This document shows, piece by piece, positions 1 to 64,000 of a stretch of DNA of 64,000 nucleotides (its first letter is position 1; each line of letters begins with the position of its first letter). The DNA lies in the UHGV virus genome UHGV-0010228. One strand, 5' to 3'. The notes under the pieces are model-generated. The model did no database searches and was not told the origin of the DNA. It saw only the letters and a program-made list of their open reading frames with translations. The position numbers and the translations under genes are program-made. Origin of the DNA: a virus.

Positions 1-85
1 AACTTACAGGATGCTTACCTGAAGCTCTAACAGTTCCCTTAACTTTCTCTTCTACAGTCTTCTTCATTTCATCGTACTTTGACAT
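1..85 (-). CDS. Hypothetical protein, N-terminal fragment (continues beyond the left edge of the window)
   Basis: Minus-strand ATG at 85-83 (MSKYDEMKKTVEEKVKG...) preceded by a GGAG-type RBS (plus-strand 'ctcctt' at 92-97). The ORF stays open to the window edge. Confidence 0.4.
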   Translation of the reverse strand, partial: MSKYDEMKKTVEEKVKGTVRASGKHPVS

Positions 86-159
86 TTTTTTAATCTCCTT
101 TTCATGATTCAGATTTAATTATAAATTAAATTACTCGTGGTGTTCGTTGAGTTATAAAT

Positions 160-1848
160 TTATAACGTAGTTGCTCCAGATGGTGGATTTACCATCTTAG
201 TTGATACTGGTTCTGAATTATTGAATTCATTTACAAGTTCTTCCCTGTCCATTTCAGAATATTCAGCGGAAGTTTCACTATCAGTAGCTATCACTTCAGT
301 AGCTTCAACTACATCAACAGATTCTTTCAGTTTTTCCGCCTTCTCTTTAGCTAACTGAGCATCTGCCTGAGCTTTGAGCTTTTCCCAATATTCTTTATAA
401 ATAGTTACTAACTGCTTATATGCGACGTCACCTTCTTTAATTCCATACTCATGAACTCGATTTAAGAATTCTCTATATGGCAGATGGAAGATTTCTGGAT
501 CTATATCTTCATAATCATCTTCATCATCTTCGTCGTCATATTCATCTTCATCAATTTCTTCTTCAATATCTTCACTATCATCATCACCATTTATAAGTTT
601 ATTAAATGCTGCTATTGCAGCATCTTCTTCAACTACAGGTTTAGTAGTTTTCTTTTCAACTACTATTTCGTCATCATCATCTTCGTCTTCAGTTAAATAT
701 TCAATAACATCATATACAACTTTAGACAAATCTTTGATCTGATTCTTTAATTCTGAAACTTCAGTGTTAGTAGATGGTACTACTTTAGGCTTTGGAGTAA
801 TGTTTGAAGACTGATTATTAGCATTCTGACTCTGAAGAGATATCAGTGTTGACATCATATCAATCATCTTATCTATCCTTGGGTCATACATATTCTGCTG
901 CTGAGACTGAAGATTTTCAGTTCTCCTAGAGTGATTATATGGCGATCCACCTCTTCCATAACGGCGATTTGCGTAATCTTCCCCATAGACATACGCATCA
1001 AATTCATAATCGTCATCATCGTCATCATCTGGTTCACCTAATTCAGCAATCTGATCATCACTTAAACCATCTAATATGGAATAACCTGATGATGAACGAT
1101 AGTCTTCATCATCATTATTACGGTTATTATTTCCTGGGTTTATCATCTTAAATGAACCATTCTTAAAATCGGGTGCATTACCCATCATTCTCTGATAATC
1201 CATGTATGCATTATAGTTATCTAAATCTTCCTGTGTGTATACGTCCGGAAGACGATAAAATTCATTGTATTTCGAATATTCTTCTTCATCTTCATCGATT
1301 AAATCGTCATCGAAGAAATCTCCTAATCCGAAATTATGATGAATTCCATCTTTATCACTATCAATAAAGTTCATTAAACCTTTATACTTATTTTTATAAC
1401 CTTTAGCATTAAGATTTAAATATGACTTAAATTCTATTATAGTTTTCTTATATGCCTTATTATAGAATTTCAGTTCTTTCTTTAATGCATCAACATTTTT
1501 GCCATGTTTCTGTCTATCCTTAATACGATTTCTAGTATGCTTAATATCACATACTAAATTTATTAAATCCCTCATTGCCATCATAAGAGATTTAGATCCA
1601 ACTAATCTTTCAAGATTATTACGACCAACATATTTGTCAATCATAAATAATATCATCTTTGAATCTTCACAACGTATTATTCTAGATGCAAATCTATCCG
1701 CACCGAATAATTCATTGAAGATATCATCAACTGCGGAGACATTATCAGGAACTCTAGTTCCCATATTTACACATAAATTCACCATGCTTTTAGCAAGATA
1801 CATGTTTGATACATGTCTATACTTATATTTCTTATTCTTCATCTTCAT
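160..1848 (-). CDS. Large acidic (D/E-rich) hypothetical protein
   Basis: Long ORF. Probable start is MKMKNKK directly after GGAGG. Contains long poly-D/E tracts (DDDDDDD, EDEDDDDE, DEDEYDDEDDEDDYED) and a basic N-terminal region. Confidence 0.6.
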   Translation of the reverse strand: MKMKNKKYKYRHVSNMYLAKSMVNLCVNMGTRVPDNVSAVDDIFNELFGADRFASRIIRCEDSKMILFMIDKYVGRNNLERLVGSKSLMMAMRDLINLVCDIKHTRNRIKDRQKHGKNVDALKKELKFYNKAYKKTIIEFKSYLNLNAKGYKNKYKGLMNFIDSDKDGIHHNFGLGDFFDDDLIDEDEEEYSKYNEFYRLPDVYTQEDLDNYNAYMDYQRMMGNAPDFKNGSFKMINPGNNNRNNDDEDYRSSSGYSILDGLSDDQIAELGEPDDDDDDDYEFDAYVYGEDYANRRYGRGGSPYNHSRRTENLQSQQQNMYDPRIDKMIDMMSTLISLQSQNANNQSSNITPKPKVVPSTNTEVSELKNQIKDLSKVVYDVIEYLTEDEDDDDEIVVEKKTTKPVVEEDAAIAAFNKLINGDDDSEDIEEEIDEDEYDDEDDEDDYEDIDPEIFHLPYREFLNRVHEYGIKEGDVAYKQLVTIYKEYWEKLKAQADAQLAKEKAEKLKESVDVVEATEVIATDSETSAEYSEMDREELVNEFNNSEPVSTKMVNPPSGATTL

Positions 1849-2395
1849 CCTCCACATAATTATCTAATGTATCAGTTAATTCGTCTGGATCGTGAAAATC
1901 ATTATCTTCAACATCATCAAAGATTGATTCATCTTCATCTAAATCATTCTTATATAATTCAACATATCTGCCAATCTGATCTTCGACAATATTTCTATAA
2001 GTATCTTCATCTGATATTATATCAATACAATTATTAATGATCGTATCCTTATATTCATCACTGAATTCATCAATTGAGATATCGTCAGAATATGACTCAA
2101 TGATATCATCATATGCAGATGAAAATGCTGATCTATCGTGATATGTTATTACGTCAGATCCATAAAATTCTTCCATAGCATCTGAATATTCTTTCTTAGT
2201 TTTATAACCAGAAGGATCAATGAATGATTCCATATCATTCATTGCTTTTGTGACTTCATCTGCAATGTTTAAAATCTTTTCGTCATCTTCATTATCTGTG
2301 TAAGATGATACCATTGCATAAAAGTTTGATAATCTGCTCATTGTGTTTTTCTCCTTTTTAATTAAGTAATATAATTTATTAGTGTTATTCACCAT
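1832..2395 (-). CDS. Acidic hypothetical protein
   Basis: 187-aa ORF that overlaps the start of the downstream gene. D/E-rich. Confidence 0.55.
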   Translation of the reverse strand: MVNNTNKLYYLIKKEKNTMSRLSNFYAMVSSYTDNEDDEKILNIADEVTKAMNDMESFIDPSGYKTKKEYSDAMEEFYGSDVITYHDRSAFSSAYDDIIESYSDDISIDEFSDEYKDTIINNCIDIISDEDTYRNIVEDQIGRYVELYKNDLDEDESIFDDVEDNDFHDPDELTDTLDNYVEDEDEE

Positions 2396-2523
2396 TAGAG
2401 ATAATTATAAGCGCGGATTTCTTATAATTATTTCACTAAAATAATATATCATTATAAAAAAAATAGAGGATGAAGAATAAACTTCATCCTCTTATGCTAG
2501 TTATTTATATAATTAGCAAATTT

Positions 2524-3258
2524 TTACCAACCCTGATAATCGTAAAGATTTGCTAAATCTTCATCAAGAAAATCCATTGCCTCATCATATGCAACATCAA
2601 GATCTTCTTCTGTTATACCCATGACATCTCCAGCATTATTATTGAAAGTGTCATTTATATAATCTGTAGATATATAATTATATCCACATACAGTTGATAT
2701 AAATTCCTGAATTTCTGGAGCACATGCCATACGCCATTCATAAGTTGGATACTTATTTACTATCTTAACTTTTAATGGTTTAGAACTGGCTTGATTCCAA
2801 TGAACTGTAAAATCATACGATTCTCTTAATTCGTTAAGAGAATCAACATATGACATACCAGATAGCAGTCCTAACTGAGCCTGAAGGAGCATAGCTCCAT
2901 AATCATTGAAGTTAAGAGTTCCATATGTTATCTCATACTCCTTAACCTCGTCATTATCAGTTATAGTATCAAAACTGATAATGTCAAATCCAGTTGCACA
3001 GTCTTTTGCAACTATTTGTGCAACTTCTGAAATTTCTGACTCTGAAATTCCCATTTCTCCTTCACCTAACCACGAGAGCCAGTTTTCTAACGTTTCCTGA
3101 ATACCATACCCAGTAAACTTTTCAAACTGACTCCAGCTATTTTTTGTATTAATTTGCTCAAAAGTATTATACACCATTTCGGATGATTTTGCACATCCTG
3201 TGAATAATAATATTGACGCAATAACTAATACTAATACGGTAAAGATACTTTTCTTCAT
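2524..3258 (-). CDS. Putative secreted lipoprotein
   Basis: Start at MKKSIFTVLVLVIASILLFTGC after 'aaggaggg'. Signal peptide plus lipobox-like LFTGC. Confidence 0.6.
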   Translation of the reverse strand: MKKSIFTVLVLVIASILLFTGCAKSSEMVYNTFEQINTKNSWSQFEKFTGYGIQETLENWLSWLGEGEMGISESEISEVAQIVAKDCATGFDIISFDTITDNDEVKEYEITYGTLNFNDYGAMLLQAQLGLLSGMSYVDSLNELRESYDFTVHWNQASSKPLKVKIVNKYPTYEWRMACAPEIQEFISTVCGYNYISTDYINDTFNNNAGDVMGITEEDLDVAYDEAMDFLDEDLANLYDYQGW

Positions 3259-3271
3259 TTTATTTCCCTCC

Positions 3272-3877
3272 TTATACATAAAGATTATTCCATTCTACAA
3301 CCGAATACTGATCGGTTCCATCCATTGGCATTTGGTCTGAATATGCCCAATAAATGCCAATTACATGATATTCCTCATTAGGATTTATTCTTAATCCTAT
3401 AGTCTTTTCATAATCCAAAACAATTTCTGGATCGGTAACATTTTCAATTGGGCTGAATGTGTTTGGAAAATATGGATCTTCTATAAAGTGTGAGAAAAAT
3501 TCATCATCAGTAGCAATGATATATATATTCTCAAGGTCTGGAAAATATAATGCAATTTCTGGACCTTCCCCATAATAATTTCCAGTAACATGTGATCCCA
3601 TATCACTTTCATCGATATCAATAAGAGCAAATTTTGCTCTACTCTTATCAATATAATCTAAATAGGTCATTGTATCTTCAACTATAGATTTTAATTCATC
3701 AGATGGTATATACCCGTTAAATTCTGAATTGGGATTTACATCCCAGTTATACTGATAACTATCCTCGTCAGAAGATACTGGTGATGATTCTATAGGGTTT
3801 TCTTTGGCTGGTGATTCTCCAACTCCACAACCTGATAAACCTATAATACCTGCTAATATTAATGCTACAATTTTCAT
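3272..3877 (-). CDS. Putative secreted lipoprotein
   Basis: MKIVALILAGIIGLSGC is a canonical lipobox (L-S-G-C). RBS 'aaggagg'. Arranged in tandem with 2524-3258. Confidence 0.65.
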   Translation of the reverse strand: MKIVALILAGIIGLSGCGVGESPAKENPIESSPVSSDEDSYQYNWDVNPNSEFNGYIPSDELKSIVEDTMTYLDYIDKSRAKFALIDIDESDMGSHVTGNYYGEGPEIALYFPDLENIYIIATDDEFFSHFIEDPYFPNTFSPIENVTDPEIVLDYEKTIGLRINPNEEYHVIGIYWAYSDQMPMDGTDQYSVVEWNNLYV

Positions 3878-4003
3878 TTTATTTCCTCCTTAATAATAAC
3901 TTATAACTAGCATTTAATCACTATAATAATATATCAATTTAAAAAAATACAAATATCAGGAAGCTTTAACATTTCATTAAAATGTATACAAGGAGGTGTA
4001 CAA

Positions 4004-7000
4004 ATGCTATTCGAAAATTATGAAGATTGGAGAGTATATCCACCACAACCGAGGATATATTTCCCTAAAAATTCTTCAAAAAATAAAACTGCAGGATATG
4101 GATCAGCGTTATTTTTATTAACCCCCAAAACTACATCATCTTTCGAATTTATGAAAGATAAAAATGTAGCACTCAGAATGTCTTTATATAAATACTATAT
4201 GATAGAGACGATGTATAAAGAAAAAATTGGTCGAAAAAATGTCATATTAAATATGACTAGACAGATGGAAGCTTTATATAATGAAAATAATGTTGAAAAA
4301 GATACTACAATATCTTATATTCCTAGACCTCAGAAAAAAGCTAGATTAAAATCTGGTAATAATATAATTGTAGATTTATCAATGTGGATGGAATTATATC
4401 TTAAATATACAGTAACTATTCAGAATCCTAAGGAAAAGTGTAGAATATTTATAGATTTATTAGATAAATTGCTTAATGATAGTAATTATAATAATTATGA
4501 AAAATTAGTATGCATAGATATAAATTCATGGACTAATAGAGCGGCAGATTGTGTTATGATGAATCGCGATCTACTCAATAACCCTCTATCAATTTTAATT
4601 TATGCTATGGTTAAATATCCGGATTTATTAAATGGAAAACTTAAAAACTTTAGAATATATCTCGTAAATAGATCTAGTAAGCAGATTTTTCTCTTTAATA
4701 CAAAAGATATTATTAAAGATAATTATAACAAATTTAAGAGTAAGATCAAATTATTCAAGGGTATATCTATATCATCTTCTGAAACTCTTGAGGGCGATAC
4801 CAATATATCAGAAGGTGAAGCCAAGGCTATCGCTATCAATAATTATAAAAATAAAGTATTAAAGTCAATGAAGAGTAATCTCTTAGGTAACAGTAAGAAT
4901 ACTGAAATTCGAGAAATTACTGACGATGATGAATTGATTGATAGTAATGATGATTATGATGAGATCTTCGATGTTACTAAAGAAATAGAAGAAGAATCTG
5001 ATGAAGTAAAACCAACCGATGAAGATTCTAATCTTTTTGATGAAATGGGAGCAGAGTTAGATCTTGATGCTGAAGCTTTGGCTGAATTAGATAATATGAT
5101 TGGTGATATTGATGATGTATCAACTGATGATATATTGAATACTCCAGTAGATGAAGTTGCAGATGATCTTGCTGAACGTGTTAAAAATAATGTATTCATT
5201 GCGGAATTTAAACCTAAGAGGACAAGTGAGCAAGAAGAGCGAAATCGTGAAATGATGGATATTCAGGCAATAGCTCTTAATCAGGAAAATATTGATAATG
5301 CAAAAACCAAGATAATTGATACAACAGATTTTTCAGACTATATCAATTCTTCCAATGTAAATATTCTTAAATCAAAATATGTTAATTTTGATAAAGACTA
5401 TGTTGAAAAGAAAATGGAAGGTGACATAGACAATGCTGTTGCTTGCTTATCTGGAGCGACAGATAAGATATTCATCACCAATAAAGAAGTTATTGATTCT
5501 TCAGACTCTTTAAATCTTAAGAGGACTTTAAAATATTCCCTTGAAGATGAAAAAGGTAATAAAATGACAATAACTTTTGATGTACCTATTATAATTGATA
5601 ACTGCTATATCTATGTAAATGGTAGTAAGAAGTTGATAGGTCATCAGTTTATATTAAAACCTCTAGTAAAAACTGGTCCTGATACTGTTCAGTTAGTAAC
5701 TTCATATAATAAAGTATTTATCACTAGAGATGGCGTTGTAGATTATATATCTTCTAGCATTATAACTTATATGGAGAAGAATCCAGAGAAGTTTAAGTGT
5801 GTTAGGGGTAATTCATCAATTAAGAATAAGAAATATAACACAGCATTAGATTTTACAATGTATGCTAAGTTATTTACTAGATTTACAATTGGTGATGAAG
5901 AATTTATTACCGGCATTGAAGAATTTTATGATAGATACAATAAAAAATATCCAACTAAAAAACTTAAGTTGGATAAAAAGAAAATTGCTGAGAAGTATCC
6001 AATTTCATTTAATAAAAAGACTGGTGAAATAAGATATATGAAATCAACTGAAAGTTTTTCGGATATCTTATTATCAATCATTGATGAAGAAGATAAGAAA
6101 GCAATTAGTAGAATTAAAAAGAAACCTAGACTGGTTTATGTTAGGGCTAAATTAATGGGCCAAATATTCCCAATGGCTCTTCTTTTAATGTATCATGAAG
6201 GATTCGCGTCTATAATGAAACGTGCAGATATTGCTTATCAATTCACAGATAAGAAGTCATATAATAAAATGGATAAAATGAGATATGATTTCTTAGAACT
6301 ATCGGATGGATTAGTCGTCTGGGAACGTAGAAATATGTTAACTTCATTACTCATGAATGGCTTAAAGCGATTAGATTTTACACCTTATACAATAGAAGAG
6401 TTAGAATCTAAGGATACTTATAGGTCATTATTAGTCGACTTATATAATGGGGATAATTCTATTTCATATAAAATAGATCAGTTCTATGATTTTACAATAG
6501 ATTCTATTACTAAGGAGATATTAGAGGATATGAATTATCCTACAAATCTTCCTGATTTATTAATATTAGCAGTTAAGATGTTATGTGATAGCGCATATGC
6601 TCTTGAAAATAATATGAATAATATGAGAATTAGAAGTAATGAGGTAATTCCAGCGATTATTCATAAAGAAATAGCAGATGCATATAACTTATATAGAAAG
6701 ACATCTTATAAGAAGAAACCAGTTAATGTATCTATTAAACCAAATATCATAATTGATAAATTACTATCTGCTGATACCAATCTCATCGAGGAATTTAGTA
6801 CTATAAATCCTGTATTAGAGATAGAAAAAGCTCGTTGTGTAACATTTAAAGGCTATAGAGGTATACAGTTAGATAGAGCGATAACTCTTCCTAGACGTGG
6901 ATATGATCCATCAATGTTAGGAATTATGGGAATTTCAACATCATCAGATGCTAACTGTGGTGTAAATAGACAGATGACATTAGAACCTGCGATTACATCT

Positions 7001-7159
7001 ACAAGAGGATACTTGGAGGTAAATGGTGTTGAAAATGTAAATTCTTTAACAGATGCTAATTTACTATCGCCAGCAGAATTATTAACACCACTCGGTGTTA
7101 TACATGATGACCCCGATAGAACTGCGATCAAAAAAAGCTTGTTAGATGTCGCAGTATAA
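4004..7159 (+). CDS. Multisubunit RNA polymerase beta subunit, N-terminal part (exon 1). The ORF reads through into a group I intron and stops at 7157-7159.
   Basis: RBS 'aaggagg'. C-terminal region 'SDANCGVNRQMTLEP' resembles the conserved bacterial beta motif 'DSNRALMGANMQRQAVPL'. 'YIYVNGSKKLIGHQFILKP' is reminiscent of 'FIINGTERVIVSQL'. Contiguous with the intron and exon 2. Confidence 0.55.
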   Translation: MLFENYEDWRVYPPQPRIYFPKNSSKNKTAGYGSALFLLTPKTTSSFEFMKDKNVALRMSLYKYYMIETMYKEKIGRKNVILNMTRQMEALYNENNVEKDTTISYIPRPQKKARLKSGNNIIVDLSMWMELYLKYTVTIQNPKEKCRIFIDLLDKLLNDSNYNNYEKLVCIDINSWTNRAADCVMMNRDLLNNPLSILIYAMVKYPDLLNGKLKNFRIYLVNRSSKQIFLFNTKDIIKDNYNKFKSKIKLFKGISISSSETLEGDTNISEGEAKAIAINNYKNKVLKSMKSNLLGNSKNTEIREITDDDELIDSNDDYDEIFDVTKEIEEESDEVKPTDEDSNLFDEMGAELDLDAEALAELDNMIGDIDDVSTDDILNTPVDEVADDLAERVKNNVFIAEFKPKRTSEQEERNREMMDIQAIALNQENIDNAKTKIIDTTDFSDYINSSNVNILKSKYVNFDKDYVEKKMEGDIDNAVACLSGATDKIFITNKEVIDSSDSLNLKRTLKYSLEDEKGNKMTITFDVPIIIDNCYIYVNGSKKLIGHQFILKPLVKTGPDTVQLVTSYNKVFITRDGVVDYISSSIITYMEKNPEKFKCVRGNSSIKNKKYNTALDFTMYAKLFTRFTIGDEEFITGIEEFYDRYNKKYPTKKLKLDKKKIAEKYPISFNKKTGEIRYMKSTESFSDILLSIIDEEDKKAISRIKKKPRLVYVRAKLMGQIFPMALLLMYHEGFASIMKRADIAYQFTDKKSYNKMDKMRYDFLELSDGLVVWERRNMLTSLLMNGLKRLDFTPYTIEELESKDTYRSLLVDLYNGDNSISYKIDQFYDFTIDSITKEILEDMNYPTNLPDLLILAVKMLCDSAYALENNMNNMRIRSNEVIPAIIHKEIADAYNLYRKTSYKKKPVNVSIKPNIIIDKLLSADTNLIEEFSTINPVLEIEKARCVTFKGYRGIQLDRAITLPRRGYDPSMLGIMGISTSSDANCGVNRQMTLEPAITSTRGYLEVNGVENVNSLTDANLLSPAELLTPLGVIHDDPDRTAIKKSLLDVAV

Positions 7160-7542
7160 TACCTTGTGAATTGCGGGGATAATTGATACTTTTTATATAC
7201 TAAATCATTATAGTAATATAATGATGGCGAGGGGTAATTCCTTAGGTATAGTAATAATTATAAAAAGAATATTAAATCCGCATCTAATGCTCTTTATACG
7301 AGAAAAGTTCAGAGACTATCGAAAGCTAGATATCTATCATTTATAGAAATATATAAAATACTATACAATATATAGTATGGATAGATTGAGATAACCAAGT
7401 GAGTAGAGTAGAGCCAAGTTATTGGGTTAGTATATATATGATATTAGTATATAGTAAATCTATTAAATCGAAGCGCAAGGGTTAGATTTTATTTGGTAAA
7501 AGAGTAAGATCTAATAAGATATAGTCCGCGATCACATTGTGG
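7001..7542 (+). ncRNA. Group I self-splicing intron with no internal ORF, interrupting the RNAP beta gene. Boundaries are approximate.
   Basis: Canonical core elements occur in the right order and spacing: P 'gAATTGCGGGg' at 7168-7178, Q 'AAATCCGCA' at 7262-7270, R 'GTTCAGAGACTATC' at 7295-7308 and S 'AAGATATAGTCC' at 7516-7527. P4 pairs tgcgg with ccgca, and P7 pairs gacta with tagtc. Candidate P1 is exon 'atct' (6997-7000) with IGS 'ggat' (7007-7010). Candidate P10 is 'aaga' (7003-7006) with exon-2 'tctt' (7543-7546). Candidate omega-G is 7542. Confidence 0.7.
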
Positions 7543-8724
7543 TCTTACAAGCAAACGAAATACATGATTCCAGTTGCTGATTCGTCACCAGTGTTAATAG
7601 GTAATAAAGTTGAATCTATTTTACCATATTTAATTTCAAATGAATTTGTTGTTGATGCTAAGCAAGATGGTGAAGTTGTTGAGATTAAAGACGATTATTG
7701 TGTCGTAAAATATAAAGATGGAACTTATTATTCTATAGATATTGGAAGTAGAATTAAGAAAAATGCAAGTGCAGGTTTCTTTATAGACAATAAATTAACT
7801 TGCAATTTAAAAGTTGGAGATAAATTCAAAAAGGGTGATATTTTAGCTTACAGTGATAAAGCATTTACTCCTAATAGAGATGGTAAAGGCGCATCTATGA
7901 ATTTAGGAGTATTAACAAAAATTGCAATTGTAAGTAATTGGGATGTATATGAGGATAGTGCACCTATCACTAAAAAATTAGCTGAACGGTTAGCTACAGA
8001 TATGGTTTGGGAAAAAGCAGTATCATTAAATCCTGGTACTTACATTGAAAAGATGGTTAAGATTGGTGATAAAATAAAGACTGGTGAATCACTGATGTTA
8101 TTTGAAGAAGTTGATGATACGGATTTCGCTGCTGTTCTTAAACAGATTCGTGAAGAAAATCAAGAAGAACTTATTGAAAGCACAAAATCAACTATTACTT
8201 CGAAATACACAGGAGAAATTGCTGATATTAAAATATATTCAACTGTGCCAGTTGAAGAGATGGATGAATCTTTAGCTAAAATAGTGACCGATTATTATAA
8301 AAAGGTCGAAAAAAGAAATAATATTCTTGAAAAATATAAGAATCCTGGAGATTGTAATTATTATAAATCTGGACAGATTATATCTGAGGAATCTAAAGTT
8401 ATGAAACCATCTAAATCTGGTAAGATTAAAGGTGAGTATGCCGAAAATTCAGTAGTTATTGTATTCTATGTTAAGTATAGAGATGTAGCTGCTAAGGGTG
8501 ATAAAGTATGTGCACAGTTCGCACTTAAGGGTGTTTGCTCACATGTTATAGAAGAAGGATTAGAGCCATATTCTGAATATAGACCAGATGAAGAAATATC
8601 AGCTCTTATTGCACCTCTTGCAGTATCTGCAAGAAAAGTTCCGTCAGTATTCAAGATGATGTTTGGTAATAAATTGCTTATAGAATTAAAACGACATTTG
8701 AAAGATATGTACTTAAATAACTAA
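7543..8724 (+). CDS. Multisubunit RNA polymerase beta subunit, C-terminal part (exon 2)
   Basis: 'IPVADSSPVLIGNKVE' resembles 'VPLMQPEAPFVGTGME'. 'GDKVCAQFALKGVCSHVIEEGLEPYSE...IAPLAVSARK' matches the universally conserved beta motif 'GDKMAGRHGNKGVISKI..EDMPY...LNPLGVPSRMN'. There is no ATG or RBS at the 5' end of the ORF (the track starts at TTG), consistent with an exon. Confidence 0.75.
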   Translation, partial: SYKQTKYMIPVADSSPVLIGNKVESILPYLISNEFVVDAKQDGEVVEIKDDYCVVKYKDGTYYSIDIGSRIKKNASAGFFIDNKLTCNLKVGDKFKKGDILAYSDKAFTPNRDGKGASMNLGVLTKIAIVSNWDVYEDSAPITKKLAERLATDMVWEKAVSLNPGTYIEKMVKIGDKIKTGESLMLFEEVDDTDFAAVLKQIREENQEELIESTKSTITSKYTGEIADIKIYSTVPVEEMDESLAKIVTDYYKKVEKRNNILEKYKNPGDCNYYKSGQIISEESKVMKPSKSGKIKGEYAENSVVIVFYVKYRDVAAKGDKVCAQFALKGVCSHVIEEGLEPYSEYRPDEEISALIAPLAVSARKVPSVFKMMFGNKLLIELKRHLKDMYLNN

Positions 8725-8848
8725 ATAAACAAATTATGAATATAAGATATTGTCTAATATCTTATATTCATAATTCTATATAAATTTTATGAATATATTA
8801 TTTTGATGATAATATTATATTTCTTAAACAGTGAAAGGAGAATTAAAA

Positions 8849-9925
8849 ATGGAAACTACGAGAAAAATTACACACAAAACGATAAAGAACGGTGAGGTTC
8901 TTGTAGACTCAACAAACACAGAAGTTACTACAATTGAAACGGGTGATAATTATCATAGAGAAATCACAATTTCAAAAAGCGAATCCGGGGAAAATGAATT
9001 TGTTTCATTTAAAGGGGTTCGTCATTTCTCCGATAATTCTTATCGAGATGAATCATATTATATTACTAACGAATCATTAGTTGGAAATGTCTCAGATGTT
9101 ACAGATATTGACGAAGGTGATTATCATATTACCATTGAAGAGCACTACTATTGTATCATTGAGGGTAATTACTTAAATAATATTCCTGAAACTCTTCCTG
9201 AAGATTCCTTAATTCTTGAACGTGTGATGGTTACTAGTAAATCTAAAACCCCTTCAGGAATTGAATATGCTGCAACTGCAGTAACTGAATGTAAGACTAC
9301 TGAAGGTATGGATGAGTATAACTATATGGTATCTACACATACTTTACCAACAGATACCGAATCACCATTTGGTGGTAAAACGCAGCTTATTGCAGTTAAT
9401 TCACTTGAACCTGGAAGAACTAGAGTTAGATTAGTATGTGTTACTGTACCTGATGATGATTCTAATCCTGAATTATTATTTGCATTTGAAAATGTAGGTA
9501 GTAAGGATTCAGATCCTTCAGCATTTATTTCAACACATATTAATTATGATCAGATGGATTCCGTTTTAAATATATCTATAACAGATCTTGAAGATGGAAA
9601 TGTGTATATTGAATTAAAGAATGAAAACGTTGAAATCGAAGTTGGAGTATCGTTAGAAGAATTCAAGAGTAGAAAAGTTACAGATATTAATGGTGCAATA
9701 TATCTCGAATCTAATATTGGGGATGATAGTAGAAACACACTTGAACTTATCGGTGATAGTGGGTTCGCTAAGATCGAACAGATCATCTCATTAATAACAT
9801 GGGATAAAGTGATTGAAAAAATCAATGATGTTTTGAAGTATATTAATAACAGTGAAATTGCAAATATAACTTTCATGTTTGAGGACGGTGAAGCACATTT
9901 TGATCCTGATTATATTCAGGCATAA
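8849..9925 (+). CDS. Hypothetical protein
   Basis: ATG at 8849 with RBS 'aaaggag' at 8834-8840. The track start at 8831 is GTG. Followed by a strong terminator. Confidence 0.6.
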   Translation: METTRKITHKTIKNGEVLVDSTNTEVTTIETGDNYHREITISKSESGENEFVSFKGVRHFSDNSYRDESYYITNESLVGNVSDVTDIDEGDYHITIEEHYYCIIEGNYLNNIPETLPEDSLILERVMVTSKSKTPSGIEYAATAVTECKTTEGMDEYNYMVSTHTLPTDTESPFGGKTQLIAVNSLEPGRTRVRLVCVTVPDDDSNPELLFAFENVGSKDSDPSAFISTHINYDQMDSVLNISITDLEDGNVYIELKNENVEIEVGVSLEEFKSRKVTDINGAIYLESNIGDDSRNTLELIGDSGFAKIEQIISLITWDKVIEKINDVLKYINNSEIANITFMFEDGEAHFDPDYIQA

Positions 9926-9955
9926 TAATATTGCTATCTAAAATTTAATATAATA

Positions 9956-9992
9956 AAGTATCACAAAATTTTGTGATACTTTATTTTTTTTC
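9956..9992 (+). terminator. Rho-independent terminator
   Basis: Hairpin 'aagtatcacaaaattttgtgatactt' followed by T9. Confidence 0.75.
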
Positions 9993-10493
9993 TGAAAATA
10001 TTTTGATAGATTTTTAAACGATATATTACTCAGATGAATCTTTCGTTTCATAAGAGTTTATATAGAAATATTTCTATATAAACTCTTATTCCTAGTTGTA
10101 TATAAATGAGCTTATATAAATATAAATATTTATATAAGTAGATAGATATTAGAATTTATATATAATCTATATAGAGTTTATAGAGCTTTTATATATAAAT
10201 ATAGTAGATATTATATATATTTATATAAATAGAAAATAAATTATAAATAGTTATGAATTTTATTAAAGAATATTATTTACAGTTATATAAATAAATCTAT
10301 ATAAATAAATCTATATAAATATTTCAATACTCAATAAATATAAAAATACTCTTTAATAAATATATTATATAATAGAATATAAATTATATCCGATATAAAA
10401 ATACCCTACCCTGACGGCATCCGAGCAATATATCTTCGATATAATGTTATGGGGTATTTTTAAGTTTTCAACCCCCGAAAGGAGTCAATTAAA
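9993..10493. repeat. Non-coding AT-rich region with a 38-bp perfect palindrome (10051-10088) and about 8 copies of the 'TATATAAATA' iteron. Candidate origin or regulatory hub.
   Basis: 'taagagtttatatagaaat|atttctatataaactctta' is a perfect inverted repeat. 'ttatataaat' recurs throughout 10100-10330, including the tandem 'aaatctatataaataaatctatataaat'. There is a stem-loop 'aaataccc...gggtattt' at 10401-10456. Confidence 0.6.
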
Positions 10494-11006
10494 ATGAAAT
10501 TTTACAGAGCAGATTATGGTGCATACACATTAGCAATTTCAGAAAAGGAAAAATATGCTAGAAAGTATGCAGAAGATATGAGATGTCTATCTTCAAATAG
10601 TTCAGATAATAAGTCATATACTATTAAAGAAATAGATACAACATATGATGAATTAATGAATAATGATTTAGAAGGAAGATTAGTTCAGAAAATGGGTAAA
10701 GGATTATATCTTACATATGAAGATATATATCTATTAGATAAAGAATCTTCCAACTTTATATCTTTATATGAAAATACAATCAAATCTCTACAAGAATTAG
10801 CATATTATAGTTCAAAGATACCTTCTAATACAGGATTAACAGAAAAATTTAAAGATCTAAGAAGTATAATGGTAGATTACAATTCTAATTTTCAGAAAGC
10901 AAAATTCTCAGCTGCAGTACAACACAACTCACCAGTATTTTCTGAAAATATAGATGAATATATCTTTTATGTATTCGGATCTAATGAATTAAAATGTTCA
11001 AATTAA
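10494..11006 (+). CDS. Hypothetical protein
   Basis: RBS 'aaaggag'. 170-aa ORF. Confidence 0.55.
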   Translation: MKFYRADYGAYTLAISEKEKYARKYAEDMRCLSSNSSDNKSYTIKEIDTTYDELMNNDLEGRLVQKMGKGLYLTYEDIYLLDKESSNFISLYENTIKSLQELAYYSSKIPSNTGLTEKFKDLRSIMVDYNSNFQKAKFSAAVQHNSPVFSENIDEYIFYVFGSNELKCSN

Positions 11007-11150
11007 TTATAATATAAAAGAAATATAGTAGAAGGCTAAAAGCCTTCTACTATATTTACCACACAGATTTTCAAAAAGGAATGAATTATTTGAGGAAAAA
11101 TTTATACAATATGTTTTCAAATTTACATATATGTTTAGTATATTCTAAAA

Positions 11151-11696
11151 TTAAAACGGATTATATTGCATAGCCATAGAACTGAATTTCTCAAGAATTA
11201 TTCCACCATTATCAGGATTCTTCCAATATTCTTTAGAAGTTTTTGAAAAATTTAAATTACATTCAAATTTAATAAATTCTTTAAATTTTTTATATGGCAT
11301 TCTACACATATGCATCCAACAATCCTTGAAAAAGTCATCATAAAGATTATTTTTTATAGCCCATTTGTAGCCAGGAGTAGTTCTTGATGTGAATAGATAT
11401 GGTGCATCCCATAATATCATTTGTTCACCTTCCATTTTAGCAGTGAATATAATTATGTAATCTATACCGTTATTAGGATTGTAATTTAAATATGCATATA
11501 TACGAGTTAGTTTGGGGAAATATATCTTATAATTATCTAATAAATTCTGAAATACAATTTGCCTATCATTTGGTGAAATAAACATTAATTCGTTCATAGG
11601 TGGAACTACCTTATCTCTTATCTTAATCATTTTTTGATTCCTCCTTTTCATCATTAAATAGAGTGTTAAAGAGTGTATAGAGAATTCTCTATACAC
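11151..11696 (-). CDS. Hypothetical protein
   Basis: 181-aa ORF convergent with 10494-11006. Confidence 0.5.
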   Translation of the reverse strand: MYREFSIHSLTLYLMMKRRNQKMIKIRDKVVPPMNELMFISPNDRQIVFQNLLDNYKIYFPKLTRIYAYLNYNPNNGIDYIIIFTAKMEGEQMILWDAPYLFTSRTTPGYKWAIKNNLYDDFFKDCWMHMCRMPYKKFKEFIKFECNLNFSKTSKEYWKNPDNGGIILEKFSSMAMQYNPF

Positions 11697-11848
11697 TCTT
11701 TAATCGGGAATAAACTACACTAGGATTTATATTACAATAGGAGATTTAGTAATTTTCTTTTTTCTAGGTTTTACATACATGTTAATACAATATAAAAATT
11801 TATTTATATTAATATATTATTAATTTGATAGGAGGAAATATAAATATT

Positions 11849-12976
11849 ATGAGAAAAGGTATAATCTTAAAGAATAGTGGTAAATATAGTATCAAATCTT
11901 TACCAAAATTAATTCCAAAAAGAAATAAATTAGATAAGATTAAGTATATCTTATTACCAATAATGGGAGATATGTATAATATATACTTACCATTAATACC
12001 AACTGAATTAATGTATTCTACAAAAATTACAGTTAATATGATATTAGGCACATATTCTGTTGACTATGAAACTGAAGAGATCATATACTTAGATGAATTA
12101 TATGATGATAGAGAATTTGATGATTATATATCGTTTATAAATTATATTTATACTATATATAAATCAGATGGATTCAATATTGTATTTTCATCATTAAAAT
12201 CAGACTCATTTAATGTTGAAATATTTGAATTCTTAAAAGTTACAAGTCTGGATATTAAATTTTATAAAGATAATGAATTAAAAGATAAAATCTTTTATGA
12301 ATCTGAAGATCCAGATTATCAAAATTATTATATAAATGGAGTTGAAGCTATAAATCAAGATTTAATATCGTTATTAGATAAAATAATAGTTCCAACGTAT
12401 AATCCACATAGTCAACCAAAAAGATTGGAAAGTATATTATTTAATGATTTAGGATATGAATTCTCACCAATAAATGATTTAAAAGATAATCATATTTATT
12501 GCGATTTTGTATTATATCCAATATATGAATTTAATAGTTTCATAATGATATCTCCAGATGAAATAGAAAATCTCAGCAAAAATTATTCATCTAGGTTATA
12601 CATCTTAACATTGCCCAAAATAATTAAGTATTATAATGATCCTCAAGTAATGAATAATATTAAAAATCTAATAATACGAGATGAAATATCTGGTGAGTTG
12701 GATGTATGGGATTACTTTGAGTATTCAATATTATATTATGATCGTATATTAACTTTAATACCATATATAGAGTATATTTGCTTATATTTAGAATATATAT
12801 ACATGAATTATCTTGATGATAATATTAATCCTGGAGAAAGCAATATACTTATTAAAGTTAATAGTGATGGAAGAAGATTATCTGATTGTGATTACTATCT
12901 TTTATCAGAATTAAAAGATCGTAATAATATAAATTCAATTATATCTAAACTATTAGAAGGAGAAGACAATGATTAA
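11849..12976 (+). CDS. Hypothetical protein (Y/I/N-rich)
   Basis: ATG at 11849 with RBS 'taggagg'. A plus-oriented 'taatatattattaatttg' motif lies at 11809-11826. Confidence 0.55.
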   Translation: MRKGIILKNSGKYSIKSLPKLIPKRNKLDKIKYILLPIMGDMYNIYLPLIPTELMYSTKITVNMILGTYSVDYETEEIIYLDELYDDREFDDYISFINYIYTIYKSDGFNIVFSSLKSDSFNVEIFEFLKVTSLDIKFYKDNELKDKIFYESEDPDYQNYYINGVEAINQDLISLLDKIIVPTYNPHSQPKRLESILFNDLGYEFSPINDLKDNHIYCDFVLYPIYEFNSFIMISPDEIENLSKNYSSRLYILTLPKIIKYYNDPQVMNNIKNLIIRDEISGELDVWDYFEYSILYYDRILTLIPYIEYICLYLEYIYMNYLDDNINPGESNILIKVNSDGRRLSDCDYYLLSELKDRNNINSIISKLLEGEDND

Positions 12977-13679
12977 AAACATGATAATGAAAAGTAGATT
13001 CTTAAAAATCTATATGCCTTTAGATGAGAAAGATGCTTTATTAATATTGAATGAAGCAAGCCAGATCTTTGATAATGGTATAGTGATTTATCCTCACGAT
13101 ATCGATTCACCTATAGATCCAGAATCGTGCTATATAATAAAACATAAAGGTGAATCTCCAAATGGTGACATATTCAGATATATATCTGATTGTGCAATAC
13201 TTAATGGGTCAGATTCGATTCCATCAACACTAATTCCAATGGAATTAGAAATCGCACCAGCAACAAATATTCATATACTAAGTAAATTAGATACTGAAAG
13301 ATCAAATGATAAATTCATAATTTATCCATGTACAGATATGAATTTAATAATCAAAGTAAAGACAAAATTTTATGAAAAAGTAGTATCATCAGTAAAAGGT
13401 GTCAGATTTGATTTTGCATTGAAACCTATAGGTGAAGTACTTAATAGATATAACATATTTAATTCAACTGCATTGATATCTGATATATTTCTGGTTGTTA
13501 AATATATGCTTTATCTACCATATATCGTAATGGCATATGGAGATGCGTGTGCACTTAAGATATCTATAGAATATAAAGATAAGTCAACAACTAATATTCT
13601 ATACTCATATGATGATGTTGTTCATGGTAATATTATAGCTGATGTAATGGAGGTGATAAATTGGAAGGAATCTCATTAG
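12969..13679 (+). CDS. Hypothetical protein
   Basis: Start overlaps the upstream stop (ATGATTAA). 236 aa. Confidence 0.55.
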   Translation: MIKNMIMKSRFLKIYMPLDEKDALLILNEASQIFDNGIVIYPHDIDSPIDPESCYIIKHKGESPNGDIFRYISDCAILNGSDSIPSTLIPMELEIAPATNIHILSKLDTERSNDKFIIYPCTDMNLIIKVKTKFYEKVVSSVKGVRFDFALKPIGEVLNRYNIFNSTALISDIFLVVKYMLYLPYIVMAYGDACALKISIEYKDKSTTNILYSYDDVVHGNIIADVMEVINWKESH

Positions 13680-13763
13680 ACAAAATTCTGGAGAGTTTAA
13701 ACTCTCCAGAAAATAAACTGATAAATCCAAATTATAAAGGTAATATAGAGGAGGACAATACTG

Positions 13764-14378
13764 GTGATATTTGATAAACTTACAATGAAAATTATTAATA
13801 ATGAAAAGAAATTGATAGATTTAAATAATAGTGAATCTACAGCATTTGCTGTAGATATTATAACAGAATATTGTGTCCACAATAAAACTCATATAATACA
13901 AATAGTAAAATCGTCTATTGTAGCATTACTATTAATGATTATAATGATATTTTCTTGGATAAATATGTATAAGCATCAAGTTGTGATAAATATGGATTAT
14001 GATTTATTAGTTGCAATAGATCATATTTTATTAACAATATGTAGCATATATGCGCTATATTATTTAATTTCATCTGGAAAAATAACTGTATTATTAGTTG
14101 ACGTATATAATTCAATTAATCACTTAGGTAGTTTGAGTAAACTTCATAAAGAAATTAATAGTATCGATCCAGATGAACTCAAGACTAATAAATCTAAGGA
14201 ATTATTTAGCCAAGCAATTAATCAAGTTGTAAATCTTAGTGAACTTAAAACTGCATATTTAATTGCTGATCATTTATCATATGCCAACGAATATGTATCT
14301 TTCAATAGAGTGCGAAATTTCATGAATAAATTGGTTGTGTGTTATGTTGCGTTAACATCTTTCTTAATATATATTTAA
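13764..14378 (+). CDS. Membrane protein (multiple TM helices)
   Basis: GTG start with 'gaggagg' 8 nt upstream. Hydrophobic segments 'IVALLLMIIMIFSWI' and 'LLTICSIYALYYLI'. Confidence 0.5.
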   Translation: MIFDKLTMKIINNEKKLIDLNNSESTAFAVDIITEYCVHNKTHIIQIVKSSIVALLLMIIMIFSWINMYKHQVVINMDYDLLVAIDHILLTICSIYALYYLISSGKITVLLVDVYNSINHLGSLSKLHKEINSIDPDELKTNKSKELFSQAINQVVNLSELKTAYLIADHLSYANEYVSFNRVRNFMNKLVVCYVALTSFLIYI

Positions 14379-14396
14379 ATTGGAGGTTAAAATACT

Positions 14397-14858
14397 ATGA
14401 GTAATATGAAAAATTTTAATCTTAATAATCCGTTCGTTATTAAGTGTAAAGAGAGTTATGATAATCTCAATAAGACAATAATTGAATCTATCAAGGCTTC
14501 AATTGAGATGATTATTGGTACCTTTATAATAGTGCTAATAGATTTATTAGGGCATTTTCTTATGCCTGAATATAATAATATCACTAGAGCACTGATAAGT
14601 GCAATTGTATTATTTACATTAGTTATTATATTATCAACCCTATTAGTTGATAATATAATACGCAAATCTAAATTAGTTGATATAAATAAATTAATAGATT
14701 CAAATTCATTTGAAGTATTAAATGCTAATAATGAATTACTATTCAATACCAATCTTGAAATAGAAAATCTAGAAGGTAAATGTAATGTTATGATAAATGT
14801 ATTTATTGTAACATTATGTGTTGAAATTGTTAGTCAGATTATATTATGGGTGGTGTAA
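14397..14858 (+). CDS. Membrane protein
   Basis: RBS 'ggaggt'. TM segments 'IIGTFIIVLIDLLG' and 'ISAIVLFTLVIILSTLLV'. Confidence 0.5.
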   Translation: MSNMKNFNLNNPFVIKCKESYDNLNKTIIESIKASIEMIIGTFIIVLIDLLGHFLMPEYNNITRALISAIVLFTLVIILSTLLVDNIIRKSKLVDINKLIDSNSFEVLNANNELLFNTNLEIENLEGKCNVMINVFIVTLCVEIVSQIILWVV

Positions 14859-14861
14859 GTT

Positions 14862-15359
14862 ATGGAAATAAATGGAATAATTAAAAAATATAAGTTATCA
14901 TCTTTACCTGAAGATATCAAAAGTGATATATTATCTATGAGCCCTAAATATATTCCTGAGATTATTAAAACTAATACTTCTACATTTATAAAGGCTAATG
15001 ATATAGCAATGATAGATAATTGGTCTAAATCATATATTAGATTTATATTGTATGATGTAAATGGTAAAATGATCGATAATGATGGGGATTATATTGAATA
15101 TGATGATTCGTTATATATGGCAAGATATTCAATATCATCTATAGCTACAATAGATCAGTTGAATATGGATTATGTAGTTAAATGTGATGATATTGAGTTA
15201 TATGGAGTTATTGATGGTAATGGTAATACTAGATATATAGGATTTATATCTATGGACTTAGATAAATTTCCAGATTTAAATTCAATAATATTTGGAGAAG
15301 AAAATAGAGAAATAATTTATAATAAATTCTTCAAGTATAATCAGAATATAAAAAAATAA
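14862..15359 (+). CDS. Hypothetical protein
   Basis: 165-aa ORF tightly following 14397-14858. Confidence 0.5.
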   Translation: MEINGIIKKYKLSSLPEDIKSDILSMSPKYIPEIIKTNTSTFIKANDIAMIDNWSKSYIRFILYDVNGKMIDNDGDYIEYDDSLYMARYSISSIATIDQLNMDYVVKCDDIELYGVIDGNGNTRYIGFISMDLDKFPDLNSIIFGEENREIIYNKFFKYNQNIKK

Positions 15360-15375
15360 ATTTATTAAAGTCTAT

Positions 15376-15412
15376 ATCAAAGAGAGTTCCAACATTGGAA
15401 CTCTCTTTGATA
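15376..15412. terminator. Bidirectional terminator hairpin between convergent genes
   Basis: 'atcaaagagagttccaacattggaactctctttgat' forms a 15-bp stem. Confidence 0.65.
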
Positions 15413-15441
15413 GTTTGGTAGAAGATATTTTTTATTTTTCT

Positions 15442-15981
15442 TTAGTAATGCACTACTCCTCCAAGTGCATCCATGATAGGGTCGAGCTTCCGACCAATGT
15501 GCTTATATATACGCATATGGTCGTTAATTTCTGGAGTGAATTTTCCTCCAGAAACTTCAAGCTCCTTCTGGATCAGTTTTTCCAGCTGATCCATAGCTCC
15601 TATAAGAGCCTTTGCTTTTTCGTTGAGTTCTTCGTTATTCATCTTTGAGTAAGAAGAATTCGTACTTGAAAAAGCTTTCTTTGCTTTGTCTCTTGTAAAG
15701 CAAAGTAAAGATTTGAGTTTCTGAGCTGCCGGTGGAAGGATCTTAGCTGCAGCATATGCTGTACCATATGTTACAGCACAAAGGCCGGCATATGCTCCTA
15801 ATACAGCAGCCGTTACTTTTATAGCATCTGCAGGAGTTGCCTTAAGGTCAGTTGTTTTTTCAACTTCCTCGTTCTCGATCTGTTCTCGAGCCTCAACGAC
15901 TCTGCGATCCTGAAGATTTGATAATAAATTCTCTTCAGTTGTAGTTGTAGTATTAACCTGATTCATCTTATTTTTTCTCAT
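15442..15981 (-). CDS. Membrane-anchored hypothetical protein, GC-richer than its surroundings (moron-like)
   Basis: Roughly 40% GC against about 28% around it. TM segment 'VTAAVLGAYAGLCAVTYGTAYAAA'. RBS 'aaggagg'. Preceded by the conserved terminator-promoter module. Confidence 0.6.
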   Translation of the reverse strand: MRKNKMNQVNTTTTTEENLLSNLQDRRVVEAREQIENEEVEKTTDLKATPADAIKVTAAVLGAYAGLCAVTYGTAYAAAKILPPAAQKLKSLLCFTRDKAKKAFSSTNSSYSKMNNEELNEKAKALIGAMDQLEKLIQKELEVSGGKFTPEINDHMRIYKHIGRKLDPIMDALGGVVHY

Positions 15982-16100
15982 AGTATTTTCCTCCTTATTA
16001 TACTATATGAGTTGTATTTATTCACTTTAATAATATACTAATAAAAAAAAAAGAAATTACGGTATATTCTATATATAGAATATACCGTAAATAATATAAT
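15982..16100 (-). promoter_or_regulatory. Repeated module, copy 1: 36-bp perfect-palindrome terminator (16057-16092) + T10 + 'TATATTATTAAAGTG' promoter-like motif + conserved leader with TGTATAAT-like box and RBS
   Basis: The minus-strand read gives a hairpin then 'tttctttttttttt' then 'tattagtatattattaaagtg'. Near-identical copies occur at 33912-34030 and 17112-17190. Confidence 0.6.
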
Positions 16101-16104
16101 GAAA

Positions 16105-16276
16105 ACAATTCATATTAGTCATCAAACTCGATAGGTTTGATGTCATCAGCAACTTCTTTAAGTTCATCAAGAGTCATAACTTCATCATCATATACTGCAT
16201 TAGCAGTATTAATAATAGTTGCTAATCCTCCTATAATAGATAATGCACCAAATGCATAATTGAGTAATCTCATCAT
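16105..16276 (-). CDS. Small hydrophobic protein (about 56 aa)
   Basis: MMRLLNYAFGALSIIGGLATIINTANAVYDDEVMTLDELKEVADDIKPIEFDD. RBS 'aaggag'. Below the ORF-track length cutoff. Confidence 0.45.
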
Positions 16277-16367
16277 TTTTGTGTGCTCCTTTCCATAATT
16301 ATCATTATTATATAGTTATATTTATATAAAAAAGATAAGTCGATAATCAACTTATCTTTGGTAGAGT

Positions 16368-16493
16368 TTATCTACCTGTTAATTCTTTTCTTATAGCATT
16401 ATAACCATCATTAACTAACCGAGTAGTAATGGTTGTAAAGAATGCTGTGATTATAGCTGTTAATGCTATAATCCCTATTTTCTTCCATCCCAT
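16368..16493 (-). CDS. Small membrane protein (41 aa)
   Basis: MGWKKIGIIALTAIITAFFTTITTRLVNDGYNAIRKELTGR. RBS 'aggagg'. Confidence 0.45.
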   Translation of the reverse strand: MGWKKIGIIALTAIITAFFTTITTRLVNDGYNAIRKELTGR

Positions 16494-16578
16494 AATAGTA
16501 ACCTCCTATGTATTTATTCATATTAATAATATATTGAAAAAAATAAAGTATAATAAGTGCATTGAAGCACTCACGCTT

Positions 16579-16794
16579 TTATTTGCGTGAGTGCTTTTTT
16601 CTTCTCATATATTTGGATATCTTCTGATATCCAAATATAATTACTGCTTCTGATAGGAGTATTCCTACTCCTATTATAATTGTCTGGAAATCTGCGCCGC
16701 CAATGCAGCAGCAGATGCCGACTACAGTTATTGCGAATATGAGTATGGACAGTGTCCATACCCATATTCTTTCAATTGGAGTTGTGTTTTTCAT
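16579..16794 (-). CDS. Small membrane protein (71 aa) with a CCC motif
   Basis: MKNTTPIERIWVWTLSILIFAITVVGICCCIGG... GC-richer codons. The C-terminal codons form a hairpin plus T6 on the plus strand (16566-16600). Confidence 0.5.
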   Translation of the reverse strand: MKNTTPIERIWVWTLSILIFAITVVGICCCIGGADFQTIIIGVGILLSEAVIIFGYQKISKYMRRKKHSRK

Positions 16795-16795
16795 T

Positions 16796-16963
16796 TTAAC
16801 ACCCCCAATTGTTATGTAAGAGATTTATATTCATCTCTTCCTGACGAAGCTGCTCTGCCTGAAGGCGCTGCTGCTCCTCTTCCATTAATTTGTGGGCTTT
16901 CTTAATAAGCCCACCGCCACCTTTCTTTTCAGTCTCTCTAACTTCTTTAAATCTAATTCTCAT
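16796..16963 (-). CDS. Small charged protein (55 aa), paralog of 16968-17111
   Basis: MRIRFKEVRETEKKGGGGLIKKAHKLMEEEQQRLQAEQLRQEE... RBS 'aaggagg'. The track's 88-aa version is an upstream extension. Confidence 0.5.
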   Translation of the reverse strand: MRIRFKEVRETEKKGGGGLIKKAHKLMEEEQQRLQAEQLRQEEMNINLLHNNWGC

Positions 16964-16967
16964 GATG

Positions 16968-17111
16968 TTATTCCTCCTTTTCATCATATCCCATAAGTTC
17001 TTTATAAAGGCGTAATGCTTCTTCAGAGAAGCCACCCTGTGAAGATTTTTTGTTTTCTTCACGTTCTTTCACCTCTATTATCTCTCTCACTTCTCTAATT
17101 TTTATTCTCAT
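16968..17111 (-). CDS. Small charged protein (47 aa), paralog of 16796-16963
   Basis: MRIKIREVREIIEVKEREENKKSSQGGFSEEALRLYKELMGYDEKEE. RBS 'aaggagg'. Same N-terminal MRI(K/R)..EVRE as its paralog. Confidence 0.5.
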   Translation of the reverse strand: MRIKIREVREIIEVKEREENKKSSQGGFSEEALRLYKELMGYDEKEE

Positions 17112-17190
17112 AGTATTTCCTCCTTTATTATACACTATGATTATAACTTCACTTTAATAATATATGAATATACAATCCAGTAATTACGGT
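17112..17190 (-). promoter_or_regulatory. Repeated promoter/leader module, copy 3 (drives the small-protein operon 17111 to 16105)
   Basis: The minus-strand read is 'accgtaattactggattgtatattcatatattattaaagtgaagttataatcatagtgtataataaaggagg'. It shares 'accgtaatt', 'tatattattaaagtg' and 'catagtgtataat' with copies 1 and 2. Confidence 0.55.
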
Positions 17191-17234
17191 CAAATAACAA
17201 TGCTCTAATTTATATAAAGGAGGCGATCTATATT

Positions 17235-17879
17235 ATGGAAATGCCAAATATAGAATACACAGGAGATATATCAAAATTCATAACTACTGAAGATGATATG
17301 TATAATAATATAATGTATTATAAAGATAATGATTTCTTTATGGATTCAATGAATTATTCTAAATTCATAAAGGGATGTGAAAGATTAGTTAGAACTTCTA
17401 AGGACTATTCTAAATTCGTTAGTGTGATAAAGAATGAATTTGGTATCGACTATTGTCAGGTCTCACCAAAGATACATGATGTAGATACTCAAATTGAAAT
17501 GCATCATGGACCATTATTCACGTTATATGATATATGTGAAGTAATAACTAATTATTTCTTAATGTCTAATTTTAAAGTAAATTCATTTAGAATAGCAAAT
17601 CAAGTAATGCAAGAGCATTGGGATCTTAGAGTACAAGTAATAATGTTATCCACTACAAATCATGAAGCAGTTCATAATAGAGATATATTCATAAACTATA
17701 ACCAGGCAATTGGTGATATTGATTCATTCATTAAGCGATATACGCCATATTTATCAGATGAGCAGAAATATAAGATCTGGAATTACTTTAATCTTTGTAA
17801 TAACAATCCGGCGTTTGCTAAGAGTTTTGATAGAGGTATATTAGATCTTGATTATGTTAAAAAATATATAAAGTTGTAG
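17235..17879 (+). CDS. HNH / His-Me-finger-like motif protein (paralog A)
   Basis: 'IEMHHGPLFTLYDI ... NHEAVHN' is shared with 25247-25948 and resembles the colicin-DNase 'ELHHEKP...HIDIH' motif. Good RBS 'aaaggagg'. Confidence 0.5.
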   Translation: MEMPNIEYTGDISKFITTEDDMYNNIMYYKDNDFFMDSMNYSKFIKGCERLVRTSKDYSKFVSVIKNEFGIDYCQVSPKIHDVDTQIEMHHGPLFTLYDICEVITNYFLMSNFKVNSFRIANQVMQEHWDLRVQVIMLSTTNHEAVHNRDIFINYNQAIGDIDSFIKRYTPYLSDEQKYKIWNYFNLCNNNPAFAKSFDRGILDLDYVKKYIKL

Positions 17880-17927
17880 TCATATAAAACTTAATTATAA
17901 TTTATAAATCTGAAAGGAGACTTAATT

Positions 17928-18341
17928 ATGAACGAAAATCTTCAGACATTATTAGCATCATGTGCACCATTACTGATTTTATTAATAACTATTATAACTG
18001 CATATGTAGTTAAGCTTATTAATAAAATATGTGATGATACTACAAGTAAAACTAATAATGAAATGCTTAATTATGCAATTGATGCTGTTAATTCAATATC
18101 GGTAACAGTTGTAAAAGCTTTTAATCAGCAGATAGTTGACGATCTTAAAGCAAAATCAGAAGATGGCAAATTAACTATTGATGAAATTAGAATGATTAAA
18201 ACCGATGCGATCAATACAATTAAAGAATCATTAACTGATACAGTTAAGGAAACTATTGAAACTGCATATGGTGATTTAGATCAGTATATATCAAATACTA
18301 TTGAATCAGCAATATCTGATGTTAAAAATGAAAATAAATAG
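17928..18341 (+). CDS. Single-pass membrane protein
   Basis: RBS 'aaaggag'. N-terminal TM segment 'LLASCAPLLILLITIITAYVV' followed by a polar helical domain. Confidence 0.55.
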   Translation: MNENLQTLLASCAPLLILLITIITAYVVKLINKICDDTTSKTNNEMLNYAIDAVNSISVTVVKAFNQQIVDDLKAKSEDGKLTIDEIRMIKTDAINTIKESLTDTVKETIETAYGDLDQYISNTIESAISDVKNENK

Positions 18342-18369
18342 AGAAGGGATATCCCTTCTCTATTTTTAA

Positions 18370-18888
18370 TTACTTCTTATCATTATCTTTAGTAGCATGA
18401 TATTTATTAATAGTATCGGAATCAGTATACTTTTCCGGCACATCAACATACTTATGAATCTGACTTCTAGGATGGATCTTTACAACCACACCAGTCTCAT
18501 TCATAGCTTTAATTATTGCCTTAGCAATTTCTGCTTTCCATTTAGGATTAGCAAAATGGAAATACTGAATAGCTCGACCAATTAATTCTTTAGTAGCAAC
18601 TGGATCATTTTTAACTATAAGAGGATATTTTCTCTGACGCTTACCATCTTTATCTGTGAATACAATAGCAAAGGCTTCATCTGGAAGTGCATCTCTAGTT
18701 TTAGAATCCAATATCTGCTTCTTTCTAACGCCCTCAAAGGCAAAATCAAATACAGACTCAAATGCTAAATCTTCTTCACAAACTTCATCATCCTGAGTAT
18801 GATTTATATCATTTAACTGTTCAATTAAAATATCGAGATCATAATTTGGATCAGTATCGCCAAAATAAAAATCACTTACGATTCCCAT
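18370..18888 (-). CDS. Hypothetical protein
   Basis: 172-aa ORF. Confidence 0.5.
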   Translation of the reverse strand: MGIVSDFYFGDTDPNYDLDILIEQLNDINHTQDDEVCEEDLAFESVFDFAFEGVRKKQILDSKTRDALPDEAFAIVFTDKDGKRQRKYPLIVKNDPVATKELIGRAIQYFHFANPKWKAEIAKAIIKAMNETGVVVKIHPRSQIHKYVDVPEKYTDSDTINKYHATKDNDKK

Positions 18889-18978
18889 GATAATTCTCCT
18901 TTCGTAATTCAGAATTTTATTGAATTGTTAAAAAATTAAATAGATAGTAGAATGATATCTACTATCTATTTAATTTAT

Positions 18979-19611
18979 TTAGAGGTCTTCTTTATCCGCT
19001 ACAGGAGTAGGAGCTTTGTAAGGGTCGAAAATAACTTCATTTCGATATACTCCTATAGCATCTTCAAGATTAATCTTTTTGCTTACAAATGCAAATGATC
19101 CTCGATTATTAGTTATTTCTGATAAGTCAATATTATTTACAGATTCACCATCAATAATATCTGTAATAATATTCTTTATATAACCATAATGCCGACGAAT
19201 GTTTTCGCCTTCTTTAACAGATATCATTACAAAATCTGTACTATTAATATCAACATTATATGGCCCATGTATTGTATCGAAAGTGAATACAAAGTCGGAT
19301 TCTTTATTTCTAGGACTTGGTATTCTTCCATAACGAATAAATACTCTCTCTGCAGATATGATATCTGAGAGTAATATTGTACGAGGAATTGTAAGATGTG
19401 TTGGTCCTTCTTCAGACCACTGAACATTAGATTCTAATGTAACTTCCTTTTTTTCTTCATTTATGATTACATTACATATAGATGCTATCAATTCCATCCC
19501 ATTGTTTAATCTAAAATGATATGTGCATGATGATGAAATGAATCCTGATATTGGCTGATCTTCCTTAAATACAGGAATATTCCATCCCTTTCTAACAGTA
19601 GCTGATGCCAT
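18979..19611 (-). CDS. Hypothetical protein
   Basis: 210-aa ORF. The promoter-like motif 'cattgtaataatataatatt' lies at 19668-19687 upstream. Confidence 0.5.
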   Translation of the reverse strand: MASATVRKGWNIPVFKEDQPISGFISSSCTYHFRLNNGMELIASICNVIINEEKKEVTLESNVQWSEEGPTHLTIPRTILLSDIISAERVFIRYGRIPSPRNKESDFVFTFDTIHGPYNVDINSTDFVMISVKEGENIRRHYGYIKNIITDIIDGESVNNIDLSEITNNRGSFAFVSKKINLEDAIGVYRNEVIFDPYKAPTPVADKEDL

Positions 19612-19706
19612 GTTAATCTCCTCTCTATAAAAACTTTCTTTAAAAATAAAATATTAATAAGTTATTTACATTGTAATAATATAATATTAGAGAGGAGACT
19701 CATTAA

Positions 19707-19865
19707 ATGAAATATAAAGTAACATGGTATAATCAGAATGAAATAGTTTCTGTTGAACCAGAATTAATTGAAGCTGCAAATGAAGAAGAAGCTAGATCGA
19801 AGGCATATATTAGGTATAATGGTAACCCACCAGGACCTATGGTATATTTAGAGGAAGTGAAATAA
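19707..19865 (+). CDS. Small protein (52 aa)
   Basis: MKYKVTWYNQNEIVSVEPELIEAANEEEARSKAYIRYNGNPPGPMVYLEEVK. RBS 'agaggag'. Sits immediately upstream of 19869. Confidence 0.45.
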   Translation: MKYKVTWYNQNEIVSVEPELIEAANEEEARSKAYIRYNGNPPGPMVYLEEVK

Positions 19866-19868
19866 ATT

Positions 19869-20258
19869 ATGAAAGAAATTATTATTATAATATTTACGAT
19901 TTTTGCTTTCATGTTATTATTTATAACGATTGCTTATTATGAATTTTATCAGTATAAAAAATGGATTGCTAGAAAGATGCCAATTCAAAATGATTTTGGA
20001 ACTCTAATGCAGATATTGACTGCAACAATAAAAACCGAATTAGATCTATATGAAGATGATATATTTAGTAATAAAGGTGGTATTACTAATAGCAACTTCG
20101 ATAATTATTATAACGATCTATGTTTGAGAATCATCAATTCACTATCTAAGCAATTTATAGATCAGCTTACACAATATATTACATATGAAACTATAGTACG
20201 ATATATAGCTAGATCTGTAAAAAAATATTTGTCAGAAAAAGTTAATGGGACATTTTAA
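19869..20258 (+). CDS. Membrane protein (N-terminal TM)
   Basis: 'IIIIIFTIFAFMLLFITIAYY'. 129 aa. Confidence 0.5.
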   Translation: MKEIIIIIFTIFAFMLLFITIAYYEFYQYKKWIARKMPIQNDFGTLMQILTATIKTELDLYEDDIFSNKGGITNSNFDNYYNDLCLRIINSLSKQFIDQLTQYITYETIVRYIARSVKKYLSEKVNGTF

Positions 20259-20296
20259 AAATATAGGATATGGAAACTTTCCATATCCTATATTTA

Positions 20297-20698
20297 TTAA
20301 TTATTTTCCTTCATAGCTTTCTTAGCTTCTTTAGCAGCCTTACGTCTAGCAAAGAATCCTCTAAGACCAGTCTTCTTTACTGGTGTTAAATCTTTGCCCT
20401 CTTCCTTAAGTTCTTTAATCCTTTCAGTATCAAGTGGCTTCATTTCAGATTCCTCCTCCTTTTTTTCCATGTTATTTAAATTTTTTATTTTATTCTTTTC
20501 GAGTATGATATGAACTTCATTATATAAAGCACCATCTAATTCCTTAAGACGAACATGCATATCCTTGCTAATCGTTGTTTTAGATACGTTAAATTCCTTA
20601 GATGCTGCAAGCATTGTTGATTTATGATTAACAATCCACTTAGCTTCGTCAATAACCCGCTTATCAATAACTTCACTAAATACAAATTCTTTTTCCAT
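20297..20698 (-). CDS. spoIIID: SpoIIID-like HTH sporulation transcription regulator (stage III sporulation protein D family) with a K/E-rich C-terminal extension
   Basis: 'IDKRVIDEAKWIVNHKSTMLAASKEFNVSKTTISKDMHVRLKELDGALYNEVHIILEKNK' aligns with B. subtilis SpoIIID 'IKERTIKIGKYIVETKKTVRVIAKEFGVSKSTVHKDLTERLPEINPDLANEVKEILDYHK'. This is my recalled sequence, at about 40-45% identity. Confidence 0.7.
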   Translation of the reverse strand: MEKEFVFSEVIDKRVIDEAKWIVNHKSTMLAASKEFNVSKTTISKDMHVRLKELDGALYNEVHIILEKNKIKNLNNMEKKEEESEMKPLDTERIKELKEEGKDLTPVKKTGLRGFFARRKAAKEAKKAMKENN

Positions 20699-20712
20699 GA
20701 AAATTACTCCTC

Positions 20713-21459
20713 CTATTTTAAGAATAGTTTGGTTAATGGTAGAACTATATTTTTATAATTAAATGAAATATCTAAATCATTTAAATCATCTTCAGTTATC
20801 TCATCAATTATCGTAGAATATTCTTCGATCATTAGTCGATATTGAGAATCTGAATTATATTCTCTATAATGATCAAGTATAAGATCTTTATTTTTATAGG
20901 CTTGTAGATACTCTTTTAAATATTTATTTACTGAGTAACCATTATTACCTATTGTTGTAATATCCCTAATAAATCGATTCATACCATTATCATGTAATTT
21001 TATTTTATCATCTGGAAGTCCTTTAACATCAAACGACTTTCCAATATAGAATTCGTATTGTGGAATAAGAAGAAAATGCTTGTATTTATTCTTGGCCACA
21101 AAATTAACTATATTATCTAAAGAATTATACTTTATACTATAATTCTTTACAAATATAGCATCTCTTTTTATAGAGATTATGTTATCTTCAGGAATTTTAT
21201 TCAATTCTATAAAAAGATTAACTGCATCATTAAATCCTCGTTCTAATTTAGAAGCAAAGTCGGGATCTTTTTGCATGATCCCGACTTTTATAACTCGCTT
21301 CTCTTTTGATAAATTGGCCAATTTATCAATATCTTTATCAGGTAATAAGTTATAATATTTCATTATAGAAGTATTACCTGATTTGATATCCCATTCGACT
21401 ATTTCAGAATTTAATATAAGAGGATTATTCTTATTTGTCCTGAACATTAGTCTGACCAA
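20713..21459 (-). CDS. Hypothetical protein
   Basis: 248 aa. First gene of a tightly packed minus-strand operon that runs to 24195. Confidence 0.5.
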   Translation of the reverse strand: MVRLMFRTNKNNPLILNSEIVEWDIKSGNTSIMKYYNLLPDKDIDKLANLSKEKRVIKVGIMQKDPDFASKLERGFNDAVNLFIELNKIPEDNIISIKRDAIFVKNYSIKYNSLDNIVNFVAKNKYKHFLLIPQYEFYIGKSFDVKGLPDDKIKLHDNGMNRFIRDITTIGNNGYSVNKYLKEYLQAYKNKDLILDHYREYNSDSQYRLMIEEYSTIIDEITEDDLNDLDISFNYKNIVLPLTKLFLK

Positions 21460-22157
21460 AGAAAACGATCAAGATCGTCAGTAAGCCCAAACGAATACTC
21501 ATCTTTGTGCTTTTTCTTCTTATCTTTCTTTTTCTTTTTCTTATCCATCTTATCATCTTCATCATGATGTTTATCCTTTTTATCTTTATCTTTTTTACCT
21601 TTAGATACTTTATCTTCTAAGTCAGATATTCTATTGGATACCTTATTTAAATCTTCCTTAGAAAGCTTCTTTCCTAAAATTTTCTTATTCTCTTTAAGTA
21701 CGTCTTCCATATATATAAACTGTGGAAGATTCTTAAATAATTTTTTATATTCATTTAAGAATCTTATTCCCATAGCTTTATATACTTTATTAGGTAATAC
21801 TATAAATACATTAATTTCAGGAATTGGTTTGTTTGCATTAGATAATGCAAACATTGTTTTTACCGCCTTAATCATTGAAGCTTTAACTCTACGATTATCA
21901 AAATAATCATCAATTATATCTTCAACCTTATCAGGATCATAATCGTCGTCGTCATCATCTTCTGTTAAGATTTTAATTAATTTTCTAGGCGGTGTAAAAT
22001 TCCCATCTGAAGTGCAATGGCTAAATGTATCACTAATTGTTTTAGCTGTAGATACTGAAGATCCTGTATCTTCTCCATCTATTATGAAATAATCATAATC
22101 TGGAAGGATCTTCTTCGCCATCTTTTCAAAACTCTTTTTCTTACAAATATAAATCAT
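21447..22157 (-). CDS. Hypothetical protein with a lysine/aspartate-rich C-terminal tail
   Basis: 'KDKDKKDKHHDEDDKMDKKKKKKDKKKKHKDE'. Confidence 0.5.
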   Translation of the reverse strand: MIYICKKKSFEKMAKKILPDYDYFIIDGEDTGSSVSTAKTISDTFSHCTSDGNFTPPRKLIKILTEDDDDDDYDPDKVEDIIDDYFDNRRVKASMIKAVKTMFALSNANKPIPEINVFIVLPNKVYKAMGIRFLNEYKKLFKNLPQFIYMEDVLKENKKILGKKLSKEDLNKVSNRISDLEDKVSKGKKDKDKKDKHHDEDDKMDKKKKKKDKKKKHKDEYSFGLTDDLDRFLWSD

Positions 22158-22158
22158 A

Positions 22159-22965
22159 CTATTTACCTCCTATAGTACTTTCAATATTAATTAAATCTGG
22201 AAGCTTGAAACCATTTAACATTTCCATAGTTTCCATCTCTAACTTATCATAATGATTTGCCATTTTCTGAATTATTCTATGTGGCGGAACTTGCAATCTA
22301 CATTTTGGGTTATTACATTCAAAACGTGTATAATTTCTATCCCATTCCAATTTAGCACCACATCTTGGGCATCTAAATAATTCAGTTTTATTTTCTAATG
22401 TTAATGGATATAAATATCCATAATCAAGAATACGAATTTCATCACCTTCAGGTGTTTCAATATATCCATAATTAGCAGAATTTTTTACTGTAAATCCAAT
22501 ATCATCAAATATAAACGCTGACGATATTTGTGATAACATATCTTTGATTACTGGCTCATTATATATAAATTGCTCCTGATCCATAACATTTACATACTGT
22601 TGACATAATATTAACATATTAGTCTCATATGATTTTGCTAAGAATCTAGGCATTTCTGCTGATCGTTTAAATTCCGTAAAATTATCAACGATCCCTCGTC
22701 TATCAAGAGCGACTTTAAATACAAAATTATTTTTCAGTAATCCAATTCTATTAGTACCAGTACCTAATTCATCAAATCCATATGGTTCACATATATATTT
22801 TATAATTTCTGCTCTAGCATTATTATCCATTATATCAACTGATAATGCCTGATAAAATAATGCTTTTAATATCTCATCAGGGAAATATTCCTTGATGAGA
22901 CTTTCTGGCACCTCTTTCTCGACAGTTTTATTAAAATCAAGATCGAGGTTTGGTAATTTAAACAT
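22159..22965 (-). CDS. Hypothetical protein with a C-terminal C4 zinc ribbon
   Basis: 'CPRCGAKLEWDRNYTRFECNNPKC'. Confidence 0.5.
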   Translation of the reverse strand: MFKLPNLDLDFNKTVEKEVPESLIKEYFPDEILKALFYQALSVDIMDNNARAEIIKYICEPYGFDELGTGTNRIGLLKNNFVFKVALDRRGIVDNFTEFKRSAEMPRFLAKSYETNMLILCQQYVNVMDQEQFIYNEPVIKDMLSQISSAFIFDDIGFTVKNSANYGYIETPEGDEIRILDYGYLYPLTLENKTELFRCPRCGAKLEWDRNYTRFECNNPKCRLQVPPHRIIQKMANHYDKLEMETMEMLNGFKLPDLINIESTIGGK

Positions 22966-22977
22966 TATAAATCTCCT

Positions 22978-24195
22978 TTAATATCCTAAATCCAAATCAG
23001 AATCTGCACTCATTCCATAATCATATTCACCAATTTCATAATCATCGATATCTATATCTGATAATCTGAATGACATTTCACCATTACGGAAGAATGACCT
23101 TCGATGACCATTTAGTACGTTCATGATACGACTATCTGATTCAAATTCTTCTTTGGCTCGTTTCTTGGCTTTCTTCTGACGCTTTTTAAGTTTCTTCCTC
23201 TCTTTCTTAGTCATTGGTGTTACTCCACATTCTGCACCAATCTTCTGACGAAGCATTTTAGCACCAGATTTACCAAGATCCTTCATCTGATCTCCAATAT
23301 CAAGGCCACATTTATACATATATGTGGCAACTTCAATCTTATCGATATCAGACTGACGGACTAATCTACCATTCATTACTTGAACCGTATCCATAGCTTC
23401 AAGTCTAGCTATTTCACTTTCTGTCATACCATCATATTTATGCATTTCTTCATAAATTGCAATAATTGAATCTGGATCTTCAGTTTCGCGTCCTTTCTGA
23501 TCAAATCGAATTGGTTTATTAGAATTGATGAAATCAATGATAGCATCAGTATCTGCCATACCAGAATATTTAAGATAAATATTCTTCTTCCTCTTCTTTC
23601 TTTCCTGCCGTCTATATTCATATTCCATTTCTTCTGGAACATAATCCATATCAAATACTTCATCAGGAAGATCTAATACTGCAGGATCTACAGGATGTGT
23701 TTCAGCATAACGCTTCATCACAAATCCTTTCATTTTATTAAAGAATCTATCATCATCTCTCCATACTGGAATTGGAGAATTTAATAACTTCTTATTCTTC
23801 TTCTTCATCTTTAATTTAGGTTCTGGTGGAATATATATATCTAATACACCTCCATCAACTAAAGATTCAACAAAGTCCAGAGGACCATACATATCTGTAA
23901 TCTTTGCAATATATTCATCGTATATATCAATAGCATCAGCCCAATCAAAATAGTCACCATATTTGCGACGAATTGTGCGAGCTTCACTATCATCAATTGA
24001 AGATGTTGATACTGATCTTGTCAAATAATCGTCATCTTCAAAGTTGTTATGTTGAACACTTAACACGAAATCTGGGAGCTCAATCAAATCTGTTTTTGCG
24101 AGCTTCATTATCTGCCTAGCTCTTTCGTGTAAATCTTCAATATCATAATCATCTGGATTAGCAACATCCATAGGATTATCTATCATATCAAACAT
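22978..24195 (-). CDS. Hypothetical protein with several highly basic K/R tracts
   Basis: 'RRQERKKRKKN' and 'KKERKKLKKRQKKAKKRAKEE'. Possible nucleic-acid-binding or virion-internal protein. Confidence 0.5.
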   Translation of the reverse strand: MFDMIDNPMDVANPDDYDIEDLHERARQIMKLAKTDLIELPDFVLSVQHNNFEDDDYLTRSVSTSSIDDSEARTIRRKYGDYFDWADAIDIYDEYIAKITDMYGPLDFVESLVDGGVLDIYIPPEPKLKMKKKNKKLLNSPIPVWRDDDRFFNKMKGFVMKRYAETHPVDPAVLDLPDEVFDMDYVPEEMEYEYRRQERKKRKKNIYLKYSGMADTDAIIDFINSNKPIRFDQKGRETEDPDSIIAIYEEMHKYDGMTESEIARLEAMDTVQVMNGRLVRQSDIDKIEVATYMYKCGLDIGDQMKDLGKSGAKMLRQKIGAECGVTPMTKKERKKLKKRQKKAKKRAKEEFESDSRIMNVLNGHRRSFFRNGEMSFRLSDIDIDDYEIGEYDYGMSADSDLDLGY

Positions 24196-24331
24196 TTAGA
24201 CCTAACCTCCTATATAATATTTTATTCCCATTCTTCATTGTAATAATATATTAGCAAAAAATAAACTTAAGAATTGATAAGGATAGGAGCTAGTAGCGTT
24301 TAACTACTAGCTCCCTATCGGAGAATAAATA

Positions 24332-24595
24332 CTATGAGATTGAAGATTCTTCAGAATTTATCTCTGAAATATCTTCCGGATTTATATCAACATCTGAATT
24401 AGATGTAGATGTCGCTTCCGCTTCAATATTGTCAGATTCGATGTTACCATCTCCACCATACTCTGGATCGTCAGCTGGGCAACACGCATAGTCTGGTGCT
24501 GATCCATCCTTAGAGAATATACCTTTTGCGATCCACAGTCCTGCGCATACAATTGCAATACCGATAATTACTAAAACCTTTTTAATTCCTGACAT
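24332..24595 (-). CDS. Small membrane-anchored protein with an acidic tail
   Basis: TM segment 'VLVIIGIAIVCAGLWIAKGIF', then a D/E/S-rich tail. Confidence 0.5.
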   Translation of the reverse strand: MSGIKKVLVIIGIAIVCAGLWIAKGIFSKDGSAPDYACCPADDPEYGGDGNIESDNIEAEATSTSNSDVDINPEDISEINSEESSIS

Positions 24596-24674
24596 TTTTA
24601 TGTCCTCCTTTATAAGTACTTATAAGATGTATTTTATCACATTAATAATATATCAATAAAATTAATATCTATTT

Positions 24675-25157
24675 TTACATTCTATAAAATCCTTCTATAG
24701 GAATATAATCATCGAATTCTTCGTCTATATCATATACAAATTTACGATAAAAATCTGGTAAATTATATAACTGATCAACAAAATTAGTCGCTAAGTATCC
24801 AGTGATTTTATCGATTGTTGATACAATATCAGATTCATTTCTAATTTTACTTTCGTCAATACATAATACAATATAATTTGATGAATAAATTTCAAAATCT
24901 AAATCACCATTCGTGATTATTAAGAATAAACCCTTTAATGGTTCTAATGTCTCTGTCTTACATAATACCCCAACTACCATCGAACCTGAAATTATAGCAT
25001 TACGTTTACGACCATTAATTGGATATAATTTATGTAAATTTCGAAGTATGTCCGAAATAGAGAGATCAGTAACATCTAAATTTAACTGAACATAATCAAG
25101 ATCAGTTACTTTTTCTGGTAAGAATTTCTTCAGAAAATTTTCCTTTGACTCTACCAT
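24675..25157 (-). CDS. Hypothetical protein
   Basis: Start MVESKEN after 'aaaggag'. The upstream hairpin 25203-25232 terminates the preceding gene. Confidence 0.5.
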   Translation of the reverse strand: MVESKENFLKKFLPEKVTDLDYVQLNLDVTDLSISDILRNLHKLYPINGRKRNAIISGSMVVGVLCKTETLEPLKGLFLIITNGDLDFEIYSSNYIVLCIDESKIRNESDIVSTIDKITGYLATNFVDQLYNLPDFYRKFVYDIDEEFDDYIPIEGFYRM

Positions 25158-25246
25158 TATATCAACTCCTTTCATATTTTTAATATATTAGTTTATAATA
25201 TAAATAGAGATACATATTTGTATCTCTATTTATAAATTTATAATTA

Positions 25247-25948
25247 TTATTCACTTTTATCTTTCATACTCATTGCATTTTTCCATTCTTCTGGAATTTC
25301 AGGTAAATTTACACCTTCAATATTAACATATACGAATTCTGTGTCTAGTACATCTGATAATATATCTGGGCACTTAAGACTTAATTCAACCTTAGCTTCA
25401 AGTTTTTCTATCACTTTAGGATCCATATATTCTTCATATTCATTAAAGAATCTATCATATGAATGATATATTTTCTGCAATGGAATAAATATCTTATCTG
25501 CATGGACTAAATCGTGCATAGTTTTAGATAGTGGGACCAAACCAACTTTACCCTCATAGTGCAATTCTTCAACTTCATCGGCTACTGTAAAATGATTCAG
25601 TGGAATACCTAAAGCTTCATATTTATTAACTACTGTTTGTACTATATCAAATAATGTAAATGGTTCATGATGTATCTCTATTCTATATCTTCTACCATTA
25701 GAAGTTGATAATCCTTTTAATACCTCACAGCGATTCATATCTAAATTATTTTTTAAGAATTTTATATGATCTCGATATTCATCGGATCGTCTAATCATCA
25801 TTTCTACATCTTTAATAAATCTAACTTTATCCTTAGTTTTATTAAATACTATAACCGGGCGTTCTAATTTCTCATCTAATGATATATTAATAGAAGATTC
25901 TGGTCTTTCTCTCTTAGTGTTTGCTAATGCACTACGATATAATATCAT
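25247..25948 (-). CDS. HNH / His-Me-finger-like motif protein (paralog B)
   Basis: 'IEIHHEPFTLFDI ... HDLVHAD' parallels 17235-17879. Confidence 0.5.
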   Translation of the reverse strand: MILYRSALANTKRERPESSINISLDEKLERPVIVFNKTKDKVRFIKDVEMMIRRSDEYRDHIKFLKNNLDMNRCEVLKGLSTSNGRRYRIEIHHEPFTLFDIVQTVVNKYEALGIPLNHFTVADEVEELHYEGKVGLVPLSKTMHDLVHADKIFIPLQKIYHSYDRFFNEYEEYMDPKVIEKLEAKVELSLKCPDILSDVLDTEFVYVNIEGVNLPEIPEEWKNAMSMKDKSE

Positions 25949-26703
25949 ACATTAAACCTCCGTCCTTCTGGAATTATAATTGGAGACATTTCTTCGCAAT
26001 GCTTCAATTCCTCATATGTTGTAAAACTATGAGCTCTAAGGCATGAAATTGCTTGTGGGACTTCTTTTGCAATTTCCCAATAGTTTGATCCTCCATAAGT
26101 GTTAACCCTATATGGCATATGGATGTAATCAAAATTATGGTATAAAGTTTTTTCATCAATAAGCCTTTTAGCTTTTCTAGGTGTCATATAATTTGCAAAA
26201 TATATTCTACCAATAGTATTAGACCAAGTTGAGACTAATATATCAGAACCCCTTCTAGCAATAGGCATCTCTCTAGTATCAAATGTTATTGTATAAACTT
26301 CTCTATTAATATTTTTATCTCCATATAAAGATATTGTGTGTGATTGCGACTCAATTACATCAGATAAGAAATCATCTGAAGTTCCAATCCCAACTTTATT
26401 ATTAGTTAATATATAACATTCTTTCTTAAGATGATGCTTAAGTTCGTACCATAAGTTATATATATCCGAGATATATATAACATCTATTGCTGGAGGTACA
26501 ATATAGATTTTTTTATATGACATTTTCTTAGCTATGTTGTATCCATCATTAAAGAAATTAGGAACTAATGGAATCATTATAAGAGTATCATTCCACGAAT
26601 TCGTCATACAATATATAGTAGATCTATAATAATCTCCATTTTCATACGGCGGTCTAAATAACCCATAATATCCAATTAGTGGATATGAAGAAGGATAACT
26701 CAT
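25945..26703 (-). CDS. Hypothetical protein
   Basis: 4-nt overlap (ATGA) with the downstream gene. 252 aa. Confidence 0.5.
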   Translation of the reverse strand: MSYPSSYPLIGYYGLFRPPYENGDYYRSTIYCMTNSWNDTLIMIPLVPNFFNDGYNIAKKMSYKKIYIVPPAIDVIYISDIYNLWYELKHHLKKECYILTNNKVGIGTSDDFLSDVIESQSHTISLYGDKNINREVYTITFDTREMPIARRGSDILVSTWSNTIGRIYFANYMTPRKAKRLIDEKTLYHNFDYIHMPYRVNTYGGSNYWEIAKEVPQAISCLRAHSFTTYEELKHCEEMSPIIIPEGRRFNV

Positions 26704-26791
26704 ATCTATTCACCTCCTATTAGATTATCTAAATGTTATTTATTATTCCTCGAAAACACGAGGATAAAATAAATACATGTAATAAAGAGAG

Positions 26792-29119
26792 GTGAAATAT
26801 ATTGTCATGAATACAACATATGATATCTCACTATCAAGTGAAGTATATGCCAATTTGATAATGACTTTATCAACAGGAATAGTTTGGAAAAATTTATCCT
26901 TGGCAAATACTTATGATAATAAAGAAAATTTATATTCATCCGAAATATTCATTTCCGCCAATAGAGGAATGTTATCATTTGAAATTGTAGATGAAATTCC
27001 AAAAGAAGTATTTATTAATCTGGGATATTCCGATGATTTAGCAACTAAATATTCTTTAAGAAAATCATTAATCCCACAAGAAGAAAGAAATGCTGTAATT
27101 ACAGAATATCAAAAAGCATTATGTACAATAAATCCAAATACTGGAAGACCTGGATATAATTGTCCACAAATAGATGCTGATGGAAATTCAGTTGATAATT
27201 GGGTTGAAGTGTATAGTGAAAAAAATAATTATTATAGAATGCTAATAGGATTGCCAGATTTAGAAGATACTGATTTTGTATATAATACTAAATCTGTAAA
27301 TTGGCCTATGAATGTCCCAATACATGAAATGACATTCGTTCAAAGATTGGAGATAGAAGAGAGTGGATATTTGGATGAGCTAATAAAGCAAAATCCAAAG
27401 AAGAAATATCTTCAGTATGTTGGTTCTAGAATGATTGATCTCTATTCTGCTAGAACTTCTGATAGATTCGATATATTATGGATGAATGATATATCTTCAC
27501 AATCAACTATAAAAGATGAGTTTATTGATGTATATAATAATAATAAAAATCTCGTGAATAGAGTGTATTATACTGATGCATATCGCAAGTATAATACACA
27601 ATATGATTCATTTTTAGCATTATCAATATTATTAATGACAATACAGGTTATGAATAGTAAATATCTTGAGAAAGATATAACAAGAGATTTTTATGATGTT
27701 GAATCTTTAAGAGCAGTTTATGATTCATATGGAGTACCATATTATAATGAGATACCACTCGAATATCATAAACGAATTGTAAAGAATATAAATCATCTTA
27801 TAACATATAAAGGTAGTAATACTGTATTTAAAGATCTATTTAAGATATTCGACCTCGAATCAATGAGTATATATCAGTATTATTTAGTAAAACGTCATAA
27901 AGTTGATGAAAATGGTAATCCTATATTTATATATGAGAAAGATTCTGCTGGTAATAAAGTTTTATCTGATGAAAGTTTTGATTATTCGTTTTCTAAAGTT
28001 AAATTAGGAACTGACCCATCATTAGCAATTGCAGATGAAGCCAATACTATACAATATGATGATATTGTAGAATCAGATCCATACTGGATAGAAGATGCAG
28101 ACTTAAAAAATAAATTAGCATCTGAGGAATTTAATTACAATGAAACTAAATATATAGGTATTCAATCAATATTTGATTTAATGGGTTTAACATATCAGAA
28201 TAGCTATGCTATTAAATTAATTCTAGATAATAAATCTATATTAAAAACTCTGTATATTACATCAAATACTGGTATAAATGCCAGTCTATATGATCTAATC
28301 ATATATTTAGGAGCATTATTCTGTAAGAGTAAAGGATGGGAAGGCGTCATTACTAAAGATTTAGCAACTACAACTAAATATCTTGGATTCAACTATAAAG
28401 ATACTATAAATACTATAAAATCTAAAGACTATTATTGGAAATATATCGAAAAGCATCCAGATATGAAAAATAGATTATTTAACTATATTGATGGTATGAA
28501 TATTACAGCTAGTACTAATGTAGTAAATAATGCAATTGATGTAGTCATTGATCTGAAAAATTTCTTACTTGAAGGAATGAGATCTTCTCAAACCAATGAT
28601 GAATATTTTGTATATCGAGATTTATATAATAGCTTATTAGTCAGTGAATTTGTTGGTGATGCTTTTAATATTAGTGGATCAAAATCTACAACATTTAGAG
28701 AAGTATTATCTAAGAATAATAGTTCATTATATACAAGATATCTCGAATCATCCGAACCTAATATTGAAATGGAATATGTTATAGCCGCAATTGAAAAGAT
28801 GATACCTAATTTATCATGTTTAAGAAATGCGTGCGATTTAGATGTTAGCACATTAACATCTGCACTATTTAAAATTCTTGGATATTTCAAATCTGCTAAA
28901 GCAGAATTGGTTGGATATGATATTGTATATATGATAACTTCTAGAAGTACAACGTTCCTTAGATTAATTGATATAGTTAAAAGAACCGGAAAATATACAA
29001 CGTGGATAAATGAAGAATATCCACTAATTGATAGATTTAAGCATATGATAGATAAGCAGACATTTATTGATAATATGCAAATAATGTTTAGAGATGAACT
29101 TGAAGAAGTTATATTATAA
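26792..29119 (+). CDS. Large hypothetical, probably structural, protein (775 aa)
   Basis: GTG at 26792 or ATG at 26807. AACA-N6-TA at 26765-26776 upstream. First gene of the plus-strand block 26792-33169. Confidence 0.55.
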   Translation: MKYIVMNTTYDISLSSEVYANLIMTLSTGIVWKNLSLANTYDNKENLYSSEIFISANRGMLSFEIVDEIPKEVFINLGYSDDLATKYSLRKSLIPQEERNAVITEYQKALCTINPNTGRPGYNCPQIDADGNSVDNWVEVYSEKNNYYRMLIGLPDLEDTDFVYNTKSVNWPMNVPIHEMTFVQRLEIEESGYLDELIKQNPKKKYLQYVGSRMIDLYSARTSDRFDILWMNDISSQSTIKDEFIDVYNNNKNLVNRVYYTDAYRKYNTQYDSFLALSILLMTIQVMNSKYLEKDITRDFYDVESLRAVYDSYGVPYYNEIPLEYHKRIVKNINHLITYKGSNTVFKDLFKIFDLESMSIYQYYLVKRHKVDENGNPIFIYEKDSAGNKVLSDESFDYSFSKVKLGTDPSLAIADEANTIQYDDIVESDPYWIEDADLKNKLASEEFNYNETKYIGIQSIFDLMGLTYQNSYAIKLILDNKSILKTLYITSNTGINASLYDLIIYLGALFCKSKGWEGVITKDLATTTKYLGFNYKDTINTIKSKDYYWKYIEKHPDMKNRLFNYIDGMNITASTNVVNNAIDVVIDLKNFLLEGMRSSQTNDEYFVYRDLYNSLLVSEFVGDAFNISGSKSTTFREVLSKNNSSLYTRYLESSEPNIEMEYVIAAIEKMIPNLSCLRNACDLDVSTLTSALFKILGYFKSAKAELVGYDIVYMITSRSTTFLRLIDIVKRTGKYTTWINEEYPLIDRFKHMIDKQTFIDNMQIMFRDELEEVIL

Positions 29120-29133
29120 GGAGGATAAATAAT

Positions 29134-29940
29134 ATGGCAGAAATTATAAAAGATAAGCTTAATTTTAATGAAGGCTTTAGTAAGGGTAAGATAACACATG
29201 GAATCTTGTATGAAAAGACTCATGATGATAATGGAAGAGAGATAATTAAAAAAGTATCCGATAATAGTATCGTATTTGGTGGTGCTATGACAGCTTTAGA
29301 GAAGTTAACTGGGACACAGGCTAAGTTTAAACCTGCAACGTTAAATGAGATATTAGATATACCAGTTAGTGGAGGAACCCCAGGTAAAGAAACTATTGCA
29401 TTATTTGGTGTAGGTATCGGAGGATCAGGATTAGATTGGGGATCAGTTGTAGCTCCTGATATTAAGCAGAGAAATGTAATTGATCAAATCCCATTACGAT
29501 ATGGTAGTGTATTAAATGATTCTGACGCTAATATGTACTATTTAAAGAAAGCTAATAGTGGAGATCCGGGTACATATTCTTGGTATTTAAAGGAATTTAC
29601 TGATGACCCTATCATATCAGCATTTTGGAAGAATGCTATAGAAACTGATGAAGATGGTACTGAAATTACTGGAGAAGTGTTTGATTCTAAATCTACAGAA
29701 GGTATAGAAACTTTCGCAGAATTCCATTTCAATCTTAATAAGTATGATGTGCGCGACTATTTTGAAGCTACTGGTGATTTAACATATGCAAGATACAATA
29801 CATTCGGATTTTATCTTGGTGAAAAAGTTGGTAATGAATATGCAAATGTTAGATTATTCTCTGTAGTTACATTTAAAAATAGAGATGTATCCGAATCTAC
29901 TATATCAGAATATATTTATAGAGTATATGCATTAATATAA
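29134..29940 (+). CDS. Hypothetical structural protein
   Basis: RBS 'aaggagg'. Followed by the terminator 29951-29984 ('aataggatagcctaaggctatcctatt' plus T-rich run). Confidence 0.55.
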   Translation: MAEIIKDKLNFNEGFSKGKITHGILYEKTHDDNGREIIKKVSDNSIVFGGAMTALEKLTGTQAKFKPATLNEILDIPVSGGTPGKETIALFGVGIGGSGLDWGSVVAPDIKQRNVIDQIPLRYGSVLNDSDANMYYLKKANSGDPGTYSWYLKEFTDDPIISAFWKNAIETDEDGTEITGEVFDSKSTEGIETFAEFHFNLNKYDVRDYFEATGDLTYARYNTFGFYLGEKVGNEYANVRLFSVVTFKNRDVSESTISEYIYRVYALI

Positions 29941-30116
29941 AAAAATAATAAATAGGATAGCCTAAGGCTATCCTATTTATTATATATAATGTAAGAAAAA
30001 GAAGACACACAACTTTCAACTTTTCAGAATTTACATATATGTTTATAAAAAATTTATATCTATATCTAGAGATATTTTAACATTTAGATAATGATTTAAG
30101 GAGGTGATTTGTAATT

Positions 30117-30920
30117 ATGAATTACTTAACTAAATATAGCGGACCAATAATAGATCAAGCATTAGAAAAAGCTCTTAATTGGGAAGAAGTGCCTAATGGA
30201 TTTATAAAAATTTTATCTACTGAATCATCACCATATGATTTAAATACTATAAAAAATCCTGGTAACTATCAGATAGTATATACTACTAATGGACCAAGTC
30301 AAGGATTAATGTATAGACCGATAAATTTATATGTATCAGTTTCCGAAGATGTTACATATCAGATGGTGAGATGCTTTAGTGAATGGTACATGCGTTTCTA
30401 TGATGTTGAACTTGATAAGTGGACAGAATGGGAATTGAGCCAAACTGAAGCGCAGGTTATATTAGATAGTACTGCACCGACGAATCCTAGTGAAAATACT
30501 GTATGGATTGACACTTCTCATGGAAATCCTATAATTAAGAAATGGAATGGTAGTGTTTGGTTAGAGTATTATCCTGATAAGATAATGATGAAGTCGATAT
30601 ATGATAAAAATAATATGAATACCGATTTCTTTGATTATGTCGATAAAGCATTAGCGGATATTGCAGGTGGCGATATTGGTACTATAGTAAATAACCACAT
30701 TAATGATAGTACAATACATGTAACTCAAGAGGAAAAGACTAAGTGGAATAACGCCGCATCTAGAGAATATTTAAGTGATGAAGTATCTGCAATGGAAGAT
30801 CGAATTAATTCTGCACTTGAAGATAAGGTTTCTAGTATCACGAAAAATATAGCAGCAAGTGATTCTATAGATGTTACTAGATTAAAACGAGCAGTTGAAA
30901 GACTCGCTTTATATATATAA
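30117..30920 (+). CDS. Tail-fibre-like protein, paralog 1
   Basis: RBS 'aaggagg'. Shares 'LNW', 'PTNPSEN.VWI..S.G', 'KWNGSVW' and 'IYDKNNMNTDFFDYVDKA' with 30938-32782. Confidence 0.5.
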   Translation: MNYLTKYSGPIIDQALEKALNWEEVPNGFIKILSTESSPYDLNTIKNPGNYQIVYTTNGPSQGLMYRPINLYVSVSEDVTYQMVRCFSEWYMRFYDVELDKWTEWELSQTEAQVILDSTAPTNPSENTVWIDTSHGNPIIKKWNGSVWLEYYPDKIMMKSIYDKNNMNTDFFDYVDKALADIAGGDIGTIVNNHINDSTIHVTQEEKTKWNNAASREYLSDEVSAMEDRINSALEDKVSSITKNIAASDSIDVTRLKRAVERLALYI

Positions 30921-30937
30921 AGGAGGTGTAATTCAAA

Positions 30938-32782
30938 ATGCCTCTAGGAAATTATACAATAAATGGTCAATATAATTCAGAAAAAATTATAAATGGTATC
31001 TTATTTGATAAGATCATATATAAAATATTAAATTGGATGCCTAATGAAGTTACATGGGAAAAGGTTGGATTAGACGAATCTAATCCTTTTGATTTAAAAG
31101 CCTCTAGAAAAATATCTAATGCTTCAGAATTAAAATCTTATGCGGTTTTTAATTATATTAATGGACCAGAAAATGATATATCAAATGCAGTTGTTGGTAG
31201 TCCTTTAAATGTTATATATACACATAAGATCACTACTAGTGATAATAAAATGACACCTTATGAGTTTGCATTTTATAAAAATCATATATATTATAGAAAT
31301 CCAAATTCTACAAGTAATAAGTGGTTAGATTGTGATAATATTGATAGATTTGGCAATGAACGAATTATTATATCCAGAGAACAAATTAGACCAACTAATC
31401 CATCTGGTAATATGATATGGCTATCATCAAATGGAAAGCTTTATATTTATATAAATGGAAAATGGTATGATCCAACTATAACAGATATGATGGATAGAAC
31501 CATCTACGATAAAAACAATCGAGGTGAAAATCCATTTGAATATTTCCATGATAAAATGCAAGATGTATTAAATGAATACAATAAATTCTTAAAGCATAAA
31601 AATAATCTTTTTAAATTAATTCATTTATTAGAAACAGAAAGAGCTTATTATGAAACATTAGTTTCTCAAAAAGATATTCAGAATGCTCTTGATACTAGTT
31701 ATTTCAATAATTATCTAGATAAGATTCAGGAATATATTCAATATAAACTAGATCTTTATTACAATAATGAATTATATGGAAATTCGATATGTTCTTGGGT
31801 TGAAGTTCCACAGTATGTATTAGGAGATAATCACACATATAATGATATTAATGATATTTATTATAGTGAAAATATTTTAGGTATAAAAATAGGCAGTACG
31901 TTATCACTATATAATACATCAAATGATTCATATGATACATATAAGACAATAAGTTCTAGCGCTGCATTTATTGATTACGTGGTAGATAATAATTATTTAT
32001 ATTATGCAACTCTATCGAATAGTAGAGCAAATCAATATAGTTTAACGTTATATATTGAAGAACCGACAAATGAATCTGCGACTAAATTTGTAAAGATATC
32101 TGCACAAGATTGGAATTTTGATAGTCCGATTAAAACGTTCAAAATATCATATCTCGATGGTTATATTTTTGAATATGGTACATTGGAGAATTCCAAATAT
32201 TTTTTACATGTAAATACAATTTGTGATTCGGACCTTGATGTATTTATTGTATCACCTAATAGCTCAACTGCAAAATATTTCATATCTGATATGAGACGTA
32301 ATTTATCTCCAGATGCGGAGTCATCAGAGAATTATCAAATTTATTTAGGAAATATAGATGAAGATAATATTAAATCAGTCAATATGCTTGTATTTACAAC
32401 ATTAGATGAAATATTATTATTGAATAATGAAACATTAATAAGTAAAAATTATAGTGTTGGATTATCTAATGGGGATATGTATATACTTAGTATTGAATAT
32501 CCATATGTTAGTAATACTGTAGATACCGACATTAAACGTATGTGGGAAGTTGTGAATGAAATTGAAATTGATAATAAATATCTTAATCAAGTAGAAGTAT
32601 ATGCTCATAATACTAAGAATTCGTCACTCAATCTATATTGGAGAAATTTAAAATTAAACGAATTAGGAATTAAATCTGTACAAAAAGTATGTGCTGGTAA
32701 ATATAAATACTTAGCATTAATCACTGATTTAGAAGATCAAACTAAATTAATAATAAGTGATATGATATACTATGATATATAA
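30938..32782 (+). CDS. Tail-fibre-like protein, paralog 2 (614 aa)
   Basis: RBS 'aaggagg'. 'RPTNPSGNMIWLSSNGKLYIYINGKWYDP...IYDKNNRGENPFEYFHDKM' parallels paralog 1, with a long divergent C-terminus. Confidence 0.5.
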   Translation: MPLGNYTINGQYNSEKIINGILFDKIIYKILNWMPNEVTWEKVGLDESNPFDLKASRKISNASELKSYAVFNYINGPENDISNAVVGSPLNVIYTHKITTSDNKMTPYEFAFYKNHIYYRNPNSTSNKWLDCDNIDRFGNERIIISREQIRPTNPSGNMIWLSSNGKLYIYINGKWYDPTITDMMDRTIYDKNNRGENPFEYFHDKMQDVLNEYNKFLKHKNNLFKLIHLLETERAYYETLVSQKDIQNALDTSYFNNYLDKIQEYIQYKLDLYYNNELYGNSICSWVEVPQYVLGDNHTYNDINDIYYSENILGIKIGSTLSLYNTSNDSYDTYKTISSSAAFIDYVVDNNYLYYATLSNSRANQYSLTLYIEEPTNESATKFVKISAQDWNFDSPIKTFKISYLDGYIFEYGTLENSKYFLHVNTICDSDLDVFIVSPNSSTAKYFISDMRRNLSPDAESSENYQIYLGNIDEDNIKSVNMLVFTTLDEILLLNNETLISKNYSVGLSNGDMYILSIEYPYVSNTVDTDIKRMWEVVNEIEIDNKYLNQVEVYAHNTKNSSLNLYWRNLKLNELGIKSVQKVCAGKYKYLALITDLEDQTKLIISDMIYYDI

Positions 32783-32806
32783 GAGAAAGGGGGGCTAATA
32801 AAAAAT

Positions 32807-33169
32807 ATGGAAATGCAATTTTTACAGGGTATTATGGATACTCAAATATATGCATTAGCAGTTGCATTATATTTACTCGGAATCGGAATTAGAAAGATTA
32901 GTACTGTAAAGAATAATCATATTCCAGTTATACTTGGTATTGTAGGTATAGTATTTGTAGCATTGCATATATTTGCAACTCAGAGTTTTGATACACCACA
33001 GCAGATAGCTGCGGCAATATTTGCCGCATTTGTTCAGGGTATATTGTGCGCAGCAGCAGCAGTATATGCTGATCAGATTTTTAAGCAGTATAAAAAATTA
33101 AAATCTGTAGTAACTACTAATGAGCCTGAAGAAGAAACTTCAGATCGAGTAGATGAGGATTATAACTAA
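32807..33169 (+). CDS. Putative class-I holin (3 TM segments, charged C-terminus)
   Basis: TM segments 'IYALAVALYLLGIGI', 'IPVILGIVGIVFVALHIF' and 'IAAAIFAAFVQGILCAAAAVYA', then an acidic tail. Lies downstream of the fibre-like genes. Confidence 0.55.
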   Translation: MEMQFLQGIMDTQIYALAVALYLLGIGIRKISTVKNNHIPVILGIVGIVFVALHIFATQSFDTPQQIAAAIFAAFVQGILCAAAAVYADQIFKQYKKLKSVVTTNEPEEETSDRVDEDYN

Positions 33170-33174
33170 AAAAA

Positions 33175-33236
33175 GAAACCTCCGAAGAGGTTTCATAAAT
33201 AATCAGACTAGATTTATACTAGTCTGATTATTTTTA
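33175..33236. terminator. Back-to-back terminators
   Basis: Hairpin 'aatcagactagatttatactagtctgatt' plus 'attttt' serves the plus-strand holin gene. Hairpin 'gaaacctccgaagaggtttc', read on the minus strand and followed by T7, serves the minus-strand gene 33234-33911. Confidence 0.65.
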
Positions 33237-33911
33237 CTTGAAAAGACCTTCTGATATCAGAAGGTCTTTTCTACACCATTCGTCAAGTGTGACGAGACAA
33301 TCATTTTCATCACGCATAGCACCGAGCGCAACTGATCTCATAAGTTCTTTCTCATGAGAGACGAACTTTGAGTATGCTTCACCAAAGTTTGGTGAGGTCA
33401 CCTCAGGAAGAAATGCGAGTTTAGGATTATTAAGAACCTCCTTACACCTGTAATCAAGATACACGTCCATCAACTTGCACTCTTCTGGGCTGAAAATTTC
33501 AGCATTGCTCTTTCTGAGCTTTAATACTAAATTGTTAAATCTTTCATCCCAATTCGCAATAAAAGATTTAATTTTTTCCTTACCATATTTAGTGAGGATC
33601 TTACCAGCTTTATAATCTGGCAAGAAAGTTTTTACAATATCATCGATGAATATGGTAATGAGTTCGATAACACCACCTTTTTCATGATTAAAGATGAATG
33701 TAAAATCAAACCCCTGACCATTATCATCATGAGCCTGGATTCCGTGAATAGCGTTTGCGGATTTACAAATCATTGCTCTAAATATCGGGTCCGAAATGAA
33801 TTTCACAACTTTAGCTGATTCCTCACTTAATTCGAGCTTTGATTCGGAATCGAAAATCAATCCAATATTAGCAATAGTTATAATTTCTTCGTTAGTTATA
33901 TTAATTCTCAT
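33234..33911 (-). CDS. Hypothetical protein, GC-richer (moron-like)
   Basis: 3' half is about 42% GC. Preceded by copy 2 of the terminator/promoter/leader module. 225 aa. Confidence 0.6.
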   Translation of the reverse strand: MRINITNEEIITIANIGLIFDSESKLELSEESAKVVKFISDPIFRAMICKSANAIHGIQAHDDNGQGFDFTFIFNHEKGGVIELITIFIDDIVKTFLPDYKAGKILTKYGKEKIKSFIANWDERFNNLVLKLRKSNAEIFSPEECKLMDVYLDYRCKEVLNNPKLAFLPEVTSPNFGEAYSKFVSHEKELMRSVALGAMRDENDCLVTLDEWCRKDLLISEGLFK

Positions 33912-34030
33912 AGTATATATCTCCTTTCTTTATATACAATTTTTTATTGTATATACTATGACTATAATTTATTCTCATCTTAATAATATACAAATAAAAA
34001 AAAAAGAAATTACGGTATTTAATTATTATT
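33912..34030 (-). promoter_or_regulatory. Repeated module, copy 2
   Basis: The minus-strand read is 'accgtaatttcttttttttttatttgtatattattaag...tatagtcatagtatatacaat...aaggagatatatactATG'. It shares at least 40 nt with copy 1. Confidence 0.55.
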
Positions 34031-34104
34031 TTTCTATGAGCCTTGTGATAGATGAGCAACAAATATTATAATTATAAATCACATTACGAGGAGGCAAAGA
34101 GATT

Positions 34105-34593
34105 ATGGAGTCAAGTCTTCTTTTAGAAGGTTTCCAAATTGTGATGGCTTTCTTATCACCAATAATTGTTGCTGTGATTGGTTATAAGGCTACTCGATTA
34201 AATGAAGAAACCAAAAAAATAAACGAGGTGCAACAGGAGCTTAATAAAACTAAAGAACAGCAGGTTGCTGAAAGATTTGAAGAGATCGAAGAAAATATTG
34301 AAGAGTTGGCATCTGGTTTAACTGCCATTAAATCTAAATGTGCAGATATAGAAGATGATATCGATATCATAACTCATCAAGTAGAGTTTCAGTCTCAACT
34401 CCTTAGAGTTTACAATTCTTCAAGTAATAATGTTATAAATCTCTGCGATGCATTAACATCTTCGCTTGTCAAATATTATCAATCACAACCTGAAATATAT
34501 GAAGCTATAAAAGAATATGAAAATTCTAAAAAAGCTATCACGACAGATATTTTAAGTTTGATTCAATCATTTGGTAGTGAAAGGAGGCCATGA
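34105..34593 (+). CDS. Membrane-anchored coiled-coil protein
   Basis: RBS 'gaggagg'. N-terminal TM segment 'IVMAFLSPIIVAVIGY', then heptad-rich sequence. Confidence 0.5.
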   Translation: MESSLLLEGFQIVMAFLSPIIVAVIGYKATRLNEETKKINEVQQELNKTKEQQVAERFEEIEENIEELASGLTAIKSKCADIEDDIDIITHQVEFQSQLLRVYNSSSNNVINLCDALTSSLVKYYQSQPEIYEAIKEYENSKKAITTDILSLIQSFGSERRP

Positions 34594-34928
34594 GATTTAT
34601 GGCTATGACTAATGAAGCTTTTCAGAGCATGATAGATGAATATGGAGATAGAATATTCTATATAAATCTTAATAATGAATATAAGATGTATATAGGATAC
34701 GAATCTTCACATATTATTTCTGTAAAGGATTTAAAATTGAAGAATGTTGGTGGGGTTGATATGTTTGGGGTTCCAAATGTACCACCTGATGCTAAACTTC
34801 GCAATCTGTCTAAGAAAAACAATAACGAACCAGTATATTATACATGGCATTGTACTGAATATATTGAGACGATTGGAGTTATGGAAGAGAAATATAACGA
34901 CTATAGACCAGATCCGATTGCAATGTAA
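34590..34928 (+). CDS. Hypothetical protein
   Basis: Start overlaps the upstream stop (ATGA). Terminator at 34947-34978 ('aagaagagttatttaataactcttctt' plus T6). Confidence 0.5.
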   Translation: MRFMAMTNEAFQSMIDEYGDRIFYINLNNEYKMYIGYESSHIISVKDLKLKNVGGVDMFGVPNVPPDAKLRNLSKKNNNEPVYYTWHCTEYIETIGVMEEKYNDYRPDPIAM

Positions 34929-35130
34929 GAGAGTTTATAATTAATTAAGAAGAGTTATTTAATAACTCTTCTTTTTTATTAACTCATTTTATCTTTATAT
35001 ATTATTTTTATGCAGGACAGGAATAATCGATTATAAAAATATATAATAATAAACTTTTATATTAATTTAGAACCGTATTAGATCATGTCTTGAAATAAAT
35101 TAATGTAAGAAAAAGAAAGGGAGAATTAAA

Positions 35131-35574
35131 ATGACAGACATCTCAAAATATGTTAAAGCGAAAAAAGAAGCTGGCAGAATTGCTGGTATAAAGGTAAAGC
35201 AGAATAATGCGGAACTTCAGTGCGAGTGCACACATACTGAAAAAGGAGGTCCAGCATTAGAATTTAACAAAAAGACACATGTTTGTGAATGTAAAATATG
35301 TGGTAAAGCTGTAAATCTTAATCCGATCTCTATTGAAGATCAGAATAAGGCAGTTACAGTAATTGACGACATGTGTGATCTGATCAAAATGCGTATAAAT
35401 CCTAACAATAAGAAAGAGATGGATTTGTATAAAAAGATCAAGAAGTTACAGTTAAGAGTTACTACATCATTAAGAGATTATTACCAGGCAGCACGTAGCA
35501 ATAATAAGAAGAATGGTAATAAGAAGAAGAATAACAACAATCACTCTGATTTCGGAAGAACAGTAACAAAATAG
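35131..35574 (+). CDS. Small basic Cys-rich (CxC...CxC...CxxC) protein
   Basis: 'CECTHTEKGG...HVCECKICGK', then a K/N-rich tail. RBS 'aagggag'. Confidence 0.5.
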   Translation: MTDISKYVKAKKEAGRIAGIKVKQNNAELQCECTHTEKGGPALEFNKKTHVCECKICGKAVNLNPISIEDQNKAVTVIDDMCDLIKMRINPNNKKEMDLYKKIKKLQLRVTTSLRDYYQAARSNNKKNGNKKKNNNNHSDFGRTVTK

Positions 35575-35656
35575 AGTGAGTCAAATAATCTATTAACATA
35601 ATATTATTGGGATGAATATTATTATTCATCCCTTTATTTTTTTATAGGAGGTAATC

Positions 35657-36397
35657 ATGAATAAGGAAGATATCAAAGATTATATAAATGATAGCGAAGT
35701 TAGAAAATATATAAATTTTGAAGCTGAATATTCTAATGGAATTATAGATAAAACTTTAATTGAAATTGAAGCTGTAACAACAGATCACCCAGAAATTGAT
35801 AGTAATAATAAATATTATAGAAATCTGATAGATACTCTTACTAGTAGTAAAGATATTTTAAATCATGCCAGAGATATTGCTTTAAAAATATTAGATAAAT
35901 GTGATGAATATACTATTGGTGAATTCTATATGCTGGTAAATGGCATTCGATCTTTATTATATGGAACTCCAATATATGCATTATCTGGAAATGATGATGA
36001 ATGGGATGATTGCACAAAAGAAATAGATAAATTAACTAAGACTATCGAATTTTATAGTCCAAAGTTCAGTAAAGTTGAAGAATATACTTCAGAAATTAAT
36101 ATTGATTCTATTGAAGTCAATAAACGGTATTCTAACATATATAGAATAAATAAAGATAATTCATTAGCATTTAGACTAGATGCAATTACTATGGAAAATG
36201 AACGGGAAGATTTTGATCCTACTGATGGTATTAGATTTATTGAGTTTCCATGGTCATATAAAGATTCAATTATAATTCCTGATAGTGTAGAAAATCCACA
36301 TAAATATATTAATGAAATGGATTTTTATTTTGATGGTACACCTATCCCTAAAAAAGAATTAGAAAGTTTAATGGAAAATAATAAGAAAGAGGAATAA
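35657..36397 (+). CDS. Hypothetical protein
   Basis: RBS 'taggagg'. Terminator at 36383-36424 overlaps the stop codon. Confidence 0.55.
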   Translation: MNKEDIKDYINDSEVRKYINFEAEYSNGIIDKTLIEIEAVTTDHPEIDSNNKYYRNLIDTLTSSKDILNHARDIALKILDKCDEYTIGEFYMLVNGIRSLLYGTPIYALSGNDDEWDDCTKEIDKLTKTIEFYSPKFSKVEEYTSEINIDSIEVNKRYSNIYRINKDNSLAFRLDAITMENEREDFDPTDGIRFIEFPWSYKDSIIIPDSVENPHKYINEMDFYFDGTPIPKKELESLMENNKKEE

Positions 36398-36650
36398 AAA
36401 CTCCTCTTTCTTATTATTTTTGTATTTATCATAAGACAATATATTATTAATATGTAAGTATACTAACACTTATATTAAAATTATATTGATTTATAGAAAG
36501 GAGATAATACTATGAGTATAGCAAATCAGACAAGTGGAGGAGCAAATTATCAGAATTCAAGTAGTGCAAATGATTTTAAATCTATAAAATTGAATCAAAC
36601 AAGTGCAATACATAATGAAACTATGAATTTCTCAGTTAAGGAGGAATTAA

Positions 36651-39071
36651 ATGGGAAAGAAAACTGCTAAAGAAGTAAATCTTGTAAGTAAAGACAATAT
36701 ATCATTTAAAGATGATAAGTTTGTATACTTACAAGATGAATTAGACGCGATTAGAGGCGCAATGCGAATGTACATCCCTAGAGGAGAAACTGATGGAGCA
36801 TTGCATTTATTCAAGGAAATTTTCAATAATGCATTAGATGAGTGTAATAATGAAAATTCTCCGGCTAATAAGATTATTGTAGAATTTCGTGAAAGTGAGT
36901 GTAAATTCTCAGTATCAGATGAAGGAAGAGGAATTCCTACAGATATATTAGTAGATGCAGTTATGAAGAAACATGTATCTACTAAATTAGTAGACTTATC
37001 CGAATCTCGTAATAAGAGACAGACTGGTATACATGGTGTAGGTATGACAGTAACCGCAGCATTGACTGATTATATGTCACTTACAACTTATAGAGAAGAT
37101 CATTGTAAAACTATAGAACTTATAGATGGTGTAATGAAAGAATATCCTATAAAGAAATTAAAGAAACCTAGACATGGATTAGAAGTTACTTTAGTACCAT
37201 CTGAGAAATATCTAGGTGAGATTAATCTTACTAACGATATTGTAGAGGATTTTATTAGACATATGGCATATATAGTACCAGATGGAATAATAATTGAATT
37301 CTATAAAGAAGGTCCTGATGGTAATATGGTATTTACAAAATATCATAATTTAGGATTGTCTGAAAATCTTCATTACTTATCATCATCATTAGAATTTCCA
37401 CCTATAGAATTAAAAATCATTACTGAAAATTTTGATTTATTTACAGCGTTTGCATACGATAAATCAACTGATGATATGATCTACGAATCGTATGCGAATT
37501 ATGTAATAACAACTGAAGGTGGAACCCATGAGCAGTTAGTAATTAGATCTCTATGTGAATATTTCACCAGAGAAGCAAAGAAAGCAGATGCTACATCTAA
37601 ATATGAAGTAGCATATGATGATTGTAAAAAAGGATTGTGTTTTGTAGTTAATATAGAGCATGTAAGACCTGAATTAGAAGGACAGCATAAATCTAAAATA
37701 TCAAATAAAGATATATTAGCAGATGGAAAGAAACCATTATTGGATGCGCTTCATACGTATTTTAGTAACAACCCTACTCAGTTGAAGAAAATAATTACTT
37801 ATCTTAGACAGATATCTAAAATAAGACAGGAAGCACATAAGATAAAAGGAGTTTCTAATAAGAAACCATCTACGTTCTTAGATGATGCTGAAATAAAAAT
37901 GTTTAAGAATGTGTCTGATAGAAAGTATAATGGATATAAAGAATTATATATAGCCGAAGGAGATTCTGCATTATCCGGTATAGATAGTGCAAGAAATCCA
38001 AAATATCAGGCAATATTTGGAGTTCAAGGTGTTATAGACAATACTCACGACTTAACATTAACTCAATTATTGCAGAAGAGAACTTTTAAGAATTTAGTTA
38101 AAATTCTTGGATGTGGTATTGGTAAAGATTTTGATATAACTAAATTGAGATTTAATAAGATCATAATAGCATGTGATAGTGATGTTGATGGATCTAATAT
38201 TACCTCTTTGATACTATGCTTCTTCTATATCTTTATGCCAGAACTAATTACACAGAATAAGGTATTTAGAGCAATGCCACCATTATATCTATTAGATAAG
38301 AAATCTCTTAAGAAGTTTTATAATGGCAGAGAATGGTTGTATGATAAACAGGAATATTATGATTTACTTAATACTATCATAGCTAATAATGCAACTATTG
38401 CTTTACCTAATAAATCTTCTAAAAAGAATGAAGTAAATATATTATCTAAGAAAGAAAAGAAAGAGTGGCTTAGTCTCAATTCTGAATATAATCTTGAATT
38501 ACTTAATCTTAGTAAGAAAGCAACATGTGATGAAACTATTCTAGAATATGTCTGCTGGTATTTACTAGAAGCCGATGGTAATGTGAAATTATTTAAGAAG
38601 CTCATTGAGAAAGAATTTAATGAAATGGAATTCGACCCATCAAATCAGGTTCTATTAGGTTCTTGGAATGGAAATTATTTCTCATTAATATGTGATAAGT
38701 TATTCTTAAAGAGTGCAAAGAGATTCATGAACTTATTATCACAGAATATTTCACTATTCGTATATTGTGGTGATAAGGACGAAAATGATATAGAGAAAAT
38801 GACTATAGGTCAATTCTTTAATCTCATGCACAGAAATTATAATGTTAAGATCGAGCAGAGGTTTAAGGGAATTGGAGAATCAGATGCAGATTTATTATTT
38901 GTAACTACAACCAATCCTAAACTTAGAACTCTCATAAAATTTGATCTTAATAGTATAGAAGCAACAAATGAGATGTTTGAATTGCTTCATGGTAAGTCCG
39001 AAAATATGAGAGAGCAGCGTAGGCAGTTACTTGAAAATGCTGAAATATCATATGCGGATATAGACAACTAA
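36651..39071 (+). CDS. Type II DNA topoisomerase, ATPase/TOPRIM large subunit (GyrB-like / T4 gp39+gp60-like)
   Basis: GHKL N-box 'FKEIFNNALDE'. G2 box 'GIHGVGMTV'. TOPRIM 'YIAEGDSALSG' and 'IIIACDSDVDGSNI'. RBS 'aaggagg'. Confidence 0.9.
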   Translation: MGKKTAKEVNLVSKDNISFKDDKFVYLQDELDAIRGAMRMYIPRGETDGALHLFKEIFNNALDECNNENSPANKIIVEFRESECKFSVSDEGRGIPTDILVDAVMKKHVSTKLVDLSESRNKRQTGIHGVGMTVTAALTDYMSLTTYREDHCKTIELIDGVMKEYPIKKLKKPRHGLEVTLVPSEKYLGEINLTNDIVEDFIRHMAYIVPDGIIIEFYKEGPDGNMVFTKYHNLGLSENLHYLSSSLEFPPIELKIITENFDLFTAFAYDKSTDDMIYESYANYVITTEGGTHEQLVIRSLCEYFTREAKKADATSKYEVAYDDCKKGLCFVVNIEHVRPELEGQHKSKISNKDILADGKKPLLDALHTYFSNNPTQLKKIITYLRQISKIRQEAHKIKGVSNKKPSTFLDDAEIKMFKNVSDRKYNGYKELYIAEGDSALSGIDSARNPKYQAIFGVQGVIDNTHDLTLTQLLQKRTFKNLVKILGCGIGKDFDITKLRFNKIIIACDSDVDGSNITSLILCFFYIFMPELITQNKVFRAMPPLYLLDKKSLKKFYNGREWLYDKQEYYDLLNTIIANNATIALPNKSSKKNEVNILSKKEKKEWLSLNSEYNLELLNLSKKATCDETILEYVCWYLLEADGNVKLFKKLIEKEFNEMEFDPSNQVLLGSWNGNYFSLICDKLFLKSAKRFMNLLSQNISLFVYCGDKDENDIEKMTIGQFFNLMHRNYNVKIEQRFKGIGESDADLLFVTTTNPKLRTLIKFDLNSIEATNEMFELLHGKSENMREQRRQLLENAEISYADIDN

Positions 39072-39081
39072 AAGGAGATAT

Positions 39082-41556
39082 ATGGCAAAGAAAAAGAAAG
39101 ATTCCGGAATAGATACTAATTCTCTATGGTCCGGAATAGAAGATGATGCATTTATCAATGAATCAAATCTTAAAGAAGTTGATATTGCAGAATATAATCA
39201 AAAAGAAATGACAATATTTTCTGCGAATGTTAATTATTTTAGACAGATTATAAGATTATCTGATTCACTAAAACCTGTAGAAAGAAGAATACTCTATTCA
39301 ATGTTTAAGTCTGGGAATCGTCCTGGACTTAAACAGAAATCAAATCTCATAGTAGGTAATGCAGCATTGATACATAATCATGGTGATTGTTATCCAACAT
39401 TAGTATCGATGTCTCAAAGATGGAAAAAGATGGTGCCGTTGATTGATGGTAAAGGAGCATTTGGTTCTGAATCTGAAGAACGATATGCTGCTATGAGATA
39501 TACTGAAGCATCTATGAGTAAATATGCTTATGAATGTTTCTTTGAAGATTATGATGATGATTGTGTTGAGCAGTTATTCAATACAGCATCTGATAGTTAT
39601 GAACCTATGTCATTACCAGCTAAATTTCCGAATATTTTAGTTAATGGTGGATTGGGTTTTGCAGTTGGTAATAGTTTCTGTATTCCACCATTTAATATTG
39701 ATGATATAATAGCTAATTGTGAGAAAGTAATGAAGAATCCTAAAGCACCAGATGTATTTATGATTCCAGATTTTCCAACAGGTTGTTATATCGTAGATGA
39801 TGGTGAAACTTTAAAGACAATATGTGATACTGGTAAAGGAACTATAAAGATGAGAGGTGTTGTTGATGTAGTAGAAACTTCTAAGACTTGGGAGTTGAGA
39901 ATAACTGCATTACCATGGTTTGTAACATTATCATCTATAGAGACAAAGCTGGTTGATCTTCATAAAAATGGTACACTTCCTATTAAGGATTTACAGAATC
40001 ATTCACATCCAATAAAATTAGCTGATGGTAAAATAGGATCTAAAGTTGATTATCGAATTATAATAGATAAAACTCATGATCCATATGCTATATTAGAGAA
40101 GATATATAAGAATACAATGCTACAGAAATCCTTAGGTATAAACTTTAAAGTTGTGCTTGAAGAGCTAGCTATAAAGACTTTATCTCTAAGAGAGCTTATA
40201 TTATCTTGGATTGATGAAAGAAGATCATATAAAAGAAGATTATATAATAAGAAGATAACTAAGCTTAGTGCTAGAATTGACTTATTAGAAATTCTCTTAT
40301 ATTTATTGAAGGCTGAGAATATCGAGAAGACATTAAAGATAATTAAAGATTCTAATTCTGATGAAGTAGTAAAGAAACTCATGAAACATGGAAAGATGAA
40401 TTCTTATCAAGCATCTAAAATTGCTGATATGAAATTATCAGCATTTACTAAAGATGCTAGAAAGAAATATGCTGAAGAGAAAGCTGCTAAAGAAAAAGAA
40501 TTAGAAAAGGTATTATCAATAGTTAAATCTGAAAAGAAAATTGATAAGATTATTCTTGAAGAACTATATGATCTTAAGAAATACTCATCTCCAAGAAAAA
40601 CTCAGGTTATAACCGATGACACTGGAGAAAAGATTGCAGATATTGATTATAATATAATCATAACTAAAATGGGATTGATTAAAAAGATACCGTTTAATCC
40701 AGATCCAAATAAGAATTCTAACATGGGTTCATTTAAGAATTTTGATGCACCTATTAAAAGAATAACGTGTAATAATCTCAATAGTATTTTAATGTTTGAT
40801 AGTTTTGGTAGATATTCTGCAGTTCCAGTTTATAAGATAGACACAACTGAATTATCTCATCATGGTAATAATCTATATGATATTGCAGGTCTTAATGGTA
40901 GCGTAGTTACTGTAATGGATCAATTAGATGATAATTATATAGAGTATATGAGTAAGATCGGCGATTTATTTATGGTAACTTTAACTAGAAATGGGTATAT
41001 TAAGAAGACACCATTAGAAGCATATACTAAAATAAGGTCAACTAAGAATATTAAAGCATGTAAACTTAGAGATGATGATTCTCTTGTATGGGCTGGAGTT
41101 GTAGTTAGTAAAGAAGATATTATTATCTATTCAAAAAAAGGTAATTATGTTGCAATGAACATAGATGATATTTCTCCACAGGGAAAAGATTCTATGGGTG
41201 TAATTGGAATGAAGATGAAAGATCTTGATGAATGTGTTGGTATTGCATTTGTTGGAGATAAAGATCAGTATATTACAGTTATAACTGAAAAAGGTAATAT
41301 AAAGAAATGTGAGATTCAATATCTCACAACTGGTAAAGGTAAGAGATCATATCTTACATCATTAGATACAAATGATAATGTTGTATTTGTATCTGGTATG
41401 ATAGATAAGGAAAGTGTTATAGTCTTTACGAGGACAGATTATACAGAAATTGAAGCGACTATAATACCAACCCTATCTAGGAAAGCAAAATGTAAGAAGA
41501 TGATACCAGTGCCACAAGGTTCATCTATAATAAGATGTGACATAGTAAAGAGGTAG
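39082..41556 (+). CDS. Type II DNA topoisomerase, DNA breakage-reunion subunit (GyrA-like / T4 gp52-like)
   Basis: 'AAMRYTEASMSKYA' active-site tyrosine motif. RBS 'aaaggag'. Adjacent to the GyrB-like gene. Confidence 0.85.
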   Translation: MAKKKKDSGIDTNSLWSGIEDDAFINESNLKEVDIAEYNQKEMTIFSANVNYFRQIIRLSDSLKPVERRILYSMFKSGNRPGLKQKSNLIVGNAALIHNHGDCYPTLVSMSQRWKKMVPLIDGKGAFGSESEERYAAMRYTEASMSKYAYECFFEDYDDDCVEQLFNTASDSYEPMSLPAKFPNILVNGGLGFAVGNSFCIPPFNIDDIIANCEKVMKNPKAPDVFMIPDFPTGCYIVDDGETLKTICDTGKGTIKMRGVVDVVETSKTWELRITALPWFVTLSSIETKLVDLHKNGTLPIKDLQNHSHPIKLADGKIGSKVDYRIIIDKTHDPYAILEKIYKNTMLQKSLGINFKVVLEELAIKTLSLRELILSWIDERRSYKRRLYNKKITKLSARIDLLEILLYLLKAENIEKTLKIIKDSNSDEVVKKLMKHGKMNSYQASKIADMKLSAFTKDARKKYAEEKAAKEKELEKVLSIVKSEKKIDKIILEELYDLKKYSSPRKTQVITDDTGEKIADIDYNIIITKMGLIKKIPFNPDPNKNSNMGSFKNFDAPIKRITCNNLNSILMFDSFGRYSAVPVYKIDTTELSHHGNNLYDIAGLNGSVVTVMDQLDDNYIEYMSKIGDLFMVTLTRNGYIKKTPLEAYTKIRSTKNIKACKLRDDDSLVWAGVVVSKEDIIIYSKKGNYVAMNIDDISPQGKDSMGVIGMKMKDLDECVGIAFVGDKDQYITVITEKGNIKKCEIQYLTTGKGKRSYLTSLDTNDNVVFVSGMIDKESVIVFTRTDYTEIEATIIPTLSRKAKCKKMIPVPQGSSIIRCDIVKR

Positions 41557-41593
41557 CAATTGCTACCTCTTTAGGTTAAGGAGAAATATCGAT

Positions 41594-41806
41594 ATGAATA
41601 AACATTGGTGTATGACAGAATCTGAAGCTGGCGAAGTACTAAAATTTATCAATGAATTAGATCCTCAATCTAGACCTGAAGTTCATTATATTAAATATCC
41701 AAAGATAGCAACTCAATCTTTAGATGAATATTCGGCAATCACATTAATATATATTACGTGGGAATGGGTAGATCCAATTTATCCAGAATATTTATCTATA
41801 TTATAA
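41594..41806 (+). CDS. Small hypothetical protein (70 aa)
   Basis: RBS 'taaggag'. Confidence 0.45.
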   Translation: MNKHWCMTESEAGEVLKFINELDPQSRPEVHYIKYPKIATQSLDEYSAITLIYITWEWVDPIYPEYLSIL

Positions 41807-41857
41807 TCAACTTTTATATTAATTAAATTAAGAAATTTCCTAAGGAGGATTACGATA

Positions 41858-42607
41858 ATGGCAGATAATAAATATAATAATTCAATTACAACGAGCTTAA
41901 TAACATTATTTGATAGCTCAAGTGTACAGTTAAGAATATCAGGATTAGAAAATGGAATCTCAGTTGCATTTTGGATGCCTAATAGAGATCCGGTAACTGG
42001 TAAATTGACTTATCCTAAAGAATCCAGATATTCAACTATAATAACAACTGATAGAGTTGCTACATTAGATAAGATGATAAGTGAATTACTTATACCAGAA
42101 TTTGAAGCTGGTAGAGATAAATCAGTTGCTGTATTTACAAATAGGCAGAAATCCATGATTTTTGAAATTAGAGTTATTAATGGGGAATTCTTCGCATCAT
42201 TATATACAGATGTAGACCCTATGACTTTAATACCTAAGAATGGATTTAGATTCAAATTTGAAAAGACAACTGCGGCATCTGATTATAATAGTGAAACAGG
42301 TAATATGAATATTACTGAATATGATGGTAATTTCTATATCTTTACAGAATTACTTCATAACATAGTCACTATTGGAAATAATAAAGTTTCTGGTCATTCA
42401 GTAAGACAGGCAAATTCGTTTACAACATCTTCATTATTTGAATATATTAGAGCGATCGCTGCTAAGATGGGAGTAACTGTAGAAAATAGATCTTACAGTT
42501 CTATGAGTACCAGTCCCTCAACATCTTATGAAAACTCTACTACGAATACCAGTGATCCAATGCCTGAAATGAAAGAAATTACAGATATTACTCAGATGCT
42601 TCAGTAG
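41858..42607 (+). CDS. Hypothetical protein (late operon)
   Basis: RBS 'taaggagg'. Confidence 0.55.
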   Translation: MADNKYNNSITTSLITLFDSSSVQLRISGLENGISVAFWMPNRDPVTGKLTYPKESRYSTIITTDRVATLDKMISELLIPEFEAGRDKSVAVFTNRQKSMIFEIRVINGEFFASLYTDVDPMTLIPKNGFRFKFEKTTAASDYNSETGNMNITEYDGNFYIFTELLHNIVTIGNNKVSGHSVRQANSFTTSSLFEYIRAIAAKMGVTVENRSYSSMSTSPSTSYENSTTNTSDPMPEMKEITDITQMLQ

Positions 42608-42616
42608 GAGTATAAT

Positions 42617-43423
42617 ATGAGATTAAACGGTCAATTAGTTCCGGATCTATTATTTCCAAAAGATGAATATGGAAATCGGGATGAGATTCTGATCGTTGAT
42701 TTTGATACAGTGTGCCAATCCGAGTGTGAAAATATTGCACTCGGATTGTATCAAAATGATGAATATAAGAAACGATTTCCAAAATTAACTGAAATGATAA
42801 ATATTAGAGATCATTTCGACGTATTTTATAATACGGCACCATTTAATCAGTCTTCTTTTTTTGATTATATTTCTGATAATACATTATCAGATGAAGAAAA
42901 GAAAGCACTTGCTATTGAAGGATTTTCTACTGATACTTATACTATACAAAATAGTACAATGATGATGTTTGCATTAACAGAATTAGTAGATCAAAAATAT
43001 ATAAAGAAGATTATTTTTTATTTTAATAGACCAATATACGAACATGATATTGGTTATCTATTAGCAAACTTTAAAGATTATGCTGATAAAATAATTGTGA
43101 CTGATGAATCAATGCTATCTTTAGCTGAAGAAGATGTTGAAACTCAACAATATACGACATATATGACAACTAAAATTGATGATATAATAGAGATGATGCA
43201 AAATCCGGAGAAGTATAATACTGTAGGATTAGCTTTCTTTATACCTAAGACTTTAGATAATATGACTATTAAAATTGATGATGGTCACAAATATTATATC
43301 AATAGAGGAGCTGAAGAATTACGCGGATATGAAATGATAGGCCAGATTAGAGTTATACGCTATATATCTGAACCATGGGTGAAATATCCAGATATTTCTT
43401 TAGACGTTAATTTACCAATATAA
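42617..43423 (+). CDS. Hypothetical protein (late operon)
   Basis: RBS 'taggag'. Confidence 0.55.
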   Translation: MRLNGQLVPDLLFPKDEYGNRDEILIVDFDTVCQSECENIALGLYQNDEYKKRFPKLTEMINIRDHFDVFYNTAPFNQSSFFDYISDNTLSDEEKKALAIEGFSTDTYTIQNSTMMMFALTELVDQKYIKKIIFYFNRPIYEHDIGYLLANFKDYADKIIVTDESMLSLAEEDVETQQYTTYMTTKIDDIIEMMQNPEKYNTVGLAFFIPKTLDNMTIKIDDGHKYYINRGAEELRGYEMIGQIRVIRYISEPWVKYPDISLDVNLPI

Positions 43424-43437
43424 GAAAAGGAGATATT

Positions 43438-45474
43438 ATGAACAAATCAAGTTTATATGAAGACATTTATTCATCTACTAATATTATTAATGGTGATGAG
43501 TATCGTGAAATGATAACTACTATAGCAAATTTGGCTTCAGATATGGTAGTTAAGACATTAGGACCATATGGTGCTACAACAATCATTGATGATGGTAGTG
43601 GATATACATATCCTACTAAGGATGGTTGGTCAACATTAAATAGACTTAGATTTAATGATCCTATATATAATACATTATTTAATGTATTAAAACAGATTAG
43701 TTTTAATTCTGTAAGTACAGTTGGTGATGGTACAACAACTGCAATGGTTGGGGCTAGTCACTTCTTAAAGAATTTTGATGAGTATGAAAAACCAACTAAT
43801 TTTAGACAGGCAGACTTTATAGCAGCTATGAATAAAGTATCTGATGATATTGAGCATAGAATGCTCAATAGTTCTAGAGTTAAAGTTATTAACTCTGATA
43901 ATATTTCAGATGCTATATTCCCTATAGCATATACGGCAACTAACGGTAATGCCGAATTTGCAAATATTATTCAGGATATATATACACAGACTGAAAATCC
44001 TAATATTCATGTAGAAATGTCTAAAGGAGATAAGATATCGTATGTGATACAAGATGGATATAAATTTGATTCATCTGTATTAGATTTCAATGTATATATA
44101 AATGAAGACAATGGTACATACAAAAAAGACACTGTTACTAAGTGCGTGATATTTGATCATAACATCACATATCAGCAGCATAAGAATATTGTATTAGAAT
44201 TAACGAGATATGCTCAGACACATTCAACTGAAATAATAATAATGGCGCCATACTTTGATGATATTATTACAACTATGATATCTAATCAGATACAGCAGTT
44301 ATCTATGAAAGGTATGATTCCTAATATTATACTCATGCAGGTTCCTATTACAATGGATATCCATAAGCAAATACTTTCAGATATTTCTGTACTTATTAAT
44401 GCACCAATATTTGATACTGCAAGATTAAAGTTATTTAATATTCTTTATCACAATCAGACACATGATAAGGAAGAACAGATTGAAGATGATATTCTAGAAA
44501 TGGATCTTTTCAAAGAAAATAATCCTTCAGAATTATTATTTGCTTGCTTAGGTACTATAAGATCTATAGTAATTGATAAGAAGAATTCATATATTAAGAA
44601 TTATGATTCGATTATTGACCCTGTAAAGTATAATGCATTAATTAAGGATGCTACCGATAGATATCTTAAACTCAAAGAAGACGCCGATAAGACATTTAAT
44701 GGTCATCTTGATAAAGATTATATGTTTGCTAGAATGAGATATATAAAGCTTACTGGTAAGATGGGTACAATATATGTAGGTGGATTATCTGAATTACAGA
44801 AGAGATGTGATAAAGATGCTATTGACGATGCAGTTATGGTTTGTAAGTCAGCATATGAGCATGGTTATGTTAGAGGATTAACTCTCGAACTTATAACTTG
44901 CATTGCTGAAGCAATGACTGATATTAATGAAAATAATATAGAGATATCTGATTATGAAGCAATGGCATATAATTTATTATATAGAACTTTCTTAGATGTA
45001 TCACTTGATTGCCTTAAGAATAAATATGGTGATAGTGAAGTTGTATATGTTAAGGACTTACATGAGGATCCATCTAATGATGAATATCAGACAATAAGAA
45101 TTCAGGATATTGTACCATATTGTGCAGAGCATGATGCTGGATTTAATCTAGTTACCGATACAATTACAGATATTGAAACTACATCAGTTGTATCTTCGGT
45201 TGCCACTGATTTAGAGATTATGAAGGCAGTTATCAATATTCTTACAACTATTATAACATCTAACCAGTTCTTATCTATGGGTAAATCATATGATAGAAAG
45301 GTTAGTCATGATAGGGAATTAGACAGACTTGTTAGTGATAAGAGAGCAATCGCTCGTGCTCAGGCAGAAGAAGTAACCAATGTGCTTAAGACAAATGTGC
45401 TCGGTGACAAAGTTTTTTCACTTTTAAATCTTCCACAGAAAGCTGAGCAGATATCTATGAATTTAGAAGATTAA
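43438..45474 (+). CDS. GroEL-like phage chaperonin (678 aa)
   Basis: 'VKTLGPYGATTIID...PTKDGWSTLNRLRFNDP...VGDGTTTAMVGA' aligns with GroEL 'VKVTLGPKGRNVVL...ITKDGVSVAREIELEDK...AGDGTTTATVLA'. RBS 'aaaggag'. Terminator at 45483-45520. Confidence 0.8.
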   Translation: MNKSSLYEDIYSSTNIINGDEYREMITTIANLASDMVVKTLGPYGATTIIDDGSGYTYPTKDGWSTLNRLRFNDPIYNTLFNVLKQISFNSVSTVGDGTTTAMVGASHFLKNFDEYEKPTNFRQADFIAAMNKVSDDIEHRMLNSSRVKVINSDNISDAIFPIAYTATNGNAEFANIIQDIYTQTENPNIHVEMSKGDKISYVIQDGYKFDSSVLDFNVYINEDNGTYKKDTVTKCVIFDHNITYQQHKNIVLELTRYAQTHSTEIIIMAPYFDDIITTMISNQIQQLSMKGMIPNIILMQVPITMDIHKQILSDISVLINAPIFDTARLKLFNILYHNQTHDKEEQIEDDILEMDLFKENNPSELLFACLGTIRSIVIDKKNSYIKNYDSIIDPVKYNALIKDATDRYLKLKEDADKTFNGHLDKDYMFARMRYIKLTGKMGTIYVGGLSELQKRCDKDAIDDAVMVCKSAYEHGYVRGLTLELITCIAEAMTDINENNIEISDYEAMAYNLLYRTFLDVSLDCLKNKYGDSEVVYVKDLHEDPSNDEYQTIRIQDIVPYCAEHDAGFNLVTDTITDIETTSVVSSVATDLEIMKAVINILTTIITSNQFLSMGKSYDRKVSHDRELDRLVSDKRAIARAQAEEVTNVLKTNVLGDKVFSLLNLPQKAEQISMNLED

Positions 45475-45604
45475 TTAAACATAAGAAGATAAGACTAAAA
45501 AGTCTTATCTTCTTTTCATTTCTAAGCTTTAACGATCATAAAACAAGTTGTTAAATTAATAAAGATTATAAATCTCTTTAATTCTAATAAAGGAGGAAAT
45601 ATAG

Positions 45605-46966
45605 ATGTCAGATTTTTCGTTAAAAAATGTGTTTGATGGATCTAAAACTAGTCAGGGACCTAGCTTAGTTTCATATGTAATAAATGCGACGAATAATAAA
45701 ACTTTGTCTAGAATGGCAAAGGATTCTATCTTTCAGTTCTCAACTATCTGTAGTAGCTCTATAGACACTGATGAATTAGGTGTTATATGCAAATCAATAG
45801 AACAGACATATGCATCAATGCTTATGTCTGTATTATCATTAAACGCTACAGTTGATAGAAGAAAATATCCAACGCTTACTCAGTATCTTAAGTCATTTCA
45901 TAATTCGGGACTTATAGGCGGTAATGATCCGGGATCAATGTTTAGTATAGATAGTTATACTATAACATGTAATGGTCATCACGTTTCAACTCCAGTTATG
46001 GAATCATTATGGGAAACTCTTGAAGATGGGTTAGATATGTCTAGTGTAAACAATATTTACAAGCCATATACTAAGACAAAGAATATTCTCAAGAAGTCTT
46101 ACGAGTTAATCCAGGCAACTGAAGCTAATAATACTGATCCATTTAGAAATAAAGGTAAGTTAGGCAGCATATTAGACGGTAGACGCAGAAATCCTTATAC
46201 TATAGATGGTGAACATGGATTCAATGCGACATTTAGCGGCGATGCTAACAAATTAGCTAGTGATGCTGATAAAGATAACTATGGTAATGTTAAAAATAGT
46301 AGAACTAAAGTTATTAAACTTGATGGTAAGAATGAAATTACCAAGTCTGATAAATTAGCCAATATGGAACCTACTATGATTACAATTACATTCTCAAATG
46401 TAATGCCAGGTAAAGTTGCTGATGTTTGGACTCAGACAGTTACTCTTGGTGTTAAAACGATGCCTAGACTTGTAAAGACAAATCTTATGGTTCAGTCTAT
46501 AATAGATATGTGCAAGGATAGGCTTGTATTTAAGATCATAAAGTGGTCTAAGGGAGAAATTAAAGCTTCTCAGGCAATATCCGAACTTGCTCTTGGTCTT
46601 CAGAGTGCTAAAAAAGAAGCAATTGGTATGATTGACAAGAAGAAGAGTTGGGTAGCTGCACTCAAGCGTAGAAAATTTGCAGATAATATTCAGAAGCTTA
46701 TCGGCAAAAGATTGCTTCCTAATACTACAATCATAATTACTGAAGCTGAAGCTGAAATGGTTAGGTCTCAGTGCGGTATTGATATTATGGATTCTAGAGT
46801 CGTTAAGAAGGTAATGAATAAATACTTCTTATTAGGTTTTGGTGTTTATGATACTGAAGCTAAGGTATTAAATGTAATTTATGATTCAGATGAAGCATAT
46901 GCGTCATATGCTTTAAGTGGATTAATTGCACTTACTAAAAAAGAAATTAACGCATCATTAAGATAG
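45605..46966 (+). CDS. Hypothetical protein (453 aa)
   Basis: RBS 'aaaggagg'. AACA-N6-TA at 45542-45553 upstream. Confidence 0.55.
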   Translation: MSDFSLKNVFDGSKTSQGPSLVSYVINATNNKTLSRMAKDSIFQFSTICSSSIDTDELGVICKSIEQTYASMLMSVLSLNATVDRRKYPTLTQYLKSFHNSGLIGGNDPGSMFSIDSYTITCNGHHVSTPVMESLWETLEDGLDMSSVNNIYKPYTKTKNILKKSYELIQATEANNTDPFRNKGKLGSILDGRRRNPYTIDGEHGFNATFSGDANKLASDADKDNYGNVKNSRTKVIKLDGKNEITKSDKLANMEPTMITITFSNVMPGKVADVWTQTVTLGVKTMPRLVKTNLMVQSIIDMCKDRLVFKIIKWSKGEIKASQAISELALGLQSAKKEAIGMIDKKKSWVAALKRRKFADNIQKLIGKRLLPNTTIIITEAEAEMVRSQCGIDIMDSRVVKKVMNKYFLLGFGVYDTEAKVLNVIYDSDEAYASYALSGLIALTKKEINASLR

Positions 46967-46979
46967 GAGGTGTATTCTA

Positions 46980-48047
46980 ATGAGTGAAAGAGTTAAAGAT
47001 GAATCAGTATTTAGATCCAATTCATTTATTATGGAATCTTTACGTAAAATGGCATTAGATCAGCCTGTATCTGATAGAATGCATTATGTTGATAGTGCAA
47101 TAGAAGCTATGATAGATCAACCTACAAGCGGTAGACTTATTCAGTCTATGTATAAAGAAATAATGTCAATGGCTGATATTGATTTTGGCAAAGTTCCGGA
47201 TAGTAAGGGCGATCTTACTAAGTATGCTTATTATTCTCAGCTTGTAAAGTGTATTGAAATTTTAAATAATTTGGCAAAGAATGCTCCTAATAGTGACACT
47301 TCAACAATAACAACAATGAATAATTTCCATAACGTATTACTCGATGCTAGAGATGATTTTGTTTTTGGATATAGATTTGGAGTTGATTTATTAAAGCATA
47401 TATATCAGATAAACGTGTTAGTATTACACGAACTAGTAAATGCATGTATTATAGAAGTTACTGACGCATTAAAGACTGCTGCTAGTGGAACTAATACTCC
47501 AATAATGGGTAATGCAAGATCTAGATCTAATTTATTTGTAGATATTGCTAATAATTTTATTAATATCTACAATAAAGGTGATTGGGCAACATTTATGAAA
47601 GCTTATAGAAAAAATAGCTCTAATCTTTTTGGTACTAGAGGTGAGGTATTTATTGCTGAAGTTATTGGTAACTCTACACTTATTGCTGGCTCATTAGCAA
47701 TACCGGGATTAAGATGGGTTGCTATAGTTGTTGGTGTATTTATTGTGGCTAGAATTGCAACTAGAGCATTCTATGCTGCTAAGTATAAGATGGGAGATTA
47801 TGCTAAGTATCAGGCAGAGTTAATAAAGGCTAATATGGCTGCAGAATATGCATCTGGAGATGACACTACTAAACAGACAGAATTAGTCGAAAGACTTGAA
47901 GATCTCTCAGCTAAATTACTTGGTAAATATAATAAGACTGAAAGAAAAGCAACTGCAGATATTAAAGTATCTAATGCTCAGAATTATAATAAGACTGAAC
48001 TTAATAACGCGGAAACTTTCTCAGGTTTGGATTTTGAATTAGTATAG
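46980..48047 (+). CDS. Hypothetical protein with a central TM helix
   Basis: RBS 'taggagg'. 'LIAGSLAIPGLRWVAIVVGVFIVARIATRAF'. Confidence 0.55.
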   Translation: MSERVKDESVFRSNSFIMESLRKMALDQPVSDRMHYVDSAIEAMIDQPTSGRLIQSMYKEIMSMADIDFGKVPDSKGDLTKYAYYSQLVKCIEILNNLAKNAPNSDTSTITTMNNFHNVLLDARDDFVFGYRFGVDLLKHIYQINVLVLHELVNACIIEVTDALKTAASGTNTPIMGNARSRSNLFVDIANNFINIYNKGDWATFMKAYRKNSSNLFGTRGEVFIAEVIGNSTLIAGSLAIPGLRWVAIVVGVFIVARIATRAFYAAKYKMGDYAKYQAELIKANMAAEYASGDDTTKQTELVERLEDLSAKLLGKYNKTERKATADIKVSNAQNYNKTELNNAETFSGLDFELV

Positions 48048-48058
48048 ATTTAATATAA

Positions 48059-48090
48059 ATATGGTATAGACTTTAAAGTCTATACCATAT
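48059..48090. terminator. Bidirectional terminator between convergent genes
   Basis: Perfect hairpin 'atatggtatagactttaaagtctataccatat'. Confidence 0.7.
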
Positions 48091-48093
48091 TTA

Positions 48094-51000
48094 TTATTTA
48101 CAAAATTCGTCTAGTAAGTCATTTTCTAATGCACCTATTTTAGTATCATATATATCAAAATCTCTAATAGGAGATTTGATAATAACTCTTTTAGGTGTAT
48201 ATAAGCCATCAAATCTTTTTAGTATTGTAGTCTGAACTGTTTCTTTTATATAATGAAGAATATTGGATGTTTTATGAATGTATGGTTGTTCCACAGGGAC
48301 TCTATATCCATCTACAAATATTCTAGCAAACTTAAAGTTTATATTATCAGTATATTTTACAAATGTTGTATATGATGTATTATCTCCCCAAGTTAAGTTT
48401 TTATTATAAGAATCGGTCAAGAAGTTACTGTTATATTTATTATCGCTATACCAATCAAATTCTATAGTATCATAATCAATTGGTGTATGAACTAATACTA
48501 TACTATCAAGAGGATTTATCTTTGATGATATATTAGGGTCATTAGATCCTGCTCCTAAATTGGTTATTTTAAGAGTTACATTATCATTTGCATTTGTTGG
48601 CATTACTAATGTATATTCATCATTAGATAATAATCTTCCATTAATATACAATTCATATTTATTAGAATTAATTGATGCTCCATTTAATGGAATTAATATA
48701 CTATTAGTCTTTGATAATTTTTCGGCATTTATTATTGTTGTATTAGTTAAACTACCACCATTTGTTACTGTAATTCTACGATTCAATAAAGCATCATTCT
48801 TTAATTTAATTGAGAGATCTTTTAGACTTATATCTTTATGGGAAAGATCACCATCTGCGTAAGTTGGTATATCTGAAATATCATCAGATGATATTTCTAC
48901 ACCAGATTCTTTAAGAATGATTGGGATTGTATCTTTAGTTGCATACATTTCTTGTAACGATGTAAGTAAATATATAATATCTCGTTGGGTAGCAATAACT
49001 TCACGATATTCGCTAGTTGCAGGATCTTTATATTTATATTTATTAGCAGTTATTATGAATTCAAAATTACTCTTATCATAGATTTCGCCAGTAATTGAAT
49101 CGATAAACATAAGATCTTCTATTTTTATCTCATCAAGTTCACTATCTGAGAATATAAATTGATAGTCATTTTTCATTGTAAATTTAATATCGTCACTAAG
49201 CATATATTCTGATGATGATGTGCTTTTATTATAAATATCCGCAGTGATATCATCACCATTATGAACGTTTTCATATTCGCTAATTACTGTATTAGGATGA
49301 TATATTTTATCATATATGATTTTTTCTTTTATTTTCTTTACAGTATTATCACTAGATGCTGTATAAATATACTGGTTATATTGATCTGGTACTACTTCAT
49401 TTATTTCATCACTATGAGCTTCGAAACTCCAAAGCACTTTACCATTAGATGCTTTTAATTTATATAGTTTATGATCTGTAGATGCTACAAATACATATTT
49501 TTCATTTGCTGATAATGCAACTTTCCATATATTCTGTCCAATAGGAGATTCCCATATTAATGAACCATCACCAGAATTAAGCTTACGAACTATTCCATCT
49601 TCGCCACCACTATATAGTATAGTATTAGAAGAATCTATTATAAGTGAATATGTTGGTTTGGATGAATACGTTTTTTGCCATAATCTCCTAGAATCTTTAA
49701 CTCTAATTTTTGATATTGAATAATCATCGTCCGTTTCACCACTCACATATTTATATGTATAATAATCATCAATGCACAATGCATAAGTTCTATTTACTGC
49801 GGTTTTATAAACTGATTCATCTTTTCTAGTTTCAACGTCTATTATATAAACATTATTATCACTAGATGCAATATACAGATTATCACCATATATATCAGTT
49901 GCAACTGAATAAGGATATCCTACCGGTACTTTATATGTCCATTCAAGTTTACCTGTTTCACTCGATAATTTTCTTACAGTACCAATTTTATCTGCAGTAT
50001 ATATATCATCATCAATAAGTAATAAATCCAATACATCATCACTATTAGTATTTGTCCACACAACTTCCTGAGTATATATTTTACCAGAAGAACTATCAAT
50101 AGATTCTGATGCTAACATACGTTTTACTGGTAATTGATATCTACCATTTATATACGTTAAATTACCACCCATCTTAGTTTCTGTAAGGTATCTCAAAATA
50201 TAGTTAGTATTTTCTTTAATATTCTTTGCCTTAAATGATTTATTTATTGTATGAATTTCAAGATTATCAATAAAATTATACAATTTTACATATATATATG
50301 GATCACTATTTGCTAATATTAGTAATTTATCAAGCATATACCCTCGAATATCGCCTTTATAATCACTATCGATAAAATCATAATGGCCATAATCTGGAAT
50401 TATAGGATTATAATTCTTGATAGATAATATTTTATTATTACCAACCAATGTATTATATTCTGTACGGCCTGTTAAGTTATTCATAAATTCAATAGCATGA
50501 TTATCATATACATAATTAATATGTGACTGATTATATTCGTATAATTCAATATATATCGAATTATGATTTCCTTCATGTACAACTATACGTTTTATATCTC
50601 CTTGAGAATCTATAATGTAATTATACTTACCATTACTATCCATCATAGATTTTATAACTGGATATTGTGGATCATTAACCAATTCACTTATTATGGCTCC
50701 AGTTTCAGCATCATATTTGTCTAAATGACCATTCTGTTTACCAACTAATATAAACTTCTTATCTAATGACATATCAATACTATTGATCATTGATAAACAA
50801 CTACTATTTCTCCATGTGATAGTAAAAGTACTTGTATTATAACACAATAACTCACCAAGATAATTTCCAGTATATAATCTAGTATTATCAGAAGATAATA
50901 CAAAGTTATATAATCCACCAGAACCAGTTACAAATACCGTTGATAATATCGGATCACCTGTGCTTGCTAAATGCGAGCTAAAATATGTTTGAGTTATAGG

Positions 51001-52503
51001 ATCTGGCCCTACTCTACCACAGAATAAAGTTATATCATCATTAGAAATTTCTAATTTATATGCATCATTAGTTACTGAATTGATTGTGTTAGTCCATTCC
51101 ATTGCACCTTTATCAGTTGTATATGAATTAATTTCACCTGTAGATCTAGCAGTAAATACAGAGAAATTAGTTTTATTAACACAGACATCATTTATGCAAT
51201 GTTTATTATATGATATCGTCCATAATACTAATCCTAAAGAAGCCTCAATCTTAAGTAATGCACCATCACTACAACCTACATATAGGTATTTTTCATCGTA
51301 TGTAAGGGTATTACATGTGAATTCGCAATCATAATCATTTGTCCATAGAGTAATATTGTTATCAATACTGAAATATGATAATTTACTCTTTCCGTCTTTT
51401 GTAGATGATATATATACAAATTTATTATCTTTAGTAACTATAAAATTAGCATCACTTCCGAATTCAATATTTGCTAATGTTGTTACAATAACTTCGCTAT
51501 ATGATAATGAATTTGAGAAGTTATATAAATCAGGAAAAGCAAATTCTGAATATATATCACTAGGAACTCTACCTGCATGAACTTCCATATCTCTATTATA
51601 GTCATATACTCGAATATTCTTAATACTAGTAGTATACTCAGAATAGTTAGTTGATATAATAGGTAACGTTTCATCAGATGCCTGATGAGTGATGATATTA
51701 GTTCTATGAGGTCTATTTATTATGTAAATATCCGATACTGATGATATAACACTCTTATCATTAAATATTTTTGAATATGTAAAACTTATATTTGATTGAG
51801 AAATACCATTACATACAGCTGGAGTTACATAATATAATTTAGAAGTTCTCCCCATGGGCACATACAAATCCCAACTATTTGACTCAATTATTCCTGATCT
51901 CATTAATGATGATCTAGGTATTGTTATCTGTGATTTATCACCCGAAGATCCAATAGTCTTAGTAGTAACTTTATATACAGATGCGTATTCTTCATACCAT
52001 AAATTAATAAATACATTATCAATTATGTAATCGGATATAGTTTCATCAGACAATATGTCTTTAGATATAAACATTATAGTCTTATTATATTTAGTAATTA
52101 CAAATGATATATCTAATATAGAATATTTTCCGAATTCACACATTATTTTATAACTAAATATATGATTAGTATCTTTAAATATGTCCATTAATGATATTGA
52201 CATATCATATAATTTATTATATGCTCTAATAAATTTATACCTATCTCTGATAGGTATAATATTATCATCAAATATATAAGAATAAGTACCAACTGCATAT
52301 CCATATTTAGCATTAATATCTTTTCTGATTTTAAAATCATCTATAGATATAGTGCATTCGAAATTTGGAATTAATGAAGCTTCCATTATTCTTGATCTAG
52401 AATAATTCTCATGCATGGCCTGATGCCAAAAATATGCAATCAATTTATCATCATATCTACTATTGAAATAATATGATGCATTACAAAAATAAGGGTTTTT
52501 CAT
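48094..52503 (-). CDS. Giant protein (1469 aa) with two PQQ/WD-like beta-propeller domains. Candidate virion fibre or receptor-binding protein.
   Basis: Repeated blades 'Y(V/T)(G/A)S.DG.L.K....G...W', for example 'YVGCSDGALLKIEASLGLVLWT', 'YSGGEDGIVRKLNSGDGSLIWESPIG', 'FVASTDHKLYKLKASNGKVLWSFEAH' and 'YTASSDNTVKKIK'. Confidence 0.6.
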   Translation of the reverse strand: MKNPYFCNASYYFNSRYDDKLIAYFWHQAMHENYSRSRIMEASLIPNFECTISIDDFKIRKDINAKYGYAVGTYSYIFDDNIIPIRDRYKFIRAYNKLYDMSISLMDIFKDTNHIFSYKIMCEFGKYSILDISFVITKYNKTIMFISKDILSDETISDYIIDNVFINLWYEEYASVYKVTTKTIGSSGDKSQITIPRSSLMRSGIIESNSWDLYVPMGRTSKLYYVTPAVCNGISQSNISFTYSKIFNDKSVISSVSDIYIINRPHRTNIITHQASDETLPIISTNYSEYTTSIKNIRVYDYNRDMEVHAGRVPSDIYSEFAFPDLYNFSNSLSYSEVIVTTLANIEFGSDANFIVTKDNKFVYISSTKDGKSKLSYFSIDNNITLWTNDYDCEFTCNTLTYDEKYLYVGCSDGALLKIEASLGLVLWTISYNKHCINDVCVNKTNFSVFTARSTGEINSYTTDKGAMEWTNTINSVTNDAYKLEISNDDITLFCGRVGPDPITQTYFSSHLASTGDPILSTVFVTGSGGLYNFVLSSDNTRLYTGNYLGELLCYNTSTFTITWRNSSCLSMINSIDMSLDKKFILVGKQNGHLDKYDAETGAIISELVNDPQYPVIKSMMDSNGKYNYIIDSQGDIKRIVVHEGNHNSIYIELYEYNQSHINYVYDNHAIEFMNNLTGRTEYNTLVGNNKILSIKNYNPIIPDYGHYDFIDSDYKGDIRGYMLDKLLILANSDPYIYVKLYNFIDNLEIHTINKSFKAKNIKENTNYILRYLTETKMGGNLTYINGRYQLPVKRMLASESIDSSSGKIYTQEVVWTNTNSDDVLDLLLIDDDIYTADKIGTVRKLSSETGKLEWTYKVPVGYPYSVATDIYGDNLYIASSDNNVYIIDVETRKDESVYKTAVNRTYALCIDDYYTYKYVSGETDDDYSISKIRVKDSRRLWQKTYSSKPTYSLIIDSSNTILYSGGEDGIVRKLNSGDGSLIWESPIGQNIWKVALSANEKYVFVASTDHKLYKLKASNGKVLWSFEAHSDEINEVVPDQYNQYIYTASSDNTVKKIKEKIIYDKIYHPNTVISEYENVHNGDDITADIYNKSTSSSEYMLSDDIKFTMKNDYQFIFSDSELDEIKIEDLMFIDSITGEIYDKSNFEFIITANKYKYKDPATSEYREVIATQRDIIYLLTSLQEMYATKDTIPIILKESGVEISSDDISDIPTYADGDLSHKDISLKDLSIKLKNDALLNRRITVTNGGSLTNTTIINAEKLSKTNSILIPLNGASINSNKYELYINGRLLSNDEYTLVMPTNANDNVTLKITNLGAGSNDPNISSKINPLDSIVLVHTPIDYDTIEFDWYSDNKYNSNFLTDSYNKNLTWGDNTSYTTFVKYTDNINFKFARIFVDGYRVPVEQPYIHKTSNILHYIKETVQTTILKRFDGLYTPKRVIIKSPIRDFDIYDTKIGALENDLLDEFCK

Positions 52504-52512
52504 AAAAACCTC

Positions 52513-53784
52513 CTATCTATTAGAAGCTATACAATATACAAAATATTCATATATTGCCCTTCTAAATCTATTTAAGGTATCTGCTCTATTAGTAGTTCTA
52601 TAGGTTTTACTACCGGCAAGTAACCATTTATCTATATATTTTTTAACGATAGCAATATTTGGGTCATTAGAATTACCTTTTTTATAAACTTCATTCATAG
52701 ATACTATAAATCTTTTAGATTTAATTTCTCTAACAGTTCTTTTTTCCGTGATTAAGAATAAATAGAACATTGCTTGAAAGAATTCATTTAATTCATCATG
52801 ACTTTGCCCATTGTCATCATTTAGTACGATTTCAATAGAATTACGCATATCATCAGCAGATACTCCACGGTTTTGAGCCACAAACTTTATCCATCGTTCA
52901 TCGGGTCTATTTGATAAGAATTTTGTCGTATACTTATCAGCTAATCTACTAACATCACCAAGATTTGATTCATCTTCATATGATTCGCCTTCTTCGTTTA
53001 TAGAGTTAGCAGTAAATATCGCATTCTTATTCTCATTATTCTTATATGCAACTTCTGCATATCCTGTCATATAACCTTTAAATTTTGTAGTTATTCTATC
53101 CGCAACCCATAAGAGGGATTTGTAATCAGAATACTCTTTAATATCATCCTCATATGTTGCTATGGCGTTGAATATTCCATATTCGATCCATTTCTGAACT
53201 GAACCTAATGTTTTTAATCTAAATCTATTAGACAGATTATTTACAGTATATTCATGAATAACCTTAGGAAGATTATATCTAGGAAATGATATCTTATATG
53301 CCTGCCAATAATAATTGTATCCCATATAATAAATGAATCCATTTATAAATTTAGGATCTGCTTTTATTTTCCATAAGGCATTAAGAATCATCAATTCAAT
53401 TACATGGTCAAATTTACCTACAACAAATGCCTTCTTCATCGTATATGAAGAAGGCACTTCTATTTTACTGATAGATTCTTTTATGTCTTCTTCACTAACA
53501 TTAGCACAGTCAAAATATATTCCTCTATCCTTATTATTAAATCTATTATAATCATATGGATATGGAGTTTCAAATATTTTAATATACCGCTGACGGTAAA
53601 GCGCAATATATTTATAAAGCTTTTTTACATTGACAAAATTATCCTTCTTAAGGCTTTCCTCAATAGTTTTAGCATACGTATCTCTCATCGTATATTTCTT
53701 TTCAAAAGTATCTGCAAGACGACGCTGCTCATCTGTTGTTACCTTATCAGAAGTATCAATTTCAACTTTTGGAAGCTTTTGCAT
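52513..53784 (-). CDS. Hypothetical protein (423 aa)
   Basis: RBS 'aaggagg'. Minus-strand AACA-N6-TA upstream (plus-strand 53814-53825). Confidence 0.55.
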   Translation of the reverse strand: MQKLPKVEIDTSDKVTTDEQRRLADTFEKKYTMRDTYAKTIEESLKKDNFVNVKKLYKYIALYRQRYIKIFETPYPYDYNRFNNKDRGIYFDCANVSEEDIKESISKIEVPSSYTMKKAFVVGKFDHVIELMILNALWKIKADPKFINGFIYYMGYNYYWQAYKISFPRYNLPKVIHEYTVNNLSNRFRLKTLGSVQKWIEYGIFNAIATYEDDIKEYSDYKSLLWVADRITTKFKGYMTGYAEVAYKNNENKNAIFTANSINEEGESYEDESNLGDVSRLADKYTTKFLSNRPDERWIKFVAQNRGVSADDMRNSIEIVLNDDNGQSHDELNEFFQAMFYLFLITEKRTVREIKSKRFIVSMNEVYKKGNSNDPNIAIVKKYIDKWLLAGSKTYRTTNRADTLNRFRRAIYEYFVYCIASNR

Positions 53785-53837
53785 TATAATTAACCTCCTT
53801 CTAGATTTTATTAAGGTGGTGTTTTGGAAAATGGATT

Positions 53838-53872
53838 ATAAAAAAAGGAAGCTTAGAGCTTCCTTTTTTTTA
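53838..53872 (-). terminator. Rho-independent terminator
   Basis: 'ggaagcttagagcttcc' followed by T7 on the minus strand. Confidence 0.65.
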
Positions 53873-55414
53873 AACTATACTTAAGAATTCTAAGAATTCA
53901 TTTGTAATATCATCGTTATCTACACTTGTTAGTACAAATCCATTTATATTAGGATTAAAATCTATAAATTCAAATGTGCAATTTATAATTGCTGACAGCA
54001 TTTTTAATATTGGATCATCTTTACTATCAATTTCTGCTATATATTTGAATTTTTCCGATATTATACTTTTATATATTGGAGATTGTGTTATACCTTCAAT
54101 GAATTTTGTATTCTTAATTATATTCTCTTTATATTTACTTGTAATAGTTGCTGTAGTTATCTGTGATAATAGTGGCATATTTGATAATTGAAATATTTTT
54201 TTCATGTATAATAGTAATAATATTGTAGTTTCGCGATTTAAACTATATATTGCATATGTATCATGAAACATTTTGCTATAGAATGAATGCATTAAGAATT
54301 CGGTAATTGAATTTAATACTACATGCTCATTATAGAACTCTAATTCATGATCTTTAAATTCAATAGCATGATAATTCTGCTTAATCTCTTCTATAACATT
54401 TTGAATATTAACATCACTTATCAACACATTAGACTCATCAATCTTATATGCCTGCATATCCAATGCTTCTGCTCTGGATAAATAATCATCAGAATCATTT
54501 GATGAATCATTAGAATCTATTTCGTATGGCTTATTATTATAATTCTCTCTGCCATAATTAGTGTTATATTTATTAATAACTCCATCAATAAATGATACAC
54601 AACTCATTCTATAATCAAGTTTATAAAGAGATTTAACGATGATAACTCTATGGATTAATTCATCAGTATATAAAGCTAAAGAGTCTCCTCTAAGTTGTTT
54701 TTTCTGATAGTGTATATGCCTATTATTATTGTAAGACTTTTCAGCTCTATAATCAATAAATTTGCATAATGGAATATACACTTCAACATCATTCTCTTCA
54801 AATCTTGATATTATCTTTGTGAATATCTTACAATATGCATCTAAGTAATATGTCTTCTCTTTATATTTAAATGAAGTTCCAATATTCTTATAGTGAATGC
54901 ATAATGGTAAAATGATTCTAAATGCAAAAGATAATGCAATAATTTGTTGAGCTTGAGCATTTGTAATCTTAGGTGTATTCTTATATTTACCAGAAGAATC
55001 TGTATTGATATTTATGGTATACAGATCTTTAGACATTTGCTTGCATTTTCTTATAAAGTCATCAGTTATTATTCGTTCTAAAACTAAATTCCTGAATGCT
55101 TTTTGTGATATACCTGGATTCTGATCAATAATAAATTTAATTGATAATGTTGCTAAAAATGATGATTTGTCAGTGTCATAAAACGCTAAGAAATAATTAA
55201 TATGATGGACTATATCTGCCATCTTCTTTTTATAATGATTCATATTTATATAATAGATCGATAATGGACTTTCATTCATTCCGATCTTATCATATTGGGC
55301 AACAACAACTTCATTCTCATACTTATAGTATAAGTCTGCTTCGGTTGGTTCCCATTTTGCTAATTCAGGTCTGATAATTGTGTTGTCTTCATTCATTTTG
55401 TCTAAATCCTCCAT
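53870..55414 (-). CDS. Hypothetical protein (514 aa)
   Basis: RBS 'atggagg'. Promoter-like 'tatattcatatattgtataagtg' upstream on the minus strand (plus-strand 55434-55456). Confidence 0.55.
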   Translation of the reverse strand: MEDLDKMNEDNTIIRPELAKWEPTEADLYYKYENEVVVAQYDKIGMNESPLSIYYINMNHYKKKMADIVHHINYFLAFYDTDKSSFLATLSIKFIIDQNPGISQKAFRNLVLERIITDDFIRKCKQMSKDLYTININTDSSGKYKNTPKITNAQAQQIIALSFAFRIILPLCIHYKNIGTSFKYKEKTYYLDAYCKIFTKIISRFEENDVEVYIPLCKFIDYRAEKSYNNNRHIHYQKKQLRGDSLALYTDELIHRVIIVKSLYKLDYRMSCVSFIDGVINKYNTNYGRENYNNKPYEIDSNDSSNDSDDYLSRAEALDMQAYKIDESNVLISDVNIQNVIEEIKQNYHAIEFKDHELEFYNEHVVLNSITEFLMHSFYSKMFHDTYAIYSLNRETTILLLLYMKKIFQLSNMPLLSQITTATITSKYKENIIKNTKFIEGITQSPIYKSIISEKFKYIAEIDSKDDPILKMLSAIINCTFEFIDFNPNINGFVLTSVDNDDITNEFLEFLSIV

Positions 55415-55465
55415 TTATTCTCATTAACTATTCACTTATACAATATATGAATATAATTAAAGAAA

Positions 55466-56206
55466 CTAAAATTTCTTCGTTTTAATTGTGACACTACTTC
55501 GTTTCATTCTTTTAGATGCTGTACTAACTTTAGATACTTTTTTAACCTTTTTAGAACCCTGATCGATCTGTTCTTTTATTGGTCGCTTATTTGCTGCAAT
55601 TTTAGCCTCATTTTTAGTAACTCTTTTACCATCGATCTTGTCCTTTTTATAAGCATTCATGATCTCATCCTGAGATCTAACGTATCTAGCAATACTATTA
55701 TATGTTGATTTAATAGCAATATTATTTATATGACTAACTCTACTTATAATATTTTGACGTATAAATAATAGTGCTAAATATAAGCTACGTTCAGCACCAA
55801 TAACATCAAATCTGTTTCGTTGAGTTGCTAATCGTTTTTTAACTTCAGGATTATATTTATTTAATAACCATTTACATAGCATTTTTTCTCTATAAAAAAT
55901 ATTAGCATATGTAAAGATAAAAGATGGACAATTACTAAATACTGTAAAATCTAAATTATATATGTCAACTTCTTCAGGTTTAAGTTTATCAAGATCAAAT
56001 TCAAGTACTACATCATAATTATAATTCTCATTAGATTTGGATGGTACTACAATATGAAATATAGCATGATTCTGATTTTTATACACTTTATACTCAAACT
56101 TAGTTACTAATTTTGAGTATTGATCCTTGTAATCTTCAATAATTTGCTTAGACGCAAATGCCGCACCTTTACCATAAGGATTTTGTAAATACTCTAGCAT
56201 ATTCAT
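55466..56206 (-). CDS. Hypothetical protein with a very basic C-terminus
   Basis: 'KRPIKEQIDQGSKKVKKVSKVSTASKRMKRSSVTIKTKKF'. RBS 'caggagg'. Confidence 0.55.
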   Translation of the reverse strand: MNMLEYLQNPYGKGAAFASKQIIEDYKDQYSKLVTKFEYKVYKNQNHAIFHIVVPSKSNENYNYDVVLEFDLDKLKPEEVDIYNLDFTVFSNCPSFIFTYANIFYREKMLCKWLLNKYNPEVKKRLATQRNRFDVIGAERSLYLALLFIRQNIISRVSHINNIAIKSTYNSIARYVRSQDEIMNAYKKDKIDGKRVTKNEAKIAANKRPIKEQIDQGSKKVKKVSKVSTASKRMKRSSVTIKTKKF

Positions 56207-56294
56207 AATCTAAAATCCTCCTGTTAATATTAATTATACGTTAAACAGTTACATATATGTTAGATCGATATTGAATAATTAAAGGAGGTATACT

Positions 56295-56843
56295 ATGCAT
56301 CAGTATAGCCCATGTGATATTTATCTATCAGGTGGTTCGATTAATAATGCTGAAAATAGACAGGAATTTAAAGAATCTATAGCATTAAAATCCTTAGGTT
56401 TGTCTATTACTGAAATGACGAATAATCAAAATAATAAGCCTGAAACTAATGACTGTATGGCATCTATGAGATTATATTCTAAATATAATGTCTTTATTAT
56501 TGCGCCACCAATAAGTAATGAATATGATTATAGTGTATTAATGCAGGATTTAGTTCAGATAATGGAAATCGCATCTACAAGAGGAAGGGATCATCTTATT
56601 CCAATATTTTTAAGATCTTCTAAATCTGGAACTATATCTGAAGTAATATGGAACACATTACAAACGATAATATATCAGCTATCAGAATATTTTCACATTC
56701 CAATATTCTATAATATTAAATCTGCAGTTGATCATATAGAAAGATTAGAACATGCAACTACCATAGATGAGTATATTGCAGCAATGAATTATCGCGATTA
56801 TGATGAATTAATATATTATCATGAAAATGAATTAAATAAGTAA
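56295..56843 (+). CDS. Hypothetical protein
   Basis: RBS 'aaaggagg'. AACA-N6-TA at 56244-56255 overlaps the 'TTACATATATGTT' element. Two tandem terminator hairpins at 56853-56896 and 56928-56966. Confidence 0.55.
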   Translation: MHQYSPCDIYLSGGSINNAENRQEFKESIALKSLGLSITEMTNNQNNKPETNDCMASMRLYSKYNVFIIAPPISNEYDYSVLMQDLVQIMEIASTRGRDHLIPIFLRSSKSGTISEVIWNTLQTIIYQLSEYFHIPIFYNIKSAVDHIERLEHATTIDEYIAAMNYRDYDELIYYHENELNK

Positions 56844-56963
56844 CAAAAAAATAAAACGATGATCCGGTGGGGAGCCATCATCATCGTTTTATTTTACCTT
56901 CTGTTTAGTTACACGAACATCACGAGTAAATAAGATAACCGCTTTGGTTATCTTATTTATTTT

Positions 56964-58169
56964 TTATACCTGACCGTTCATATATATTGCATGATGTATA
57001 TCCTGACAGTCAGTGAAGAAATTATTGTCAACTGTTGGACGATATTTATTCCAACAGTTTTTAAGTTCTTCTGGAGAAGCCTCATCTGAGAATTTCATTT
57101 GATCATATAATGGATCGAAGCAGTTCAACCAATGTGGATGTTCCCTCTTCCATTTTTCGTATATTTCACCAAAGTCTTTCTTTGCATGATAATCAAATCT
57201 CAACTTATCAGCTTCATAGCGATTTCGTATTTTAAAGTTCTTAAAATACTCTTTACCTTCATCTCGCTCAAGGAAGCAATTTATCTGATTTTCGTTATAA
57301 GTTTTTAACTTGGCAAGTTTCTCACTAAAGATCTTGCTTCGTTCATTTGGATGAATAGAATAAAATTCTAATCTATTTTCCAAATCAGATATTGCCATTC
57401 TACGATATGAAAGCTCAGCACAGACCTGATCATGAGAATCTATTATTACATCAGGTGCAACGACAAGTTTCCGCTTACTCATCATTCTACGCTCTAACGC
57501 TTCGATATCTTCTCCGATTCTATCTGCCCAATACTTTCTAATATGCCATGCAGCTCCGGCTTGACTTTCAGGAGATCTTGGCATAATAATTTCGATTCCC
57601 ATTTCTTTACCCTTACGAGCATATTTAGGAATCTCCAGCTGAGAAGCATCAAGATAATCAGCTGGCTTATAATATGGAGAGAAATTATCAACTAAATATT
57701 TTTCAGCTTCTTCCGGAGTCATATTTAAAAGATCTCCTGAAACTGCTAATGCGAAGAATTTCTCTCTTAATTCCTGAGGCCAATGAGTATAGATACTAGC
57801 CCAATGTTTTTCCCACTTATGCCTATATCTAGCTTTGGTATCAGGAGAAGGATTGTCGTGTAAATAATCTGCACGAATATCATTATTCTCTTCGCGATCA
57901 TATCTAATATTTTCAACAATTCTTCTTACATCCCTTAACTGAGTTGGCATTTCAGGATCAACATACGGTGAATTATGTGCTGACCATTCAGGATCCCTAT
58001 CATACCAACTCTCCGGATCACCTAATACACCATCTTGAAGAATGGGGTCGAGATCATCGATCTCTTTCTGGCTCATAGGTTTATACTTCGGATATTCGGG
58101 ATTAATCGGGGAGTTAATATAGTCAGTATCTTCAATTTCGAACTGACCTAATAATCTACGCCCTTCCAC
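56964..58169 (-). CDS. Hypothetical protein, GC-richer
   Basis: 401 aa at about 36-38% GC. Overlaps the upstream gene by 22 nt. Confidence 0.55.
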   Translation of the reverse strand: MEGRRLLGQFEIEDTDYINSPINPEYPKYKPMSQKEIDDLDPILQDGVLGDPESWYDRDPEWSAHNSPYVDPEMPTQLRDVRRIVENIRYDREENNDIRADYLHDNPSPDTKARYRHKWEKHWASIYTHWPQELREKFFALAVSGDLLNMTPEEAEKYLVDNFSPYYKPADYLDASQLEIPKYARKGKEMGIEIIMPRSPESQAGAAWHIRKYWADRIGEDIEALERRMMSKRKLVVAPDVIIDSHDQVCAELSYRRMAISDLENRLEFYSIHPNERSKIFSEKLAKLKTYNENQINCFLERDEGKEYFKNFKIRNRYEADKLRFDYHAKKDFGEIYEKWKREHPHWLNCFDPLYDQMKFSDEASPEELKNCWNKYRPTVDNNFFTDCQDIHHAIYMNGQV

Positions 58170-58978
58170 AGGTTTTTGTTCTTTTCTGGATTCTTTGACT
58201 TCTTCTTTGACTTCTTCTTCTTGTCTCTGTCCAGACCTACGGTTTTTAATTTTTTCTTTTTTTTTTCACGCTCAATGCGTTCATCTTCTTCTCTAATCTG
58301 TCTAAGAATTTCTTCTTCTTCAGCTTCGAGATCTCTATTTCTTCTAGCAACTTTGTCTTCTCTCTGCATAGCTGCTAATTCTGATCTAGTTAAAGATGAT
58401 AATCTTTTCATATAATCATCAAATTCATCATCTTCACTATCATCAACCTCCCATATAAAATCTGAAAGAGGTCTTTCCATTATGTCAACATCCTCGTCGT
58501 CATCATAGAAATAATAACCCATAGGATCTCCTTCTTCATCCAGTAAATCTGGATCTTCGAAATCCTCCTCTGGTGCTATATTTTTCCAGTGAGCACGTTT
58601 ATAGAGATGTCTTTTCTTTTCCCCCTTACGAACGTCTTTTAAACCACTGTCGATTCTATCATATTTATGCTTTTTAGCATATCTAATTCTTTCAAGCTTC
58701 TGATTAAGACGCTGAGCCTTTTTAGGATCACGCTTCTTCTTAATCACTTCAGTTGCAATTATGTCATCAGGATCTTCATATTCTTCACTAGTAGATCCAA
58801 AAGGATTTAAACCTCTGAAAATCTTATTGAACCATCCTGATACAAATAAGTATACAGTGCCAATGATTGCACTTAAATTAGCAACGATATTTGCTAATTC
58901 TTTAATGTTATTATTCTTAAAGAAGTTAATAACAGACTTAACAATCAATGCTACAAAATTTGTATTTGCAAATGTCAT
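58148..58978 (-). CDS. Membrane-anchored, highly charged protein. Contains an A10 homopolymer in the coding sequence.
   Basis: TM segment 'IVANLSAIIGTVYLFVSGWF', then E/K/R/D-rich repeats. T10 on the plus strand at 58256-58265 encodes KKK. Confidence 0.55.
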   Translation of the reverse strand: MTFANTNFVALIVKSVINFFKNNNIKELANIVANLSAIIGTVYLFVSGWFNKIFRGLNPFGSTSEEYEDPDDIIATEVIKKKRDPKKAQRLNQKLERIRYAKKHKYDRIDSGLKDVRKGEKKRHLYKRAHWKNIAPEEDFEDPDLLDEEGDPMGYYFYDDDEDVDIMERPLSDFIWEVDDSEDDEFDDYMKRLSSLTRSELAAMQREDKVARRNRDLEAEEEEILRQIREEDERIEREKKKKKLKTVGLDRDKKKKSKKKSKNPEKNKNLWKGVDY

Positions 58979-59150
58979 TTTTCTTTTCTCCTTTCTAATA
59001 TATTAATTATATAATAATCACGGGGCCATCTATTTTAATATATAATCACAAAAATAATATATTTATAAAAAATAAATAATATTCACATATTTTTATAAAT
59101 ATCAATTAAATATAGATTAACAGTGGAATAAATCAAGGGGGTGTTATATA

Positions 59151-60464
59151 ATGTCTAAACTTGAACTGTCTAAAATAAGTAGTAATAGTCCTGCTAGTGG
59201 AGTATTTTTTAATTATTCTACAGATAAATATGGTAAGTCTATTGATTATAGAAATGTAGATAATCGTCTTAATACTATTGGAGTTGATAAAAGTGAACAA
59301 AACACTGATCGTGAAAGCTTGTATTGGGTTGAGCCTAAAGTAATGCCACGCGGACAAAGTAATATAGTATTACAGGCAATGAATGATGGATTTAGAAGTC
59401 CACATGAAGATTATTTTAATTTTAATAGATTTTATAATGTAAATTTAACAGATGGAATACCATCTAATAGACACTATGTTTTTATGTGCCGGCCAGATTT
59501 ATATTTACTTCAATTATATAACCCATCATCACCATCTCAAAGATATGGTTTAAGTAGCGAAAGTAGAGTTGCGGGTGATCCATTATTTAGAAAATTGTGG
59601 TATGAAAATCCTCTATTAATAGAATCGTTAACGGCAGAGTTTGATGTATATAATATAAATAATCAAATCAAAGATTCTATGGTTGCAGTTAATAGATCTG
59701 GGTATGGTAACTCATTGCATGTTGACCCTATGACTGATAAAGCTGGTAACCATTTAACAACACATTCACTATTGCCATTTTTAACAGGAAGGGTTCAATC
59801 AATACAAATTCCTGATTTTGCTATTAAAACATATCAGATGACTCAGCCATATACCAAATACGGATTGCCTATGTCATTAACAGCAATCGAATCAACTACA
59901 GGTGGTTCATTTGATATTACTTTTAGAGAAGATGCACAATATAGTGTAACTAAATTATTCTATGCGTGGGTATATTATATGGATGGAGTTATGAGAAATA
60001 AATTCTCTCCTAAATTAAAATATATGAGATTTAATGCATTAGATTATGCCACATCTATATATGATATAATAGTTGGTGATGATGGCGAAGAGATTGTGTG
60101 GTTTGGTAAATATACAGGTTGCATTCCAACAAATGTACCAGTATCAGATTTAGGATTTAATAAAGGTGGAAGTCCTATTGATTCTGTAAGTATAACATTT
60201 AATTACTTTAATTATGAAGCTATGAATCCTGAGATATTGCTAGATCTTAACTATAATTCATTAGGATATAATTATATGGAGAAATATGGTACTAAAATAT
60301 TTGACGAATCTGACTGTCTATTAGATCATATGAGTACGTATAACCCAGATTTAGTTGGACCTGCGAGTGGTTATGTTGGAAGACCATTTGTGGTATCATA
60401 TCATCCTTTAAGAGAAACTGAAAAGACAAAACATAAACTATGGTGGGCAAGACCAAGTTATTAA
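59151..60464 (+). CDS. Hypothetical protein (437 aa), possibly structural
   Basis: RBS 'aagggggtg'. AACA-N6-TA at 59119-59130. Confidence 0.55.
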   Translation: MSKLELSKISSNSPASGVFFNYSTDKYGKSIDYRNVDNRLNTIGVDKSEQNTDRESLYWVEPKVMPRGQSNIVLQAMNDGFRSPHEDYFNFNRFYNVNLTDGIPSNRHYVFMCRPDLYLLQLYNPSSPSQRYGLSSESRVAGDPLFRKLWYENPLLIESLTAEFDVYNINNQIKDSMVAVNRSGYGNSLHVDPMTDKAGNHLTTHSLLPFLTGRVQSIQIPDFAIKTYQMTQPYTKYGLPMSLTAIESTTGGSFDITFREDAQYSVTKLFYAWVYYMDGVMRNKFSPKLKYMRFNALDYATSIYDIIVGDDGEEIVWFGKYTGCIPTNVPVSDLGFNKGGSPIDSVSITFNYFNYEAMNPEILLDLNYNSLGYNYMEKYGTKIFDESDCLLDHMSTYNPDLVGPASGYVGRPFVVSYHPLRETEKTKHKLWWARPSY

Positions 60465-60510
60465 AATAAGAAAAGAATGAGAGATAACATATGTTATCTC
60501 TCATATTTAA

Positions 60511-61029
60511 TTACTTTCTTGCTTTACCGGCACTAGCCTGTGAATTAATTTCACGATCAATCTTTTCATTGATTGACTTGCCAGACTTAGATTCTAAGTT
60601 AGTTGCTTTTCTCTTAGAATTCATCATAATTCTCTTAGCTTCAGTCTTAGCTCTTGCACCATACTTAGCATTGATCTTACTCTTAGCATCAAGCATAAGA
60701 TCTCTATACTTCTTATACTTAGTAAAGAGAGAATCTCCGGCTTTCTTAGCAAGTGCAATCGCAACTCTACCCTGAATTCTATTAAGATCGGCAGCCTTAG
60801 AATCCTTAATAAGGATTCTTCTAGATGCTTCCATTGCAGAATCTGCATCATCAATTATGCCATATATAGCCATTTCAACTGCAGCATCATTAATCAGATC
60901 GTTAAATTCTTCATCTGTAGAGCAATTCTCTCTAATAGCTGCGAGGACAATTGAAGATTCAGTTGCAGGATCATCAATAGTGAGCTCGTCAATAGACGTT
61001 GGCATGTTTAAGTCAGAAAGAAGTCCCAT
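60511..61029 (-). CDS. Hypothetical protein
   Basis: Preferred start is MGLLSDLNMPT after 'aaaggagg'. The track ORF extends further, to 61071. Confidence 0.5.
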   Translation of the reverse strand: MGLLSDLNMPTSIDELTIDDPATESSIVLAAIRENCSTDEEFNDLINDAAVEMAIYGIIDDADSAMEASRRILIKDSKAADLNRIQGRVAIALAKKAGDSLFTKYKKYRDLMLDAKSKINAKYGARAKTEAKRIMMNSKRKATNLESKSGKSINEKIDREINSQASAGKARK

Positions 61030-61194
61030 TGTATAATTACCTCCTTTTAGGATTTTATTCATATTAAACACTTATTATCATAAATTTATTGTATTTGTTT
61101 ATATTGGTGTTAATTAAATTCCTGCAACTTCGATAATTATAAATAAAAAATATGAAATATATATTATTAAATTGAACTGAGAAGGAGGATTACA

Positions 61195-63219
61195 ATGGAA
61201 GCAAAATTTATTACTCATTGGAAAGATGAAATGAAAAGATCTATTAGATTGAAATATTATGATAAAGAATTATCAGAAGTTAAATTAGATCAATATCTTA
61301 ATAAGATTATTGAAAAAAGAATAAATAATCGGGGTATAGCATTAGTAAATAACTATACTAATACAGTTGCTAAATCTAATATATTATCTATAATCGATAT
61401 TATAGAAGAGAATAATTTAATTACTGCCGCAGGTGGATGCTTATTCTTACAACATGGTGTTAGAAGAAATTTATTATATGAATTTATCCAATATCTAAAG
61501 GCAGAAAGAAATGCCGCTAAAAAAAGACGTAAAAAATATGACAAAGGAACTCTCGAGTGGTTAATGGAAGATATAACTCAGTTAAATGTAAAATTAATCA
61601 TGAATTCTCTATATGGATGCATGGGATATCCGGGATTTATTCTATTCAACTTATTCTTAGCTGAAGCCATTACAAATCAAGGTAGACATATTATTACATC
61701 ATGCACTGCTGCTATTGAAAATTATATGGGTAGCGCATTTAGTTTAACATCTGAAGGCGAAGCCATTACATATATTAATAATATAGATAGAGAATTTTAT
61801 CTTAATGATTATGATAAATTAATTGATACTTCAATATTTGATGATACTAGTAATGTGTATGACTTATGTTATAAGCATATGATTAAGCATTGTCATTTTA
61901 ATATATCTGAATCGTTTAATTATGTTTTACATGATATCATATATAAGATGCCTTTAAAAGAGGTTATTGTCTTATATTATAAGAATAATCTGATCAGATT
62001 TAATAATAATCAATTTATGAAAGATAATATAAAATATATAATCGACAATAATGGTAATCTTGTATTTGGATCGATTGATTATCTTAGTAATGATAAGATG
62101 AAAGAATGTGCTACCCGTTTATTAGATATATATAACATATTCGTTATATATAACTATCCTATATATGATAAAGTAAGAAAAGCAATGTATCAGCCTAAGA
62201 CGAAAACATTGTATACTGATACTGATTCAGTATTTATATCATTTGATGAATTAGTTAGATATACTATGAATATTTACAATAATGAAGCAGCTCCTAATCT
62301 ATCTATAGATGAAACTAAAACTACAGCTGCATTCTTACATTTTATATATGTAGATTTAATGCTAGATATGGCATTGAAGACATTATGTAAGACTAACAAC
62401 ATTGCTGAAGAGCATTCAAAGTTACTAATAATAAAAAATGAATTCTTTTATTCTCGTATAGTTTTCATGAACGCTAAGAAAAGATATATTGCATATGCAT
62501 TATTCCAAGAGGGTCAGTTTATTAAAGATCCTAATGAAGCATTAGATATAAAGGGATTAGATTTTAAGAAAGCATCTACGAATCCATATCTAAAAGAGTT
62601 CTTTACAACTATATCAATGAATGATATCATGTTGGCAGATAATATTAATCCTAGATTATTATTTAAAAAGATGATAGATTTGAAAAAGACTATTGAGGAA
62701 GGTATTCGGCATGGTGATAGACGATTCTTTAAACAGAGTAATTGTAAAACTCTTGATAATTATAAGAATCCATATAGTACCCAGCAAGTTGTGGCTACAA
62801 TATTATGGAATACATTAGTTCCCGAAAGTGCACTGGAGTTACCAGCAGAAGTATATGTAGTTCCTATTAAATCAATGAAGTTTGATAAACCACCTGAAGG
62901 AAAAATGTCATTAAAGACCCCATTAGATTATCCTAATATAAGAAAATTTGCAGAAGATTTTCCGGAAGAATATGAACGACTTCATAGAGAGATATATATG
63001 AATGAGAATATTCTTATTAGGCATATGAGTTTAAACTCTATAGCATTACCTAGAAATAATGATGTTAAAATTCCTGATTATATAGTCTCATTAATAAACT
63101 TTAATCAGATCACAAAAGATGCATTAGCTTTATTCTTACCAGTATTGAATTCAATAGGATTGAAGAGTTTACCAACTACAACGACAGATGAGCATATGAG
63201 TAACATTGTAGAATTATAA
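61195..63219 (+). CDS. Family B DNA polymerase, C-terminal polymerase part (motifs B, KKRY and C). Split gene.
   Basis: 'KLIMNSLYGCMG' is motif B (KxxxNSxYG). 'LYTDTDSVFISF' is motif C (YGDTDS). 'NAKKRYIAYA' is the KKRY motif. There is no motif A (DxxSLYPS) and no Exo I-III. RBS 'gaaggagg'. A plus-oriented 'atatattattaa' motif lies at 61158-61169. Confidence 0.8.
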   Translation: MEAKFITHWKDEMKRSIRLKYYDKELSEVKLDQYLNKIIEKRINNRGIALVNNYTNTVAKSNILSIIDIIEENNLITAAGGCLFLQHGVRRNLLYEFIQYLKAERNAAKKRRKKYDKGTLEWLMEDITQLNVKLIMNSLYGCMGYPGFILFNLFLAEAITNQGRHIITSCTAAIENYMGSAFSLTSEGEAITYINNIDREFYLNDYDKLIDTSIFDDTSNVYDLCYKHMIKHCHFNISESFNYVLHDIIYKMPLKEVIVLYYKNNLIRFNNNQFMKDNIKYIIDNNGNLVFGSIDYLSNDKMKECATRLLDIYNIFVIYNYPIYDKVRKAMYQPKTKTLYTDTDSVFISFDELVRYTMNIYNNEAAPNLSIDETKTTAAFLHFIYVDLMLDMALKTLCKTNNIAEEHSKLLIIKNEFFYSRIVFMNAKKRYIAYALFQEGQFIKDPNEALDIKGLDFKKASTNPYLKEFFTTISMNDIMLADNINPRLLFKKMIDLKKTIEEGIRHGDRRFFKQSNCKTLDNYKNPYSTQQVVATILWNTLVPESALELPAEVYVVPIKSMKFDKPPEGKMSLKTPLDYPNIRKFAEDFPEEYERLHREIYMNENILIRHMSLNSIALPRNNDVKIPDYIVSLINFNQITKDALALFLPVLNSIGLKSLPTTTTDEHMSNIVEL

Positions 63220-63233
63220 AAAAAATAAAGAAT

Positions 63234-63293
63234 GACGATTGGAGTATACGTCAATCTGTGCGCCATTACAGATTTACAAGTACTCCAATCGTC
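63234..63293 (+). other. GC-richer two-tier stem-loop downstream of the polymerase gene
   Basis: 13-bp stem 'gacgattggagta' pairing with 'tactccaatcgtc', and an inner stem 'tctgt' with 'acaga'. No T-run follows. Confidence 0.4.
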
Positions 63294-63427
63294 TAACAAA
63301 TTAGATAATAACTATAAAGAGGGGCGGATATTTATATCCGATAGATATTAACACCTTAATAATATATAGATGAAAAATTAATATATTACGATGAAATAAT
63401 AATAGAGTAGAATGATATCATTCTACT

Positions 63428-64000
63428 CTATTTTATAAACATTGCACTAGTTATTGGTAAAAAGTATTCGCCTTCTGCAGATAAATTCATTACGTATTTA
63501 CTGATTCTATACTGACCATTCACATTTGTCATATTTACTTTAGTATTTGAAATTGATACAGTAAATGTTTTGTTTGGTGTTAATGCAGACATTATAAGTG
63601 AATTGCTATTAAGTGTTAAAATACTCTGATTTTCATTTATTTTTTTAGCAATTTGTGAAGCCGTATTAGCACCACCATTGTAAACATAGGTTACAGTATT
63701 AGAACCGAATTTACCTCCTGTAGTAGTACTAATACTACCAGATGCTGCATCGATTACTTGTATATTACTAACAGTTGTATCATTACTTTTATTCTCAAAT
63801 TTGTATGACCCCTCAGGGATTATTACATTATAAGTCTTATTTTTTCCGTCTATATACATTCCTGATATCGCAGACGTTTTTTCATTATCGCCAGATAGTG
63901 ATAACAGATTAATTGTACGATATTCATTAGTATAATATGCTGTGCATTTAGTCTGTTTATCTATTATATAGCCGCGGTTTAGATCGAAAAATATTATAGT
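63428..64000 (-). CDS. Hypothetical protein, probably 5'-truncated by the window edge
   Basis: The minus-strand frame stays open from 64000 through the track's first Met at 63859. Terminator hairpin at 63396-63421 downstream. Confidence 0.45.
   Translation of the reverse strand, partial: TIIFFDLNRGYIIDKQTKCTAYYTNEYRTINLLSLSGDNEKTSAISGMYIDGKNKTYNVIIPEGSYKFENKSNDTTVSNIQVIDAASGSISTTTGGKFGSNTVTYVYNGGANTASQIAKKINENQSILTLNSNSLIMSALTPNKTFTVSISNTKVNMTNVNGQYRISKYVMNLSAEGEYFLPITSAMFIK

Follow-up and report, generated by a model that had tools for sequence, protein, structure and literature searches.

Morons, as defined by Hendrix and colleagues for lambdoid and other tailed phages, are genes that bring their own promoter and terminator and have an atypical base composition. 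Phages also harbour polymorphic accessory or counter-defence loci, at which deeply diverged alleles lie within near-identical backbones. T4-like phages carry promoter-early stem-loop (PeSL) cassettes (Arbiol et al. 2010, PMC2839356; Comeau et al. 2014, PMC4122927). The early promoters of AR9/PBS1-like and MarsHill-like jumbo phages follow the pattern AAATATATATTAT-(6N)-G+1 (PMC5312081; bioRxiv 10.1101/2020.12.14.422802), and the same early-promoter motif has been predicted in S. aureus jumbo phages; in AR9 the polymerase that recognises it is the virion one (Lavysh et al. 2017, PMC5312081), which is reported to be sensitive to single deviations from the motif (PMC5312081).

Here we analysed a stretch of 64,000 nucleotides from UHGV virus genome UHGV-0010228 (hereafter the window), which is part of an uncultivated gut jumbo phage genome. 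A sequence-only reading of the window had proposed that a minus-strand gene next to a plus-strand holin gene (hereafter the slot gene) is a moron-like cassette, built on the same vehicle as a second locus near 16 kb (cassette 1). Comparison with related contigs leads us to consider it probable that the slot holds an autonomous early gene, the alleles of which are swapped by homologous recombination and the product of which would interact with the host. The features discussed below are collected in Table 1.

Table 1 Features of the slot locus and of related modules in the window.
Feature	Position	Strand	Remarks
ORF, allele A	33234..33911	(-)	225 aa, 25.7 kDa, acidic (pI 5.3)
First 14 codons (MRINITNEEIITIA)	33869..33911	(-)	identical in the window and L001-L003
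Replaced ORF body	33235..33868	(-)	codon 15 to stop; 634 nt; unalignable at DNA level with the other allele
Shine-Dalgarno AAGGAG	33921..33926	(-)	9 nt 5' of ATG
Predicted 65-nt 5' leader	33912..33976	(-)	from motif register and AR9 consensus (PMC5312081)
Leader palindrome TATATACAAT-aaaaa-ATTGTATATA	33931..33955	(-)	dG -7.5 kcal/mol, z -2.3
Predicted early-promoter core TATATTAT-taagat-G	33976..33990	(-)	AR9-type virion RNA polymerase consensus
38-nt block in common with cassette 1	33980..34017	(-)	includes T10 run 33996-34005
ACCGTAATT element	34008..34016	(-)	begins 26 nt upstream of the TATATTAT box
Allele-A-specific 14-bp hairpin	33240..33271	(-)	inside 3' end of coding sequence
15-bp hairpin	33197..33233		directly after stop codon; T5 on + strand
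Minus-strand intrinsic terminator, hairpin GAAACCTCTTCGGAGGTTTC + T7	33168..33194	(-)	hairpin at 33194-33175
Cassette-1 counterpart	16023..16090	(-)	15-bp terminator hairpin, T-run, early promoter TATATTAT-taaagt-G
Third promoter of the same sub-class	17150..17190	(-)	ACCGTAATT at equal register, similar leader; before small GC-richer ORFs

Results and discussion

The slot is occupied in every relative that reaches it

The related contigs are metagenome assemblies, several of them from Hadza human-gut samples. Nine reach the slot (L001-L005, L010 and L013-L015; flanks about 89-100% identical to the window), and all nine hold a homologue between the holin gene and a gene for a 162-aa protein, in the same orientation, together representing five alleles other than that of the window (allele A), the flanks of which match the window at about 89-99.8%. 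No empty slot was found among these nine contigs. Allele A is also carried by a 256-kb contig in the protein database, and when the 162-aa neighbour was used to look for more distant relatives, only proteins 92-98% identical came up. Contig L016 stops 60 nt beyond the holin gene and so does not show the slot, although the two hairpins are retained, as is the A7/T7 tract belonging to the minus-strand terminator.

These observations bear on whether the gene is a classic moron, that is, whether gene, promoter and terminator were recently inserted between the holin and the replication block by a mobile vehicle in common with cassette 1. The locus does resemble one: it is an autonomous unit with its own promoter and terminator (in silico), lies in opposite orientation between two functional blocks, is atypical in composition (GC3 z = 3.2) and probably has an accessory cargo, while the 38-nt upstream block recurs in cassette 1 and the half-hairpin derived from there looks like an old junction. 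Unlike a moron, however, the slot is filled at the same place and in the same orientation even at flank identities of about 89%, its variation consists of allele replacement, and its expression is predicted early in lytic infection, as opposed to in a prophage. The terminator retained by L016 likewise argues against recent arrival, as does the core of the supposed vehicle, which is an early promoter found genome-wide. Because the slot is filled in all relatives and the vehicle core is not specific to it, any insertion would be older than the whole sampled clade, and we regard a recent one as quite unlikely. The moron-like label thus holds for the self-contained, opposite-strand architecture and the atypical composition, but not for insertion polymorphism. 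The sequence-only reading had also named an observation that would speak against it, namely the same gene at the same locus with uniform composition in all related phages; the locus is the same and the composition is not uniform, so this expectation was only half borne out.

Near-identical genomes differ in one ORF body

Contigs L001-L003 share 99.8% flank identity with the window where covered (10 kb per side in L001). In the BLASTN alignment of the window with L001, the breakpoints lie at 33869 and 33234 and the 10-kb flanks are 99.77% identical, the ORF body accounting for about 355 differences and the 20 kb of flanking sequence for about 45. Both states are present in independent assemblies: L012 equals the window at 100% across the 3' junction, and a second allele, B, occurs in three contigs. 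The locus therefore offers an unusually clean natural experiment, in which ~20 kb at 99.8% identity surround a single differing ORF body of 0.63 kb with mapped breakpoints.

The ORF bodies are deeply diverged among genomes that are 99.3-99.8% identical in their flanks. Alleles A and B share 42% amino acid identity, with dS > 2 (saturated) and dN/dS about 0.2-0.25. Between B and C, dS reaches 1.57, whereas it is 0.38-0.47 for three flanking genes (window compared with L004, the carrier of allele C). B and B' are closer (86% amino acid identity, dS 0.40, dN/dS 0.22) and form a mosaic with blocks of 100% identity. That dN/dS is about 0.15-0.25 indicates that the encoded protein is functional. Of the six alleles, four have intact frames and a length of 213 aa, allele A has 225 aa, and that of L013 has 203 aa, its N-terminal codons being split off.

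Could such divergence have arisen in place, by hypermutation (a diversity-generating retroelement) or by pseudogene decay, with no exchange between genomes? The sharp limitation of the differences to one ORF would fit, as would L013, which has lost the promoter box and has a stop at codon 19 of the slot gene. Synonymous sites, however, are saturated although the flanks differ by 0.2%, the changes affect all bases and include indels across the whole 634-nt body, and purifying selection, intact frames and the B/B' mosaic are equally at odds with this account, which we consider effectively refuted and scarcely credible. A diversity-generating retroelement target, which would vary at adenine-templated sites of a short variable repeat and have a template repeat and a reverse transcriptase close by, was also considered as a candidate in its own right and rejected on the whole-body, all-base differences, the indels and the saturated dS; tblastn with all six alleles against the window found no paralogous repeat. 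The deletion and stop in L013 mean that the gene may be dispensable, or differently regulated.

The 3' breakpoint always falls at the stop codon or the terminator hairpin. On the 5' side, the breakpoint between the window and L001 is at codon 14/15, and that of L010 is further up, in the leader or intergenic region: its replacement patch reaches 5' into both, with L014-type sequence there. We infer that the first 14 codons acted as a 5' recombination anchor and the 15-bp hairpin after the stop codon as a conserved 3' anchor. In the reading that we favour, co-infecting relatives would exchange alleles of the slot gene through homologous recombination, with promoter, leader and first 14 codons providing the 5' homology and the post-stop terminator hairpin the 3' homology. 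This would be fairly ordinary phage mosaicism, shown unusually clearly, and current views of mosaicism stand. That the varying part is the ORF body, changed by allelic replacement, is not visible from the window sequence alone.

The slot gene has a predicted AR9-type early promoter

Upstream of the gene, the minus strand reads taccgtaatttcttttttttttatttgtatattattaag, then catagtatatacaat, AAGGAG, a 9-nt spacer and the ATG at 33911, in the order that had been quoted for it. The box TATATTAT (33990-33983) is followed by taagat and by G at 33976, as in the AR9-type core, and on this motif the promoter is predicted to belong to the AR9-type early class. The motif register also places the predicted transcription start at the G at 33976. 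The stretch 5' of the box is T-rich, the AR9 extended consensus there being A/T-rich (AAATA-). In L004 the leader palindrome has another sequence, and L010 and L014 carry a deletion of it; an Rfam scan of the entire window returned no match.

The same motif recurs across the window. We found 21 matches to TATATTAT-N6-G, versus 6.7 +/- 2.6 expected from first-order Markov simulations with the base composition of the window. Seventeen are intergenic, and all but one of them (16/17) are followed on the same strand by a ribosome-binding site and a start codon; the window consensus is A-TATATTAT-Taa..TG-A. Such sites also precede the gene for DNA polymerase and the operon for topoisomerase II, and four other promoter sites have intact boxes in ~89% and ~96% identical relatives. 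A gene at 4004-7159 encodes an RNA polymerase beta subunit of the phage multisubunit type (phrog_3148, E 7e-79), the closest cultured relatives of which are in Listeria phage LPJP1 and MarsHill-like Staphylococcus phages, with phiR1-37 among the matches, and the gene at 7564-8724 gives a weak Rpb2_6 match in relatives. With virion and non-virion sets taken together, a phage-encoded multisubunit RNA polymerase is present.

The promoter resembles those of AR9 and MarsHill-like phages in its box, 6-nt spacer and G at the predicted start and, less clearly, in an A/T-rich upstream stretch. The phage, in turn, resembles AR9-type phages in its many intergenic copies before replication genes and small unknown genes, its multisubunit RNA polymerase and its leaders of tens of nucleotides. 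It differs from them in being distant (RNA polymerase beta about 30% identical) and in having a sub-class with an additional ACCGTAATT element 26 nt upstream; moreover, cassettes 1 and 2 (the latter being the slot locus) have G immediately before the box, where 13 of the 17 window sites have A, and the promoter here is a predicted one. With these sites, the AR9-type early-promoter motif reaches into an uncultivated lineage. On this assignment, the virion RNA polymerase would transcribe the slot gene immediately after infection. A sigma-70 reading of the upstream module was tried and rejected: the scan stood at shuffled background (19 found versus 16.8 expected), and several copies of the box lie too near the ribosome-binding site, so that it fits only a start-site core element.

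The upstream module has a paralogue in cassette 1

Alignment of the two upstream regions bore out the claim of a cassette-1-like architecture. The 38-nt block TACCGTAATTTCT10ATTWGTATATTATTAA has exactly two copies in the window, 33980-34017(-) and 16027-16064(-), which agree at 37/38 positions, while 0/100 shuffles yielded any match. The composite of hairpin and promoter is complete in cassette 1 (hairpin 16090-16057); the slot copy holds the 3' arm of the terminator hairpin and the T-run, without the 5' arm. The paralogy is plainer still in relatives L004 and L013, the latter retaining a longer stretch of the cassette-1 hairpin arm (TAGAATATACCGTAATT). Only three copies of ACCGTAATT occur in the window, each at the same register upstream of an early promoter; besides this element, cassettes 1 and 2 and the promoter at 17150 have in common a similar leader (CATAGTATAATAA), ACTATGAGAA start regions and GC-richer ORFs downstream. 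As had been stated, the proteins of cassettes 1 and 2 are unrelated to each other (BLASTP E 0.2). The notion of a shared vehicle with different cargo accordingly stands as to a paralogous module before unrelated genes, but its core is the phage's own early promoter, with about 17 intergenic copies. The slot module would then be a paralogous copy of the cassette-1 terminator, early promoter and leader.

A module of this kind might itself drive exchange, by PeSL-like shuffling in a strict form (for PeSLs, see PMC2839356): the terminator/early promoter/leader composite with ACCGTAATT would be the recombination substrate, would have seeded GC-rich ORFans at 15.4-17.2 kb and 33.2-34.0 kb, and would still mediate exchange. 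There is a likeness, in that a stem-loop terminator, whole in cassette 1, and a strong early promoter are combined and repeated before ORFans, with promoter and terminator for each gene, and are tied to genes replaced or variable between near-identical phages. The three ACCGTAATT modules before GC-richer ORFs, the extra hairpin arm in L013 and the extension of the L010 patch into the leader and intergenic region all agree with it. Unlike PeSLs, which have sigma-70-type promoters, the modules here have a promoter of the phage-RNA-polymerase type; there are only three extended copies in 64 kb, and that in the slot has lost its 5' stem arm. Neither mini-circles, which for PeSLs carry one ORF and one cassette, nor empty sites were seen. 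The best-resolved crossover, between the window and L001, is inside the ORF, so the module was not needed as crossover site in that event. Cassette 1, furthermore, shows no variation across 10 contigs, and the variability is not caused by the shared module alone. We therefore hold strict shuffling of this kind to be possible but doubtful. A wider version, a semi-mobile PeSL equivalent in AR9-like jumbo phages (ACCGTAATT-marked terminator, virion-polymerase promoter and leader, with GC-rich ORFan cargo and homology arms), in which the cargo would be a new counter-defence or host-takeover family with ancient alleles under frequency-dependent selection, seems to us speculative and on balance unlikely. 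The comparison nevertheless suggests that, beyond T4-like phages as well, exchange of genes may be organised by composite terminator/promoter modules.

Three hairpins separate the gene from a convergent holin

The plus-strand neighbour at 32807-33169 is indeed a holin, of the Hol44 family (PF16079, E 3e-22), and the slot gene, which is monocistronic, converges on it. Three tandem hairpins (dG -52.8 kcal/mol, z -11) follow the slot gene, the last of them with a T7 tract; this last one is the terminator that had been attributed to the gene, and its T-tract overlaps the holin stop codon (33167-33169). The 15-bp hairpin, kept in all relatives including L016, is likely the holin terminator. The 14-bp hairpin encodes most of the C-terminal extension RKDLLISEGLFK, which the 213-aa alleles do not have, and looks like a terminator brought in along with allele A.

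The tail-to-tail position raises the question of a lysis-associated protein, such as an antiholin, a lysis regulator or an endolysin partner, and a scan of ten proteins around the holin gave no endolysin domain, which would leave room for one. The gene is, however, convergent to the holin with three hairpins between them, and has an early-type promoter outside the holin operon. The 225-aa protein contains no strongly hydrophobic segment (19-residue hydropathy maximum 1.45) and has no family match, so that nothing points to a domain of the muramidase, amidase or peptidase type. A role in lysis is, in our judgement, very improbable.

The product is a clade-restricted ORFan

The ORF for 225 aa was confirmed. 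Searches with its protein against Pfam, PHROGs and PDB, by sequence and profile, gave only noise and no family match; a profile search among 1.84 billion representatives gave only 2 clusters that were already known; tblastn against the INPHARED phage collection had no match; and no relatives were found in IMG/VR, JGI metagenomes or GTDB genomes. An exact look-up of protein P0001 returned no record. DNA from 31000-37000 likewise had no match in INPHARED, a scan of IMG/VR with the 614-aa neighbour protein found nothing, and two AlphaFold (AF2) runs on the slot protein reached pLDDT 50 and 48, giving an unusable model. By these sequence searches, the protein is an ORFan restricted to one phage clade.

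Predicted expression class, ORFan status and the pattern of polymorphism together lead us to infer an accessory early host-interaction protein, polymorphic through recombination, with a likely role in counter-defence or host takeover. Under this favoured reading, a soluble 26-kDa protein, variable in its N-terminal half and more conserved in its C-terminal half, would act on a variable host component, and this interaction would keep old alleles circulating. The locus may resemble polymorphic accessory or counter-defence loci in its predicted early expression, its ORFan product, its sharp divergence in one gene and its old alleles, which are under purifying selection and would be moved by recombination; in Pfam and PHROGs, the slot protein showed no homology to any known anti-defence or defence protein. 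It is a candidate host-interaction or counter-defence factor and stands for a new early protein family, confined to one clade, in gut jumbo phages that have Firmicutes-type hosts.

The composition of the gene is atypical. GC3 is 0.336, versus 0.199 +/- 0.043 (z 3.2), and ranks first of 55 genes, while whole-gene GC is 0.357, versus a mean of 0.295 for the 54 other genes (z 1.7); the other alleles have GC of 0.39-0.435. The 3' half of the ORF, which had been put at about 42% GC, measures 38.3%, and a peak of 43.5% is confined to a 200-nt window from 33311.

Allele replacement in a fixed slot

We compared the window with related metagenome contigs (L001-L016), several of them from Hadza human-gut samples, at the position between the holin gene and the gene for a 162-aa protein, hereafter the slot. 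In L001-L003, all flanking sequence covered is 99.6-100% identical to the window (for L001, 99.77% and 99.78% over 10 kb on each side). Identity ends at 33869, after codon 14 of the cassette-2 ORF, and returns at the stop codon (33234), the stretch between holding a 213-aa allele whose protein is only 42% identical. Across a 20.7-kb comparison, about 355 differences fall inside the ORF body and about 45 outside it, where no 500-nt bin holds more than 7. These breakpoints are unusually clean. On the 3' side the boundary always coincides with the stop codon or the hairpin; on the 5' side it lies at codon 14/15 between window and L001 and, in L010, higher up within the leader or intergenic sequence, where L010 resembles L014. 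L012 is 100% identical to the window, 3' junction included.

Alleles of the cassette-2 ORF
Allele	Carried by	Flanks	Length	Protein identity
A	window, L012		225 aa	38-43% to every other allele
B	L001-L003	99.8%	213 aa	42% to A
B'	L010 (and six similar places)	99.3-99.8%	213 aa	86% to B, mosaic
E	L014	about 96%	213 aa	84% to B
C	L004, L005	about 90%	213 aa	69% to B
D	L013	about 89%	203 aa as called	62% to B

The sequence-only reading had proposed moron-like cassettes, that is, autonomous extra gene units, and we weighed a recent moron insertion against these data. Its quoted minus-strand read, ribosome-binding site, GAAACCTCTTCGGAGGTTTC terminator hairpin with T7 (33194-33175, minus strand) and holin neighbour were all recovered, and the gene has the highest GC3 of 55 genes (0.336 versus 0.199 +/- 0.043), although its 3' half, put at about 42% GC, measured 38.3%. 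Composition is thus not uniform (GC3 z 3.2), but homologues are found in all contigs reaching the slot, including L015 (another contig with the ~96% backbone, whose end cuts the gene), and the slot is thus occupied throughout. L016 ends 60 nt past the holin gene, short of the slot, and retains both hairpins and the A7/T7 tract. Three of four moron features are present at cassette 2; the defining presence/absence pattern is not. Cassette 2 is nonetheless autonomous: a promoter motif of the early class and strong terminators accompany a functional ORF, and the slot stays fixed while alleles are replaced in it. Cassette 1 is invariant (identical in 10 contigs), and its protein is, as the earlier reading stated, unrelated to that of cassette 2.

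In the L013 slot homologue (10880-11010), a 13-nt deletion removes the TATATTAT box and a stop stands at codon 19; an internal ATG opens the remaining 203-aa ORF. Early expression may have been lost, decay may be beginning, or the assembly may be in error. A 613-aa marker protein (P0006) of the ~89% (L013) backbone is present in three contigs.

Age of the alleles and selection

Between A and B, dS is 2.3 (saturated; dN/dS 0.25), between B and B' 0.40 (0.22) and between B and C 1.57 (0.15); three flanking genes have dS 0.38-0.47 between the window and L004, which carries C. By these values the alleles are old, functional and under purifying selection, and recombination has probably brought them into near-clonal backbones. 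Divergence is strongest at about residues 15-80 (15-25% identity) and weaker in the C-terminal half (45-55%). In-situ hypermutation or decay, weighed as another source of the divergence, is excluded by the dS and dN/dS comparison.

The upstream module and the early-promoter class

The conserved core of the cassette-2 upstream module is TATATTAT-N6-G. Early promoters of phage AR9 have the consensus AAATATATATTAT-(6N)-G+1 and are read by the virion RNA polymerase (PMC5312081), and in the S. aureus jumbo phage MarsHill 29 genes are predicted to have the TATATTAT motif upstream. In the window, TATATTAT-N6-G occurs 21 times against 6.7 +/- 2.6 expected; 17 of the 21 matches lie between genes, and all but one of these 17 (16/17) are followed, in matching orientation, by a ribosome-binding site and a start codon. 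The window sites yield the consensus A-TATATTAT-Taa..TG-A; those at 61174 and 36454 precede the DNA polymerase gene and the topoisomerase II operon, and four other sites are kept intact in relatives about 89% and 96% identical. By sequence criteria the cassette-2 promoter conforms to the AR9 early class, with transcription predicted to start at G 33976 and a leader of 65 nt. The 17 predicted sites provide a first early-transcription map for this uncultivated jumbo phage. Several intergenic matches sit directly after hairpin-plus-T-run terminators.

The window also encodes a multisubunit RNA polymerase beta subunit, a GroEL-like chaperonin, topoisomerase II subunits and DNA polymerase, and a 256-kb contig is recorded as carrying the cluster of the 225-aa protein. 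The closest cultured relatives of the beta subunit are Listeria phage LPJP1 and MarsHill-like Staphylococcus jumbo phages, with Yersinia phage phiR1-37 also among the matches, at identities to cultured phages of only about 25-32%; window DNA had no match in the phage collection. The polymerase, the contig, the distant cultured relatives and the lack of a DNA match therefore identify the source as an uncultivated AR9/PBS1-like jumbo phage.

Features of the locus and predicted early transcription starts, in window coordinates
Feature	Position	Strand	Remark
Cassette-2 ORF	33234-33911	-	225 aa
AAGGAG	33926-33921	-	9 nt upstream of ATG
Leader palindrome	33931-33955	-	upstream of ribosome-binding site
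38-nt string	33980-34017; 16027-16064	-	two copies
ACCGTAATT	16055-16063; 17182-17190; 34008-34016	-	three copies
Cassette-1 hairpin	16090-16057		perfect 15 bp, dG -18.6 kcal/mol
14-bp stem	33271-33240	-	within last codons of allele A
15-bp stem	33233-33197		directly after stop codon; T5 on plus strand
8-bp stem + T7	33194-33168	-	T-tract overlaps holin stop codon
Holin gene	32807-33169	+	Hol44-type (PF16079, E 3e-22; phrog_1129)
RNA polymerase beta subunit	4004-7159		phrog_3148, E 7e-79
Predicted early +1, minus	2434, 3919, 16023, 16519, 17150, 19669, 24236, 24638, 33976, 59047, 63352	-	intergenic TATATTAT-N6-G
Predicted early +1, plus	8808, 10375, 11827, 35012, 36454, 61174	+	intergenic TATATTAT-N6-G

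The two cassettes also share a 38-nt string (TACCGTAATTTCT10ATTWGTATATTATTAA, 37/38 matching between copies) with exactly two copies in the window and 0 matches in shuffled sequence. Each of the only three ACCGTAATT copies in the 64 kb begins 26 nt upstream of a TATATTAT box, at cassette 1, cassette 2 and promoter 17150, which also have CATAGTATAATAA-like leader boxes and ACTATGAGAA start regions in common and are all followed by GC-richer ORFs (GC 0.40 for cassette 1, 0.34-0.40 for the small ORFs after 17150). Perhaps ACCGTAATT serves as a site for a regulator or as an upstream promoter element, or it marks common descent. The ACCGTAA of cassette 1 forms the 3' arm of the terminator hairpin closing the upstream gene; cassette 2 lacks the 5' arm, L013 retains more of the hairpin arm (TAGAATATACCGTAATT) than the window, and the L004 and L013 leaders are nearer to the cassette-1 leader than is the window's cassette-2 leader. 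With ACCGTAATT, leader box, hairpin arm and leader likeness in common, the two modules are paralogous over about 90 nt. The "shared vehicle" of the sequence-only reading survives in this paralogy, but the AR9 match and the over-represented intergenic copies indicate that it is first of all the phage's early-promoter class.

The leader palindrome differs in sequence in L004 (at about 40-65) but remains palindromic there (TATATAATATT-T-AATATTATATA), and L010 and L014 have lost it by deletion. It could form a weak hairpin, serve as an operator or have arisen by chance in AT-rich sequence. At 16100-17200 on the minus strand, very small early ORFs of 41-71 aa lie clustered, a terminator closing each unit and the first two having their own early promoter. 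Two are tandem paralogues, starting MRIKIREVRE and MRIRFKEVRE, and L007 and L008 lack about 100 nt relative to 16980-17081, a loss consistent with recombination between them.

The 3' end

The cassette-2 minus-strand transcript runs into three tandem hairpins (dG -52.8 kcal/mol, z -11), the 15-bp stem with T5 likely being the holin terminator. Allele A's own terminator-like hairpin is now translated within a C-terminal extension absent from the 213-aa alleles, suggesting that A came in from another context together with its 3' end.

An ORFan protein and a possible mechanism

The cassette-2 protein (25.7 kDa, pI 5.3) had no match in Pfam, PHROG or PDB sequences, and nothing was found in IMG/VR, JGI metagenomes, GTDB genomes or the phage collection. 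Among 5.8 billion proteins, a word-indexed search returned, besides the protein itself, only two relatives of 213 aa; profile searching of 1.84 billion cluster representatives gave two clusters only, and AlphaFold models were poor (pLDDT 50 and 48). It is a clade-restricted ORFan of a new family. A lysis function was weighed in view of the holin neighbour; the protein has no strongly hydrophobic segment (19-residue hydropathy maximum 1.45).

We posit that the virion RNA polymerase would transcribe the gene right after infection, and that homologous recombination during co-infection would exchange alleles, the conserved regulatory flanks serving as homology arms. The protein might act on a variable host component, in counter-defence or takeover; this is the weakest step. 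Such a target would account for early expression and ORFan status, and for the upkeep of deep allelic lineages within one phage population. Strictly PeSL-mediated shuffling was also weighed. The promoter-early stem-loop cassette of T4-like phages, an early promoter and stem-loop composite, flanks ORFans and mediates modular shuffling (PMC2839356); it is the nearest described analogue of both modules, and cassette 2 behaves like a PeSL-flanked ORFan. However, the cassette-2 promoter is not of sigma-70 type, its stem-loop is incomplete and one breakpoint lies inside the ORF. We file cassette 2 as an early accessory gene, hypervariable within a mosaic phage genome.

Other variable or atypical genes nearby

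In contrast to cassette 2, a 93-aa gene with a faint DUF4406 match (L014 16101-16382, L013 16107-16388) is a true presence/absence polymorphism: it lies between two topoisomerase II subunit genes, with its own ribosome-binding site and no early-promoter module, and the window has an empty site (39072-39081). The 614-aa protein upstream of the holin (30938-32782, plus strand) is only 40% identical in L016 (804-2591), beside a holin 96% identical; only about the first 870 nt (to 31803) and the last 60 nt of the gene align with L016 DNA. This is a second mosaic gene, possibly for a host-recognition or structural protein. Downstream of early promoter 35012, the gene at 35131-35574 (plus strand) is a compositional outlier, ranking second in GC3 (0.324) when genes of 100 aa or more are compared, and its protein has CxC and CxxC cysteine motifs.
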